Part shown: positions 1 through 52,707 of the stretch, piece after piece
How the letters are laid out: every line of letters begins with the position of its first letter
How positions within the stretch are numbered: position 1 is the first letter of the stretch
Origin: Pseudomonadota bacterium
GTDB taxonomy: Bacteria; Pseudomonadota; Gammaproteobacteria; Burkholderiales; Rhodocyclaceae
DNA: 52,707 bases
Direction: 5' to 3'
Assembly: GCA_041179245.1 (NCBI GenBank)
Contig: JBEGTT010000155.1
Coordinates: 1 to 52,707 of the forward strand
Translations under genes and position numbers: made by a program
The notes under the pieces: model-generated
What the model was told of the DNA's origin: nothing
The model's database searches: none
What the model saw: the letters and a program-made list of their open reading frames with translations, nothing else

Positions 1-495
1 TGCTTACGCTTGCGTAGAACAGATTTCTCGATTTCCATAGTGCCCACTAAGTCGTTGTAGTGGAGACTATCTTCCCTATCCATGCCCCCGAAAAACAGAT
101 GACTTCACCGCAGGCTTACAATCAAGAGGCGAATTTGCGTCATTGTTTAGCCTTAATAGAATTGATTGATAACTTCCATTACACGAGCGTTCTCTGTATC
201 CAGTGTTCAAAGTCTACGGCTGGCATTGGTTTGGCAAATAAATAGCTCTGCGATGACTTTGTATCTCAAGTTATGCCCCATTGCAATTTCATGCCAGTGA
301 ATCACCCTCGATTCTATTGACACGTTTTGATGTCTGTTCTGGCTGCGGTGCAAGGTACGAGAACCTTGCCAGCGCGTTCGCCAAATCAAGACTCTGCTGT
401 GCAGTCTGGTCAGCCTTTTAGCAACCGCTATCAAAGGCATTGCGAACCGAAACGGATGGACACAAGAATATCGGCAATGGCCGACAATCGGAAGT

Positions 496-525
496 AAAAA
501 TGGCCCCCAAACTCGGGAGCCATTT
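496..525 (-). terminator. Rho-independent terminator downstream of gyrB
   Basis: Minus strand reads AAATGGCTCCC-GAGTTT-GGGGGCCATTT: an 11-bp stem with one G-U pair that runs into a T tract. It lies about 59 nt past the gyrB stop. Confidence 0.6.
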
Positions 526-583
526 CGTGTGAAATCTAAGATTTATGGGAAAAATCTAGGTTTCAATGGGATCCTACAAAACG

Positions 584-3082
<2,499 letters not shown>

Positions 3083-3125
3083 TCAACATTGCTACTGGTG
3101 TGACGATTACGGCTAAAGAATGAAA

Positions 3126-4232
3126 TTAAATCCGCATTGGCATAACGACATACTTGAATTGGCTATTACCCGGAATGGTAATTAATGAGCTGGAATTGGC
3201 ATCATTGAAACTCCACAGCACATCCTCAGTCTGGATATTGTTCAGTACATCCAAGAGATAACCCACATTAAAGCCTACGTCGAGCGTATCACCGTTATAG
3301 CTAACTTCGATTTCTTCTTGAGCTTCTTCCTGCTCTGCATTGGCCGCCACAATCTTCAAGCTGTTATCCGTTAGCAATAAACGTACACCACGGAATTTTT
3401 CATTGGTCAGGATGGCCACCCGTTGCATCGCTTGCATCAACTGCATCCGATTGACGGAAAGCTCATTCTTGAGCAAGGTCGGGATCACACGTTGGTAATC
3501 AGGAAATTTTCCGTCAATTAATTTTGTGACCAAATTGACATTAGCGAACTTAAATTTAAGCTGGTTCGCCGTCATATCGATCATCAGCGGATCAGCGTTA
3601 TCACCCAGCAAACGGTTAAGTTCCAAAATCGTTTTACGCGGAACAATCATTTCCATGCGTGGGTAATCGCCGTCCAATGCTTGGGATGCAAAAGCAAGTC
3701 GATGTCCATCCGTAGCAACCGCGCGAAGCTCATTTCCTTCTACCATGAGCAATAAGCCATTCAGGTAGTAACGAACATCCTGCGCAGCCATCGCGTATTG
3801 GGTTTTGGCTATCAGTTGTTTGAATTGTTGCTGTGTCACTTGAATAGATTGTGTATCACCTTCATTCAGGACCATTAAGGGGAAATCTTGTGCTGGCAGC
3901 GTTTGTAGATTGAAACGGCTTTTACCTGCTTTTAGCTGAAGACGTTTTTCATCCTGAGCCAGCGTAATGTCAGCACTTTCAGGAAGTGAACGAAGGATAT
4001 CCAGAAGTTTTTTGGCAGACACCGTTAGGGAACCATCATGTCCACCTTCAAAATTTCCCTGAGAAGTAGTGATTTGAATTTCAATATCTGTTGCCAATAA
4101 CGTTAAATCTGAACCTACTCTTTCAAGTAAAACATTCGAGAGAATTGGCAAGGTATGCCGACGTTCGACAATTCCTGAAACTGATTGTAGAGGCACTAAC
4201 AGGGCATCTCGCTTACATTGAATAGTAAACAT
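3126..4232 (-). CDS. dnaN: DNA polymerase III beta sliding clamp
   Basis: 368-aa ORF between dnaA and gyrB. Length and N-terminus (MFTIQCKRDALLVPLQSVSGIVERRHTLPILSNVLL) are typical of beta clamps. Confidence 0.95.
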   Translation of the reverse strand: MFTIQCKRDALLVPLQSVSGIVERRHTLPILSNVLLERVGSDLTLLATDIEIQITTSQGNFEGGHDGSLTVSAKKLLDILRSLPESADITLAQDEKRLQLKAGKSRFNLQTLPAQDFPLMVLNEGDTQSIQVTQQQFKQLIAKTQYAMAAQDVRYYLNGLLLMVEGNELRAVATDGHRLAFASQALDGDYPRMEMIVPRKTILELNRLLGDNADPLMIDMTANQLKFKFANVNLVTKLIDGKFPDYQRVIPTLLKNELSVNRMQLMQAMQRVAILTNEKFRGVRLLLTDNSLKIVAANAEQEEAQEEIEVSYNGDTLDVGFNVGYLLDVLNNIQTEDVLWSFNDANSSSLITIPGNSQFKYVVMPMRI

Positions 4233-4271
4233 GTATATAAGCTCCTATAAAAACTATGTTCGTAACAAATC

Positions 4272-4439
4272 TGTGGATATCTTAACTTAAAGCAAAAAAA
4301 TCAATTAGATAAAGACTAAAAAAGGGTACTGATAAAGCTGTGAACTGCATGTTGATGGATTGGGGATAAAAAAGAGCTTTTGCCTAAATGGGTAAGTTGT
4401 CCACAATTCATCCCTTGGGTTATTCATAGTTTATCCACA
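4272..4439. promoter_or_regulatory. DnaA-box cluster in the AT-rich dnaA-dnaN spacer (candidate oriC or dnaN control region)
   Basis: Boxes matching TTATCCACA or its complement: TGTGGATAT 4272-4280 (8/9), TGGGGATAA 4361-4369 (8/9), TTGTCCACA 4397-4405 (8/9), TTATCCACA 4431-4439 (9/9), and a weaker TTATTCATA 4420-4428. The flanking stretch 4233-4340 is very AT-rich. Confidence 0.55.
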
Positions 4440-4450
4440 GGGCTTTAGGC

Positions 4451-5809
4451 TCATCCCTTCAGAACTTGAAGAAGGACATGTAAGTCATGGTTTAGTTCAT
4501 TGTCCTTTTTTCGCAGCTCATCAATTGTTTTGACAGCGTGCATTACCGTCGTATGGTCTCTGCCACCAAAGGCATCACCAATCATGGGATAACTCCGCTG
4601 GGTCAGCTCTTTGCACAGCCACATGGCAATTTGGCGAGGCCTAGCCAGAAGGCGTGTTCTCTTTTTGGAGAACATGTCAGCAACCTTAATTTTATAGAAA
4701 TCAGCAACGGTCTTTTGGATAACCTCAACCGTAATGTTTCTAGACAGGCCAATCATGTCCTTCAGGGCATCTTTGGTCACATCCAAGTTGATTTTTTTCC
4801 CGTGGAAAAGTGAGTAAGCCATGACTTTTTTCAGGGCGCCTTCCAGTTCTCTAACATTTGACCGTAAATGTTTAGCAATGAAAAAGGCGACTTCATCGTC
4901 CAGCTGAATGCCTTCCGACTCTGCTTTTTTCTTCAGGATAGCAACCCGCATTTCGGTTTCAGGAGGTTCAACTTGAACCGTTAAGCCCCAATCAAAACGC
5001 GTAATCAGGCGCTCATCTAATCCAGAAATATTTTTGGGATAGGTATCGCAGGTAATCACAATCTGCTTTTTAGCCTCACTTAGCGCGTTAAAAGCATAAA
5101 AAAACTGTTCTTGGCTACGTTCCTTATTGATGAAAAACTGAATGTCATCAACCAAGAGAACATCCAAAGAACGGTAGTACTGCTTGAATTGTTCAATGGT
5201 TTGCTGGCGATAGGCTTTAACCATCTCAGAATAGAAATCTTCAGCGTGAACATAACGGATAGATTTTTTTGGCTGGTTTTGGTGGATATGGTTACCAATT
5301 GCCAGCATCAAGTGAGTTTTGCCTAAACCCGTTCCACCATAGATAAATAGCGGGTTGTAGGCGCCACCGGGGTTTTCGGCAACCTGCATGGCAGCAGCGC
5401 GAGCCAGATCATTTGCCCGACCAACCACTAGGTTATCAAATGAAAATTCTGATTGAAGGCGTGTTTTTCGGTACGGTTCAAGCGTATCGCTATTAGGTTT
5501 TTTTACAACAGGGGTGAAATCATCAACCGATTTTTTTTCTTCTGTAGATTTCGGTTTAGGAACTGATTTGCCGATGATTAGGTCTACGCTGACATCTGTA
5601 TTGAAGTAGAGCTGGGCAAGTTTTGTGATCTTGTTTAAGTATTTATCTCTGATCCACTTTAAGACGAAACCATTTGAAGCAATCAGGGTCAGGCCTTGTT
5701 CTGGGGCATTCTCGCCTTCCAGTTGAAGTGGCTTTATCCAGGTTGAAAATTGCTGAGGAGGCAATTCCTGTTCAAAGTGTTGCAAGCAAGATTGCCAGAA
5801 AGAGGGCAT
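4451..5809 (-). CDS. dnaA: Chromosomal replication initiator DnaA
   Basis: 452 aa. AAA+ Walker A GGTGLGKTHL, Walker B LLVDDIQF, and domain IV signature IGDAFGGRDHTTVMHA. Confidence 0.97.
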   Translation of the reverse strand: MPSFWQSCLQHFEQELPPQQFSTWIKPLQLEGENAPEQGLTLIASNGFVLKWIRDKYLNKITKLAQLYFNTDVSVDLIIGKSVPKPKSTEEKKSVDDFTPVVKKPNSDTLEPYRKTRLQSEFSFDNLVVGRANDLARAAAMQVAENPGGAYNPLFIYGGTGLGKTHLMLAIGNHIHQNQPKKSIRYVHAEDFYSEMVKAYRQQTIEQFKQYYRSLDVLLVDDIQFFINKERSQEQFFYAFNALSEAKKQIVITCDTYPKNISGLDERLITRFDWGLTVQVEPPETEMRVAILKKKAESEGIQLDDEVAFFIAKHLRSNVRELEGALKKVMAYSLFHGKKINLDVTKDALKDMIGLSRNITVEVIQKTVADFYKIKVADMFSKKRTRLLARPRQIAMWLCKELTQRSYPMIGDAFGGRDHTTVMHAVKTIDELRKKDNELNHDLHVLLQVLKG

Positions 5810-5868
5810 AAAAAACCGAGTCAGACTTCAGTGTGGAGGGTCGTGAATTCTACCGATTCCTCGGAAAG

Positions 5869-5877
5869 TTATCCACA
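5869..5877. promoter_or_regulatory. Perfect DnaA box upstream of dnaA (likely autoregulation site)
   Basis: TTATCCACA, exact consensus, 60 nt upstream of the dnaA start in the 97-bp divergent spacer. Confidence 0.5.
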
Positions 5878-5906
5878 GCTTTTAGGAATATTGAAACAAT
5901 CTATCC

Positions 5907-8900
5907 ATGGCTCAGACAGCGCACAACCCATCAGTTAAAATCACCAGTCCTTTGAAAAGTTCAATTCCCACCATGACAGCACGCCTGCGTGAAATTCCTT
6001 ACAACTACACCTCCTTTTCTGACCGCGAAATCGTTATTCGTTTACTTGGAGAGGAAAACTGGGCGATTCTCGATGAATTACGCAGCGAACGCGTCACAGG
6101 CCGCTCTGCGCGAATGCTCTATGAAGTACTCGGGGATATTTGGGTTGTGCAGCGAAATCCTTATTTGGAAGATGATCTCTTAGCGAATGTGGATCGTAGA
6201 GTTGCCTTGGTCAATGCGCTGAAGCACCGTTTGTCAGAAGTCGAAAAGCGTCGGCATGCGACAGAAAATGAAGATGTATCGAGGAGCAGCAAAGTCGCGA
6301 GGTTGGTGCTTGCTGCACAGGAGGCATTGCAGCGCTTCGAGTTGAACTTTGAAATAACTACAAAACTCCGGCGCAAAGTTTCCAGAGAACTGAGCCGCCA
6401 CACACGCAAAGACAATATTGCTTTTGATGGGCTTGCACGGGTTTCTCATGTCACCGATGCCACCGATTGGCGAGTGGAGTATCCCTTTGTCGTTCTGTAT
6501 CCTGATACGGAAGAAGAAATAGCACCGCTGGTACGAGGGTGCATCAATGCGGGGCTAACGATTATTCCGCGTGGCGCTGGTACCGGATACACCGGTGGGG
6601 CCGTCCCGCTTACGCCATTTTCAGCGGTGATTAATACCGAAAAATTGATCGATATTGGTTCGGTTGAACAGACCATCTTGCCTGGTCATACCCAGCCTTA
6701 TGCCACCGTACGTACAAGTGTTGGGGTGGTTACTGACCGCGTTTCCGAAGCAGCCTCAGCGGCTGGCCTTGTCTTTGCCGTGGACCCCACTTCTGCCAGT
6801 GCTTCCTGTATTGGTGGAAATATTGCGATGAATGCGGGGGGCAAAAAAGCGGTGTTGTGGGGTACCGCACTGGACAATCTGGCTTGGTGGAAGATGGTCA
6901 CACCAGACGGTAACTGGTTGGAAACTGAACGACTTAACCATAACTTCGGAAAAATTCACGAGCAGGAACAAGTAGAGTTTCGGCTGAGACGTTTTAGCCC
7001 TGATGGCAAGAAGATGTTGGGTGAAGAAATTTTGTCTATGCCAGGTTCGGCTTGTCGGAAAGCTGGGCTCGGAAAAGATGTGACTGATAAGTTTTTAGGT
7101 GGTGTGCCAGGGGTTCAAAAAGAAGGTACTGATGGGATTATTGTCGCTGCTCGCTGGGTGCTGCATAAGATGCCCCCAGTTGCTCGAACCGTGTGTCTGG
7201 AATTTTTTGGACAGGTAAGAGAAGCCGTTCCAGCCATCGTTGAAATTACCGATTATTTTAAGCCGGGTGGTGCTGGGCACGCAGCAGGGGTTCAACTTGC
7301 TGGCCTTGAACATTTGGATGAGCGTTACGTTAAAGCCGTAGGTTATGCCACCAAAGCCAAGCGTCACGGTCGTCCCAAGATGGTGCTGATTGGCGACATT
7401 GTTGGTCACGATGAAGCTATTGTGATGGCTGCGGTATCGGAAGTTGTACGCATGACCAATGCCCGAGGTTCTGAAGGCTTTATTGCCGTGACCCCGGAAA
7501 CGCGCAAAAAATTCTGGCTTGACCGTTCGCGTACAGCAGCGATTTCCCGTCACACCAATGCGTTTAAGGTCAATGAAGACGTAGTCATTCCATTGCCTCG
7601 TATGGGTGAATATTGCGACGGCATCGAACGTATCAATATCGAGTTATCAATTCAGAACAAACTCGCACTTTGTGATGCGTTAAGCGAATTTTTCCAAGGC
7701 GATTTACCGGTGCGTGTTGGTGATACGGCATTGGAAAAAGACGTGCTGATTGGTGACCGTCGCGAGCAGGCTATTGAGCATGTCGCGCAGGTCCGCCAGC
7801 GCTGGCAGTGGTTGTTAGATAACCTTGATTCGCCACTGACAGCAGCGGAAAACCATTTTGCCGAATTAGGAGTTAAAGCGGCTGAACTCAGCAATCGGGC
7901 AGAAAATCCAAAGTTGTTTCATCGCCTGCAGGATTATTCGGTGCGTGTGTCGTGGAAAACCGAACTCAAAGAACCATTGGAAATCCTGTTTGACGGAGGC
8001 ATCTACCGTCCGATCAGTGAGCGCATGGAGTCTATCCAGAAGAAAGTGTTGCGGGGGCGTGTTTTTGTCGCTCTGCACATGCATGCGGGTGATGGCAACG
8101 TACATACCAATATTCCGGTTAATTCTGATAATTATGAAATGCTACAAACGGCGCATAAGGCTGTTGAACGCATCATGCATTTGGCGCGCGCTCTAGATGG
8201 TGTTATCTCTGGCGAGCATGGGATCGGTATTACTAAGCTGGAATTTCTAACCGAAGATGAAATTGCCCCCTTCCGTGCCTACAAACAAAAAATTGACCCG
8301 GATGGCCATTTCAACAAGGGTAAATTAATGCCCGGTGGCGATATGGCTAATGCCTACACCCCGTCATTTAGCCTGTTGGGCACCGAGTCTCTGATTATGG
8401 AGCAGTCCGAAATTGGAAAAATTTCGGAAATGGTTAAAAACTGTCTGCGTTGCGGCAAGTGCAAACCAGTGTGTTCAACGCATGTGCCGCGAGCCAATTT
8501 GCTTTACAGCCCGCGCAACAAAATTTTAAGTGTTGGCCTGCTGACTGAAGCCTTTTTGTACGAGGAGCAGACCCGGCGTGGCATTTCCTTGCAGCATTTT
8601 GATGAATTTAATGATGTGGCTGACCATTGCACGGTCTGCCATCGTTGCGAAAAACCTTGCCCCGTCGACATCGACTTTGGTGATGTCACGGTAGCCATGC
8701 GTAACCTGTTACGTAAGCAGGGCAAAAAACGCTTTAGCCCCGGCACGGCTGCGTCAATGGCCTTTTTGTCACTGAAAGATCCATCAACGATCAAGATGAT
8801 GCGTTTAGTGATGATGGATTTCGGATTTAAGGCACAACGCTTGGCGCATAAAGTTGCGAAGTCCATTGGCTTGTTTAGCGACATGCGAAATAACCCCCCG

Positions 8901-9848
8901 GCTTCACTGGGAAAACCTTCTGTCAAAACGCAGTTGATTCATTTTATGAATCGCCCTATGCCTGGTAATTTGCCAAAACGAACCTCTCGCGCCTTGTTGG
9001 ATATTGAAGATGACAAGGTGATCCCAGTGATCCGTAATCCACAGAAAACGACGGAAGATTCCGATGCTGTTTTCTATTTCCCGGGTTGTGGTTCTGAGCG
9101 GCTATTTTCTCAAGTTGGGCTAGCGACTCAAGCGATGCTTTATGAAGTCGGTGCAACGACGGTGTTACCGCCGGGGTACTTATGTTGCGGATATCCGCAA
9201 ACCTCTTCGGGCGATGAAGATAAAGGCCAAAAAATCACCACGGATAATCGCGTGTTGTTCCACCGAGTGGCCAATACCCTGAATTATCTCGATATCAAGA
9301 CGGTGATCGTTTCATGTGGAACTTGCATGGATCAGTTACAGAAATATCAGTTTGAGAAGATTTTCCCGGGTTGCCGTTTGCTGGATATTCACGAATATCT
9401 AATGGAGAAGGGAGTCGCTTTGAAAGGCGTCGAAGGGACGCGTTATATGTATCACGACCCATGCCATTCACCGATGAAGGCTTATGCCCCGCTGCAAGTT
9501 ACTAAGGCGCTGATGGGCCAAGACGTGCCGCTTTCAGACCGGTGTTGCGGGGATGCGGGTTCGTTTGCCTATGCCCGACCTGATATCGCGACACAGGTTA
9601 AATTCCGCAAGCAGGAAGAAATCGAAAAAGGGGCAGAGAAACTCCGCACTGACGGTTTTGCAGGGAAGGTCAAAATTTTGACTTCTTGTCCCGCTTGTTT
9701 GCAGGGGCTATCTCGTTACGATGACGATGCTAATACCAAGGCGGATTACATTGTGGTCGAAATGGCCAAACACTTACTTGGCGAAAGCTGGATGCCGGAT
9801 TACGTCCAAAAAGCAAACCATGGTGGTATTGAACGGATATTGCTGTGA
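5907..9848 (+). CDS. DUF3683-type N-domain fused to an FAD-linked oxidase (GlcD-like) and an Fe-S/CCG oxidoreductase (GlcF/GlpC-like)
   Basis: 1313 aa. N-terminal [27 protein letters not shown]-binding [14 protein letters not shown], two CxxCxxCxxxC motifs ([22 protein letters not shown]) and two CCG motifs (CCGYP, CCGDAG). The start could instead be the internal Met at 5973. Confidence 0.85.
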
Positions 9849-10291
9849 CCGTCGGCCAAGATAATTGTCCTTTGTGTTCGGGCGTTGGCGGTGAGCTGCT
9901 TTGGCAATCTCCTCGTTGTCGAATTATTCGTGTTGCCAATGCCGACTACCCCGATTTTTGCCGGGTCATTTGGACTGAGCACATTAAAGAAATGACGGAT
10001 CTGGTGCCGGAAGATCGTCAATATTTGATGGTTGTAGTGCTGACCGTTGAAGACGTTTTGCGTCGCTTACTTTCACCGGATAAGATCAACCTCGCCAGTT
10101 TTGGGAATGTGGTGCCACATTTGCATTGGCATGTGATTCCGCGTTGGCTGGAAGATAAACACTTTCCCGAACCGGTCTGGGGTAAAGCACAACGCGAATC
10201 CGCTCATCCAGAGAAGCGCGTTGATAGTGAAACCATCGCGGTAGCGCTTAGCGAAATTCTAGAAGTGCGGCTGGCTAAGTTAGTGGCTTAA
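9845..10291 (+). CDS. HIT-family (histidine triad) protein
   Basis: 148 aa with the histidine triad HLHWHVIPR. Its GTG start overlaps the upstream TGA stop (GTGA). Confidence 0.85.
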
Positions 10292-10336
10292 GCTGGCTTG
10301 TTAAATCGACCCGATAAACTTACACGAGAATAAATT

Positions 10337-11074
10337 ATGGAAGAGCGCACAACGCATTTTGGTTTTCAGCAAGTGGCTGAAAATCTGAAAGCCGGTAAAG
10401 TCGCCGAGGTGTTTGATTCTGTTGCGAATCGGTATGACGTGATGAATGATGTGATGTCAGCTGGCCTGCATCGCGTCTGGAAGGCTTTTGCGATTACCCA
10501 AAGTGGGGTGCGTGAAGGGTCGCGGGTACTTGATATTGCCGGCGGTACAGGTGATTTGTCGCTGGCCCTTGCCAAGCGTGTCGGGCGTAGCGGCCAGGTT
10601 TGGTTAACCGACATCAACAATGCGATGTTGTCGCGAGGTCGAGATCGACTAGCCGATAAAGGCTATTTGGTGCCGACAGCGCAATGTGATGCTGAGAAAC
10701 TCCCATTTCCAGATAATTGGTTCGACTGTGTGACGGTGGCTTTTGGGTTGAGAAACATGACGCATAAAGACGGGGCTTTGGCAGAAATGTACCGCGTGCT
10801 CAAGCCCGGCGGTCGTGTGCTGGTGCTGGAGTTTTCGCAAGTCTGGAAACCGCTGGCACCGTTATACGATTTTTATTCCTTTAAGATCATTCCATCGCTG
10901 GGCAAGTTGCTTGCCAATGACGCCGAAAGTTATAACTATCTTGCGGAATCGATTCGGATGCATCCAGATCAAGAAACATTAAAAAACATATTGGAGCAAG
11001 TTGGCTTTAGCCGTGTGGATTACAATAATTTGGCGATGGGTGTAGTTGCCCTTCACCGTGGTTTCAAAGTTTGA
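10337..11074 (+). CDS. ubiE: Ubiquinone/menaquinone C-methyltransferase UbiE
   Basis: 245 aa. N-terminal THFGFQ...[20 protein letters not shown] motif [12 protein letters not shown]-terminal [11 protein letters not shown]. Confidence 0.93.
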
Positions 11075-11090
11075 TTTGAGAGAGGTTTGC

Positions 11091-12008
11091 ATGAAAAAAG
11101 TACTGATTGCCTTGACGCTGGTCGTTGCAGCTTTAACGTTGCCCGTGACAGATGCGGAGGCGAAGCGGTTAGGGAGTGGTAGATCTGTCGGAATGCAGCG
11201 GGATATGAGCGCGAGCCGTCCTTCTGCGCCCCCTGCGCAACAAGCTGCGCCAGTTCCTCATGCTAACCCAGCGCCGACCGCTGCTGCGCCAGCAGCCCAG
11301 CCCAAACGTAGTTGGATGGGGCCACTAGCTGGATTGGCTGCGGGATTGGGTATAGGTGCCTTATTGGGTGGTTCGGGCATGTTTGGCGGTGGAGGCGGTG
11401 GTGGTTTTATGGAAATTCTGATGTTCGGCTTGCTTGCGTTCGTTGGATATAAATTGTTTCAGGCGTATCAGGCCAAGAAGTTAGCTGGCTCAGCAACTCC
11501 AGCCGATCCGATGCAGTATGCAGGCGTGGGTGGCCCGAGCATGGCACCGATCCAAAATGAACCCATTGATGTAACGCCAACCTATGTGGGCAGCAGCACC
11601 TCAAGCGCCTCGTCGACAACTTTGCCAGTCCCTACGCTTCCGGTAGATTTCGACAAGGAAGCTTTCCTGCGGGTGGCCAAGGTGAATTACATCCGTATGC
11701 AGGCTGCGTTTGATGCTGGCAATGTGGATGATTTGCGTGAATTTACTTCACCAGAACTATTTGCTGAGATCAAGATGGACCTTAATGAGCGTGCCGGCAA
11801 GAGTCAACAGACCGATGTGGTAACGCTGGATGCTGAGTTGCTCGACCTTGTTGTTCAAGGTGCTCAGAATGTCGCTAGCGTTCGGTTCCATGGTTTGATT
11901 CGTGAAGAAACAGGTGGCCCGGCTGAACCTGTGGATGAAATCTGGCATCTAGCTAAACCAACTGATGGTAGTCGTGGCTGGGTTGTGGCCGGGATTCAAC
12001 AGCACTAA
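11091..12008 (+). CDS. Tim44-like domain membrane protein (ubiquinone-cluster associated)
   Basis: Start trimmed to ATG 11091 (MKKVLIALTL, signal-like). Ala/Pro-rich linker, Gly-rich hydrophobic segment, and a C-terminal Tim44-like region (FDKEAFLRVAKVNYIRMQAAFDAGNVDDLREFTSPELF...WVVAGIQQ). Confidence 0.75.
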   Translation: MKKVLIALTLVVAALTLPVTDAEAKRLGSGRSVGMQRDMSASRPSAPPAQQAAPVPHANPAPTAAAPAAQPKRSWMGPLAGLAAGLGIGALLGGSGMFGGGGGGGFMEILMFGLLAFVGYKLFQAYQAKKLAGSATPADPMQYAGVGGPSMAPIQNEPIDVTPTYVGSSTSSASSTTLPVPTLPVDFDKEAFLRVAKVNYIRMQAAFDAGNVDDLREFTSPELFAEIKMDLNERAGKSQQTDVVTLDAELLDLVVQGAQNVASVRFHGLIREETGGPAEPVDEIWHLAKPTDGSRGWVVAGIQQH

Positions 12009-12496
12009 TGCTCGAATTAGCTAGGCTCATGAATTACCGGGCCGCAGTTGCCTGTGCTTTTAACCGAGTTCTGCAGCAGCAACCAGAACGTTTGCGGAAC
12101 TCGTTAAAGCCTTTCCAAGGTAAAACCCTGCGTGTTGCTTTGGAGAGGCCAGTGCTGACACTGGATTTTGTGGTTAATGCGGACGGTGAATTGGAGGCGG
12201 GCCTTGAGTCTTCAGAGACCAGCCCAAAGTCTGACGTCTCGATTCGGTTACAAGGGGGCTTGCCATTTCCCCCGGTGTCGCTCGAAAGTTTATTGAGCCA
12301 AGCCCATATTGCCGGGAATGCTGAGTTTGCCGAGACCCTGTCATTCCTGATGAAGAACCTTTCCATCCATCCGGGAGATTTGGCTCACCCGCTACTGGGG
12401 GATGTATTGACCCATCGATTCGAACAGGCGCTGACCTGTGGAGGTCGGCACCTGTTTAATGCCGCATCAATGTTGTCTCAGAAATTAAGCAGATAA
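12008..12496 (+). CDS. ubiJ: SCP2-domain ubiquinone accessory factor (UbiJ-like)
   Basis: 162 aa, TAATG junction with the Tim44-like gene. SCP2-like N-terminal pattern ([46 protein letters not shown]). The position after ubiE and Tim44 is typical. Confidence 0.6.
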
Positions 12497-14011
12497 CTTC
12501 TGTTTCAACAGGTCATTGACCTGTTGCGGATTGGCTTTACCCTTTGCAGCCTTCATCACCTGGCCTACCAGTGCGTTGAAGGCTTTTTCTTTACCGGCCT
12601 TGAACTCTGTGACGTTAGCGGCATTGGCAGACAGCACTTCATCAACAATCGCCTCAATCGCGCCGCTATCGGTTACCTGCTTAAGACCTCGCTCCACAAT
12701 AATTCGGTCTATCTCTTCTTCGGTTCCGCCATTTGTAATGAACCCGCTGGCCTCGGAGTGTGCCCATAGCTCTTCAAGCAGATTCTTGGCAGTCTTAGCA
12801 TTAATCAGATTTTCCCTTACCAAGCGAATCAAGTAGCCAACAACACCTCCACTAACACCTTCTGGTATCGCTACACTGGGGTTCCGTTCTGCACTAGAGT
12901 ACCAGCGGGGAAGGTATTCATTGATTACCCAATTCGCCGCGATTTTTGCGGTATCGCGGACATTTTCTCCTGAGATAGCAGCAGTTTGAGCTACTTCTTC
13001 GAAGACAAGTGGTGCCCGAGGGAATGGGGTTAAAGCATTTGCGTCCCCTTTGCTTAGACCATACACATTTACAAACTTGTCTTGCCATTCCTTCGGGAGT
13101 AGTCCGGTTTGATAAAACATGTCTTCTCTGACTTTGGCTTTCCATTCGTCGGAAATAATCAGCGGCAACAGATCTGGATCGGGGAAATAGCGATAATCGT
13201 GCGCGTCTTCCTTGCTCCGCATCATCTTGGTTTCGCCGGTGTCCGGGTTGAACAGCACGGTGGCTTGCTGAATCTTGCGACCTTCTTCAATTTCGTTAAT
13301 TTGCCATTGCACTTCGTAGTCGATGGCTTCTTTCAAGAAACGGAAGGAGTTCAAATTCTTGATTTCGCGGCGGGTGCCAAATTCAGCTTGGCCGAGGGGA
13401 CGAACCGAAACGTTGGCATCACAACGGAAAGAGCCTTCCTGCATATTGCCGTCACAGATGCCGATCCATTGCACTAAGGCATGCAGGGCTTTAGCGTAGG
13501 CAACCGCTTCGTCACTTGAACGCATGTCCGGTTCGGTCACAATTTCGAGTAATGGGGTGCCAGCGCGGTTCAAGTCGATGCCCGATTTGCCTTGGAAATC
13601 TTCGTGCAACGATTTGCCAGCGTCTTCTTCCAGATGGGCGCGGGTCAGGTTGATGGTCTTGCCGTAAGCTCTTTCTCCTGTTCCAACTTGAACGGAAATT
13701 GCCCCGCCCACCACGACGGGCAAATCCATCTGGCTGATCTGATAGCCTTTGGGTAAGTCAGGGTAGAAATAGTTTTTGCGGGCAAACACAGACTTTGGCG
13801 CGACATGGGCGCCAATGGCTAACCCGAAGCGAATCGCACATTCAGCGGCCTGTTTATTCAGTACCGGCAACACGCCCGGCAGGGCCAAATCTACGGCACA
13901 GGCTTGCGTATTGGGTTCGGCTCCAAAAGCGGTGGATGCACCCGAAAAAATCTTCGAAACGGTCGCCAATTGGGCGTGGGTTTCAATACCAATAACAACT
14001 TCCCAGCTCAC
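12485..14011 (-). CDS. gatB: Asp/Glu-tRNA amidotransferase subunit B
   Basis: 508 aa. N-terminal [16 protein letters not shown]-terminal [20 protein letters not shown]. Downstream of gatA. Confidence 0.95.
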
Positions 14012-14034
14012 GGTGAAATCCTTCTAAAAATGAG

Positions 14035-15510
14035 TTAGCCCAAATCTTGGGGCATTTGGGTATGCCAGCCAGCGACTTGTTGGTAGCGATGGGCGACGTT
14101 TAGCAACTGGCCTTCGGCGAAGTAATTGCCGACGAGCTGCAAGCCAATGGGCAGACCTTGGCCATCAAACCCGCAGGGAATCGACATGCCCGGCAGGCCG
14201 GCGAGGTTAACCGCGATGGTGTAAATGTCTGACAGGTACATTTGCACCGGGTCAGCCGATTTTTCACCCAGCTTGAACGCGGTGGATGGAGAAGTTGGCC
14301 CCATGATCACGTCGCATTGTTTAAAGGCTTCGGTGAAGTCATTGGCGATCAGGCGACGGATGCGCTGCGCTTGCAAGTAATAAGCATCGTAATAACCGTG
14401 GGACAACACATAGGCCCCGATTTGAATCCGACGTTTCACTTCGCCGCCAAACCCTTGCGCACGAGACTTGCGGTACATGTCGTCAAGGTTGCCGTATTCC
14501 GGGGCGCGGTAGCCGTAGCGAACCCCGTCAAAACGCGACAGGTTGGAACTGGCCTCTGCAGGGGCAATGACGTAGTACGCAGCTACCGAGAGGTGCGAAT
14601 TCGGTAGGCTGACTTCTACTGTTTCCGCGCCCAGCTTGCGGTATTCGTCCAAAGCGGCTTGAACTTTTGCCATTACTTCGGCATTGCAACCTTCTCCAAA
14701 AAATTCTTTCGGGAGGCCAATGCGTAAACCGCTTAGGGGTTTGTTGCCGGCGTCGGTATTGAGTTGAGTGGTGTAGTCCTCGACTGGGCGATCCAAGCTG
14801 GTTGAGTCGCGTTCGTCAAACCCCACCATGCTATTCAGGAGCAGCGCACAATCTTCGGCACTTTTGGCCATCGGGCCGGCTTGGTCGAGTGACGAAGCAA
14901 AGGCGATCATGCCGTAGCGGGAAACGACGCCGTAGGTGGGTTTCAGGCCGGTGAGGTTACACAGGGCTGCTGGTTGGCGAATAGAGCCGCCGGTGTCAGT
15001 GCCGGTTGCAGCGGGCGCCATGCGCGCAGCAATTACCGCTGCCGCGCCTCCCGAAGAGCCGCCGGGCACCCGTTGGCGATCCCAAGGGTTTTTCACCGGG
15101 CCGAAATAAGACGTTTCGTTGGAAGAACCCATGGCGAATTCATCCATATTCGTTTTGCCCAGCGACACCATGCCGTGCCGGCCTTCCATCTGCTCAATCA
15201 CATGGGCGCTGTAGGGAGAAACAAAATTGGACAACATCTTCGAGCCGCAGGTGGTTAACCAGCCTTCGGTACAGAAAATATCCTTTTGAGCAATCGGAAT
15301 ACCGGTTAGCAAACCACCAGTCCCGGACGCAAGGCGAGCATCAGCCGCTTTAGCCGCAGCCAGCGTTTTTTCGGGATTGAGGGTGATATAGGCATTGATC
15401 TCAGGATTCAGTTTTTGGCTGCGACCCAGAAAAAGTTGGGTTAATTCAATGCTGGAAATCGTTTTGTTCGCAAGTGCCTGCGAGAGGGCTTTGAGGCTGC
15501 TGTTAATCAT
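14035..15510 (-). CDS. gatA: Asp/Glu-tRNA amidotransferase subunit A
   Basis: 491 aa. Amidase signature region with GGSSGGAAA and [12 protein letters not shown]. Confidence 0.95.
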
Positions 15511-15794
15511 TCGATCACCTTTGGAACCAGATAAAGACCGGCTTCAACTTCTGGCGCGACAGCCTGAAAAGCCTCGCGGCGATTAGTTTCAGTTACGGCA
15601 TCAACCCGTAATCGTTGCGCCAGATCTTGAGCGTGGGCCATGGGTTCGATCCCCGTGGTATCCACCGCCTGCATCTGTTCGATGAGCATAAAAATATTAT
15701 TGAGTTGGTTTTGAGTGGCCAGGGCTTCCTGGTCGCTAATTTCAATACGGGCAAGCTCCGCCACGCGTTGAACCTGTTCGAGCGTAAGTGACAT
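15507..15794 (-). CDS. gatC: Asp/Glu-tRNA amidotransferase subunit C
   Basis: Trimmed to the internal ATG ([19 protein letters not shown]...), giving 95 aa. 4-nt overlap with gatA. Confidence 0.9.
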
Positions 15795-15893
15795 GGGTGA
15801 AAATAATCCTGAAATTGAGGCCGGCTGGGCTTTTTGCTTGAGCTCGTCAAAAATGCTGCATAGCAATAAGCTGTGAACCGAGTGCCTAGATAA

Positions 15894-16991
<1,098 letters not shown>

Positions 16992-17046
16992 GATGAACCG
17001 GTTTTTCGCTAAGGGTGATGTGGTCGTTAATGGTTGATTGGTACTA

Positions 17047-17946
17047 ATGGCTGGCATAGACCACGCACCTCCCCCATTTTTCAAGCGTGGGCCAGCACCG
17101 CTGGCCCTCCTTATTTTTTACTGTGCGCTTTCTTTAGCGCTGGTCGTTCTTGATCTAAAATTTCACAGCCTTGAAGTTTTGCGCCAAATTGCCCAAACGC
17201 TGGTTTACCCGGTTCAACGGCTGGCCCAAAGTCCAGCTGCGGTACTGGGAGGTTTCAGTGATTACATCGTTAGCGTCAAAACGTTGCAGGCTGAAAACGA
17301 GAGTCTGCATCAGCGAGAACTTGAGGTTGCAGCCAGTAACTTGCGGGTAGCTTCCCTAGAAGCTGAGAACGCCCGGTTGCGCCAGTTGTTGGATCTGCAA
17401 GAACGAGAGAAGGGTCGCGGTGTTGTGGCGACGATTCTGTATGCTGCCCGAGATCCATTTTCCCGGAAAATCGTTGTTGATCGGGGCTTGGAAAATGACA
17501 TTACCCCTGGTTTGCCAGTCATTTCTGAACAAGGGGTGATTGGTCAAGTCACCCGAGTATTTCCATTTGGTTCCGAAGTCACGTTGGTCACGGATAAGAA
17601 TCAGGTTGTTCCCGTCAAGGTTCTACGGACAGGTCAGCGTTCGGTTGTTTTTGGTTTGGGAAATGGCCAGTTGGAATTACGTTATCTCCCTTCCAATGTT
17701 GATGTGGTTGAGGGTGACATGCTGGTAACCTCCGGGATTGATGGGGTTTATCTTGGGGGTTTCCCAGTGGCACGGGTTGAACGGATTGAGCGTGAAACTG
17801 CCTATGCTTTTGCCCGGATTATTTGTACCCCGGTCACGGGAGCAGAAAGCCACGGTGAGGTGGTCATTCTCCGTCCGCGTATCAAATTGGCAGAACGCCC
17901 ACCTGAGCCTACGCCGATAACCCCCAAATCCCGCCGACATCGATAA
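17047..17946 (+). CDS. mreC: Rod-shape-determining protein MreC
   Basis: Position after mreB. N-terminal TM segment, a coiled-coil (LQAENESLHQRELE...LEAENARLRQLL) and a beta-rich C-domain. ATG at 17047 preferred over TTG at 17038. Confidence 0.9.
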   Translation: MAGIDHAPPPFFKRGPAPLALLIFYCALSLALVVLDLKFHSLEVLRQIAQTLVYPVQRLAQSPAAVLGGFSDYIVSVKTLQAENESLHQRELEVAASNLRVASLEAENARLRQLLDLQEREKGRGVVATILYAARDPFSRKIVVDRGLENDITPGLPVISEQGVIGQVTRVFPFGSEVTLVTDKNQVVPVKVLRTGQRSVVFGLGNGQLELRYLPSNVDVVEGDMLVTSGIDGVYLGGFPVARVERIERETAYAFARIICTPVTGAESHGEVVILRPRIKLAERPPEPTPITPKSRRHR

Positions 17947-17964
17947 TCACGAATCACAATAACC

Positions 17965-18486
17965 ATGCAGATTCACAATCGTTCCGAGCAAATTCTACGG
18001 CCAGCCCAGTTGATGTATGTCTGGTTCAGCCTGCTGCTAGCGTTGTTGTTCAATTTTCTCTCCCCAAGTCAGTGGCCGATCATGCCGGATTGGGTAGCCC
18101 TGATTTTGTGTATCTGGACAATCCGGGAGTCTCGGCTGGTTGGGATGTCTTGGGCTTTTGTGCTGGGTATTCTGATGGATGTGGCTGATGCAGCAGTGCT
18201 TGGTCAGCACGCATTGGCCTATGTGCTTCTGACTTTTGGTGCCGCAGTTGTTTCCCGCCGGGTTCAATGGTTTCCGCTGACTCAGCAAGGGCTTCACGTT
18301 CTTCCGCTGTTGATTTTGGTGCCTTTGGTTCAGGCGATTGTCCGCTCCATTGCGGGTGATGATTTCCCCCATTGGAGCTATTTTATTTCTCCATTTATCA
18401 GCAGCTTGTTATGGATGCCGGCAACAATCCTGCTGCTCTTGCCGCAATTACGCCCGCACGAGCGGGACGAAACGCGCCCGATTTGA
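17965..18486 (+). CDS. mreD: Rod-shape-determining protein MreD
   Basis: 173-aa polytopic hydrophobic protein directly after mreC. Confidence 0.85.
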   Translation: MQIHNRSEQILRPAQLMYVWFSLLLALLFNFLSPSQWPIMPDWVALILCIWTIRESRLVGMSWAFVLGILMDVADAAVLGQHALAYVLLTFGAAVVSRRVQWFPLTQQGLHVLPLLILVPLVQAIVRSIAGDDFPHWSYFISPFISSLLWMPATILLLLPQLRPHERDETRPI

Positions 18487-18516
18487 TGTATTTCTATCCG
18501 AGCTGCATTTGTTGCC

Positions 18517-20433
18517 ATGGGTGAGTTCCATAATCCCGATAGTGACCACGAGCTTTTCCGGCGTCGCCTCAGTGCAGCGGCCTTGCTGGTACTGTTTTGT
18601 TTTTTGATTCTGACCGGGCGATTTCTCTATCTTCAGGTGATTCAGCACGGTTATTACACGACGCGCGCTGAAGAAAATCGAATATCGCTGGTCCCCATTA
18701 TTCCTAATCGTGGCGTTATTACTGACCGTAATGGCGTGATATTGGCCCGGAATTATTCCGCCTTTACGCTGGAAATTACGCCAAGTCAGATTGAGGATCT
18801 GGAAGAAACGATCAATCAGTTGGCAGAGATCATTGATATTCAGGCTAAAGATCGTAAGCGTTTTAAGCGGATTATTCAGGATGCGAAGAACTTTGAGTCC
18901 ATTCCTATCCGCGCTCGTTTGACCGAAGAAGAAGTTGCACGTTTTGCCGCGAATCGTTACCGATTCCCCGGTGTGGAAGTGCAGGCCCGATTATTCCGCC
19001 AATATCCCCATAGCTCTCTGGCGTCCCATGCGCTGGGTTATATCGGTCGGATAAATGATAAAGATGTGACTTGGTTGGCGGATCAGGCCAAGACGCTGGC
19101 TTATAAAGGGACGGACTACATTGGCAAAACTGGCTTGGAACAGTCCTACGAATTTGAATTACATGGGCAAACGGGCTACGAAGAAGTCGAAATTGACGCG
19201 GGCGGTCGTGCTATTCGGTCGTTAAACCGTCGGCCGCCTATTTCAGGCAACAATCTGACGCTGACCATTGATGCCACGCTACAGGCCATTACCGAAAAGG
19301 CGTTTGGTGAACGTCGGGGCGCGCTGGTCGCTATTGAGCCATCTACCGGTGGGGTTTTAGCGCTGGTTTCTATGCCGACCTATGATCCCAATATGTTTGT
19401 CGACGGAATTTCAGTGGATAACTGGAAAGACCTAAACGACTCGGGTGATAAACCGATGCTGAATCGGGCGCTGAATGGTGCCTACCCCCCGGGTTCAACC
19501 TTCAAACCATTCATGGCGCTTGCCGCACTGGAATTGGGAAAAAGGACACCCGCTCAGACCATCAATGACCCCGGTTATTACAACTTTGGTAATCATCAGT
19601 TTCGGGATGACAAAAAGGGTGGCCATGGAACAGTTAACATGCACAAGTCGATTGTCGACTCCTGTGATACCTACTACTACATGTTGGCGAATGACTTGGG
19701 GATTGAAGCGATTGCCAAGTTTATGGGTGAATTGGGTTTAGGGCAGCGTACCGGTATTGATATTCAGGGTGAGTCAGAGGGTGTGCTGCCATCACCAGCT
19801 TGGAAGCAAAAGCGTTTCAAAAAACCTGAGCAGCAAAAATGGTACGCCGGCGAAACCATTTCTATCGGTATTGGCCAAGGCTACAACGCCTACACCCCGA
19901 TCCAGCTTGCTCAAGCGGTTGCGACGATTGCCAATAATGGGGTGATGTTCCGTCCACACTTGGTCAGTTATGTCACCGATGCGAAAACAGGGGAGAAGCG
20001 TTTTATCGAACCTCAGCCGACCAAAACCTTGCCATTCAAACCCCAGAATATCGATGTGATTAAGCGAGCCATGGTCGATGTCAATAAAACGGGGACGGGT
20101 GCCCGAGCATTTGCTGGGGCTGCATACGAAGCTGCGGGGAAAACGGGAACGGCTCAGGTTTTCTCTTTAAAAGGCTCTGATTACAAGGCCGGAGCGATCA
20201 AACAAAATCTGCGCGACCATGCACTTTTTATTGCGTTTGCTCCGGTAGAGCAACCCAAAATTGCGGTCGCCATCTTAGTTGAAAACGGTGGGTTTGGAGC
20301 CCAGTCAGCAGCGCCGATTGCTCGAATGATCTTTGACTATTATTTGCTGGGTAAAGTCCCTGAAGGGGCAGCTCTTGAGGATTCGGCCGCTATCGAGGCG
20401 GATACCGATCCAGCCGATTCTGGGGGGCAATAA
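18517..20433 (+). CDS. mrdA: Penicillin-binding protein 2 (elongasome transpeptidase)
   Basis: 638 aa. SxxK (GSTFKP) and KTGT (AGKTGTAQV) motifs. Lies between mreD and rodA. Confidence 0.95.
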   Translation: MGEFHNPDSDHELFRRRLSAAALLVLFCFLILTGRFLYLQVIQHGYYTTRAEENRISLVPIIPNRGVITDRNGVILARNYSAFTLEITPSQIEDLEETINQLAEIIDIQAKDRKRFKRIIQDAKNFESIPIRARLTEEEVARFAANRYRFPGVEVQARLFRQYPHSSLASHALGYIGRINDKDVTWLADQAKTLAYKGTDYIGKTGLEQSYEFELHGQTGYEEVEIDAGGRAIRSLNRRPPISGNNLTLTIDATLQAITEKAFGERRGALVAIEPSTGGVLALVSMPTYDPNMFVDGISVDNWKDLNDSGDKPMLNRALNGAYPPGSTFKPFMALAALELGKRTPAQTINDPGYYNFGNHQFRDDKKGGHGTVNMHKSIVDSCDTYYYMLANDLGIEAIAKFMGELGLGQRTGIDIQGESEGVLPSPAWKQKRFKKPEQQKWYAGETISIGIGQGYNAYTPIQLAQAVATIANNGVMFRPHLVSYVTDAKTGEKRFIEPQPTKTLPFKPQNIDVIKRAMVDVNKTGTGARAFAGAAYEAAGKTGTAQVFSLKGSDYKAGAIKQNLRDHALFIAFAPVEQPKIAVAILVENGGFGAQSAAPIARMIFDYYLLGKVPEGAALEDSAAIEADTDPADSGGQ

Positions 20434-21548
20434 TGAATTTTGCTGAGTTATTGGCCTCTTGGCGTCGCCGCTTATTTGTGCACATTGATCCACCGCTTCT
20501 GTTGATTACTTTAGGCATTATGGCGGTAGGCTTGATGACCGTATTTTCGGCCACTTATGTAGGTGGCTACGGTAGCAAGGCTTCTGGGCAATTTATCAAT
20601 ATGCTGGTGGCGATGGTCATTATGTGGACGGTGGCCCGTATTCCACCGCATAAGCTAATGTCACTCGCTGTTCCACTTTACGTTGTAGGGATCTTTCTGC
20701 TGATATTGGTGTTTTTGTTTGGGGTTAAGGTTAATGGTGCGCGACGTTGGTTATCGTTGGGCTTTACCCGGATTCAACCTTCTGAACTGATGAAGCTGGC
20801 TGTCCCACTCACCTTGGCGTGGTATTTCCATATTCAGGAAAACCGCCGAGGTTTGATTCACTACCTGATTGCGGCACTGCTACTGTTAGTACCGTTTGCG
20901 TTAATCGCCAAACAGCCTGATTTGGGAACTGCATTGCTGGTGGGTGCCGCTGGGTTTTATGTCATTTTTCTGGCTGGTTTGCCTTGGAAGATTATTATCG
21001 GTTTAGTTGTTGCCGGCGCGTCGGCCATGCCTTTCCTGTGGGGAATGTTGCACGACTATCAGAAGAAGCGGATTTTGACCTTGATTGACCCCTCAACCGA
21101 CCCATTAGGTTCTGGGTACCACATCATTCAATCCACCATTGCGATTGGTTCTGGCGGATTTTTTGGTAAAGGCTGGCTCAATGGCACACAAACCCACCTG
21201 GAATTCATTCCTGAGAAGCACACTGACTTTATTTTTGCGGTGTTCTCCGAAGAATGGGGAATGTTGGGGAATCTTGTGCTGACCGTGCTTTATACCTTGC
21301 TGATAGGCCGAAGCATGATGATTGCCGTTGCAGCCTCAACGGTTTTCTCCCGTTTAATGGCCGGTAGCATGGCCCTGATGTTCTTCACCTATGCCTTTGT
21401 GAATATGGGCATGGTCTCTGGCATTTTGCCGGTGGTGGGTGTGCCGTTACCATTTATGTCCTATGGCGGAACCGCCTTGGTGACCTTGTTCTTTGGGGTG
21501 GGTGTTTTGATGAGCATTCATACCCACCGTCTATTGGTGAAACGTTAA
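20433..21548 (+). CDS. rodA: SEDS glycosyltransferase RodA
   Basis: 371-aa polytopic membrane protein. TAATG junctions with both mrdA and rlpA. SEDS-type C-terminus (PLPFMSYGGTA). Confidence 0.95.
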   Translation: MNFAELLASWRRRLFVHIDPPLLLITLGIMAVGLMTVFSATYVGGYGSKASGQFINMLVAMVIMWTVARIPPHKLMSLAVPLYVVGIFLLILVFLFGVKVNGARRWLSLGFTRIQPSELMKLAVPLTLAWYFHIQENRRGLIHYLIAALLLLVPFALIAKQPDLGTALLVGAAGFYVIFLAGLPWKIIIGLVVAGASAMPFLWGMLHDYQKKRILTLIDPSTDPLGSGYHIIQSTIAIGSGGFFGKGWLNGTQTHLEFIPEKHTDFIFAVFSEEWGMLGNLVLTVLYTLLIGRSMMIAVAASTVFSRLMAGSMALMFFTYAFVNMGMVSGILPVVGVPLPFMSYGGTALVTLFFGVGVLMSIHTHRLLVKR

Positions 21549-22492
21549 TGAATAAGCGTTTCTCGGTAGCCTTATCTACGTTAGCAGCTTGCGTGTTAGC
21601 GGCTTGCGGTAGTCAGACCGTTGCACCTGTTAGCGGCGGTCCGGATGCAGCTAGAGCAGGAGCGGCTTCCTCGTCAGCAACCCGTAAAACGATACCGGCT
21701 AAAAAAGGTGGGGGTTATTACAAGGACGATGGCCCAGGGGATGAAATCCCGGTAAATCTGGACGATATTCCTGATGCCGTTCCTAAATGGGAACCGCTAC
21801 ATAAGCCTGCATTAAAACCCTATAACGTTTTGGGCAAGGACTATCAGCCACTGACTTCCTTGCAGCCTTTTCGTCAACGAGGGTTGGCGAGTTGGTATGG
21901 CAAAAAATTCCACGGTCAAAAAACGTCTAATGGTGAGATTTACGACATGTTTGGGATGACTGCCGCCCATACAACGCTACCAATACCTTCTTATGTCAAA
22001 GTAACGCACCTATCGAGCGGGCGTAGTGTGGTGGTGCGCGTCAATGACCGCGGCCCGTTTCACGCAGGGCGCATCATCGACCTATCCTATACGGCAGCTC
22101 ACAAGCTCGGTTACATCGGTAATGGCAGTAGTGAAGTCGATATTGAGGTCATTATTCCCGGCACCAGTTATGCCAGCACGGGTGTACCGCCTACCCGCCC
22201 TGTTTCCTTGCCACCAGTGGTGGCACAAGTGCCAGATACTTCCATTGACCAGACATTCCCTGCTGGGGTTTACCTTCAGTTTGGGGCGTTTGCTAACCGG
22301 GATAATGCGGACAACCTAAGAAATCACCTATCGCAAGAAATGGAGTGGTCGTCTCAACCTATCCGAATCGCTTCGGTGAGCAATCTCCACAAGTTACAGA
22401 TGGGTCCTTTCACCACGCGCGCGCAGGCAGAAGAAGCGGCACAACGGGTTCAGCGGGAGTTTGGCAACAAACCATTCTTTGTATTCCGCTGA
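21548..22492 (+). CDS. rlpA: Septal-ring lytic transglycosylase RlpA (lipoprotein with SPOR domain)
   Basis: Lipobox LAAC. DPBB region ASWYGKKFHGQKTSNGEIYDM...VVVRVNDRGPF. C-terminal SPOR-like YLQFGAFANRDNADNL. Confidence 0.92.
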   Translation: MNKRFSVALSTLAACVLAACGSQTVAPVSGGPDAARAGAASSSATRKTIPAKKGGGYYKDDGPGDEIPVNLDDIPDAVPKWEPLHKPALKPYNVLGKDYQPLTSLQPFRQRGLASWYGKKFHGQKTSNGEIYDMFGMTAAHTTLPIPSYVKVTHLSSGRSVVVRVNDRGPFHAGRIIDLSYTAAHKLGYIGNGSSEVDIEVIIPGTSYASTGVPPTRPVSLPPVVAQVPDTSIDQTFPAGVYLQFGAFANRDNADNLRNHLSQEMEWSSQPIRIASVSNLHKLQMGPFTTRAQAEEAAQRVQREFGNKPFFVFR

Positions 22493-22502
22493 TTAGGAAT
22501 GT

Positions 22503-22539
22503 AAAAAAGGACACGGCCAATAAGCACCGCGTCCTTTTT
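22503..22539. terminator. Bidirectional Rho-independent terminator between convergent rlpA and phaC
   Basis: AAAAAAGGACACGG-loop-CCGCGTCCTTTTT: an 8-bp GC-rich stem with one mismatch, flanked by an A-run and a T-run. Confidence 0.6.
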
Positions 22540-22560
22540 AATAAGCAAATTACCTAAAGA

Positions 22561-24384
22561 TTACTTGGCTTCTTTTTTCTGGGTATCCAGACGGAACTTA
22601 ACGTAAGAGCCGGGTGCATCCTCAATAATCGGGGTGCCATCTGCGCCAGGAACCCGAGCAGGAACCTTTTTGTCGCCGTTGGTCGCCCAAGCACTCCAAT
22701 GCGTCCACCAAGAACCAGGATTCTGCGTTGCACCAGAGAGGAATTCTTCTGGATCTTCAGGCAGATTGCCATCGGTCGCATCATTGGTCCAGTAGCCATA
22801 TTTGTTGGCTGCTGGTGGGTTGACGATACCAGCAATGTGCCCTGAGCCACCAAGCACAAACTTGGTTGGGCCTGAAGGCAGGCGAGCACCCATATAGGTG
22901 CTCTTCCAAGGCGCGATGTGGTCTTCAATCGTTGAGATGAAGTAACAAGGAGTCTTGACCTTGGTGATGTCAATTGGCACACCGCCTAGGGTAATCCCGC
23001 CAGCATCCTTGAGCTTGTTGTCCAGATACATGTTGCGCAGATAGAAACTATGCATCGCCGCTGGCATGCGGGTGGAGTCACTGTTCCAGTAGAGCAAGTC
23101 GAACGGGAAGGGTTGTTTACCCATCAGGTAGTTGTTCACCACAAATGACCAGATCAGATCATTGGCACGCAGCATATTGAAGGTGGTGGCCATTTCTGAG
23201 CCTTCAAGGTAACCCTTTTCCTTCATCCGTTCTTCGATACCAGCAACCGCATCAGGGTCTAGGAAAATTCCCAGCTCGCCCGGTTCAGCAAAATTCAGCA
23301 TCGTGGTGAAGAAAATAGCTGAATGAACGCGCTTATCTTTCTTGGCGGCCATGTAGGACAAGGTACTCATCAGCAACGTCCCACCAAGGCAGTAACCCGC
23401 CATATTGATGGATTTTTCACCGGTAATCTTTTCGACTTGATTCACCGCTTCCAGCGCGCCGGACAGCATGTAGTCTTCAAAATTCTTATTGGCCATCGTT
23501 TCGTCAGGGTTGATCCAAGACATGATGAACGTGGTGTGACCTTGGTCAGTTGCCCACTTAACCATGGAATTTTTCTCGCGCAGATCAAGGATGTAATACT
23601 TGTTAATCCAAGGTGGCACGATCAGGAAGGGGCGTTTATGTTGCTCTTCGGTGGTCGGGGAATACTGAATCAGCTGGAATAGTTCATTCTGGAAAACAAC
23701 CTTGCCCGGTGTGGTGGCTACGTTCTTGCCCATTTCAAAGGCAGAGGTATCAGTCATGCGGATGCGCAGTTGACCGTCACCATTCTCAACGTCTTGCAAC
23801 AGGTTATCGAGACCCTTAATCAGATTTTGACCGTGGCTCTTTACCGTTTCACGGAAAACTTCTGGATTAGTCAGGGCAAAGTTGGAGGGAGACAGCGCGT
23901 CAATGTATTGGCGGGTGAAGAAGTTCACCTTTTGCTGTGCACTTTCATCCAAGCCATCAACATCAGAAACAGTATCGTGAATGTGGCGTGCTGCGACTAG
24001 GTAACTTTGTTTAACGAAATCGAATAGGAAGTGCTGCTCCCAGTCTTCATCTTTGAAGCGGTTATCCCCTTTTTTCGGGGCCGCTACGCTATGGGCCGGC
24101 ATCCCCAGCATCTTCATGGTGGAGTTTTGCCACAGAGAGAAGTAATCCCACATGAAATTCATCTGGGCTTGAGCTAATTTGTAGGGGTTAGCCAGCAGGC
24201 GAGCTGACATGTCCATAAATGCACGGGCTACACCGAGTTCATCGGATGGGGCGGAAAAACCAGAAGCACTTTGTTTTTCCATAAACTGATTGATGATGCG
24301 AGCGGCGCGTTGAGCGACATCAGCGTAAGTTTTTGCCAGTTCGGCGGGGTTGGGCAGAGCATTTTGCTCAGGAGCTTGCGACAT
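22561..24384 (-). CDS. phaC: Class I poly(3-hydroxyalkanoate) synthase
   Basis: 607 aa. Lipase-box variant GYCLGG with the catalytic Cys. Typical PhaC N-domain and alpha/beta-hydrolase core. Confidence 0.92.
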   Translation of the reverse strand: MSQAPEQNALPNPAELAKTYADVAQRAARIINQFMEKQSASGFSAPSDELGVARAFMDMSARLLANPYKLAQAQMNFMWDYFSLWQNSTMKMLGMPAHSVAAPKKGDNRFKDEDWEQHFLFDFVKQSYLVAARHIHDTVSDVDGLDESAQQKVNFFTRQYIDALSPSNFALTNPEVFRETVKSHGQNLIKGLDNLLQDVENGDGQLRIRMTDTSAFEMGKNVATTPGKVVFQNELFQLIQYSPTTEEQHKRPFLIVPPWINKYYILDLREKNSMVKWATDQGHTTFIMSWINPDETMANKNFEDYMLSGALEAVNQVEKITGEKSINMAGYCLGGTLLMSTLSYMAAKKDKRVHSAIFFTTMLNFAEPGELGIFLDPDAVAGIEERMKEKGYLEGSEMATTFNMLRANDLIWSFVVNNYLMGKQPFPFDLLYWNSDSTRMPAAMHSFYLRNMYLDNKLKDAGGITLGGVPIDITKVKTPCYFISTIEDHIAPWKSTYMGARLPSGPTKFVLGGSGHIAGIVNPPAANKYGYWTNDATDGNLPEDPEEFLSGATQNPGSWWTHWSAWATNGDKKVPARVPGADGTPIIEDAPGSYVKFRLDTQKKEAK

Positions 24385-24398
24385 TAAAATTCCCTTTC

Positions 24399-25430
24399 TC
24401 AGGATGCGGTGTTTGGGACAGTAAAACGATGGACTCCGTCGGCACTGATGTTTCGGATCAGCCGGCCAGAATTTTCAAGATGGTTCAAATGTGCAATAGC
24501 TTCGCCCATGGCAAACACAAGCTGATGGGTATCCAGCGCACGCGGAAACAAGGTTTCAAGCAAGGATGCAGCAGTTTGTGACACCTGACAGTTCTCCTCA
24601 AGCAAGCCAAGTCTCTCAGCATGATGAGATTGTAATGCCGACACGCGGTTTCGAATGCCATAAAACGGTAAACCATGTGAAGGCAACACCAACGTTTCTT
24701 CGGGGCAGTGCGCCACAAAGCACTCCAGTGACGCTAGATAACGCTCTAACGCATCATCCAGCGGGGCTACCGCAAAGATACTAATGTTGGTTGATATTCT
24801 GGGTAACAACATGTCCCCGGAAATTAACACGCCCATCTCTGGGCAGTAAAGTGCTGCGTGCTCTGGGGAATGTCCATATCCGACAATGACTTGCCAATTA
24901 TGCTTACCAATCGTGATATTTTCATGACCGATGATGCGCTGATAGGACTTGGGTAAATCGGCGACTCCCCGTTTGTAGCCATTACCCCGTTGGCGGAGGG
25001 CTTCCCGTCGTGACTCATCAAGCCCGTGCTTTTCGAATTGTTTAAGCATCGCCGCTGGCCCGTGTCCAGCTACTTCTTGGTATACGCAATGGGCGGTCAG
25101 GTATTCCCCTGCGGTCATCCATAGGCTGGCACCCGTTTTGTCCTGAAGCCACTTAGCTAGCCCGATATGGTCAGGATGGAAATGGGTTCCGATGATGCGG
25201 GTTATTGGCCCATTGAGCTGACCCAGCAAAACTTCCCAAGCCGCTTGACTTTCCGGTAGGGAAAATCCGGTATCAACCAGCGTCCAGCCATCTCCGTCAC
25301 GGATCAACCAAACGTTGATGTGATCCAACGCATAGGGCAGCGGTAAACGAACCCAGAAAATATCCTCATTGATCGGAATCCAGGTTTGATCAGCCGGATG
25401 CTTGTTAAATGGGTATGAAACAGGATGCAT
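24399..25430 (-). CDS. MBL-fold metallo-hydrolase
   Basis: 343 aa with the HxHxDH motif (HFHPDHIG). Substrate unknown. Confidence 0.85.
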   Translation of the reverse strand: MHPVSYPFNKHPADQTWIPINEDIFWVRLPLPYALDHINVWLIRDGDGWTLVDTGFSLPESQAAWEVLLGQLNGPITRIIGTHFHPDHIGLAKWLQDKTGASLWMTAGEYLTAHCVYQEVAGHGPAAMLKQFEKHGLDESRREALRQRGNGYKRGVADLPKSYQRIIGHENITIGKHNWQVIVGYGHSPEHAALYCPEMGVLISGDMLLPRISTNISIFAVAPLDDALERYLASLECFVAHCPEETLVLPSHGLPFYGIRNRVSALQSHHAERLGLLEENCQVSQTAASLLETLFPRALDTHQLVFAMGEAIAHLNHLENSGRLIRNISADGVHRFTVPNTAS

Positions 25431-25433
25431 GAC

Positions 25434-27101
25434 TTAGGCTGCCCGGTTAATACCGCTAATTAGAGCCTTGAGGGAGGCGGTGACGATATTGCTATCGACC
25501 CCGACACCATAGACGTCACCGGTATGGGCGCCAGCAACCTCCATCATCGCGCAAGCACGGGCGTTACCATCTTTACCCATGGGAACCATCGAGCGTTCTT
25601 CATAACTGCGCACCTGAATCTCAATTCCCGCGCTCTGCAAAGCATGGACGGCGGCATTGATTGGGCCGTTACCTTCGCCGTTCAATACTTTTTGCTGGCC
25701 GTTAATTTCAACCGTTAAACGAATTCCTTGGTCAGTGCCCTGTTCAAACAGATGGTGTGCGCAGTAACGAACCGGACAACTAGATTCCAAGTACGTTTCT
25801 GAAAAAAGACGCCAAATTTCATCAGCACTCACTTCGCCGCCGTGTGTGTCGGTGTGTTGTTGGACAACGCTAGAAAACTCGACCTGTAAACGACGTGGCA
25901 TCACCACGCCGTGTTCGGTTTCCATCAGATAGGCGATGCCACCTTTACCGGATTGGCTGTTAACCCGAATAACCGAATCGTAACTTCGTCCCACATCAGC
26001 CGGATCGATGGGGAGGTAGGGCACGGACCATGTGGTATCCGCTTTCTGGGCAGAAAATCCCTTTTTGATTGCGTCCTGATGGGAACCGGAGAAGGCCGTG
26101 AAAACGAGATCCCCGACATAAGGGTGACGGGGGTGAATCGGAAGCTGGGTACAGTGCTCAAAGGTACGGGCAATGGCGTTGATGTCCGAAAAGTCGAGAC
26201 CGGGATTGACGCCTTGTGTGTACATGTTCAGCGCAAGCGTAACCAAATCGACGTTGCCGGTGCGTTCTCCGTTGCCGAAAAGACACCCTTCCACGCGATC
26301 AGCGCCCGCCATCAAACCAAGCTCGGCGGCAGCAACAGCAGTACCACGGTCGTTGTGTGGGTGAAGGCTAATTAAAACACTGTTGCGGCGAGCAAGGTTT
26401 TTGTGCATCCATTCAATCTGGTCGGCGTAGATGTTCGGCGTAGCCACTTCAACGGTGGTCGGAAGATTAAGAATCACCTTGCGTTTAGGCGTTGCGCCCC
26501 AAGCGGCGGTCACCGCATCGCAGACTTCAAGTGCGAAATCCAGTTCAGTGGATGTAAAAAGTTCCGGGCTGTATTCAAGCGTGATTTTGGTGCCATCAGA
26601 TTTTTCCAATGCTTCGGCAAGCTGGCGAATGAGTTTGACCGCATCGACGGCCATGCTGACCACTTCGGCCTTACTCATCCCGAAAACGTTTTCGCGGAAG
26701 GTCTTGCTGGTGGCGTTGTAGACATGCACCACGGCTTGCTTGGCCCCCTTGAGTGATTCAAACGTACGGCGGATCAAGTGTTCACGGGCTTGGGTGAGTA
26801 CCTCGATGGATACATCGTCAGGAATGTGGCCGTCTTCGATCAGGCTGCGCACGAAATTAAATTCGGTTTCCGAGGCAGAAGGGAAAGCCACTTCAATTTC
26901 CTTGAACCCGATGTTGCAAAGCATCTTGAACATGCGCATCTTCTTGTCGCCGTTCATCGGCTCAAAAAGAGCCTGATTACCATCGCGCAAATCGGTGCTC
27001 ATCCAAACAGGAGGTTTATCGATGACGCGGCTTGGCCATTGGCGGTCCGTGAGTTGAATCGGAGCAAATGCCGGGTATTTCTGGCTGGGGTTTTGTAACA
27101 T
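25434..27101 (-). CDS. leuA: 2-isopropylmalate synthase, long form
   Basis: 555 aa. DLRDGNQAL and LHPHNDRGTAVAAAE motifs of the HMGL-like barrel, plus a C-terminal LeuA regulatory domain. Confidence 0.92.
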   Translation of the reverse strand: MLQNPSQKYPAFAPIQLTDRQWPSRVIDKPPVWMSTDLRDGNQALFEPMNGDKKMRMFKMLCNIGFKEIEVAFPSASETEFNFVRSLIEDGHIPDDVSIEVLTQAREHLIRRTFESLKGAKQAVVHVYNATSKTFRENVFGMSKAEVVSMAVDAVKLIRQLAEALEKSDGTKITLEYSPELFTSTELDFALEVCDAVTAAWGATPKRKVILNLPTTVEVATPNIYADQIEWMHKNLARRNSVLISLHPHNDRGTAVAAAELGLMAGADRVEGCLFGNGERTGNVDLVTLALNMYTQGVNPGLDFSDINAIARTFEHCTQLPIHPRHPYVGDLVFTAFSGSHQDAIKKGFSAQKADTTWSVPYLPIDPADVGRSYDSVIRVNSQSGKGGIAYLMETEHGVVMPRRLQVEFSSVVQQHTDTHGGEVSADEIWRLFSETYLESSCPVRYCAHHLFEQGTDQGIRLTVEINGQQKVLNGEGNGPINAAVHALQSAGIEIQVRSYEERSMVPMGKDGNARACAMMEVAGAHTGDVYGVGVDSNIVTASLKALISGINRAA

Positions 27102-27133
27102 GGTGCTGTTCCTGAATTATTTTTTGATGGAAG

Positions 27134-27183
27134 AATTTTAGAGAAATGTGATTGGCAGGTGCTTGCGTTATTGCTCTAAAATT
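27134..27183. promoter_or_regulatory. 10-bp perfect inverted repeat in the leuA / lrp-family divergent spacer (possible operator)
   Basis: AATTTTAGAG (27134-27143) and CTCTAAAATT (27174-27183), separated by 30 bp. AT-rich, as Lrp/AsnC-type sites are. Confidence 0.3.
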
Positions 27184-27233
27184 TGGCTATATTTGGTAGA
27201 TAATTGCTTGATGTAATTATCGTGAGCAATAAA

Positions 27234-27695
27234 ATGGAACTTGATCGATTTGACCAGCAAATTCTCGCTATTTTGCAAACCGATGGGCGGATCAGTAATC
27301 AGGATTTGGCGGATCGGATTGGGCTATCGCCATCACCTTGTTTACGCCGGGTGCGAATGCTGGAAGAAAACGGTTTGATTACCGGCTATCGGGCTATGCT
27401 GGATGCTAAAAAATTGGGCCTGAGCTTGATGGCGCTGATTGGTATTTCGATGGATCAACACACGCCGGAACGATTTGCCAATCTCGAAATGGCCATTGGT
27501 GATATTCCCGAAGTACTGGAATGTTTGCTGATTACCGGGCAACAGTCGGATTACCAACTCAAGGTGGTGATTAAGGATATGGATGCGTATCAGGATCTGT
27601 TGCTGAACAAAATTACTCGTATCCAAGGGGTTACCGGGGTCCACACCAGTTTTGTACTGCGGCGGGTTGTTGATCGAACGGTCTTGCCGACCTAG
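27234..27695 (+). CDS. Lrp/AsnC-family transcriptional regulator
   Basis: Trimmed to ATG 27234 (MELDRFDQQILAILQTDGRISNQDLADRIGLSPSPCLRRVRMLEENGLI). HTH plus an RAM/ACT-like C-domain. Confidence 0.9.
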   Translation: MELDRFDQQILAILQTDGRISNQDLADRIGLSPSPCLRRVRMLEENGLITGYRAMLDAKKLGLSLMALIGISMDQHTPERFANLEMAIGDIPEVLECLLITGQQSDYQLKVVIKDMDAYQDLLLNKITRIQGVTGVHTSFVLRRVVDRTVLPT

Positions 27696-27768
27696 AATGG
27701 ACTTCTCTCGCCAGCCAGCCGCGTTTTGCCAGCCAGCTAGACTTTCCCACTGTATCTAGGAGAAACAC

Positions 27769-28254
27769 ATGAAAGGCGACAAAAAAATTATCGACATCCT
27801 CAACAGCTTGCTAACGGGCGAGTTGACGGCGGTTGACCAGTATCTGATTCACGGTGAGATGTATGCAGACTTTGGTTTGCCTCAATTGGCAGAAAAAAGT
27901 TTGCATGAGTCCGATCACGAGCGCCAACACGCCCGCGCCCTGATTCAGCGGATTCTGTTCCTAGAAGGCAAACCTAATCTGGCCAAGCGCGACAAGTTGG
28001 ACGTTGGGGAAAATGTTCCAGAAATGCTAAAGGCGGATCTAGCAGTTGAATATCACGTCGTCACAGAACTCAAAAAAGCCATTGCTGCGGCTGAAAAAGC
28101 TCAGGATTACGTGACCCGTGACATGCTGGCGGTTCAACTCGAAGATACCGAGATGGATCACGCTTACTTCCTCGAAAAACAGATTCGCCTGATTGAACTC
28201 GTCGGCTTGCAGAATTACCAGCAAAGCCAGATGAAGTCCGGTAATCCAGCCTAA
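27769..28254 (+). CDS. bfr: Bacterioferritin subunit, ferroxidase-competent, lacking the heme-ligand Met
   Basis: 161 aa, [12 protein letters not shown]... E18, Y25, E51, H54 and E94 are present, as is the distal E/H pair (TEMDH, offset by one residue). Position 52 is Arg rather than Met. Confidence 0.9.
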
Positions 28255-28264
28255 GGGGAATGTG

Positions 28265-28732
28265 ATGCAAGGCGATAAGAAAGTCATTGATGCCCTGAAC
28301 AAGGTGCTTAAAAACGAGCTGACGGCGATTAACCAGTATTTCCTGCATGCCCGTATGTTCCGCCATTGGGGGCTGGAAAAGCTAAAGGACTATCAGTACA
28401 AACAATCCATTCGCGTGATGAAAGAAGCGGATGAAGTGATCGAGCGGGTGCTGTTCTTGGAAGGACTGCCCAACCTACAAAACCTCGGCAAGCTGCTGAT
28501 TGGGGAAGAGGTTGTTGAATGCTTGTCTGGTGATCTGACTTACGAACGCGAGATTCAACGTCCGCTGCTGATTGAATCCATCGCCTTGTGCGAAGAACGG
28601 CAGGATTACATTAGCCGGGATTTGCTGGAAGAGTTACTGGAACACTGTGAAGAAGCGATTGACTGGCTGGAAACACAGCAGAGTTTGATCAAGGAAGTCA
28701 CGTTGCCAAATTATCTACAGTCCCACATCTAA
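28265..28732 (+). CDS. bfr: Bacterioferritin subunit, heme-binding type with a degenerate ferroxidase centre
   Basis: 155 aa from ATG 28265 ([12 protein letters not shown]...). Met52 retained. E51 is Val, H54 is Glu, and the E127/H130 equivalents are Cys/Ala. Confidence 0.9.
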
Positions 28733-28733
28733 T

Positions 28734-28772
28734 AAAAAAACCGCAGCTCGGGAAACTGGCTGCGGTTTTTTG
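28734..28772. terminator. Bidirectional terminator between convergent bfr and dps
   Basis: AAAAAAA-CCGCAGC...GCTGCGG-TTTTTT hairpin flanked by an A-run and a T-run. Confidence 0.7.
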
Positions 28773-28788
28773 TTGGCGGTGAGCTCAG

Positions 28789-29283
28789 TTACTCTTCTAA
28801 CAAGCTACGCAGCATCCAAGCAGTTTTTTCGTGTACTTCCAAACGTTGGGTAATCAGGTCAGCCGTCGGCTGGTCATTAGCCGCTTCCAGCACTGGGAAG
28901 AGTTTGCGAGCGGTACGGGCAGTGGCTTCTTGAGCGGCCACCAAATGGCGAACCATTTCATCAGCTTTGGGTACACCTTCGACCTCCTTGATCGAGGCTA
29001 GTTTTACAAACTCCTTGTAGGTACCCGGTGCTGGGTGACCCAGTGCGCGAATACGTTCAGCAATCATGTCCAGCGCGTTCCATTGTTCCGTGTATTGCCC
29101 CATAAACATCAGATGCAGGCTGTTGAACTGCGGCCCTTTGACGTTCCAATGAAAGTTGTGGGTCATCAAATACAAGGTGTAACTATCCGCCAGCAGAGAC
29201 GATAAACCTTTAACGATTTTGCCGCGTTCCGTGGCGTTGATGCCAATGTCGATGGACGGGGTCTGGTCTTTCTTGGTAGCCAT
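28789..29283 (-). CDS. dps: Dps (DNA-protecting mini-ferritin)
   Basis: Trimmed to ATG 29283 (MATKKDQ...), which is preceded by AGGAGAAAATT. Dps motifs HNFHWNVKG and DMIAERIRALG. Confidence 0.92.
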   Translation of the reverse strand: MATKKDQTPSIDIGINATERGKIVKGLSSLLADSYTLYLMTHNFHWNVKGPQFNSLHLMFMGQYTEQWNALDMIAERIRALGHPAPGTYKEFVKLASIKEVEGVPKADEMVRHLVAAQEATARTARKLFPVLEAANDQPTADLITQRLEVHEKTAWMLRSLLEE

Positions 29284-29358
29284 AATTTTCTCCTGAGTGA
29301 GTTCGAGCAAGTTGAGTTTAGGCCTGCATTTGGTTGTTGACAATAGTTCTCAATAGCG

Positions 29359-29373
29359 TGAGAATGATTCTCA
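29359..29373. promoter_or_regulatory. Fur-box-like 7-1-7 palindrome overlapping the predicted bfd promoter
   Basis: TGAGAATGATTCTCA is a perfect 7-1-7 inverted repeat resembling the Fur core TGATAATnATTATCA. It overlaps a candidate -10 (GAGAAT, 29360-29365) placed 17 nt after TTGACA (29337-29342), 22 nt upstream of the bfd ATG. Confidence 0.55.
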
Positions 29374-29394
29374 ACAAGGCCCTGTGAGGTGATT

Positions 29395-29595
29395 ATGTAC
29401 GTATGTATTTGCAAAGGTGTGACTGAGCGACACATTCATCAGGCTGCGCGGGATGGCGCTAAAACCCTGAAAGATTTACGGCGCGATCTAGGTGTTACCT
29501 TGGACTGTGGGCGGTGTGCCGGGTGCGCAAATCAATGCCTGAAAAAAGCCTGTGCTGGTGGTAACGAAGCCGGTCAGTACTCGTTGGTTGGGTAG
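29395..29595 (+). CDS. bfd: Bacterioferritin-associated ferredoxin (BFD-like [2Fe-2S])
   Basis: 66 aa. MYVCICKGVTERHI...CGRCAGC, i.e. the CxC...CxxC pattern of Bfd. GAGGTG Shine-Dalgarno upstream. Confidence 0.88.
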   Translation: MYVCICKGVTERHIHQAARDGAKTLKDLRRDLGVTLDCGRCAGCANQCLKKACAGGNEAGQYSLVG

Positions 29596-29626
29596 TGGTG
29601 ATTGCTCATCGATAATCAGGAGCATG

Positions 29627-30799
29627 TTAACCAGATACTCCCAATCGCCATAGTGACGTAATTTCTTTTGAGCGTGCGCTAAACAGGGGGTCTTCCCGAT
29701 CAAACGCTTTGCCATGTTTGGGTCGGGTGTCGATACGGTCAATAACTGTCAAGCCAGCAGCTTCAATCCATCCTAGCAAGGTTTCGCGGCCGCGTAGTTT
29801 TAGGTGTTCGGCAAGATCAGAAATAATTAGCCAGCCTTCGCCGTTGTTGTTCAAGTGTTCCGCCAAACCACTCAGAAATCCGCGCAACATCTGGCTATCC
29901 GGGTCATAAAGTGCATACTCGATGGCGGCATTGGCTTTGGCCGGTAGCCACGGAGGGTTGCAGACGATCAGATCAGCTTTAGCGCTTGGGAAAAGATTGG
30001 CTTCAACAATTGACACTTGTTGAGCAAAGCCTAAGCGCTGAATGTTTGCCGTGGAACACGCTAAAGCACGCGGGTCTTGGTCGGTGGCGATAATGTTTTT
30101 GACACCACACTGGGCTAATACGGCAGACAAAATCCCGGAGCCAACGCCAATGTCGATCGCTGTGCCACCATTAAGCACCGCCGCTGGCAAGGGTGCGTTA
30201 GCGACCAAATCCACGTATTCACCCCGTACAGGTGAAAACACACCGTAATGCGGGTGAATCGACTTACCGCCCAGCGCATTCACAGGAACCCCATTTTTGC
30301 GCCATTCGTGTGCGCCAATAATGCCGAGGAGTTCACGTAGAGAAACGATCGAATCGATGGAACTCGGCGTTTCAGCATTGGCAATACCATAGGCTTCCTC
30401 GCAGGCTTGGGCTACGTCCTGAGCGCGTCGCAACGGAATGGTGTAATCCGCGTTGAGCGGAACAATCAGCATTCCCAGCGTGCGGGCGCGTTGCGCTTGT
30501 GCTTGGCGGTGAAGGTGGAAGGCTGCTGGAAATTCGGGGGCCGCAGAGTTTTTTTTGCCTTTGCCGCGCTGATCCATGCGCCGAGCCATCGCTTGCAACA
30601 ACTGACGAGCATTTTGGTAATCCCCGCGCCACAGCAAAGCCGTGCCTTCAGAAGCCAAGCGGTACGCAGCATCAGCGGTCAGTGTGTCATCGGCAATCTG
30701 CACTCGCTTGGGTGGCGGCGATCCATTTTCAGAACGCCATAACGCGCTGTGGATTTCGCCGTTTTCGGCCCAAGAAATTTCTAGTGTGGGTTGATTCAA
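29627..30799 (-). CDS. Class I SAM-dependent methyltransferase with an NPPW motif and an uncharacterised 180-aa N-domain
   Basis: 390 aa. Motif I IDIGVGSGIL and motif IV VCNPPW (amino-group methyltransferase type). The only start available is a TTG overlapping the upstream TGA (TTGA). Confidence 0.75.
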   Translation of the reverse strand: MNQPTLEISWAENGEIHSALWRSENGSPPPKRVQIADDTLTADAAYRLASEGTALLWRGDYQNARQLLQAMARRMDQRGKGKKNSAAPEFPAAFHLHRQAQAQRARTLGMLIVPLNADYTIPLRRAQDVAQACEEAYGIANAETPSSIDSIVSLRELLGIIGAHEWRKNGVPVNALGGKSIHPHYGVFSPVRGEYVDLVANAPLPAAVLNGGTAIDIGVGSGILSAVLAQCGVKNIIATDQDPRALACSTANIQRLGFAQQVSIVEANLFPSAKADLIVCNPPWLPAKANAAIEYALYDPDSQMLRGFLSGLAEHLNNNGEGWLIISDLAEHLKLRGRETLLGWIEAAGLTVIDRIDTRPKHGKAFDREDPLFSARSKEITSLWRLGVSG

Positions 30800-31518
30800 G
30801 CGTTTTGATTCCTGTTTGGGGTGCTTCTTTGCAGAAAGCTCAGAATGCTTTCCATCAAATGATGGATCGATTGATAGTGACCAGTGTTTGCGGACAGGAT
30901 TTCTTCCGCTGTTTGCACATATTTTGAAGAGACTAATTCATCACCGCAGTGAGCGATGATGTCCTTAGCTGATTCCGGCGTTGTTTCAAGGTGAAATTGC
31001 AGCCCAATGACAGATTCACCCAGTTGGAACGCTTGGTTCTCACAACCTTCGCTCTTGGCAAGCGGGATGGCCTCAGGCGGCAAATCAAATGTTTCGCCGT
31101 GCCAGTGAAAGACAGTTTCCATTGCCGGAAATTTGAAAGCTTTACTAGCGCCAGAGATCACCGCATGAATGGGAAACCAGCCAATTTCTTTGGCAGGATT
31201 AGGAAAAACACTTGCTCCCATCGCGTTGGCAATAAGTTGAGCGCCGAGACAAATCCCTAAAACGGGGATGCCGGCTGCGATAACTTCGCGGACAAACTGT
31301 TTTTCTAATGTTAGCCAAGAAAATTTATCCTCATCATTAACGCTCATAGGACCACCCATGATGATTAATAAATCGATAGCGTTAGTGGCCGGTAACTCGG
31401 TTGATTCAAAAAAACGGGTGCTAGTCAGTTGATATCCTTGGGCGAGTAACCAAGGCTCAATACTGCCAAGTCCTTCAAATGGGACGTGCTGAAGAAAGTG
31501 AGCGCGCAGCTTTTTCAT
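30796..31518 (-). CDS. Class I glutamine amidotransferase-like protein (stand-alone GuaA-N type)
   Basis: Trimmed to [11 protein letters not shown]... Nucleophile elbow GICLGAQ and LQFHLE His/Glu. The start is uncertain; ATG 31569 is also possible. Confidence 0.8.
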
Positions 31519-31610
31519 GGGGTTGCCGAAACTTCGATGAAGATGCTGTCGATTGGAACACCGAACCATCTTGGACGGAAGCGGTCAGACTCAATAAGGA
31601 GGAAAACATC

Positions 31611-31787
31611 ATGAAAACTTATCTGTGTATTGCCTGCGGGTTTATCTACGACGAAGCCGTTGGCGACCCCGAACACGGCATTTTGCCGGGAACCCGTTGG
31701 GAAGATGTCCCGGAAGATTGGAACTGCCCTGAATGCGGGAGTTCCAAGGGGGACTTTGAAATGGTGGTGATTGAGGGCGGAGAGTGA
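31611..31787 (+). CDS. Rubredoxin
   Basis: 58 aa from ATG 31611, preceded by [17 protein letters not shown]...WNCPECG provides two CxxC pairs. Confidence 0.92.
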
Positions 31788-31800
31788 AAATTGGCTTTTA

Positions 31801-33366
31801 CTACCACTTCCCAAGCGGCCCCAAAAACGCTTCAGCATTTTTGTAACCCACGACGCGCAAACTGCGAATTTCTTGCCCGTTGGCGTCAAAGAAGATAATT
31901 CCAGGCGGGCCAAACAGGTCGAAGCGCTTGAGCAGGGCGGCATCGTCGGTGCTGTTGGCGGTGACATCGGCTTGTAGCAGAACGACCTCTTTTAACGCGG
32001 CTTGCACCTTGGGGTCGGTGAAGGTGAATTTCTCCATTTCTTTGCAACTGACGCACCAGTCGGCGTAAAAATCGAGCATCACGGGGCGTTTAGCGGTGCT
32101 CAGTTTCTGTTCCAGTTCGGCGACGGTATGTACGCGCTCGAAAGGTAGGGCAGATTGGTGTGAAGCGCTGGAGTTACCGGTAATCGAAGGTAAAACGGGA
32201 TACACCAGCCAAGCGGCGGTCGCCAGCAATAACACACCAAAGAAGCGCTTGACCCATTCCATCCACGGGCCAGCTTTGGGCAATAAAGTACCAGCGGACA
32301 AACCGACTAGCAACAAAGGAACACCCATGCCAAGGGCCATCACGAACAAGGCTGTGCCACCAAACACAGCATCACCCGTTTGTCCGATGTAAAGCAGCGC
32401 ACCGGCCAGTGGCGCTGCGACGCAAGGGCCGACGATTAACGCCGACAGCGCACCCATGCCGAATAACCCCAGCCATTGACCACCGGGCAAGCGATTGGCG
32501 GATTCGGACAATTTACCTTGCAAACTCGCAGGCAGTTGTAGTTCGTAAAAGCCGAACATCGAAAAGGACAGCGCGACGAAAATCAAGGCAAAGCTGCCTA
32601 GAACCCAAATATTTTGTAGGGCGGCTGAGAGCAATGTTCCCGTTAAACCGGCAGCAACCCCAGCGATGGCGTAAGTGGTTGCCATACCTAAAACGTAGGC
32701 CAGCGACAGGCCAAAGTTATGCCAGCGACCAGTGTGCCCACGCCCCACGATGATGCCGGACAAGATCGGAATCATGGGCAGAATGCAAGGTGTCAGGGAC
32801 AAACCTAACCCCGCAACGAAGAAAAACAGCAAAGCGACGCTTAGACTACTGCCCGACAGAATGGCAGCGATGGCTGAAGTTTCATCAACTTGCGGTGGAA
32901 GAGATGGCGAGGGTTCTATGGTTTGTACCGCAACCTTGGCAGGCAATTTAACGGTGAGGATTTGGGTTTGTGGTGGATAACAAAGCCCAGCATCTGCACA
33001 GCCTTGGGCGGTTATAGAAAGCTTGAGCGTTTCATCATCGGTATTGCCCTGTAATGGAATCGTCGCTTTGAGTTCTTTGTAGAACACCGCAACGGCACCA
33101 AAATTTTCATCCTGTTTTTGCTTGCCAGCCGGCATTTCAGGTTTGCTCAAGGTGACGCTGTTGGGTGGATCAATCAACTTGATTTTCAGTTTGTCACGGT
33201 AGAGGTAATACCCTTTGGCAATCTCGTAGCGAACTTCCAGCGTTTGGCGGTCAATGGCCCGCAAGCTCGGCTTGAAGGCAACAGCCGGATCAAGGAATTC
33301 TTGGGCACTAGACAGTCCAGGAATGAGTTGCAGAACCAGAATGAAAACTTTAATGAAACGAAGCAT
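31801..33366 (-). CDS. dsbD: Thiol:disulfide interchange protein DsbD
   Basis: 521 aa. Signal peptide, alpha-domain Cys pair (GCADAGLCYPP), membrane Cys residues (LTPCILP, IVGPCVAAP) and a C-terminal thioredoxin CxxC (WCVSC). Confidence 0.93.
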   Translation of the reverse strand: MLRFIKVFILVLQLIPGLSSAQEFLDPAVAFKPSLRAIDRQTLEVRYEIAKGYYLYRDKLKIKLIDPPNSVTLSKPEMPAGKQKQDENFGAVAVFYKELKATIPLQGNTDDETLKLSITAQGCADAGLCYPPQTQILTVKLPAKVAVQTIEPSPSLPPQVDETSAIAAILSGSSLSVALLFFFVAGLGLSLTPCILPMIPILSGIIVGRGHTGRWHNFGLSLAYVLGMATTYAIAGVAAGLTGTLLSAALQNIWVLGSFALIFVALSFSMFGFYELQLPASLQGKLSESANRLPGGQWLGLFGMGALSALIVGPCVAAPLAGALLYIGQTGDAVFGGTALFVMALGMGVPLLLVGLSAGTLLPKAGPWMEWVKRFFGVLLLATAAWLVYPVLPSITGNSSASHQSALPFERVHTVAELEQKLSTAKRPVMLDFYADWCVSCKEMEKFTFTDPKVQAALKEVVLLQADVTANSTDDAALLKRFDLFGPPGIIFFDANGQEIRSLRVVGYKNAEAFLGPLGKW

Positions 33367-33378
33367 GGGTGTTATCCA

Positions 33379-34431
33379 TCAAGCAATGACAAAGTCGGTG
33401 TAAACCAAGGTGGGGTGCGATGTGGCGCCTATCAGCACAATTTTTATCGCTGCACCAGCACCTGAACCATCCGCATCATAGGAGAGATACCCGGTGGTTT
33501 TATCGTAAATCAAGTAGTGAGTTGCCGTTTGAGTAGCGGTTCCTTTGATGAGAAATTCGCTACTTTCTACCGTGCTTCCTATTTTGCCAATCAAAGAAGC
33601 CTTCAATGAAATCTTGTCGGTTCCGCTGACAAAGTCAGTGATGGTGTCAAAATCCGTGTTGGAAAATGCAACATCAAACCGGAAAATATCACTGCCGGCT
33701 CCGCCTGTCAGGACGTCTTTACCGGTACCCCCGATTAGTGTGTCGTTTCCATCCCCACTTATCAGCGTGTCCGCACCAGCCCCGCCATCCAGTGCGTTAT
33801 TTCCAGAATTGCCGGTGATTACGTTTGCCAATACGTTGCCTGTACCATTGATGTTGGTGCTGTCGGTGAGCGTCAGATTCTCAACGTTTCCAGACAAGGT
33901 AAACGAAATACTTGATTTCACTAAATCGGAGCCTTGATTGGCTAGTTCTATAACCACATCGCCCGTGTTATCCACAATGTAAGTGTCGTTGCCGAGACCG
34001 CCTACCATGCTATCGGCACCTGTTCCGCCATCGAGCGTATCGTTGCCCGCCAACCCCGTCAGGGTGTCATTGCCGGCATATCCATTGAGCGAATCGGCAA
34101 CAGCGGTTCCGGTAACCGTATCGTTGCCACTCCCCGGTGTAGTGGGTGTTGTCGTTGTAGTAGCTTCCCACTTGGTTATGCCGTTGTAGGTGACTTTCTC
34201 AAAACCGGTTAGGTAAACTTTGGCGCTTGCTGTGGCAATGATGACAATTCCATTTGAAGACGAAACGTTAAAAGTGCTTAGGTAGCCGGGATCAACAATT
34301 TGAAATACATCGGTACCGCTGCTGCCGTTGACGGATTTGTTTCGGAAGGAATTCCAGGCCATCTGATTAGAGATGTAGAAAGTATCGTTCCCTGTGGTAC
34401 CTGTCGCAACGTAAGAGGTGTAAGTCATCAT
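33379..34431 (-). CDS. RTX-type calcium-binding repeat protein
   Basis: Trimmed to MMTYTS... (AGGAA 8 nt upstream). Two blocks of GGxGxD nonapeptide repeats (GYAGNDTLTGLAGNDTLDGGTGADSMVGGLGNDTY and GGAGADTLISGDGNDTLIGGTGKDVLTGGAGSDIF). Thr-rich linker, hydrophobic C-terminus ...YTDFVIA. Confidence 0.88.
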   Translation of the reverse strand: MMTYTSYVATGTTGNDTFYISNQMAWNSFRNKSVNGSSGTDVFQIVDPGYLSTFNVSSSNGIVIIATASAKVYLTGFEKVTYNGITKWEATTTTTPTTPGSGNDTVTGTAVADSLNGYAGNDTLTGLAGNDTLDGGTGADSMVGGLGNDTYIVDNTGDVVIELANQGSDLVKSSISFTLSGNVENLTLTDSTNINGTGNVLANVITGNSGNNALDGGAGADTLISGDGNDTLIGGTGKDVLTGGAGSDIFRFDVAFSNTDFDTITDFVSGTDKISLKASLIGKIGSTVESSEFLIKGTATQTATHYLIYDKTTGYLSYDADGSGAGAAIKIVLIGATSHPTLVYTDFVIA

Positions 34432-34441
34432 GATTTCGTTC

Positions 34442-35329
34442 CTATTGTGTGGTGACTGAGCCATCAGGGCTCACGATTAAGTATCGAATGGGGTAAAGCT
34501 TGAAAAAAGGTTGCGGGGTTTCCATCAACATGCCGATGGTTGAACAACTGCCAGCATGCAAGGCTGTTTCAGCAATTACCGAGATAGATCGGTGAAAACT
34601 GACGGGAATCCCGGTTTTAGGATGAATGATGTGGCTATAACGCTGTCCATTGATTTCGAAGAAACGCTCGTAATCTCCACTGGTTGCCAAACCACCGCCG
34701 TGCATGGGGATGCTGGCAATCAATCCTGTTGCTTGATTGGGGTCTCGGATCCCAATTTGCCAAGGGCTGTTATCAGGTTGTGGCCCCAATACGCGAACGT
34801 CCCCACCAAAATTAACAAAGCCATACTGGAACCCTTCGTTAAGCAGTATTTCTGCGGCTCGATCAACGGCATATTCTTTGCCGAATCCACCAAAATCGAT
34901 TTCCATGCTGATCTTGGGTAAATAAATGTGGGTATCTGATGCTTCAACCGCTGACCAACTGACGAGCGAGCGCAATGACACCAATTCAGCCTCGGTTGGA
35001 ACCAGACGTTTTGTGAAATCCCAAGCACGACTGAGTTTTCCGGAGGTAATGTCAAACAAGCCGTCACTATCCTGATAGAGCGCATTGGCGTAACTCAGCA
35101 ACCAAGCGGTTTCTGGATCAATCAAGGTTCGGTGCCCCGTTCCAGCCGCTTGGTTAATCTGGCTAATGAGGCTGTCTGGGCGATAGCGAGAGTATTTGTG
35201 CTCGATCCGACGAACTTCGGTAGCCGCTAATTCAATCGCTTGTTTGGCTTTTGTTTCGTCCTCGGCTACTAGCGTAACTTCGCAGTGGCTGGCCATTGCC
35301 GGGAATTGAGCGGTGACAATATCCATCAT
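34442..35329 (-). CDS. apbE: ApbE-family FAD:protein FMN transferase
   Basis: 295 aa. ApbE motifs FGGDVRVLG, ATSGDYERFF and HIIHPKTG. The N-terminus MMDIVTAQFPAMASHCEV has no signal peptide or lipobox, and a stop lies just upstream, so there is no room for an extension. Confidence 0.9.
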   Translation of the reverse strand: MMDIVTAQFPAMASHCEVTLVAEDETKAKQAIELAATEVRRIEHKYSRYRPDSLISQINQAAGTGHRTLIDPETAWLLSYANALYQDSDGLFDITSGKLSRAWDFTKRLVPTEAELVSLRSLVSWSAVEASDTHIYLPKISMEIDFGGFGKEYAVDRAAEILLNEGFQYGFVNFGGDVRVLGPQPDNSPWQIGIRDPNQATGLIASIPMHGGGLATSGDYERFFEINGQRYSHIIHPKTGIPVSFHRSISVIAETALHAGSCSTIGMLMETPQPFFKLYPIRYLIVSPDGSVTTQ

Positions 35330-35332
35330 GGA

Positions 35333-36472
35333 TCAGAAGAAATGGGTTAGGCCAAATTGCCAGATACGGGCGCGGAAGGTGTCGATACCCGGACTGCCAT
35401 TCCCCGATAGTGCCAAGGCACTCCGTTGTTCGTAATCTTCATACTTCACATCGACGAGCCAGTCTTTGCCAATTTTTCGGGCTACTTTTAACCCCATCGT
35501 GCGGCCACCAAAGGCAGAGAGGCGCTGGTCTTGCGAGAAATAGGGTTGATTGCTCAGGTTGAATGTAGGGAGCGGGGCATTTTGGGGGTCTGCGTAGAAA
35601 AAAGCCGCTGTCTGAGTGTAGTAACGAAGGGCTGGCGTAATAATCCAATCATTCGCTGTTGGAATAACCCATTCCCCGCCGACGGTGTGTGAGTGAACGT
35701 CAAACGAGTCTTCGTAATAGCGATAGCTTAGGCGTAGGGTGGTGTTGCTTTCCACAAAATGATGGTTCCAGCGTCCTAGAATCGCGGTGCCTGCTTTGTG
35801 CCGGGGCCTGCCAAATTCCAGTTCCCCTTGTTTATAAGGGTCCGAATAAAACCCATGTCCATCGCTTTTGGTCAGATTGACTTGGACAATGTCTATCGGC
35901 GTCAAAATTTGGGTGACACCCACAATCAAATCTGTCACTGCCTTCTTCTCATTGACGACACCGTAATAAGGCACATCAATACGGTCATCAGTTTGGCCAA
36001 CGCCAAGATTGAAGGTGGTGTTCTTGTCTTCCGTGCTGATCGTTCCCGAAATGGACTGTGTGTTCGATAAATAGTCACTTTCAGACGAATAGGATTTGCT
36101 GATCGTTAACGTACCTTGTGAGAAGTAACGGGTTAGTCTGAGGTCGCGACCTGTCCGCTCATCCTTCATGTGGGCCGCAGAGGATTTTTCGCTGTGGTAA
36201 AGCGGGGTAGCCCCCGAAATCGTGTCGACGATCACGCCACCTTCAACCACCCAGTTACCTGCAAATGGCACCATCAGCAGTGTTGAGGGGGCTTTGACCG
36301 CAATCCGTTTTAGGCCGGGTTGGCTGTCCTGATAATCCAGATACTTGAAGCTGATTTGCGCGCGTTCAGGAATGGTATCCGCCAGCACAACCCCTGCGGG
36401 GAGCGCGGTGACACATCCGCATCCTGCCAACATGGCGGCATGGAGTGAGTTTTTAGTTGCAGCCACAGCCAC
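35333..36472 (-). CDS. DUF3570-type predicted outer-membrane beta-barrel protein
   Basis: 379 aa. Alternating beta-strand pattern rich in Y/W/G and an aromatic C-terminus ...WQFGLTHFF, typical of OMPs. Signal-like N-terminus containing LAGCGC. Contains DTISGAT (residues 83-89). The family assignment is from memory of the DUF3570 architecture. The GTG start is uncertain; ATG 36433 is an alternative. Confidence 0.7.
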   Translation of the reverse strand: MAVAATKNSLHAAMLAGCGCVTALPAGVVLADTIPERAQISFKYLDYQDSQPGLKRIAVKAPSTLLMVPFAGNWVVEGGVIVDTISGATPLYHSEKSSAAHMKDERTGRDLRLTRYFSQGTLTISKSYSSESDYLSNTQSISGTISTEDKNTTFNLGVGQTDDRIDVPYYGVVNEKKAVTDLIVGVTQILTPIDIVQVNLTKSDGHGFYSDPYKQGELEFGRPRHKAGTAILGRWNHHFVESNTTLRLSYRYYEDSFDVHSHTVGGEWVIPTANDWIITPALRYYTQTAAFFYADPQNAPLPTFNLSNQPYFSQDQRLSAFGGRTMGLKVARKIGKDWLVDVKYEDYEQRSALALSGNGSPGIDTFRARIWQFGLTHFF

Positions 36473-36671
36473 CTCCTCCTACGCCTGATCCTCCAGAAGA
36501 TGCTTCTTTACTGAAGTAAATATGTTCGGTGAAAGCAGCGTCCAGCTTGTCTGTTTCGAAGGTCATTTCAGGTTTGGACAAATAGCCTTTTTCCCACGGT
36601 TGAACAGGTTCAATCACGGCACAGCCAGACAAGCTAGCTGCGAATGCCATACTGAGGAGAAAAAGTTTCAT
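36453..36671 (-). CDS. DUF4266-type small lipoprotein with a Gly-rich CGC tail
   Basis: 72 aa. Signal plus lipobox MKLFLLSMAFAASLSGC. C-terminus SSGGSGVGGGGCGCN. 1-nt gap from the tlpA-like stop and a 20-nt overlap with the next gene. Confidence 0.7.
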   Translation of the reverse strand: MKLFLLSMAFAASLSGCAVIEPVQPWEKGYLSKPEMTFETDKLDAAFTEHIYFSKEASSGGSGVGGGGCGCN

Positions 36672-36672
36672 C

Positions 36673-37182
36673 TTATTGCCCTGTCTTCAGATGTTGCTCG
36701 ATCAATTTCTCAAGCTCTTCTTGGGCTGTGTGATTGAAGCCAATGTGTTGGTACAAAACTTTGCCGTCCCTACCGATCAGAAAACTGGTGGGCATTCCCC
36801 TCACACCATAGGCTTTAGGGGTAATTCCTTTGGGATCGAACGCGATCTGAAATTCGACAGGTAGCTGAGCCAGAAATTTTTCTGCATCTGATTTTTTGCT
36901 ATCTACATTGATTGCTAACACGTTGAAACCACGGTCTTTATATTGCTGCTCAATGGCATTCATCCAAGGGAAAGATTGGCGGCAAGGGCCACACCAAGAT
37001 GCCCAGAAGTCCAAATAAACCAGTTTCCCTTTGTAATCGCTAAGGCTAATTTTTTCAGTCGTGCCATCGAGTTGAAGCGAAGGGGCACTATCACCTTGCT
37101 CAAGTGCCAATGACGGCCCAGATGCCATAAATGTGATGACAAAAATCAGCGAACAAAAAATCGTACGGCAACTAAACATCAT
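36673..37182 (-). CDS. TlpA/ResA-like periplasmic thiol:disulfide oxidoreductase
   Basis: Trimmed to MMFSCRTIFCSLIFVITFMASGPSLA (signal or anchor). Thioredoxin-fold active site WASWCGPC. Confidence 0.88.
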   Translation of the reverse strand: MMFSCRTIFCSLIFVITFMASGPSLALEQGDSAPSLQLDGTTEKISLSDYKGKLVYLDFWASWCGPCRQSFPWMNAIEQQYKDRGFNVLAINVDSKKSDAEKFLAQLPVEFQIAFDPKGITPKAYGVRGMPTSFLIGRDGKVLYQHIGFNHTAQEELEKLIEQHLKTGQ

Positions 37183-37403
37183 GAATTCAACTTTGTTGGT
37201 GATGATTGAGGATTGTACGGGTTGATTGTTAACTGAACCTGAAGCCTGTGAATGTTTGCGGCAAATCTGAATCAAGTGGTACTAAAATTGGCTTTGTCGT
37301 AGAACTCATCAGTCCCGTAAAGGGGTTCTGTTTCATCTCTAACCCGCGATGCATTAGGAATGTGAAAAGTGGAAACAAACGTCAGCATTTCATTTTTAAT
37401 CTT

Positions 37404-38174
37404 ATGAAAATAATCTCTGCCAATCTCAATGGAATTCGTTCAGCGACCACCAAAGGCTTTCTGGACTGGATGGAAGCTCAGGAAGCCGATATCGTTTGCG
37501 TTCAGGAACTGAAAGCGCAGGCGGCAGATATGAGCGAACGAATGCTCAACCCAAAAGGTTTTCACGGCCTCTTCCAATACGCTGAGAAAAAGGGATACAG
37601 CGGGGTGGGGCTGTATTCACGTCAGCAACCAGAGAAGGTCACCATTGGCTTTGGGATACCCGAATTTGACGCGGAAGGGCGCTATGTTCAAGCAGACTTC
37701 CCAGGTCTTTCCGTTATTTCGCTCTATGTGCCGTCTGGCTCTTCGTCACCCGAACGACAAGACGCCAAATTCCGCTTCATGGAGGTTTTCCTGCCGACAT
37801 TGGCGCGGCTGCGGGAAAGTGGCCAAGAAGTGGTTATTTGCGGGGACTGGAACATTGCTCATCAGGAAATTGATCTAAAAAATTGGAAGGGCAATCTGAA
37901 GAACTCAGGCTTTCTGCCTGAAGAACGAGCGTGGTTAGGCAACGTGTTGTCCAACATGGGCTGGGTGGATGTCTATCGCACGCTGTATCCTGACACGACC
38001 GACGCCTGTTACACCTGGTGGTCGAACCGAGGACAAGCCCGCGCCAAGAATGTTGGATGGCGGATTGACTATCAGTTGGCGACGCCCGGTATTGCAGACA
38101 CCGCAAGGGCTGCCAGCGTTTACAAGGAGCAGTGGTTTAGCGACCACGCCCCCTTGATTGTGAATTACACCTAA
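37404..38174 (+). CDS. xthA: Exodeoxyribonuclease III (AP endonuclease)
   Basis: Trimmed to MKIISANLNGIRSA... 256 aa. EEP-family motifs (VCVQELK, ICGDWNIAH, SDHAPL). Confidence 0.93.
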   Translation: MKIISANLNGIRSATTKGFLDWMEAQEADIVCVQELKAQAADMSERMLNPKGFHGLFQYAEKKGYSGVGLYSRQQPEKVTIGFGIPEFDAEGRYVQADFPGLSVISLYVPSGSSSPERQDAKFRFMEVFLPTLARLRESGQEVVICGDWNIAHQEIDLKNWKGNLKNSGFLPEERAWLGNVLSNMGWVDVYRTLYPDTTDACYTWWSNRGQARAKNVGWRIDYQLATPGIADTARAASVYKEQWFSDHAPLIVNYT

Positions 38175-38279
38175 GCTTTGGTAAATTTAGGCTACGCTCA
38201 AAAAATCTGTTGCCTTGCCAAGCGCGAAGCAACCCTCTTATCATCGCCGCCACTTTTCACTGAATAGCGCCTCCCCGAC

Positions 38280-40802
38280 ATGAGCAAAAAACTGATCATC
38301 GCCGAAAAACCGTCCGTTGCCGCCGATATTGCGCGGGCACTGGGAGGCCTAACCAAACACGACGATTATTTTGAAAACGATGAGTTGGTCGTTTCTTCTG
38401 CCGTCGGCCATTTATTGGAACTGCGTTGCCCCGAAGAATATGAAGTCAAACGAGGGAAGTGGTCATTCGCCCACCTGCCGGTGATTCCCCCCAACTTCGA
38501 TTTGCAGCCGATTGAAAAGACGCACTCCCGGCTAAAACTGCTCACCAAGCTCATTAAACGCAAAGATGTCACCAGCTTAGTTAATGCCTGTGACGCGGGC
38601 CGTGAAGGTGAGTTGATCTTTAATTACATCGCCCAGCATGCCAAAACCACCAAGCCGGTTCAGCGCTTGTGGTTGCAATCGATGACCCAAGGCGCGATTC
38701 GCGACGGTTTTGCCCGTTTGCGCAACGGCGCTGAAATGCAGGGTTTGGGTGATGCCGCCGTTTGCCGCTCAGAATCAGATTGGTTGGTTGGGATCAACGG
38801 CACTCGCGCCATGACCGCGTTTAACTCCAAGACCGGCGGCTTTCATCTGACCACCGTTGGTCGGGTACAAACACCAACACTGTCCATTATGGTTACCCGC
38901 GAAAAGAAGATTCGCGAGTTCAAGGCACGTCCGTACTGGGAAGTTGAAGCCTTATTTGGTTGTAAGGACGGCGAATACAAGGGCAAATGGTTTAGCGAGG
39001 GCTTCAAAGGCAAGGCGGATGATGAACATGCTCGGGCTGATCGTCTGTGGTCAGAACAAGAAGCGGCTGACATTGTTGCCAAAGCGCAAAATCAGCCCGG
39101 CATCGTTACCGAAGAAGCCAAACCAGAAACACGCATGTCCCCGTTGTTATTCGATTTAACCAGCCTTCAGCGCGAAGCGAATGCTCGTTTTGGTTTCTCG
39201 GCCAAGTCGACACTCGGCCTTGCTCAAGCGCTCTACGAAAAGCACAAAGTACTGACTTATCCTCGGACAGATTCGCGTTGTTTGCCAGAAGATTATTTGC
39301 CGACGGTTAAATCAACGCTGTCGATGCTGACCGGCGAGGGCGCTGGCAAGGGGCACGATGAACTGCTGTTGTCGCGTTATGCCCCGTTTGCACACCAGAT
39401 TCTGGCTCGCAACTGGGTGGTGCCGAACAAACGCATTTTTAACAATGCCAAGATTTCGGATCACTTTGCGATTATCCCGACCAATCAGGCCCCGAAGAAT
39501 CTGAGCGAACCTGAACAAAAGCTGTACGACTTTGTGGTCAAGCGCTTCTTGTCGGTCTTTTTCCCTGCAGCCGAATTTTTAGTCACGACGCGGATCACCC
39601 GGGTTGCAGAACAACCCTTTAAGACTGAGGGCAAAGTGCTGGTTAGCCCGGGCTGGCTGGCAGTTCATGGCAAAGAAGGCCAAGAAAGTGACGAAGGTAA
39701 TCTGCCGAAGGTAGAGCCCAAGGAACAAGTGGTCACGGAAGAACTGAACGTTAAAGCCACCGAAACCAAACCGCCCCCTCGATATTCTGAAGCCACCTTG
39801 CTGTCCGCGATGGAAGGGGCTGGCAAGATGGTTGACGATGAAGAACTAAAAGCCGCGATGGCGGGCCGAGGTTTAGGCACACCGGCCACCCGGGCGCAAA
39901 TCATTGAAAATCTGATTGGCGAACAGTATGTGCTGCGCGAAGGCCGCGAACTAATACCGACCGCCAAAGCTTTTTCTCTGGATACGCTATTGGGCGGGCT
40001 GGGGATTCAGGAATTGACCTCACCAGAGCTAACCGGTGATTGGGAATGGAAGCTTGGCCGCATTGAAAAAGGCGAGTTTTCGCGATCTGAGTTTATGGCT
40101 GAAATTGCCGAGATGACCCGTCGTATCGTCGAGCAAGCCAAGAGTTACGACAGTGATACTATTCCCGGTGACTTTGGGGTTCTCGAATCACCCTGCCCTA
40201 AATGCGGCGGACAAATTCGTGAAACTTACAAAAAATTCCAGTGTTCGGACTGTGACTTTGCAACCTGGAAAATCGTTGCCAGTCGTCAGTTTGAACCTGC
40301 TGAAGTAGACACCTTGTTGCGCGAACGCAGCATTGGCCCGCTAATCGGCTTCCGCAACAAAATGGGCCGGCCTTTTACCGCTAGCATCAAACTGAACGAC
40401 AAACACGAAACTGAGTTTGATTTTGGTCAGCCGCAAGGCGGCGACGACAACGGTGAACCCATCGATTTTTCAGGTCAAACGCCCTTGGGGAATTGCCCTA
40501 AATGCGCAGGCCCCGTGTTTGAGCATGGCAATACCTATGTGTGTGAAAAAACGGTCAGCCCGGAAAAGGGTTGCGATTTCCGTTCTGGCAAAGTCATCCT
40601 GCTACAACCGATTGAGCGGGAACAAATGGTTAAATTGCTCACAACGGGCAAAACAGATTTACTCAGGGACTTTGTGTCTTCGCGGACACGTCGAAAATTC
40701 TCCGCTTTCCTGAAAATCGATCAAGGCAAAGTGGGATTTGAGTTTGAGGCCAAAAAACCTAAAGCACCGGCCAAGGCCCCAGCTAAGAAAAAAGCGACTT
40801 AA
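38280..40802 (+). CDS. topB: DNA topoisomerase III with C-terminal zinc ribbons
   Basis: 840 aa. Toprim KLIIAEKPSVA, active-site region LTYPRTDSRCL, two CxxC...CxxC zinc-ribbon units (CPKCGG...CSDC, CPKCAG...) and a Lys-rich tail. Confidence 0.92.
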   Translation: MSKKLIIAEKPSVAADIARALGGLTKHDDYFENDELVVSSAVGHLLELRCPEEYEVKRGKWSFAHLPVIPPNFDLQPIEKTHSRLKLLTKLIKRKDVTSLVNACDAGREGELIFNYIAQHAKTTKPVQRLWLQSMTQGAIRDGFARLRNGAEMQGLGDAAVCRSESDWLVGINGTRAMTAFNSKTGGFHLTTVGRVQTPTLSIMVTREKKIREFKARPYWEVEALFGCKDGEYKGKWFSEGFKGKADDEHARADRLWSEQEAADIVAKAQNQPGIVTEEAKPETRMSPLLFDLTSLQREANARFGFSAKSTLGLAQALYEKHKVLTYPRTDSRCLPEDYLPTVKSTLSMLTGEGAGKGHDELLLSRYAPFAHQILARNWVVPNKRIFNNAKISDHFAIIPTNQAPKNLSEPEQKLYDFVVKRFLSVFFPAAEFLVTTRITRVAEQPFKTEGKVLVSPGWLAVHGKEGQESDEGNLPKVEPKEQVVTEELNVKATETKPPPRYSEATLLSAMEGAGKMVDDEELKAAMAGRGLGTPATRAQIIENLIGEQYVLREGRELIPTAKAFSLDTLLGGLGIQELTSPELTGDWEWKLGRIEKGEFSRSEFMAEIAEMTRRIVEQAKSYDSDTIPGDFGVLESPCPKCGGQIRETYKKFQCSDCDFATWKIVASRQFEPAEVDTLLRERSIGPLIGFRNKMGRPFTASIKLNDKHETEFDFGQPQGGDDNGEPIDFSGQTPLGNCPKCAGPVFEHGNTYVCEKTVSPEKGCDFRSGKVILLQPIEREQMVKLLTTGKTDLLRDFVSSRTRRKFSAFLKIDQGKVGFEFEAKKPKAPAKAPAKKKAT

Positions 40803-40805
40803 ACC

Positions 40806-42152
40806 ATGAACGCCATTGACATCTTTCCCTGGGATGACAATTTTAATACCGGGATAGATGAAATCGACGAGCAGCACAAACGCTTAGTGTTGCTGCTGAA
40901 CAAACTCGCCAGCCACGTTGCTTTTCGTTCTGACACCATTGAGCTAAACAGCATCTTTGATGAGCTGATCGACTACACGGTTTATCACTTCGAAACTGAA
41001 GAGAAAATCTGGGATCGTTACTTTATTGATGATAAAGCGGCGGCTCAGCATCAGGCGACTCACGCCAGTTTTGTCGACATGGTTCAGTTACTCAAAGATC
41101 AGCAGGACAAAAAACCGCTACGACAAATTGCCGAAGAAGCCTTGGATTATCTGGTTCGTTGGTTGGCATCGCACATTCTTGAAACGGATCGTTTCATGGC
41201 CTACGCTGTTGCCGCCATCCAAGCTGGAAAATCATTGGATGAGGCAAAAGCCGAGGCTACCGAGCGAATGACGGGTGCCACCCGGTCAATGATCGACATC
41301 ATTTTGTCGATCTATTCAACCCTTTCGCATAACACCCTGCAACTGATGCGTAAGCTAGTAGAGCAGGAGGAAGCTGAAGCGGCGCTACGTCAAAGTAAGG
41401 AGGAGTTACTCAAGGCAAAGGAGCGTGCCGAAGCAGCCAACCGTGCCAAAAGCCAGTTCCTAGCCACCATCAGCCATGAAATCCGAACCCCGCTGAATGG
41501 CGTATTAGGCATGGCGCAACTGTTGTTATTACCCGGTTTGTCGCAGGAAGAGCAGAACGAATTCGTTCATAACATTCTGAGTTCGGGAAACACCCTGCTG
41601 GCCCTGCTTAATGATGTGCTCGACGTTTCAAAAGTAGAGGCTGGGAAAATGGATCTAGTGCTCGCTAGTGTTTCTCCCGCTCAACTCCTTGATGATGTTT
41701 CCGCCCTGATGGGCGCGAATGCCCACACCAAAGGATTGTGCCTGTCCGTTGTTTGGAACGGCCCAACGCTACGCCACTACAGCGCTGATCCCGTCCGAAT
41801 TCGACAAATGCTGACCAATCTTGTCAGCAACGCCATTAAATTTACCGAACATGGGTCAGTTGCTGTTGAAGCGTCGGAAACAAACGAGACCACTATCGAT
41901 CACCAAGTATTTTCGACCCTTAGGTTTGCGGTAACTGATACGGGTATTGGTATCCCGGCCGACAAACTTGAATATCTTTTCCAGCCATTTACCCAATTGG
42001 ACAGTTCTGATACCCGGCAATTTGGCGGAACAGGGCTGGGGCTTTCCATTGTTCGTTCGCTAGCTGAGCGCATGAATGGGCTGACCGGTGTGAAGAGTCA
42101 ACCCGGCGTTGGGTCTACGTTCTGGTTTGAAATCCCGCTTGAGGTTCTCTAA
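40806..42152 (+). CDS. Soluble hemerythrin-domain sensor histidine kinase
   Basis: 448 aa with no TM segment. N-terminal bacteriohemerythrin ligand pattern (DEQHK, YHFETEE, HQATH, SHILETD), coiled coil, H-box [10 protein letters not shown], and N/G1/F/G2 boxes ([24 protein letters not shown]). No receiver or HPt domain. Confidence 0.88.
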
Positions 42153-42172
42153 CTGGATTCCAGCAGCAAAAA

Positions 42173-43084
42173 CTAAACCGTTTGGGTTCCGCTAAACCGG
42201 CAAGCCAAAACGGCGTTTTTCACGCAATCAATCGCTTGCGGGCGGGGGTAAGTCACCCGCCAAAGCAGCCCAACGCGCCGATGGGGTGAAGGCTGATCAA
42301 ACGGCAATACTTTAATCAGGTCTTCCTTGCCTACCAGCGGGTCAGCGGCGGTACTCGGCATCACTGCCATGCCGGCACCGCTGGCCACCATGTGACGCAA
42401 TGTTTCCAGCGAACTGCCCTCAATAGCCATTTGCAAACCATCAGGGATATTTAGGCTGGGGCAGGCTTCTAACACCTGATCCCGGAAACAATTACCTTGT
42501 CCAAGCAGTAATAAATCTTCGTGATGCAACTGATCGGAAGCCACTGACGGAAGAGTTGCCCATGGGTGGGATGCCGGAATGACCAAGCGAAAATCTTCGT
42601 CATATAAACCCTGAGAAACCAAGCCTGATTCATTAACCGGCAGCGCAAGAATCACCACGTCCAGCTCACCCTGTTTTAAAGCGGGAATCAGGTTATGGGT
42701 AAAGTCTTCCTTGATAAACAGGGGCATTGCTGGAGCAAGCGCGTGAAGTGCTGGAATAAACTGCGGTAGTAAATACGGCGCGATAGTGTAGATCACGCCC
42801 AGTCGTAAGGTACCAACTAGGGGATCTTTCCCTACGCTGGTCAACTCAGCCAGTTTGACGTTTTCTTCTAGCACCCGCTCGATCTGAGCAATGATCGGTT
42901 CAGCAGAAGGGGTCAGACGGATATCGTTGGCATTCCGCTCGAATAGCGGGAAACCCAACAAGCCTTCCACTTTTTTGATCGCCACGGACAGTGTTGGCTG
43001 ACTCACATGGCAGGCTTCTGCTGCCTTGCCGAAATGCCGATACTTCGCCACTGCCACGATGTAGCGCATTTCGGTCAGGGTCAC
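42173..43084 (-). CDS. oxyR: Peroxide-sensing LysR-family regulator OxyR
   Basis: A GTG start at 43084 gives MTLTEMRYIVAVAKYRHFGKAAEACHVSQPTLS, collinear with E. coli OxyR. The redox Cys pair has 199/208 spacing (GNCFRDQVLEAC). The start overlaps the rsuA stop (GTGA). Confidence 0.85.
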   Translation of the reverse strand: MTLTEMRYIVAVAKYRHFGKAAEACHVSQPTLSVAIKKVEGLLGFPLFERNANDIRLTPSAEPIIAQIERVLEENVKLAELTSVGKDPLVGTLRLGVIYTIAPYLLPQFIPALHALAPAMPLFIKEDFTHNLIPALKQGELDVVILALPVNESGLVSQGLYDEDFRLVIPASHPWATLPSVASDQLHHEDLLLLGQGNCFRDQVLEACPSLNIPDGLQMAIEGSSLETLRHMVASGAGMAVMPSTAADPLVGKEDLIKVLPFDQPSPHRRVGLLWRVTYPRPQAIDCVKNAVLACRFSGTQTV

Positions 43085-43800
43085 GAAGCCTCTTCCGGAT
43101 TTTTTTGTAAGCGCAGAAGATCCGCTGCATCCAGCCAGACCCATTCGCCTTCGGCCAGATTTTTGGGCAGGGTGTAAGAACCAATCTGGATACGTTTTAG
43201 GCTTTCGACCCGATTTTCAGCCGCCCCAACCATGCGCTTAACTTGATGGTAGCGACCTTCGCGCAGGGTCAAATGGATAATGTGGCTATCAACCCCCACA
43301 CAGGCCACCGCCTCAACTGGATCAGGCTCATCGTGGAGCAAAACACCCGAGGTCATGGCGGCCAACAATTCAGGCGTATGCGGATGTTTGAGGTACACCT
43401 CATACACCTTGTCGACTTTTTTCTTGGGCGACGTCAGGGTATGGATAAATTTCCCGTCGTCGGTCAGTACCAATAAACCCGTGGTGTCCTCGTCTAAACG
43501 CCCTACTGCTTGAACCCCCCGCTCTCGAAGGTATCCAGGAAGGAGTGAGTACACGCTTGGGTGATGTTTTGGCTTTTGGGAACACTCCGTATTGGCGGGC
43601 TTGTTCAACACCAAATAAGCCTTTTCCTGATAACGGGTATCCATGCCATCGACTGAAAACGGGAGGTTTAGGGTGTCAAATTCCGCAAAAGGGTCATCCA
43701 CTTCCTGCCCCGCCACGGTCACATACCCACCCCTGATCCGTTGGCGACAATAACGGCGGGTGCCAAAACCCTGCGAATGGAGAATACGTTCGAGGTGCAT
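43081..43800 (-). CDS. rsuA: RsuA-family pseudouridine synthase with an S4 domain
   Basis: Trimmed to MHLERILHSQGFGTRRYCRQRI (S4 domain). Catalytic motif GRLDEDTTGLLVLTDDG and REGRYHQVKRM. Target specificity not determined. Confidence 0.8.
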   Translation of the reverse strand: MHLERILHSQGFGTRRYCRQRIRGGYVTVAGQEVDDPFAEFDTLNLPFSVDGMDTRYQEKAYLVLNKPANTECSQKPKHHPSVYSLLPGYLRERGVQAVGRLDEDTTGLLVLTDDGKFIHTLTSPKKKVDKVYEVYLKHPHTPELLAAMTSGVLLHDEPDPVEAVACVGVDSHIIHLTLREGRYHQVKRMVGAAENRVESLKRIQIGSYTLPKNLAEGEWVWLDAADLLRLQKNPEEAS

Positions 43801-43821
43801 TAAAAAAACCTTGTGCAAAAA

Positions 43822-44526
43822 TTACATGCCCAGCGATTTCAACAACTCATCGCTGTCGCTATCGTTATTTTTATCGGCCTTGTTTTTTGAAGGCTTTGCC
43901 TTCTTGCCTTTTGCCGCCGCAGCCTCTGCGATCAAGGCATCAGGATCAGGGGCTTCTTCGGCCTCAAAATCTTGAATCTGGATGAACTCCGTGTGATCCA
44001 CTGACAGCTCAAGGTAGAAAATATTGCCCTTGCCGGTGTAGAAGGTCACGCGACGGGCTTCAGGGTTGTCCAGATTGGCATCAACACTCAGATTCACCTG
44101 CTTGTTGAGCACCAACATTTTGGGTTGATTCTGGGTGATGTGTGTTTGTAATTCACGATCCACCTTGCTGGTGAAGTCGCCAACGATCTGGTTCATCAAC
44201 TCGCCCATGACATTACAAACTTCGTCAGATGTATGCGAGATAGCCAGCTCAGCCTGAGAAATGCCCATACTTAACAAGTAGCTGGAGTAGATCTCCATGG
44301 CTGAATCAGCCGAGAAATTCATCACCACCAGTCCGGAAAACCCACCGTCAAACAGAACAAAACAACCGATGTCAGGCCGGAGGCAGGTCTTTGAAATTCG
44401 CTGAACCATGCCGGAATAACGGACATCATGGCGAGTTGCGGTGGTTAGCACCTTGGTAACGGAATTACACAGGCTAATCAGAATTTCTTCTGTGCCGTGG
44501 ACAACAGGGTATTTGGAGGAGGTCAT
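43822..44526 (-). CDS. Hypothetical protein, possibly CheX/CheC-like fold, with a charged low-complexity tail
   Basis: 234 aa. The segment GFSGLVVMNF...VCNVMGELMNQIVGDF resembles the CheX/CheC ExxN helix. C-terminal tail AAAAKGKKAKPSKNKADKNNDSDSDELL. The function call is weak. Confidence 0.35.
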   Translation of the reverse strand: MTSSKYPVVHGTEEILISLCNSVTKVLTTATRHDVRYSGMVQRISKTCLRPDIGCFVLFDGGFSGLVVMNFSADSAMEIYSSYLLSMGISQAELAISHTSDEVCNVMGELMNQIVGDFTSKVDRELQTHITQNQPKMLVLNKQVNLSVDANLDNPEARRVTFYTGKGNIFYLELSVDHTEFIQIQDFEAEEAPDPDALIAEAAAAKGKKAKPSKNKADKNNDSDSDELLKSLGM

Positions 44527-44591
44527 AGTGCGGGGCTTTGTGGATTGAACAGCCCGCTATGCTACCTCAAACATGCCACTTCACTCTTTCG

Positions 44592-45944
44592 TTAATACTC
44601 TGCGTGTAATCGAACAGCAAAGATGTTCACTGGGCCTCGATCGGCGTTATAGGCCGGATTCCACACGCGCTGATAATCCCCGGTAATCCAGAACCCCTTG
44701 GCCGCTTGCCAGCTATAAAACCCTTCAACAATGGTTTCAGGGCGGTAGTTAAGCGCACCATCGCCGATAAAGTAAGACATCCCGCCCGCCTGCAAGAATT
44801 GGCGACGTTCCTTGGATAATCCGTTACTTAAGAAGGCCAGGCCAACCGCATCATTTTCCCGATGCCAAGCCTTGCCCTTGAGTAGTACACCGGTTGAAAG
44901 CGATTCGTCCACCTCGGTAAAGGCATAGGTTTCAGTTTGTCCATCAACCTTCATGGCTCGCATGAAGAATCCGACGTTATCACTGATTTCCTGTTCGATA
45001 TTCACCCCCAAACCAACCTTAAATTGTTCTGCATTTCTAACTTGAAAAATCGTTTCAGCATCGGCTCCCGGATTCGCTAGGCGATAACTTAAGGCATCAT
45101 CAAAACGGGCAAGATTGGCTTTGTTGCGCCAAAACAAAACGCGTAATTTTCCAGGGCGCTCATTGAGCGTATGGGCGCGCTCAATTTCAATTTGGTCGCC
45201 GTAATGCTTGCCAATTTGGAAGTCGGTTTGCTGCTCATTGGGACGAACTGGCCCGGTCATGCGACCAATGCGATAGGTCCAATCATCCTGATACCACTCC
45301 GCCGCAAATCCCCAGCCAAAACCACGGGCATCCGCAGCATAGTCATACGCTGCGTAAGTCCAGTTACCCCAATTCATAAACTGAGTACGCGGATCTTTGG
45401 CATACGTATTGTCGTCAAACACGTCCAGTGTTGAAAAATTACCGACCGTCAGAACGAATCTATTTTTGTCGACCATACCGGCCAGTTGATTGAAATCAGA
45501 CGTTACGGACTCAGTACCGCCACCCTGATTCCAGGTTTGCCGCAGAAAAAACCGCTGGTTGTAATACTTCGGTGTTTCGCCTGCCGCCCGAGTAATTTCG
45601 CCATTCGTAAATCCCCCCATCCCCACGAGATTGCGGGTAAATGGAACGCCTTCGACAACCTCCCCGTTGTAGTACAGCTCACCACCCTGCCACGGGCGAA
45701 TCCCAATATGGCCCGTCGTGGAAAAGGTGTACATGTTTTCTGCGGCATTGGTCAGGCTATTGGTGCCCGAGTAGTTAGCCCGGAAACTGGGGTGACGCTG
45801 CCAGTTAAAGGTGGTCTGGAACTTGGCGTCAGCCATCTCTTCTTCTGCGCACGCCAGCATCAAAGGATTGCTTAGACCAAGCCCTAAAATCATCGCCAGC
45901 AATCCACAACGCCCAATCGAAATGCCTACTATTTTTTTCAACAT
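44592..45944 (-). CDS. OprB-family (carbohydrate-selective) porin
   Basis: 450 aa. Signal peptide, then an aromatic/Gly-rich beta-barrel pattern (FQTTFNWQRHPSFRANYSGTNSL...). Aromatic C-terminus RLHAEY. The family call is by recognition only. Confidence 0.55.
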   Translation of the reverse strand: MLKKIVGISIGRCGLLAMILGLGLSNPLMLACAEEEMADAKFQTTFNWQRHPSFRANYSGTNSLTNAAENMYTFSTTGHIGIRPWQGGELYYNGEVVEGVPFTRNLVGMGGFTNGEITRAAGETPKYYNQRFFLRQTWNQGGGTESVTSDFNQLAGMVDKNRFVLTVGNFSTLDVFDDNTYAKDPRTQFMNWGNWTYAAYDYAADARGFGWGFAAEWYQDDWTYRIGRMTGPVRPNEQQTDFQIGKHYGDQIEIERAHTLNERPGKLRVLFWRNKANLARFDDALSYRLANPGADAETIFQVRNAEQFKVGLGVNIEQEISDNVGFFMRAMKVDGQTETYAFTEVDESLSTGVLLKGKAWHRENDAVGLAFLSNGLSKERRQFLQAGGMSYFIGDGALNYRPETIVEGFYSWQAAKGFWITGDYQRVWNPAYNADRGPVNIFAVRLHAEY

Positions 45945-45950
45945 AAACTT

Positions 45951-47798
45951 TCAATTTAGATAATAGGGAATTTCACCCACTACACTCACCAAACTCGTGG
46001 CATGGCGTCTTTCCATGAATACTGCGCCCCGTTTTTGAGCCTCACTGTTTTTCTGGGCCTTCTTGGCCTGTTTTTTGGCAATGGCCGCAGCCGATGAAAC
46101 TTCGCGGTGTGAATCGTACTCACCAGGAAGTACCCGAACTGCCCCCGCTGACAGGGTTGGTAAGGACTGAAAAACCACTTCGCCCTTCCGGTTTTCTGCC
46201 ATATAGCCCCCACTGGCATAATCTTCTTGGCCAACGAGGGTCGCCATCGCTTCGCCAAAGGTGGCGATAATATCCCAGCACCGCTGCTCCCAATCTGGGC
46301 TTTGAAAAACCACAAAAAAGTCATCGCCACCAATGTGCCCAACAAAGTCCCGCGTTGGATCAACGTGTTCCAATAGCATTTGGCCTAACAGCTGGATGAC
46401 GTCATCACCTCGACGGTAACCATAGTTATCGTTAAACGGTTTGAAGTTATCGATATCCACATAGGCCGCAACAAATGGCAAGCGACTTTGCAGCATGCTA
46501 TCAATATGCTCATTTGTCGGCACGTTACCCGGAAGCTGGGTCAGGGGATTGGCATATCGCGCGGCACTGATCTGCATTTCGGTAATCAACGCCATCAGAT
46601 GGTGGCTACTGCCAACACCCAAATAACGGCCCTTGTCCGTAATAATGAATCCGTCGAGCAAATAACGCTTCGGCGCCAACGCCAGCATCATGGCCAGTTC
46701 CTGAATTGTTGCCGTCTGATCGACAATCAGCGGCGCTTGATCCATGAATAAGTCACAAGACCGTTTTCCAAATAACTCTTTCTGAAAAGGCCGCGCAAAA
46801 CGATCAGCCAAAACGTGGCGATTCAACATACCGATAGGCTGCTCTCCTCGCACCACGGGTAACACATCAAGCTGTGCGTCATTCGTAAAATGAGCCAACG
46901 CCGCATCGTTGTTTTCGGTTACCGACAAGGCGGGCAATTCGCGCAGCAGACTGCGTGCCGAAGGTGCAGTTGCCTGAGCCACAACACTTCCACGTAAAAG
47001 CCGAGGACGAGACAGTGCAGCAATGGTTTGTGCATTAGCAAAACGCGGAGGATCTGCAGCCGGCTGAGCCACAAAAAATCCTTGGCAACAGGAAATCCCC
47101 ATGTCACGGACACACAAAAAATCTGCTTCGGTTTCGATCCCTTCGGCAATCAAAGAAGAACGGCAAATTTCCGCAAGATCCTGCATGGCACGAACAAAAT
47201 GGAACTTAATTCGATCAGTCGCAATGCCTTTAATAAAGTGCTTATCAATTTTTACGAATTCGGGCCGCAAATCTGACCACATCCGCAAATTGGAAAAACC
47301 TTCCCCAAGATCATCGATGGCGAACTGAAACCCCTGGCTCCGGTAATGGGTAATCGCATCGAGAACGCCAGGTAAGTCTGTAATTTTCTGGTTTTCAGTG
47401 AGTTCAAACACGATTCGCGAAGGACTGATATTTAAGTCTTTCAAACGATCAGAAAACACCCCCGCTCGTAAATAGGGCGTAAGCAATAAACTGGGGGTGA
47501 CGTTCAGAAACAAGCGGCCAGGAATGTACGAGCCGGCATGCTGGTCAAGCAAAATTTCAAGGCACATCACTTCCAACTCAGGTCCCAAACCCAACAACTG
47601 GGCTTCTTGAAAAAGATGATCTGGGCGTTGTAGATGGGTGCCGTATGGCCCACGAATCAACCCTTCATACCCCAAAAAAGCATTGGCCCGAAAATCCACA
47701 ATAGGCTGGAAGACGGGGTTTAGCGCACGAGTAGACAAGACCCTCTCGATACTGATGTAATCTTCGTTGGGCAGACAATCGAGAGTATTTCGCATCAT
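45951..47798 (-). CDS. EAL phosphodiesterase - CBS pair - degenerate GGDEF protein
   Basis: 615 aa. EAL-domain motifs are all present (YEGLIRG, LFLNV, ELTE, AIDDLGEG, VKIDK, AEGIET, QGF). The central region has CBS-like repeats. The C-terminal GGDEF domain reads GGDDF and has YGY in place of YGH. Confidence 0.85.
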   Translation of the reverse strand: MMRNTLDCLPNEDYISIERVLSTRALNPVFQPIVDFRANAFLGYEGLIRGPYGTHLQRPDHLFQEAQLLGLGPELEVMCLEILLDQHAGSYIPGRLFLNVTPSLLLTPYLRAGVFSDRLKDLNISPSRIVFELTENQKITDLPGVLDAITHYRSQGFQFAIDDLGEGFSNLRMWSDLRPEFVKIDKHFIKGIATDRIKFHFVRAMQDLAEICRSSLIAEGIETEADFLCVRDMGISCCQGFFVAQPAADPPRFANAQTIAALSRPRLLRGSVVAQATAPSARSLLRELPALSVTENNDAALAHFTNDAQLDVLPVVRGEQPIGMLNRHVLADRFARPFQKELFGKRSCDLFMDQAPLIVDQTATIQELAMMLALAPKRYLLDGFIITDKGRYLGVGSSHHLMALITEMQISAARYANPLTQLPGNVPTNEHIDSMLQSRLPFVAAYVDIDNFKPFNDNYGYRRGDDVIQLLGQMLLEHVDPTRDFVGHIGGDDFFVVFQSPDWEQRCWDIIATFGEAMATLVGQEDYASGGYMAENRKGEVVFQSLPTLSAGAVRVLPGEYDSHREVSSAAAIAKKQAKKAQKNSEAQKRGAVFMERRHATSLVSVVGEIPYYLN

Positions 47799-47867
47799 CC
47801 GGTTTTCTGATTATGGGGCCGGCGAAGTTACCAACCCACTATTGCAATTTGATGAAGACGGCCAAGA

Positions 47868-50321
47868 ATGCAATTTTTTAACACCAAGCAACTTCGTACC
47901 CTCTCTTTTCTAGCCATGCTCCTTGTTCCGGGCGTCGGTTCGGTTTTGTACTGGGATGCTTTAGAAAAGCGTCATACCGAGGCGCTTGTACAGGCCAAAG
48001 AAAGAACTGAGCAGCGTGCCGTTCAGCTCAACGAGGCCGTTGTCCAGCAATTGGACGCCACGCTACGCAGTGTGGATTCCTCGCTCATTCATTTACGAAA
48101 GGTTTATGTAAATAATCCTAGCGCTTTTGATCAAGCCGTTCGTGACACGATTAGTTCATATCCCGAGGGAATGTTGGTTTTTGTGACGGTGTTTGGCAAA
48201 ACAGGAGATTTGAACTACACCACGGCACAGGTCCATCCCTCTTCTACACCGCTCAATTTTGCCGACAGAGAGCATTTTCGCGTTCATGCTGACAATTCTG
48301 ATGATCGCTTGTTCATTAGCCAGCCAATTACTGGACGGATTGCCCATACCCCACTTATTCAATTGACGCGCCCGATCTGGAAAAACAAGCAGTTCATAGG
48401 GGTCATTGGTATTCCGCTTCGACCAGAATTTTTATCCGAGCGTTTACAGGCCCTGCGTTTATCAGAAACCGACCTGTTGGCCATCATTCGTCCTTCCGAT
48501 GGAAGCTTCATTGCGCGCACGCATAAATTAGAGGAAGCGCTCCAAACTAAGGTTCCTCCTGACCGCCCTTTCCTACAATCCGCCCCTGGAAATAGCGGCT
48601 TGTACCGAACGCTATCAGTCGTCGACAAAGTTCCTCTCGTTTTTTCGTGGCGCAATCTGAAAGAGTGGCCATTGGTCACGGTGGCTGCGGTCAATGAACA
48701 AACTGAAGTGGCTCAGCTTACAAAAATGCAATCACTCGAACGGCAGCGTTCCGCTATCGTTATTGTCTTGACTGCGGTTTTCTCAGTAGGGATCGGCCTG
48801 CTGTTTATCCGGATACAAGGGCAAAAAGAGGAGTTAATTCAGAGCGAGGCTCGGCATCGGACCTTATTTGAGTATTCCAAAATTCCAATGCTCCTGATTG
48901 CCCCCAGCGATGGCGCCATTGTTGACGCGAACAAAGCGGCTGCTAGGTTTTATGGTTATGACGTCTCAACGCTTAAAACCATGAATATTTCAGAGATCAA
49001 CACACTTGATCCTGAAGAACTTAAACAGGAAATGGCGCTCGCCAATACGGAGCGAAGGGAGTGTTTTTACTTTCCACATCGCCTGGCTAGCGGCGAAATC
49101 AGAGACGTCGAAGTCCATTCCGGACCCATCAAGGTTAATCAGCGAAGTCTGCTTTATTCTTTCATTCTCGACATTACGCTCCGCCGGCAAGCCGAGCATG
49201 CTCTGCTCTCGGAAACCGCCCGCCTTAGCGCGCTTCTGGAAACCGCCAGTGACGGAATTCATGTGCTAGACAACAACGGTCACATTGTCGAATGCAGTCA
49301 GTCCTTTGCGACCATGCTGGGCTACACAAAAGAAGAGGCTCTCCGGCTCAACGTCAGCGACTGGGATGCCTCAATCCCCAAGTCCGAGCTGGTGCGAGTC
49401 GTTCGGGAAATTATCGGTTCAGCCAAACAGTTTGAAACCCTACATCGCCGCAAAGATGGCTCAGTGATCGCTGTTGAAATCAATGCCAAGGGAATTGAAA
49501 TTGATGGGCACCACTATCTTTATGCTTCCTCCCGCAACATCACTGAGCGCAAAGAGGCAGAAAAATCGATTCTTCAAGCCAAGGAGGCTGCTGAAGCTGC
49601 AAATGTTGCCAAGAGCAGGTTCCTAGCCACCATGAGCCATGAAATCCGCACCCCGATGAACGGCATTTTGGGGATGGCGCAGTTATTGTTAATGCCCAAT
49701 CTTGAAGAGCAGGAACGTCACGAATTTGCCCAAACCATCCTGAATTCCGGCAAAGTGTTATTGGCCTTGCTGAATGACATTCTCGATCTATCCAAGGTTG
49801 AAGCCGGCAAGTTAGAACTCGAAACTCGCCCATTTGATGCCGCTGAGATTGTTAACGAAACGCAAAAACTATTTGCCGAATCGGCTCACCTCAAAGGATT
49901 AGCGCTACACGCCAGTTGGGTCGGCCCTGCAGAACAGATTTACGCGGGTGATAGCCTGCGCATTCGGCAAATGGTCACCAATCTGGTCAGCAATGCACTG
50001 AAATTTACGTCCAGCGGAGAAATTCGCCTGACTGCGCAGGAAATTGAGCGGGACAACACCAACGCATCTGCGTTACTCGAATTTTCCGTCGCCGATACTG
50101 GTGTTGGAATCCCTTTTGAGAAACAACACCTGTTATTTCAGCCATTTTCTCAAGCCGACACTTCAACCACTCGCCAGTACGGTGGATCAGGTTTGGGTCT
50201 ATCGATTGTGCGTAGCCTGTCCAAACTAATGGGGGGCAATGTGGGATTGGAAAGCACTCCCGGCGAAGGCTCTCGATTCTGGTTCCGGTGCCGGGTGGCT
50301 ATTGCCCCTGCAGAGGTGTAA
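47868..50321 (+). CDS. Membrane sensor histidine kinase (periplasmic Cache-like domain, two PAS domains)
   Basis: 817 aa. TM1, about 270 aa periplasmic, TM2 (AIVIVLTAVFSVGIGLLFI), two PAS modules, H-box SHEIRTPMNG and HATPase boxes. No receiver domain. Confidence 0.88.
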   Translation: MQFFNTKQLRTLSFLAMLLVPGVGSVLYWDALEKRHTEALVQAKERTEQRAVQLNEAVVQQLDATLRSVDSSLIHLRKVYVNNPSAFDQAVRDTISSYPEGMLVFVTVFGKTGDLNYTTAQVHPSSTPLNFADREHFRVHADNSDDRLFISQPITGRIAHTPLIQLTRPIWKNKQFIGVIGIPLRPEFLSERLQALRLSETDLLAIIRPSDGSFIARTHKLEEALQTKVPPDRPFLQSAPGNSGLYRTLSVVDKVPLVFSWRNLKEWPLVTVAAVNEQTEVAQLTKMQSLERQRSAIVIVLTAVFSVGIGLLFIRIQGQKEELIQSEARHRTLFEYSKIPMLLIAPSDGAIVDANKAAARFYGYDVSTLKTMNISEINTLDPEELKQEMALANTERRECFYFPHRLASGEIRDVEVHSGPIKVNQRSLLYSFILDITLRRQAEHALLSETARLSALLETASDGIHVLDNNGHIVECSQSFATMLGYTKEEALRLNVSDWDASIPKSELVRVVREIIGSAKQFETLHRRKDGSVIAVEINAKGIEIDGHHYLYASSRNITERKEAEKSILQAKEAAEAANVAKSRFLATMSHEIRTPMNGILGMAQLLLMPNLEEQERHEFAQTILNSGKVLLALLNDILDLSKVEAGKLELETRPFDAAEIVNETQKLFAESAHLKGLALHASWVGPAEQIYAGDSLRIRQMVTNLVSNALKFTSSGEIRLTAQEIERDNTNASALLEFSVADTGVGIPFEKQHLLFQPFSQADTSTTRQYGGSGLGLSIVRSLSKLMGGNVGLESTPGEGSRFWFRCRVAIAPAEV

Positions 50322-50331
50322 AGGTTCCGCC

Positions 50332-51861
50332 CTAGATACAATCCAAGACTAAGCGAACATCAACACCCTGCCAGTAGGCGGCTTCTTCGACCAGATTGGC
50401 ATGACTCAGCGGATGCGCATTGAGCCAAGCAGCCGGCAGCGACAAACGATAACCATTTTTTTCCGCCTGAACCGAAATGTGAGGCGCTACCTGACTATGC
50501 ATCCTCGCCCGACAAAACAGCACGGCTAACCGCAAGGACAATACCATTCGGCAAAAACGTTTGTCCTGCGACAACTGCAGCAATTTTGACAGTTTGCCCC
50601 GATGCCCCAGAATCAGACTGGCCAGTTTGGCCTGCTCTGGCCGAGAGAACCCCGGCATATCCGCGTAAGTCAAAATATAAGCACCATGCTTGTGATAGCT
50701 GGTGTGCGAAATCGCCCAACCAATTTCGTGAAGTTCTGCAGCCCAACCCAGAAACAGCCGGTCTTCTTCAGTCCGTTTGACCGGTGCTTCTACGGCCAGC
50801 TGATCAAACAAATTCAGGGCCAGTTTTTCTACCCGATTGGCCTGCGGCAACCCAATCTGGTAACGGCGCTGCAATTGGCGAACCGTTTCAGGGCGCAAAT
50901 CTTCGACATGGTTTATCCGTCCACGCAAGTCATACAAAACCCCCTGACGTAAGGCGCCATCGGCATAAATCATGTGGTCAATATCCAGCGTTTCAAACAC
51001 CGCCAACATGATCGCCAAACCCCCAGCCATCACCGGGGTTCGATCCGCCCGCAAACCATTCAAGCGCAAATTCTGAATATTGCCGGCCTCCAGCAAAGCC
51101 AGTTTCAGCGCCTCCAACCCTTGCCGGCTAATGCCACTTTGCTTGTTCGGATTCATCCCGTTTTCAGCTAACAACTCGGCCAACGCTTTCGCTGTCCCGG
51201 AAGTCCCTACGGCAATATCCCAGCCCGTGTTTCGATAGGATTCCACCAGCGTTTCAATTTCCCTAGCCGCTTCAATTTCGGCATCACGAAACGCTTTTTT
51301 GTCGCAACGTCCTTCAGGGAAAAACTCTACCGTGCTGGAGACGCAACCCACCCGCAGTGATTCCATCACCAATGGCGTCAACTGGCGGCCAATAATAAAT
51401 TCGGTTGATCCACCACCAATATCCACCACCAAGCGATGCCCGCTAAAGGGAGGTAAAGCATGAGCCGCACCGAGATAAATCAGGCGCGCTTCCTCGTAGC
51501 CAGAAATAACCTCAATCGGAAAACCGAGCATGGCTTCCGCCTGCGCCAGGAAATTCTCCTTGTCATGGGCAACCCGCAGGGCATTAGTGCCCACAACCCG
51601 CACATCTTCCGGAGAAAACCCCCGCAACCGCTCACCAAATCGGGCCAAAGCGGTTAATGCCCGGCTCTGGGCTTCTTCGCTCAACGTTTTGTCTACCTGC
51701 ATCCCGGCGGCCAAGCGCACCGGAAATTTTAGGTTGTCTAAAAGGTAAATATGCCCGTTTTCAGATCTTGCCACTTGTAAACGGAAGCTGTTCGACCCAA
51801 GGTCGACGGCGGCGATCAGTGTGCTGTCCATATTATTTTTCTCTGCAATACCAAAACTCAT
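50332..51861 (-). CDS. ppx: Exopolyphosphatase (Ppx/GppA family)
   Basis: 509 aa. N-terminal AAVDLGSNSFRLQV, DIGGGSTEF, and a C-terminal HD-like region. Divergent from ppk. Confidence 0.92.
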   Translation of the reverse strand: MSFGIAEKNNMDSTLIAAVDLGSNSFRLQVARSENGHIYLLDNLKFPVRLAAGMQVDKTLSEEAQSRALTALARFGERLRGFSPEDVRVVGTNALRVAHDKENFLAQAEAMLGFPIEVISGYEEARLIYLGAAHALPPFSGHRLVVDIGGGSTEFIIGRQLTPLVMESLRVGCVSSTVEFFPEGRCDKKAFRDAEIEAAREIETLVESYRNTGWDIAVGTSGTAKALAELLAENGMNPNKQSGISRQGLEALKLALLEAGNIQNLRLNGLRADRTPVMAGGLAIMLAVFETLDIDHMIYADGALRQGVLYDLRGRINHVEDLRPETVRQLQRRYQIGLPQANRVEKLALNLFDQLAVEAPVKRTEEDRLFLGWAAELHEIGWAISHTSYHKHGAYILTYADMPGFSRPEQAKLASLILGHRGKLSKLLQLSQDKRFCRMVLSLRLAVLFCRARMHSQVAPHISVQAEKNGYRLSLPAAWLNAHPLSHANLVEEAAYWQGVDVRLVLDCI

Positions 51862-51982
51862 GATTAAACCTGATTTCTATTTCAGCAGGATTTCACGGCG
51901 TTGTAACACAAGCCATTTACGATGGGCCACCTTTTTGCGTCTGATGTTCTTGTCCTGCTTCTGTCCTCGTGTAATCTGCCCC

Positions 51983-52707
51983 ATGACCAAACTTTCTGCT
52001 ACCCCTCATTTTCCTCGCGAACATTTTCTGAATCGTGAGCTTGGTCTGCTGGCGTTTAATCGCCGCGTGTTAGCCATGGCCGAAAATCCCCAGACACCGC
52101 TGCTGGAACGACTCCGCTACCTGTGCATCGTCTCCTCCAATATGGATGAGTTTTTTGAGGTACGAGTCGCCGGTCTGAAGGAACAGATCAAGTTGGCGTC
52201 AGACGTTGTGACGGCTGACGGTCGTTTACCTGAACAGATTTTTCAGGCCGTTGAGAAAGATGCTCACGATGTCGTTACTGCCCAATACGCCCTATTCAAC
52301 GACATACTGCTCCCCGCGCTACACGCCGAAGGTATTCACTTTCTCCGCCGCAGCAGTTGGACCGAAGCGCAAAAAATTTGGATCACCCGCTACTTTGAAT
52401 GTGAGGTTAAACCCGTCCTAACGCCCATCGGACTTGACCCCGCTCACCCTTTCCCCCGGGTGCTCAACAAGAGTCTGAATTTTGCGATTGAGCTGGAAGG
52501 TAAGGATGCATTTGGTCGTCTGGGCACTTTTGCCATTGTTCAAGCGCCACGCGTGTTACCTCGGGTCATTCTGATTCCTCGTGAATTGAACAACGGCGAA
52601 TATGGTTTTGTTTTTCTGTCCTCGATTTTGCACGCATTTGTCGACCAACTTTTCCCCGGCATGACGGTTCAGGGTTGTTATCAATTCCGCGTCACCCGTA
52701 ACTCCAA
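51983..52707 (+). CDS. ppk: Polyphosphate kinase 1 (5' part, runs off the window)
   Basis: My own translation from ATG 51983: MTKLSATPHFPREHFLNRELGLLAFNRRVLAMAENPQTPLLERLRYLCIVSSNMDEFFEVRVAGLKEQ..., collinear with the PPK1 N-domain. The frame stays open to the window end. No obvious Shine-Dalgarno. Confidence 0.88.
   Translation, partial: MTKLSATPHFPREHFLNRELGLLAFNRRVLAMAENPQTPLLERLRYLCIVSSNMDEFFEVRVAGLKEQIKLASDVVTADGRLPEQIFQAVEKDAHDVVTAQYALFNDILLPALHAEGIHFLRRSSWTEAQKIWITRYFECEVKPVLTPIGLDPAHPFPRVLNKSLNFAIELEGKDAFGRLGTFAIVQAPRVLPRVILIPRELNNGEYGFVFLSSILHAFVDQLFPGMTVQGCYQFRVTRNS

What the first reader, a model, noticed from the sequence alone, without database searches (positions are those of the whole stretch)
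31801..37182. Six-gene envelope redox operon with no assigned function: TlpA-like, DUF4266 lipoprotein, DUF3570 barrel, ApbE, RTX protein, DsbD
All six genes are on the minus strand with junctions of 1 nt, a 20-nt overlap, 3 nt, 10 nt and 12 nt, so they almost certainly form one transcript from the 221-bp spacer shared with xth. The parts suggest an electron path from cytoplasm to outer membrane. DsbD imports reducing power, a TlpA-type thioredoxin (WCGPC) distributes it, and a small lipoprotein and the barrel N-terminus each carry a CGC motif. An FMN transferase sits next to a barrel bearing a flavinylation motif. From memory, the TlpA/DUF4266/DUF3570/ApbE core recurs in other phyla and has no experimentally defined role. 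The RTX gene and dsbD fused into the same operon look like a lineage-specific extension. This is my best candidate for an undescribed system in the window.
Basis: partly seen in the sequence, partly recalled or inferred. Interest (0 to 1): 0.8.

Follow-up and report, generated by a model that had tools for sequence, protein, structure and literature searches.

The report
Known flavin–thiol envelope operon, new partner
The six genes form a real operon of a type already described in 2021, a DsbD/thioredoxin/DUF4266/DUF3570/ApbE "flavinylation" system whose cellular role is still unknown; its extra RTX gene belongs to a previously unnoticed partner family that often carries the same flavin-attachment motif.

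Summary
All six minus-strand genes, their junctions and their domains are confirmed. The system is not undescribed. Méheust et al. 2021 (eLife, PMC8238504) defined ApbE + DUF3570 + thioredoxin-like + DUF4266 clusters. They found 227 with DsbD and 316 without, and showed that ApbE flavinylates DUF3570. The physiological role is still unknown.

In 80 genome loci the order is conserved: DUF4266 upstream in 79/79, TlpA in 71/74, ApbE downstream in 63/74 and DsbD downstream in 40/62. DsbD is therefore not lineage-specific. The barrel's "CGC" lies in its signal peptide and is not conserved.

Points the 2021 paper does not mention:
- DUF3570 models as a 16-strand outer-membrane barrel with the flavin site in a predicted extracellular loop.
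- The operon's ApbE never has a signal peptide.
- The RTX gene belongs to a recurrent operon-specific partner family. Its N-terminal domain has no Pfam or NCBIfam model and usually carries D-x-x-S-G-A-S. The window copy is degenerate (ATAS).
- A cytochrome-c JDVT-CTERM surface protein replaces this partner in 47/80 loci, and the two never co-occur.

Best model: DsbD → TlpA → DUF4266 CGC → FMN on the barrel → surface partner.

The parts
36673..37182 (-). TlpA/ResA-like periplasmic thioredoxin with a signal peptide and a WCGPC active site. It is the first gene of the operon. JGI calls a longer form starting at TTG 37275.
   Evidence: Pfam Redoxin 1.2e-27 and AhpC-TSA 7.5e-25. NCBIfam best hits are ResA and TlpA, both below the equivalog cut-offs. 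Present within 1 kb upstream of DUF3570 in 71/74 loci.
36453..36671 (-). DUF4266 small lipoprotein (lipobox LSGC, Ala at +2), with a Gly-rich tail ending in GGGGCGCN.
   Evidence: Pfam DUF4266 9.8e-24. The tail is translated. GGGGCGCN is found in 101/101 homologues, and all have a lipobox Cys with A or S at +2.
35333..36472 (-). DUF3570 protein: Sec signal peptide followed by a 16-strand outer-membrane beta-barrel ending in Phe. It is a known ApbE substrate family.
   Evidence: Pfam DUF3570 7.1e-51. AlphaFold2 model with pLDDT 87.7, pTM 0.84 and 16 strands. Foldseek top hits are the PelB and BcsC barrels, FadL and OmpG. Flavinylation of a family member was shown in PMC8238504.
36203..36226 (-). 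Flavinylation motif DTISGATP (acceptor Thr76 in the 366-aa numbering), at the end of strand 3 entering the S3-S4 loop.
   Evidence: Translation. D, G, A and P are invariant in 23 homologues and D..SGA[ST]P.[YWF]H is conserved in 82. The second motif seen in 51 relatives is lost here (KSSAAH).
34442..35329 (-). ApbE FAD:protein FMN transferase without any signal peptide or lipobox.
   Evidence: Pfam ApbE 9.5e-72. A stop codon lies directly upstream of the ATG, and homology to solved ApbE structures begins at residue 9. All ~70 operon ApbEs start 5-10 residues before the conserved F.AM.S.CE.
33379..34431 (-). RTX accessory protein (350 aa, no Cys, no signal peptide): N-terminal ~90-aa domain, RTX nonapeptide repeats, and a serralysin-type C-terminal region ending in DFVIA.
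   Evidence: Pfam HemolysinCabind 5.4e-25. NCBIfam serralysin/ZapA C-terminal region. An equivalent gene follows ApbE in the closest relatives L118, L120 and L122 and in L006, L008, L013, L027, L031, L043 and L044.
34156..34431 (-). N-terminal accessory domain of the RTX protein, with Ser69 (codon 34225-34227) at the position of the acceptor Ser of the family's D-x-x-S-G-A-S motif. The local sequence here is IIATASAK.
   Evidence: Alignments A2 and A7. hhalign against the canonical SGAS domain profile gives probability 98.2% and E 3.5e-14, with S69 aligned to the acceptor Ser. AlphaFold2 model has pLDDT 82.9, with S69 in a hairpin turn. Translation.
31801..33366 (-). DsbD thiol:disulfide reductase with alpha, transmembrane and gamma domains. 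All three Cys pairs are present (CADAGLC; TPC and GPC; CVSC).
   Evidence: Pfam DsbD_N 1.2e-30, DsbD_TM 1.1e-91 and Thioredoxin_7. NCBIfam DsbD 1.3e-172, above its cut-off. Cysteines were read from the translation.
37183..37403 (.). 221-bp divergent spacer between tlpA and xth, the presumed promoter region of the operon.
   Evidence: Sequence. One sigma-70-like match on the minus strand runs from 37252 to 37225 (9/12), but the number of promoter-like matches in the region is not above the shuffled expectation.

Best explanation
This is a member of the flavinylation-associated 'DsbD system' of Méheust et al. 2021, a self-contained envelope electron-relay operon. Steps are marked as shown or inferred.

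1. DsbD takes electrons from cytoplasmic thioredoxin across the inner membrane (established for the DsbD family; inferred here).
2. Its dedicated periplasmic partner is the operon's TlpA-like thioredoxin with WCGPC (inferred).
3. TlpA keeps the invariant C-terminal CGC of the outer-membrane lipoprotein DUF4266 in redox cycling (inferred).
4. DUF3570 is a 16-strand outer-membrane barrel (modelled here). ApbE covalently attaches FMN to its D-x-[VI]-S-G-A-[ST] motif (shown experimentally for the Chlorobium homologue; motif present here). The flavin sits in loop L2, on the predicted extracellular or lumen side.
5. The Gly-rich CGC tail of DUF4266 passes electrons to that flavin, and the flavin passes them to a cell-surface or extracellular partner (inferred).
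6. The partner is interchangeable. In some lineages it is a protein with no signal peptide and a C-terminal secretion-type end, whose N-terminal domain carries the same flavin-attachment motif. In others it is a cytochrome-c protein with a JDVT-CTERM surface anchor.

The window's RTX protein is a diverged copy of the first kind. It keeps the Ala-Ser of the acceptor site but has lost the Asp, Ser and Gly of the motif, so its own flavinylation is doubtful. The final acceptor, and hence the physiological purpose (iron or another extracellular oxidant), is unknown.
For: - Domain identities.
- Published description of the same cluster, and experimental flavinylation of DUF3570 by its cognate ApbE at [S/T]GA[S/T] motifs: PMC8238504.
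- Gene order conserved in 80 genome loci: DUF4266 in 79/79, TlpA in 71/74, ApbE in 63/74 and DsbD downstream in 40/62.
- The flanking genes differ between loci, so the module is self-contained.
- Barrel model with pLDDT 87.7 and 16 strands. All long loops are odd-to-even connections, and the motif lies at the S3/L2 junction. The nearest structures are outer-membrane barrels.
- DUF4266: the lipobox and GGGGCGCN are invariant in 101/101 homologues.
- Accessory family: N-domain alignment with an invariant Ser. There are 341 cluster representatives, and 79 of the 135 with the domain at the N-terminus have strict D..SGAS.
- In a context-blind metagenome scan seeded on the N-domain alone, nearly every locus with enough upstream flank had the gene inside the DUF4266-DUF3570-ApbE operon. 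L094 is the exception, with no operon gene upstream of the N-domain gene and a DUF4266 gene downstream; in L107 the gene lies divergent from tlpA beside the operon. Two further contexts agree.
- The extended motif D-[ST]-[VI]-S-G-A-S-x-x-[YLF]-H is shared by the barrel and the N-domain.
- The window's N-domain is homologous to the canonical one (hhalign 98.2%).
- JDVT-CTERM proteins sit upstream of tlpA in 47/80 loci. The one read in full (L033) has a CxxCH haem site, and a CxxCH within the first 120 residues was found in 22 of the 47. They never co-occur with the N-domain type.
Against: - No step of the thiol-to-flavin relay has been measured in any organism. The direction of electron flow and the final acceptor are unknown.
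- The operon's ApbE has no signal peptide in any locus, although DUF3570 and the lipoprotein-type N-domain proteins are Sec substrates. Either flavinylation precedes export or ApbE reaches the periplasm by an unknown route. The model does not explain this.
- The extracellular placement of the flavin rests on the general loop-length rule for outer-membrane barrels applied to a predicted model, and the L2 loop itself has low confidence (residues 80-86 have pLDDT below 50).
- The window's RTX N-domain lacks D(-6), S(-3), G(-2) and H(+4) of the motif. An HMM built only from canonical members does not detect it.
- No type I secretion genes are present in the window or next to the operon in L008, L013 or L044.
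- Co-transcription was not tested, and the promoter/terminator scan was uninformative.
Confidence: 0.6

Rival explanations
1. The parts are the same but the purpose differs. The module is a metal-handling device at the outer membrane, either an assimilatory Fe(III) reductase or a Cu/Fe chaperone relay. In this reading the CGC tail of DUF4266 binds or reduces metal, and the barrel is the uptake channel rather than a conduit to a protein partner.
For: - Méheust et al. report 25 DUF3570 clusters with a VIT1 ferrous-iron transporter.
- The window has three ferritin-like genes, a rubredoxin and a hemerythrin kinase within 10 kb.
- TlpA-type proteins are known reductants of copper-site assembly factors (general knowledge).
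- The barrel resembles substrate channels such as PelB, BcsC and FadL.
Against: - The iron-related neighbours are not conserved. The flanks of L008, L013, L044, L083, L118 and L120 are unrelated housekeeping genes.
- No metal transporter lies in the operon.
- The conserved extra genes are redox or surface proteins (N-domain type, cytochrome c type), not transporters.
Confidence: 0.2
2. In this window the RTX protein is only a secreted calcium-binding adhesin or surface-layer-like protein that travels with the operon. It has no redox role and is not flavinylated. It may dock on the barrel or act as a scaffold.
For: - The motif is degenerate in the window clade: ATASA in the window, STSSA, STAST and GGASA in its relatives.
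- The protein has no Cys and no cofactor motif.
- The fold of the N-domain resembles RTX beta-roll or cap regions only weakly (E 0.04) and does not resemble FMN-binding domains.
- A canonical-only HMM fails to detect it.
Against: - The gene is retained directly after apbE in all four members of the window clade and in seven or more other loci.
- The Ala-Ser of the acceptor position is invariant across the RTX subtype.
- Homology to the canonical SGAS domain is significant by profile-profile comparison.
- The published motif treats the G and the [S/T] as the less strict positions (general knowledge of the ApbE consensus Dxx(s/t)gA(T/S)).
Confidence: 0.3
3. The flavin-bearing barrel acts as a sulfhydryl-oxidase-like sink, analogous to Mia40 (CPC) - Erv1 (flavin) - cytochrome c. 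Its real job is then to oxidise or isomerise thiols of envelope proteins, or to detoxify oxidants, rather than to export electrons for an extracellular reaction.
For: The chain CXC peptide - flavin - cytochrome c, seen in the JDVT subtype, parallels the mitochondrial disulfide relay (general knowledge).
Against: - DsbD and TlpA are reductive-pathway components.
- No candidate thiol substrates are encoded in the operon.
- The accessory proteins of the N-domain type have few or no cysteines.
Confidence: 0.08
4. The six genes are neighbours by chance or are transcribed separately, so there is no system.
For: No transcript data exist, and the promoter and terminator scans are at background level.
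Against: The junctions range from a 20-nt overlap to a 12-nt gap. The same order is found in about 110 independent loci with different flanks.
Confidence: 0.02

Closest known systems
Flavinylation-associated 'DsbD system' (ApbE + DUF3570 + thioredoxin-like + DUF4266 ± DsbD), Méheust et al., eLife 2021 (PMC8238504)
   Same: All five components are present in the same compact cluster. DUF3570 carries the [S/T]GA[S/T] motif and DUF4266 has the C-terminal CXC. The proposed relay runs from DsbD through a thioredoxin-like protein to the flavinylated protein. The physiological function is unknown.
   Different: - The window has an extra RTX gene between apbE and dsbD.
- The barrel keeps only one of the two motifs found in the Chlorobium reference and in 51 of 83 relatives.
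- The paper does not mention the outer-membrane barrel fold, the missing signal peptide of ApbE, the N-domain accessory family or the cytochrome-c JDVT partner (term searches).
DsbD - CcmG/TlpA/ResA reductive pathways (cytochrome c maturation, CuA/ScoI reduction)
   Same: A DsbD with all three Cys pairs is paired with a secreted CXXC thioredoxin of the Redoxin/AhpC-TSA type.
   Different: No ccm or cox assembly genes are present. The TlpA-like protein scores below the ResA, TlpA and DsbE equivalog cut-offs. Its presumed client is a CXC lipoprotein rather than an apocytochrome.
Porin-cytochrome conduits (MtrCAB / PioAB / MtoAB)
   Same: Resemblance in how it works only: an outer-membrane barrel, a redox cofactor that spans or plugs it, and a surface redox protein as the terminal partner.
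   Different: There is no homology. The cofactor is covalent FMN on the barrel's own loop, fed by thiols rather than haems. The barrel has 16 strands, not 26. This comparison is from general knowledge and was not tested here.
Flavin-based extracellular electron transfer of Listeria (FmnB/ApbE, PplA, EetAB, Ndh2)
   Same: An ApbE-type transferase flavinylates an extracytosolic or surface protein that hands electrons outward.
   Different: That system is Gram-positive, quinone-fed, and uses an FMN_bind (PF04205) domain. Here the source is thiol/DsbD, the substrates are DUF3570 and possibly a new N-domain, and neither hits PF04205.
Serralysin-type RTX type I secretion substrates
   Same: The RTX protein has no signal peptide, has nonapeptide repeats, has a C-terminal region homologous to serralysin/ZapA C-termini, and ends in an acidic-then-hydrophobic tail (DFVIA). 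The relative L118 hits Peptidase_M10_C.
   Different: It has no protease or lipase domain. In its place is a ~90-aa N-domain specific to this operon. No ABC/MFP/TolC genes lie nearby.
JDVT-CTERM proteins next to DUF4266/DUF3570/TlpA genes (Haft, bioRxiv 2023, 10.1101/2023.06.07.544157)
   Same: That paper independently noted that a surface-sorted protein is encoded beside this core and probably works with it.
   Different: The window has no JDVT-CTERM protein or MrtJ protease. Here the RTX/N-domain protein takes that slot. Haft called the association rare, but it is present in 47 of my 80 loci.

Membership tests
DsbD-type flavinylation system (Méheust 2021) | An ApbE gene in the cluster | tested here: met
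   PF02424 9.5e-72, 242 bits against a cut-off of 25.6
DsbD-type flavinylation system (Méheust 2021) | A DUF3570 protein carrying [S/T]GA[S/T] flavinylation motif(s) | tested here: met
   PF12094 7.1e-51. One motif, DTISGATP. The second motif of the reference protein is absent.
DsbD-type flavinylation system (Méheust 2021) | A small secreted DUF4266 protein with a C-terminal CXC | tested here: met
   PF14086 9.8e-24, lipobox LSGC, ends in GGGGCGCN
DsbD-type flavinylation system (Méheust 2021) | A thioredoxin-like protein and DsbD (PF02683) co-located | tested here: met
   Redoxin/Thioredoxin hits with WCGPC. DsbD_TM 1.1e-91 and NCBIfam DsbD 575 bits.
DsbD-type flavinylation system (Méheust 2021) | DUF3570 is actually flavinylated by the cognate ApbE | not testable with these tools
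   Shown only for the Chlorobium luteolum pair in E. coli
Outer-membrane beta-barrel protein | Signal peptide, an even number of antiparallel strands closing a barrel, a C-terminal aromatic residue, and long loops on one side only | tested here: met
   AlphaFold2 model with 16 strands, pTM 0.84. C-terminal ...THFF. Foldseek top 50 hits are all outer-membrane barrels. This is a model, not a measured localisation.
Extracytosolic ApbE (periplasmic or lipoprotein flavin transferase) | An N-terminal signal peptide or lipobox | tested here: not met
   A stop codon lies immediately upstream of the ATG, and the catalytic domain starts at residue ~9. The same holds in all ~70 operon ApbEs.
RTX / type I secretion substrate | Ca-binding nonapeptide repeats, no N-terminal signal peptide, and a C-terminal secretion region | tested here: met
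   HemolysinCabind with 4 stretches. Serralysin/ZapA C-terminal homology. The protein starts MMTYTSYV and ends DFVIA.
RTX / type I secretion substrate | A cognate ABC transporter, membrane-fusion protein and TolC encoded nearby | tested here: not met
   None found among the window's ORFs or in the flanks of L008, L013 and L044. They could be encoded elsewhere in the genome.
Operon-specific N-terminal accessory domain (this work; no Pfam or NCBIfam model) | Homology to the ~90-aa domain, with the gene located inside the DUF4266-DUF3570-ApbE operon | tested here: met
   hhalign probability 98.2%, E 3.5e-14. The gene directly follows apbE. A direct HMM built from canonical members alone does not find it.
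Operon-specific N-terminal accessory domain (this work; no Pfam or NCBIfam model) | The canonical ApbE acceptor motif D-x-x-[ST]-G-A-[ST] | tested here: not met
   The window has V-I-I-A-T-A-S. Only the A-S is retained. 79 of 135 family representatives have the strict motif.
FMN_bind domain (PF04205) flavinylated proteins (NqrC/RnfG/PplA type) | A match to PF04205 or to its fold | tested here: not met
   No PF04205 hit for any of the six proteins or for accessory family members. Foldseek of the N-domain gives only weak RTX-like hits.
DsbD | Three domains, each with its redox Cys pair | tested here: met
   CADAGLC (alpha domain), LTPC and VGPC (transmembrane domain) and WCVSC (gamma domain), read from the translation. 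Domain hits.

The most novel reading that the evidence does not exclude
The operon encodes a thiol-fed, flavin-based conduit across the outer membrane. An ApbE that stays in the cytoplasm flavinylates its clients before export. One client is the DUF3570 barrel, modified on what becomes an extracellular loop. The other is a third, undescribed class of ApbE substrate: the ~90-aa N-terminal D-x-V-S-G-A-S-x-x-Y/L-H domain of proteins that lack a signal peptide and carry RTX or Ig-like regions, and that leave the cell by a C-terminal signal. The exported flavoprotein, or in other lineages a JDVT-anchored cytochrome c, docks on the barrel and takes electrons that DsbD, TlpA and the DUF4266 CGC tail deliver from cytoplasmic thioredoxin. 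This would be a flavin analogue of MtrCAB and the first flavinylated type I secretion substrate.
Probability: 0.25. Interest if true: 0.75.

Novelty: new variant of a known kind. Interest (0 to 1): 0.5.

Why it matters
The core system is widespread, with hundreds of clusters in Proteobacteria and Chlorobi, and nobody knows what it does. Three points sharpen the question into concrete experiments:
- The flavin is predicted to sit on the outer face of an outer-membrane barrel.
- The dedicated ApbE appears to be cytoplasmic.
- The operon recruits one of two interchangeable surface redox partners, a flavin-motif protein or a cytochrome c.

If the N-domain is a real ApbE substrate, it would add a third substrate class beyond the two found in 2021. 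It would also link flavinylation to signal-peptide-independent secretion. For the window itself, the practical outcome is a correct annotation: a known system type with an RTX-type accessory gene whose motif is degenerate.

Tried and rejected
- An exact look-up of the 379-aa GTG-start DUF3570 found nothing. The 366-aa ATG form is the one on record.
- A search of the Méheust supplements for PF12094, PF14086 and ABB24423 gave no text hits, so the per-cluster signal-peptide calls of that study could not be checked.
- The word-indexed homology search with N-domain alignments returned only 8 and 19 short fragments. The exhaustive HMM search was needed instead.
- Alignment A4 was too diverse for the metagenome pattern scan, so the closer set A5 was used.
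- An HMM built from canonical SGAS domains alone does not detect the window's RTX protein. Membership rests on the profile-profile comparison.
- Foldseek of the N-domain gave no significant match (best E 0.04, RTX lipase and CyaA block V). I therefore reject a relationship to FMN-binding domains.
- I looked for type I secretion genes in the whole window and in three relatives' flanks and found none.
- The promoter/terminator scan was at background level. No Fur-box-like sequence is obvious in the spacer (by eye only).
- I rejected the barrel's N-terminal CGC as a redox motif and LAGC as a lipobox. Neither Cys is conserved, while the A-x-A cleavage site is.
- I rejected the idea that dsbD is a lineage-specific addition.
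- I rejected the RTX protein as a thiol-redox client because it has no cysteine.

Full report
OBSERVATION

ORF listing shows six minus-strand genes between 31801 and 37182:
- TlpA-like, 36673..37182
- DUF4266, 36453..36671
- DUF3570, 35333..36472 (GTG start)
- ApbE, 34442..35329
- RTX protein, 33379..34431
- DsbD, 31801..33366

The junctions are 1 nt, a 20-nt overlap, 3 nt, 10 nt and 12 nt. A 221-bp spacer separates the operon from the divergent xth gene. Pfam confirms every domain call well above the gathering thresholds, and NCBIfam confirms DsbD as a family member. The promoter/terminator scan adds nothing, because its counts are at the shuffled background.

The window is a chromosomal stretch next to dnaA-dnaN-gyrB. 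It comes from an uncultured betaproteobacterium; its MreB falls in a 90%-identity cluster with Accumulibacter sequences. An identical copy of the operon lies on a JGI metagenome contig.

THE SYSTEM IS ALREADY DESCRIBED

A full-text search for DUF3570 or DUF4266 matched four papers (three listed, after merging copies of one work). Méheust et al. 2021 (eLife, PMC8238504) report the following:
- A further 316 clusters have the same core without DsbD.
- DUF4266 has a conserved C-terminal CXC "that may undergo redox cycling".
- Chlorobium luteolum DUF3570 is flavinylated by its cognate ApbE at two [S/T]GA[S/T] motifs.

Later literature in the held library adds nothing on function. Haft 2023 notes that JDVT-CTERM proteins sometimes sit beside these genes.

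CONSERVATION

I aligned 23 DUF3570 homologues and fetched 80 genome loci with that alignment. They are mostly Burkholderiales and other Betaproteobacteria, plus one Chlorobiaceae MAG. tblastn with the six window proteins, counting only loci where the position could be seen, gives:
- DUF4266 directly upstream of DUF3570: 79/79
- TlpA within 1 kb upstream: 71/74
- ApbE directly downstream: 63/74
- DsbD downstream on the same strand: 40/62 (45/62 anywhere in the locus)

dsbD is thus a common member, not a lineage-specific extension. The flanking genes differ from locus to locus, so the module's borders are tlpA and dsbD.

The CGC near the barrel's N-terminus lies inside the signal peptide and is missing even from the 85%-identical homologue. 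The Cys of the apparent lipobox LAGC is not conserved either, whereas the A-x-A cleavage site is.

THE BARREL

AlphaFold2 on the 23-sequence alignment gives a confident model: pLDDT 87.7, pTM 0.84, 16 strands. The best structural matches are outer-membrane barrels, namely PelB, BcsC, FadL and OmpG. All long connections (S3-S4, S9-S10, S13-S14, S15-S16) are odd-to-even, and all even-to-odd turns are 2-5 residues long. This is the usual pattern of extracellular loops and periplasmic turns.

The flavin acceptor Thr76 sits at the end of strand 3, entering loop L2. By this rule it lies on the extracellular or lumen-top side. That placement is an inference from a model, and L2 itself is modelled with low confidence. 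In 51 of 83 relatives a second SGA[ST] lies 11 residues further along the same loop. The window and its near relatives have lost it (KSSAAH).

THE LIPOPROTEIN

All 101 DUF4266 homologues in the fetched loci end in GGGGCGCN after a Gly/Ser-rich linker. All have a lipobox Cys followed by Ala or Ser, which by the +2 rule is an outer-membrane sorting signal. A flexible tail ending in a CXC is well suited to reach into a barrel. That step is inference.

APBE WITHOUT A SIGNAL PEPTIDE

In the window a stop codon lies directly before the ApbE ATG, and homology to solved ApbE structures starts at residue 9. In every one of about 70 operon ApbEs, including the Chlorobiaceae one, the reading frame offers only 5-10 residues before the conserved F.AM.S.CE, and no upstream hydrophobic segment. 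Yet DUF3570 is a Sec substrate. The 2021 paper does not discuss this. Either the clients are flavinylated in the cytoplasm before export, or ApbE is exported by an unknown route. I cannot decide between these.

THE RTX GENE BELONGS TO AN OPERON-SPECIFIC PARTNER FAMILY

An RTX-like gene follows apbE in L006, L008, L013, L027, L031, L043 and L044, and follows dsbD in L003. It also follows apbE in the window's closest relatives L118, L120 and L122. These proteins share an N-terminal domain of about 90 residues with an invariant Gly-x-Asp, Ser and Glu.

In L003, L006, L016, L025, L045 and L055 that Ser lies in D-[ST]-[VL]-S-G-A-S, a perfect ApbE acceptor motif. An exhaustive profile search of 1.84 billion representative proteins found 341 members at E ≤ 1e-3. 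Of the 135 with the domain at the N-terminus, 79 have the strict motif, and several others read D-x-x-S-[SA]-A-S. No Pfam or NCBIfam model covers the domain. The downstream parts are Big_5, Big_12, RTX or DUF4214.

A context-blind metagenome scan seeded only on the N-domain returned 31 loci. In nearly every one with enough upstream flank, the gene sits right after apbE (or after DUF3570) in the DUF4266-DUF3570-ApbE operon. L094 is the exception: nothing of the operon was detected upstream of the N-domain gene, and a DUF4266 gene lies about 1.7 kb downstream. In L107 the gene lies divergent from tlpA beside the operon. Two further contexts agree.

The proteins start M-[AP]-T-Y-T-G-T-x-G-N-D with no signal peptide, and they end in conserved C-terminal motifs. 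A few are short lipoproteins (P0125, P0160). The barrel and the N-domain share an extended motif, D-[ST/D]-[VI]-S-G-A-S-x-x-[YLF]-H, which suggests the same transferase recognises both.

The window's copy is divergent. A canonical-only HMM misses it. A profile-profile comparison gives 98.2% probability and E 3.5e-14, and aligns its Ala68-Ser69 with the acceptor Ala-Ser. The local sequence is V-I-I-A-T-A-S. The AlphaFold2 model (pLDDT 82.9) puts Ser69 in a hairpin turn. Foldseek finds only weak RTX-like neighbours and no FMN-binding fold. Whether this copy is flavinylated is therefore doubtful.

No type I secretion genes lie in the window or in the three relatives' flanks that I checked. Secretion is inferred from the missing signal peptide, the RTX repeats, the homology to the serralysin C-terminal region and the DFVIA end.

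AN ALTERNATIVE PARTNER

In 47 of the 80 genome loci a large protein homologous to the Duganella JDVT-CTERM protein lies directly upstream of tlpA. The Duganella hordei example has a signal peptide, an N-terminal CASCH cytochrome-c site, Ig-like repeats and a GGGGCS...DP...RRRR sorting tail, and it follows an MrtJ-like protease gene. A CxxCH within the first 120 residues was detected in 22 of the 47; this count is limited by uncertain ORF starts. The N-domain type (12 loci) and the JDVT type (47 loci) never co-occur. Two different surface or extracellular proteins, one with a flavin motif and one with a haem motif, therefore occupy the same functional slot. This supports the idea that the barrel hands electrons to a surface partner.

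VERDICT

The finding is a correct reading of a real operon, but the operon is a member of a system published in 2021 whose biochemical core (ApbE flavinylating DUF3570) is experimentally shown. The physiological role remains unknown.

Four things go beyond the 2021 paper as far as I could search it: the barrel topology of the flavin site, the universally signal-less ApbE, the N-domain accessory family as a candidate third ApbE substrate, and its mutual exclusivity with a cytochrome-c JDVT partner. All four are computational inferences. I rate the window's operon as a new variant of a known kind, of moderate interest.

Noticed in passing
window 36453-36479 (-); 101 homologues in L003-L117: The C-terminal octapeptide GGGGCGCN of DUF4266 is present in 101/101 homologues. 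The JDVT-CTERM sorting signature of the alternative partner proteins also begins GGGGC(S). This could point to a shared recognition or processing site.
   Followed up: partly
L122 346-1747; L120 5616-6260: The window's closest relatives have a cytochrome b561-like gene (Ni_hydr_CYTB) directly upstream of tlpA. In L122 a diheme cytochrome c (DHC) gene and a DUF1924 gene are there as well. The window has xth in that position instead.
   Followed up: no
L081 8165-18098 (Chlorobiaceae MAG): Four DUF3570 paralogues, two TlpA/DUF4266 pairs and one ApbE lie within 10 kb. Some of the paralogues carry two or three SGA[ST] motifs.
   Followed up: no
window 27204-29343: An AsnC/Lrp regulator gene is followed by three ferritin-like genes (27769-28254 +, 28262-28732 +, 28789-29343 -), a few kb from the operon. 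Iron-related neighbours are not conserved in other loci.
   Followed up: partly
window 31611-31787 (+): A rubredoxin gene is convergent with dsbD. Only 13 nt separate the two stop codons, and no terminator-like hairpin was detected between them.
   Followed up: no
window 40806-42152 (+): A histidine kinase with an N-terminal hemerythrin domain lies downstream of topoisomerase III. It could be an O2, iron or redox sensor.
   Followed up: no
window 5907-9848 (+): A 1313-aa fusion protein (DUF3683 + FAD-linked oxidase + 4Fe-4S dicluster + CCG domain + DUF3400) lies next to dnaA.
   Followed up: no
L088, L090, L094, L097-L099, L103-L106, L108 (accessory gene 3' ends): Accessory proteins of the canonical N-domain type end in a conserved motif such as ...GL.GL..TGL.[FY][VI] or ...NGIDFIPFG. 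This may be an uncharacterised C-terminal secretion or docking signal.
   Followed up: no
L084 1603-1986 and 2991-4847: One operon carries two N-domain genes. A 127-aa lipoprotein version (DSVSGAS) lies between DUF3570 and apbE, and a 618-aa Big/RTX/DUF4214 version (DSISSAS) lies after apbE.
   Followed up: partly
L032, L038, L052, L058, L067, L074, L080: In seven Massilia, Pseudoduganella or Undibacterium-type loci, dsbD follows DUF3570 directly with no apbE between them. The transferase must be encoded elsewhere in those genomes.
   Followed up: no

What the first reader, a model, noticed from the sequence alone, without database searches (positions are those of the whole stretch)
36206..36226. 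Exact ApbE flavinylation motif (DTISGAT) inside the predicted outer-membrane barrel encoded next to apbE
The DNA at 36206-36226 on the minus strand reads GAC ACG ATT TCG GGG GCT ACC, i.e. D83-T-I-S-G-A-T89 of the DUF3570-type protein. ApbE enzymes attach FMN by a phosphoester bond to the last Thr/Ser of D-x-x-[s/t]-g-A-[T/S], as established for NqrB/NqrC and RnfD/RnfG. A motif constrained at five positions is unlikely to arise by chance in a 379-aa protein whose gene ends 3 nt before apbE. Known ApbE substrates are inner-membrane or periplasmic proteins. A covalently flavinylated beta-barrel with an aromatic C-terminus (THFF) would be a new substrate class and a possible outer-membrane electron-transfer component.
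Basis: partly seen in the sequence, partly recalled or inferred. Interest (0 to 1): 0.75.

Follow-up and report, generated by a model that had tools for sequence, protein, structure and literature searches.

The report
Known flavin-attachment site in DUF3570 barrel
The motif is real and almost certainly a flavin-attachment site, but this protein family (DUF3570) was shown in 2021 to be flavinylated by its neighbouring ApbE enzyme, so it is not a new substrate class; still open are its outer-membrane location and an ApbE with no export signal.

Summary
Observation confirmed. Minus strand 36226-36206 encodes D83-T-I-S-G-A-T89 of a 379-aa DUF3570 protein (Pfam E=7e-51), whose stop lies 3 nt before apbE. 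Chance expectation is 0.004 per protein. The motif is essentially invariant in 120 close homologues and present in about 134 of 141 family representatives.

The "new substrate class" claim fails. Meheust et al. (eLife 2021, PMC8238504) showed that Chlorobium luteolum DUF3570 is flavinylated by its cognate ApbE at [S/T]GA[S/T] motifs. They also described the same thioredoxin-like/DUF4266/DUF3570/ApbE/DsbD cluster. The window protein is 39% identical to that protein, and its DTISGATP aligns with DAVSGASP, one of the two [S/T]GA[S/T] motifs of that protein; the paper found that both predicted sites had to be mutated to abolish flavinylation.

The barrel idea holds. AlphaFold2 (pLDDT 91, pTM 0.86) gives 16 strands, and all top Foldseek hits are outer-membrane barrels.

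Three points go beyond the literature I could search:
- T89 ends strand 3, on the side carrying the long, variable (presumably extracellular) loops.
- The window protein lacks the second motif (SSAA).
- The cluster's ApbE has no signal peptide in every locus examined where the start could be read, including C. luteolum. This implies flavinylation before export or an unknown route.

Verdict: already known, with modest residual interest.

The parts
36206..36226 (-). Flavinylation motif D83-T-I-S-G-A-T89 (family site 1). The predicted FMN acceptor is T89, codon 36208-36206.
   Evidence: It aligns with DAVSGASP, one of the two [ST]GA[ST] motifs of the experimentally flavinylated C. luteolum protein (PMC8238504).
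36173..36184 (-). Degenerate second site (S97-S-A-A100). In 40 of 121 close homologues and about half of family representatives a second [ST]GA[ST] sits here.
35333..36472 (-). DUF3570 protein, 379 aa. Predicted Sec signal peptide (about residues 1-31), 16-stranded beta-barrel, C-terminal THFF.
   Evidence: Pfam. AF2 model m9b3d53da658c: pLDDT 91.2, pTM 0.86, residues 1-30 below pLDDT 50. Foldseek top hits all OM barrels.
34442..35329 (-). ApbE-family FAD:protein FMN transferase, 295 aa, no signal peptide or lipobox (starts MMDIVTAQFPAMASHCEV).
36453..36671 (-). DUF4266 lipoprotein, 72 aa. Lipobox LSGC with Ala at +2, and a Gly-rich tail ending GGGGCGCN. Overlaps the DUF3570 start by 20 nt.
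   Evidence: The C-terminal GCGCN is invariant in 79/79 loci.
36673..37275 (-). TlpA/ResA-like periplasmic thioredoxin (WCGPC). The likely true start is the ATG near 37182 (MMFSCRTIF..., a signal peptide).
   Evidence: A promoter-like site lies at 37252-37225 (not above chance).
33379..34464 (-). RTX calcium-binding repeat protein, 361 aa, with no Cys and no N-terminal signal. It is embedded in the operon and overlaps the apbE end by 23 nt.
   Evidence: Homologues follow apbE in L004, L006, L019, L021 and L034.
31801..33366 (-). DsbD, 521 aa (DsbD_N, DsbD_TM and thioredoxin-like domains): the inner-membrane thiol electron transporter.

Best explanation
T89 is the FMN-attachment residue of an ordinary member of the DUF3570 family, a known ApbE substrate. 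The adjacent ApbE transfers FMN from FAD to the T89 hydroxyl as a phosphoester. The protein is a 16-stranded outer-membrane beta-barrel. T89 ends strand 3, at the base of loop L2, on the barrel side that carries the long and variable loops. By the usual rules for outer-membrane proteins that is the extracellular or lumen-mouth side.

The barrel is one part of a six-gene operon: tlpA-like, DUF4266, DUF3570, apbE, RTX, dsbD. The inferred electron path is cytoplasmic thioredoxin, then DsbD in the inner membrane, then the periplasmic WCGPC thioredoxin, then the CGC pair on the Gly-rich tail of the outer-membrane lipoprotein DUF4266, then FMN on DUF3570, then an unidentified acceptor at or beyond the outer membrane.

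Status of each step:
- Shown elsewhere (PMC8238504): ApbE flavinylates a DUF3570 protein.
- Shown here: motif homology and conservation, barrel fold, operon conservation, leaderless ApbE.
- Inferred: loop-side orientation, the thiol-to-flavin route, the acceptor.
- Also inferred: flavinylation must precede barrel assembly, probably in the cytoplasm, because the ApbE has no export signal.
For: - Motif and gene.
- Conservation.
- Published experimental flavinylation of C. luteolum DUF3570, which required both [S/T]GA[S/T] sites, and the published description of the DsbD / thioredoxin-like / DUF4266 / ApbE cluster: (PMC8238504).
- Homology to the characterised system: DUF3570 is 39% identical (E=3e-103), with DTISGATP aligned to DAVSGASP. 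ApbE is 50% identical and aligned from residue 1. The C. luteolum locus has the same gene order.
- Barrel: AF2 pLDDT 91.2, 16 strands. Foldseek top hits FadL, OmpG, PelB, CymA and BcsC, all at probability 1.0. The protein ends in Phe.
- Loop side: connections on the side of L2 vary in length across 150 representatives (sd 3-14, up to 180 aa), whereas connections T2-T7 on the other side are nearly constant and T1 varies little (sd at most 1.7). Extra motifs in Chlorobiaceae paralogues lie in an L1 insertion on the same side.
- Operon conservation in 80 genomes plus 4 distant clusters.
- DUF4266 tail GCGCN in 79/79 loci, and WCGPC in 67 thioredoxins.
- Leaderless ApbE.
Against: - No experiment exists on this protein.
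- It has only one of the two sites seen in many relatives.
- No 3D coordinates were returned, so whether T89 points into the lumen, outwards, or under a loop cap is inferred only from strand parity and loop statistics. The amphipathic signal is weak.
- A leaderless ApbE and a Sec-exported substrate are in different compartments. Cytosolic ApbEs are so far documented only for cytosolic substrates (PMC12052999).
- The electron route and the terminal acceptor are unproven. Direction of flow could be reversed.
- The cluster's ApbE has Gly where two solved ApbEs have an Asp. The C. luteolum enzyme shares this Gly (sequence) and was reported active.
Confidence: 0.8

Rival explanations
1. Same site and same family, but flavinylation happens in the periplasm. 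Either a second, secreted ApbE encoded elsewhere in the genome does it, or this ApbE gets out by a non-classical route and acts on the unfolded barrel precursor before BAM assembly.
For: Characterised ApbEs acting on exported proteins are periplasmic lipoproteins, and a cytosolic Salmonella ApbE did not complement (PMC12052999). Loci where dsbD directly follows DUF3570, with no adjacent apbE, keep both motifs, so a distant ApbE can serve.
Against: The operon-encoded ApbE is leaderless in the window, in every one of the roughly 60 Burkholderiales-type loci where the start can be read, in C. luteolum, and in three distant clusters. The leaderless C. luteolum enzyme flavinylated signal-peptide-less DUF3570 in the E. 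coli cytoplasm (methods). Only 52.7 kb of this genome is available, so a second ApbE cannot be excluded.
Confidence: 0.3
2. The barrel is primarily a channel or transporter (porin-like, or an exporter for the adjacent secreted or surface protein). The flavin then acts on cargo in transit, for example reducing ferric chelates during uptake, rather than forming a trans-outer-membrane electron conduit.
For: Structural neighbours are substrate channels: FadL, CymA, Occ, BcsC, PelB. A large secreted or surface protein gene often follows apbE: RTX here and in five loci, an Ig-like repeat protein in L069, and a 952-aa protein with only faint Pfam hits (Lactonase, choice_anch_I) in L083. The 2021 paper notes 25 clusters with a VIT1 iron transporter.
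Against: Foldseek similarity is generic (TM 0.4-0.56, about 10% identity), so no specific transporter relative stands out. The accessory genes are variable and absent from many clusters (C. luteolum, L084, L085), whereas the thiol-redox partners are invariant.
Confidence: 0.2
3. The motif in this single-site protein is kept for structural reasons, or is a relic, and carries no flavin.
For: The second site has decayed to SSAA. No experiment exists on this protein.
Against: Five motif positions plus the following Pro are invariant or nearly so across the family. An intact apbE is translationally coupled 3 nt downstream. About two thirds of close homologues are also single-site (77 of 121).
Confidence: 0.04

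Closest known systems
Chlorobium (Pelodictyon) luteolum DUF3570 (ABB24424.1) with its cognate ApbE (ABB24423.1), Meheust et al., eLife 2021
   Same: Same Pfam family, 39% identity over the full length, and the same gene order (redoxin, DUF4266, DUF3570, ApbE, DsbD). The window motif aligns with one of the two [S/T]GA[S/T] motifs of that protein. The ApbE is 50% identical and likewise leaderless.
   Different: C. luteolum has a second motif (DALSGAS) in a Gly/Ser-rich insertion in loop L1, which the window protein lacks. The window protein also lacks the L2 second site that many proteobacterial relatives carry. The window operon carries an extra RTX-repeat gene.
[quoted passage not shown]
   Same: Same D-x-x-[st]-g-A-[ST] acceptor motif and the same transferase family.
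   Different: Those are inner-membrane or soluble periplasmic proteins served by secreted lipoprotein ApbEs. Here the substrate is a predicted outer-membrane barrel and the ApbE has no export signal.
Porin-cytochrome outer-membrane conduits (MtrCAB type); comparison from my own knowledge
   Same: What it may work like: a beta-barrel in the outer membrane that houses a redox cofactor and pairs with a periplasmic-side redox partner.
   Different: There are no haem motifs; the only Cys residues of DUF3570 lie in its signal peptide. The cofactor is covalent FMN and the donor chemistry is thiol/disulfide. No sequence or specific structural relationship was found, so it is not a member.
DsbD-dependent periplasmic reducing pathways (DsbD to CcmG/TlpA/ResA)
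   Same: A full-length DsbD plus a WCGPC TlpA/ResA-like thioredoxin in one operon.
   Different: The downstream client is a CXC lipoprotein and a flavinylated barrel, not cytochrome c maturation or DsbC/DsbG.

Membership tests
DUF3570 (PF12094) flavinylated proteins | Pfam profile match above the gathering threshold | tested here: met
   173.8 bits against a cutoff of 25, E=7.1e-51
DUF3570 (PF12094) flavinylated proteins | Conserved [S/T]GA[S/T] flavinylation motif at the family's site 1 | tested here: met
   DTISGATP. The column is invariant in 120 homologues and present in about 134 of 141 representatives. It aligns with C. luteolum DAVSGASP.
DUF3570 (PF12094) flavinylated proteins | Second [S/T]GA[S/T] motif (the 2021 paper reports two conserved motifs) | tested here: not met
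   SSAA at residues 97-100. Only 40 of 121 close homologues and about half of representatives have it, so it does not define membership.
DUF3570 (PF12094) flavinylated proteins | Gene cluster with ApbE, DUF4266, a thioredoxin-like protein and (often) DsbD | tested here: met
   conserved in the loci.
DUF3570 (PF12094) flavinylated proteins | Covalently bound FMN | not testable with these tools
   Needs co-expression, UV in-gel fluorescence and mass spectrometry.
ApbE FAD:protein FMN transferase (PF02424) | Profile match and similarity to solved ApbE structures | tested here: met
   Pfam E=9.5e-72. PDB 1vrm E=9e-40 and 5mgy E=7e-30.
ApbE FAD:protein FMN transferase (PF02424) | N-terminal lipoprotein or secretion signal, typical of ApbEs that serve exported substrates | tested here: not met
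   The protein starts about 10 residues before the first conserved motif (FPAMASHCEV). The same holds in C. luteolum and in every locus where the start is unambiguous. This does not exclude family membership, since cytosolic ApbEs are known.
Outer-membrane beta-barrel proteins (BAM substrates) | Signal peptide, an even number of antiparallel strands closing a barrel, C-terminal aromatic residue, short turns on one side and long loops on the other | tested here: met
   AF2 gives 16 strands at pLDDT 91, with residues 1-30 at low confidence. The C-terminus is ...THFF. All top Foldseek hits are OM barrels. The signal peptide was judged by eye; no SignalP-type tool was available.
Porin-cytochrome conduits (MtrAB-like) | Multihaem CXXCH partner inside the barrel | tested here: not met
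   DUF3570 and DUF4266 contain no CXXCH (sequences). This is a functional analogy only.

The most novel reading that the evidence does not exclude
The DUF3570 system is a flavin-based trans-outer-membrane redox module. A cytoplasmic, leaderless ApbE flavinylates the unfolded precursor before Sec export. The FMN-bearing chain crosses SecYEG and is assembled by BAM, so that the flavin sits at the surface-side mouth or lumen of a 16-stranded barrel. There the Gly-rich CGC tail of the outer-membrane lipoprotein DUF4266 threads up to deliver DsbD-derived thiol electrons to it. This would be the first covalently flavinylated outer-membrane protein, the first pre-export ApbE flavinylation, and a haem-free analogue of porin-cytochrome conduits.
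Probability: 0.3. Interest if true: 0.7.

Novelty: already known. Interest (0 to 1): 0.3.

Why it matters
The headline claim, a new ApbE substrate class, was published with experimental proof in 2021, so this window only adds one more orthologue.

What could still matter is the cell biology that the paper left untouched. If the barrel really sits in the outer membrane with its flavin on the loop side, then bacteria have a haem-free, thiol-fed route for moving electrons to the cell surface. The consistent absence of an export signal on the cognate ApbE would also mean a cofactor is attached before the protein crosses two compartments. The physiological acceptor is unknown; iron, oxidants or a surface protein are possibilities.

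Tried and rejected
- Supplementary tables of PMC8238504 were searched for ABB24423, ABB24424 and PF12094, to read the authors' signal-peptide calls. Nothing was found in the three files held.
- Exact-sequence look-ups of the window DUF3570 and of the Halioglobus protein P0422 found no record.
- No coordinate file is returned for the AF2 model. T89 orientation could therefore only be inferred from strand parity (weak amphipathic signal) and loop-length statistics.
- I considered folding a DUF4266-linker-DUF3570 fusion to test tail threading.
- I checked whether motif conservation tracks apbE adjacency. It does not.
- The second D..[ST]GA[ST] hit in the window (17375-17395) was rejected as chance; it lies antisense to the ORF I read as mreC.
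- The RTX protein was scanned by eye for a flavinylation motif. None is present; DFVSGTD is the usual RTX C-terminal motif.
- Literature searches for any description of a flavinylated outer-membrane barrel found none. The 2024 mSystems paper omits DUF3570 but contains an unexplained phrase, "and the outer membrane".
- The promoter/terminator scan was not above chance.
- Stop-codon read-through into the in-frame apbE (TGA TCC ATG) was considered and rejected, because the spacing is not conserved in other loci.

Full report
**1. The observation**

The minus strand from 36226 to 36206 reads GAC ACG ATT TCG GGG GCT ACC. It lies in ORF 35333..36472(-), which is 379 aa from a GTG start and ends ...THFF. 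It encodes D83-T-I-S-G-A-T89, the only [ST]GA[ST] in the protein. The ORF is a DUF3570 protein (PF12094, E=7.1e-51).

The next gene is an ApbE-family FMN transferase (34442..35329, PF02424, E=9.5e-72). The junction reads TTC TTC TGA TCC ATG ATG, so the stop and the start are 3 nt apart with no obvious Shine-Dalgarno sequence. That fits termination-reinitiation coupling.

In a protein of this size and composition the seven-residue pattern is expected 0.004 times. The six-frame translation of the whole window has one other hit (17375-17395, DPTTGAT). That hit lies antisense to an ORF I read by eye as mreC and is noise. The pattern alone would therefore not be significant at window scale. Conservation is what makes it real.

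**2. Conservation**

- In the 120 closest database homologues (46-91% identity), D83, S86, G87, A88, [ST]89 and P90 are invariant or differ in a single sequence.
- A profile search of 1.84 billion cluster representatives finds 3072 family members at E up to 0.001. Among the best 150, 141 cover this region, and about 134 of those carry [DE]-x-x-[ST]-G-A-[ST]-P here.
- Many relatives have a second [ST]GA[ST] 11 or more residues downstream: 40 of 121 close homologues and about half of the representatives. The window protein has SSAA there, so it is a single-site form.
- The motif does not depend on an adjacent apbE. Loci with no apbE hit in the DNA held, including eight Massilia, Pseudoduganella or Undibacterium loci where dsbD directly follows DUF3570, keep both motifs.

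**3. It is already known**

Meheust, Huang, Rivera-Lugo, Banfield and Light (eLife 2021, PMC8238504) started from orphan apbE genes and found DUF3570. They noted two conserved [S/T]GA[S/T] motifs and co-expressed C. luteolum DUF3570 with its ApbE in E. coli. Both serines had to be changed to alanine to abolish the UV-fluorescent band.

They also described the cluster of ApbE, DUF3570, a thioredoxin-like protein, DUF4266 (with its C-terminal CXC) and DsbD. They proposed a hybrid thioredoxin/flavin electron route fed by DsbD.

I recovered the C. luteolum locus (CP000096; redoxin, DUF4266, DUF3570 of 417 aa, ApbE of 306 aa, DsbD). The window protein is 39% identical to it over its full length (E=3e-103). 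DTISGATP aligns with DAVSGASP, one of the two [S/T]GA[S/T] motifs in that protein. The two ApbEs are 50% identical.

**4. The barrel**

An AlphaFold2 model built on an 80-sequence alignment has mean pLDDT 91.2 and pTM 0.86. It has sixteen strands, and residues 1-30 are at low confidence, consistent with a cleaved signal peptide (...AGVVLA/DTIPER). Foldseek against the PDB returns only outer-membrane barrels at the top: FadL, OmpG, PelB, CymA, the Occ family and BcsC. Probability is 1.0, TM-scores are up to 0.56 and identity is about 10%. This is a generic barrel with no specific relative.

Neither the 2021 paper nor anything else I could search says that DUF3570 is a barrel or is in the outer membrane. 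The group's 2024 AlphaFold survey leaves DUF3570 out but ends a sentence with "and the outer membrane".

**5. Where T89 sits**

T89 is the penultimate residue of strand 3 (residues 74-90). It is followed by an eight-residue connection to strand 4. If both termini are periplasmic, as is the rule for BAM-assembled barrels (established knowledge, not tested here), this connection is loop L2.

- The other connections on that side include the long ones (208-224, 288-320, 351-365), while every connection on the opposite side is 2-5 residues.
- Across 150 family representatives, most connections on the L side vary in length (sd 3-14, with insertions up to 180 residues directly after site 1). T2-T7 are nearly fixed and T1 varies little (sd at most 1.7).
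- In Chlorobiaceae paralogues and in C. luteolum, the additional motifs lie in a Gly/Ser/Thr-rich insertion in L1, on the same side.
- Strand parity puts T89 on the same face as E77 and D83, which would be the lumen face. The amphipathic signal is weak, however, and I had no coordinates.

My reading is that all flavin sites lie at the surface-side mouth of the barrel. This is inference.

**6. Partners**

The operon is tight:
- tlpA-like 36673..37275 (probable start near 37182)
- DUF4266 36453..36671
- DUF3570 35333..36472
- apbE 34442..35329
- RTX-repeat gene 33379..34464
- dsbD 31801..33366

Its junctions are, in order, a 1-nt gap, a 20-nt overlap, a 3-nt gap, a 23-nt overlap and a 12-nt gap.

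The four-gene core (redoxin, DUF4266, DUF3570, ApbE) is conserved in most of 80 genomes and in three distant clusters, often with DsbD. DUF4266 is a lipoprotein (LSGC with Ala at +2; by the E. coli sorting rule that means the outer membrane). Its Gly-rich tail ends GCGCN in 79 of 79 loci. The thioredoxin carries WCGPC in 67.

**7. The ApbE has no export signal**

It begins MMDIVTAQFPAMASHCEV, about ten residues before the first conserved block, and it aligns to the mature part of solved ApbEs. The same is true in every locus where the start is unambiguous, in C. luteolum (MDIFRFGFTAMAG...), and in three distant clusters, where ApbE is 300-307 aa.

The 2025 ApbE review records cytosolic ApbEs only for cytosolic substrates. 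It also records that a cytosolic Salmonella ApbE failed to complement (PMC12052999).

A site on the outer side of an assembled barrel cannot be reached by any ApbE. Flavinylation must therefore precede assembly. The simplest reading is that it happens in the cytoplasm on the precursor. The published experiment in fact flavinylated signal-peptide-less protein in the E. coli cytoplasm, and that protein ended up in the insoluble fraction (methods). Engineered motifs are enough for ApbE to act (abstract of PMC10722498). That SecYEG can pass a side-chain adduct the size of FMN is my recollection of in vitro work and was not checked here. A second secreted ApbE elsewhere in the genome cannot be excluded from 52.7 kb.

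This ApbE clade also has Gly (G260; 64 of 66 sequences) where TM1553 and the P. stutzeri ApbE have an Asp. The C. luteolum enzyme shares the Gly (sequence) and was reported active.

**8. Mechanism and rivals**

Best explanation (0.8 for the core): T89 is flavinylated by the adjacent ApbE in a known DUF3570 system. The electron route is DsbD, then the TlpA-like thioredoxin, then the DUF4266 CGC pair, then FMN, then an unknown acceptor. The route and the acceptor are inferred.

Rivals:
- Periplasmic flavinylation by another or non-classically exported ApbE (0.3, for that one step).
- A channel or transporter whose flavin acts on cargo (0.2). A variable large secreted or surface protein gene often follows apbE: RTX here, an Ig-like repeat protein in L069, and a 952-aa protein with only faint Pfam hits in L083.
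- A flavin-free relic motif (0.04).

**9. Verdict**

Three points are left over: outer-membrane placement with the flavin on the loop side, the leaderless ApbE, and the possible threading of the DUF4266 tail. These are worth a specialist's attention, but they are inferences and they apply to the whole family, not to this window.

Noticed in passing
window 34442-35329 (-); also L001-L085 and L081:8288-9208: The ApbE encoded next to DUF3570 lacks any signal peptide or lipobox in the window, in the experimentally used C. luteolum system, and in every examined locus with an unambiguous start. The substrate, by contrast, carries a Sec signal. The 2021 paper does not comment on this.
   Followed up: yes
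window 34552-34554 (-), ApbE G260: This ApbE clade has a conserved Gly (64 of 66 sequences) where T. maritima TM1553 and P. stutzeri ApbE have the Asp of the ..ADALST.. block. From memory that Asp is a metal ligand; I did not verify this.
   Followed up: partly
window 33379-34464 (-): An RTX calcium-binding repeat protein (361 aa, no Cys, no N-terminal signal; it looks like a type I secretion substrate) is embedded in the operon between apbE and dsbD. Homologues occupy the same slot in L004, L006, L019, L021 and L034.
   Followed up: partly
L069:7077-8390 (+): In a Chlorobiaceae MAG, the gene after one DUF3570 paralogue encodes an Ig-like-repeat protein. It begins MAAIDFISGASKP, a complete D-x-x-S-G-A-S motif at residues 5-11, and ends in a hydrophobic C-terminal anchor. 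It could be a further flavinylated surface partner.
   Followed up: no
L069:8447-9790 and L069:11720-12973; P0332: Chlorobiaceae DUF3570 paralogues carry extra [ST]GA[ST] motifs in a Gly/Ser/Thr-rich insertion in loop L1, giving up to three sites per barrel. The L069 locus holds three DUF3570 genes and two TlpA/DUF4266 pairs, and has no apbE within 6 kb.
   Followed up: partly
P0236 and P0204 (family representatives): P0236 (487 aa) looks like a natural fusion of a DUF4266-like lipoprotein to DUF3570, and it lacks the SGA motif. P0204 has a Pro-rich insertion of about 170 aa immediately after site 1.
   Followed up: no
window 17375-17395 (-): This is the only other D..[ST]GA[ST] in the six-frame translation (DPTTGAT). 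It lies antisense to an ORF I read by eye as mreC (17038-17946 +), so it is a chance match.
   Followed up: yes
window 35327-35335 (-): apbE is in the same reading frame as DUF3570 (TGA TCC ATG), with no Shine-Dalgarno sequence. This suggests termination-reinitiation coupling. The spacing is not conserved in other loci, so read-through fusion is unlikely.
   Followed up: partly
L085:4767-5270 (+): In one distant cluster a small c-type cytochrome gene (Cytochrome_CBB3, 167 aa) sits directly upstream of the redoxin/DUF4266/DUF3570/ApbE genes.
   Followed up: no
window 40806-42152 (+) and about 31611-31787 (+): By eye, there is a hemerythrin-like N-terminal domain fused to a histidine kinase downstream of an ORF I read as topoisomerase III, and a rubredoxin-like ORF (CxxC...CxxC) just beyond dsbD. 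Neither was examined.
   Followed up: no
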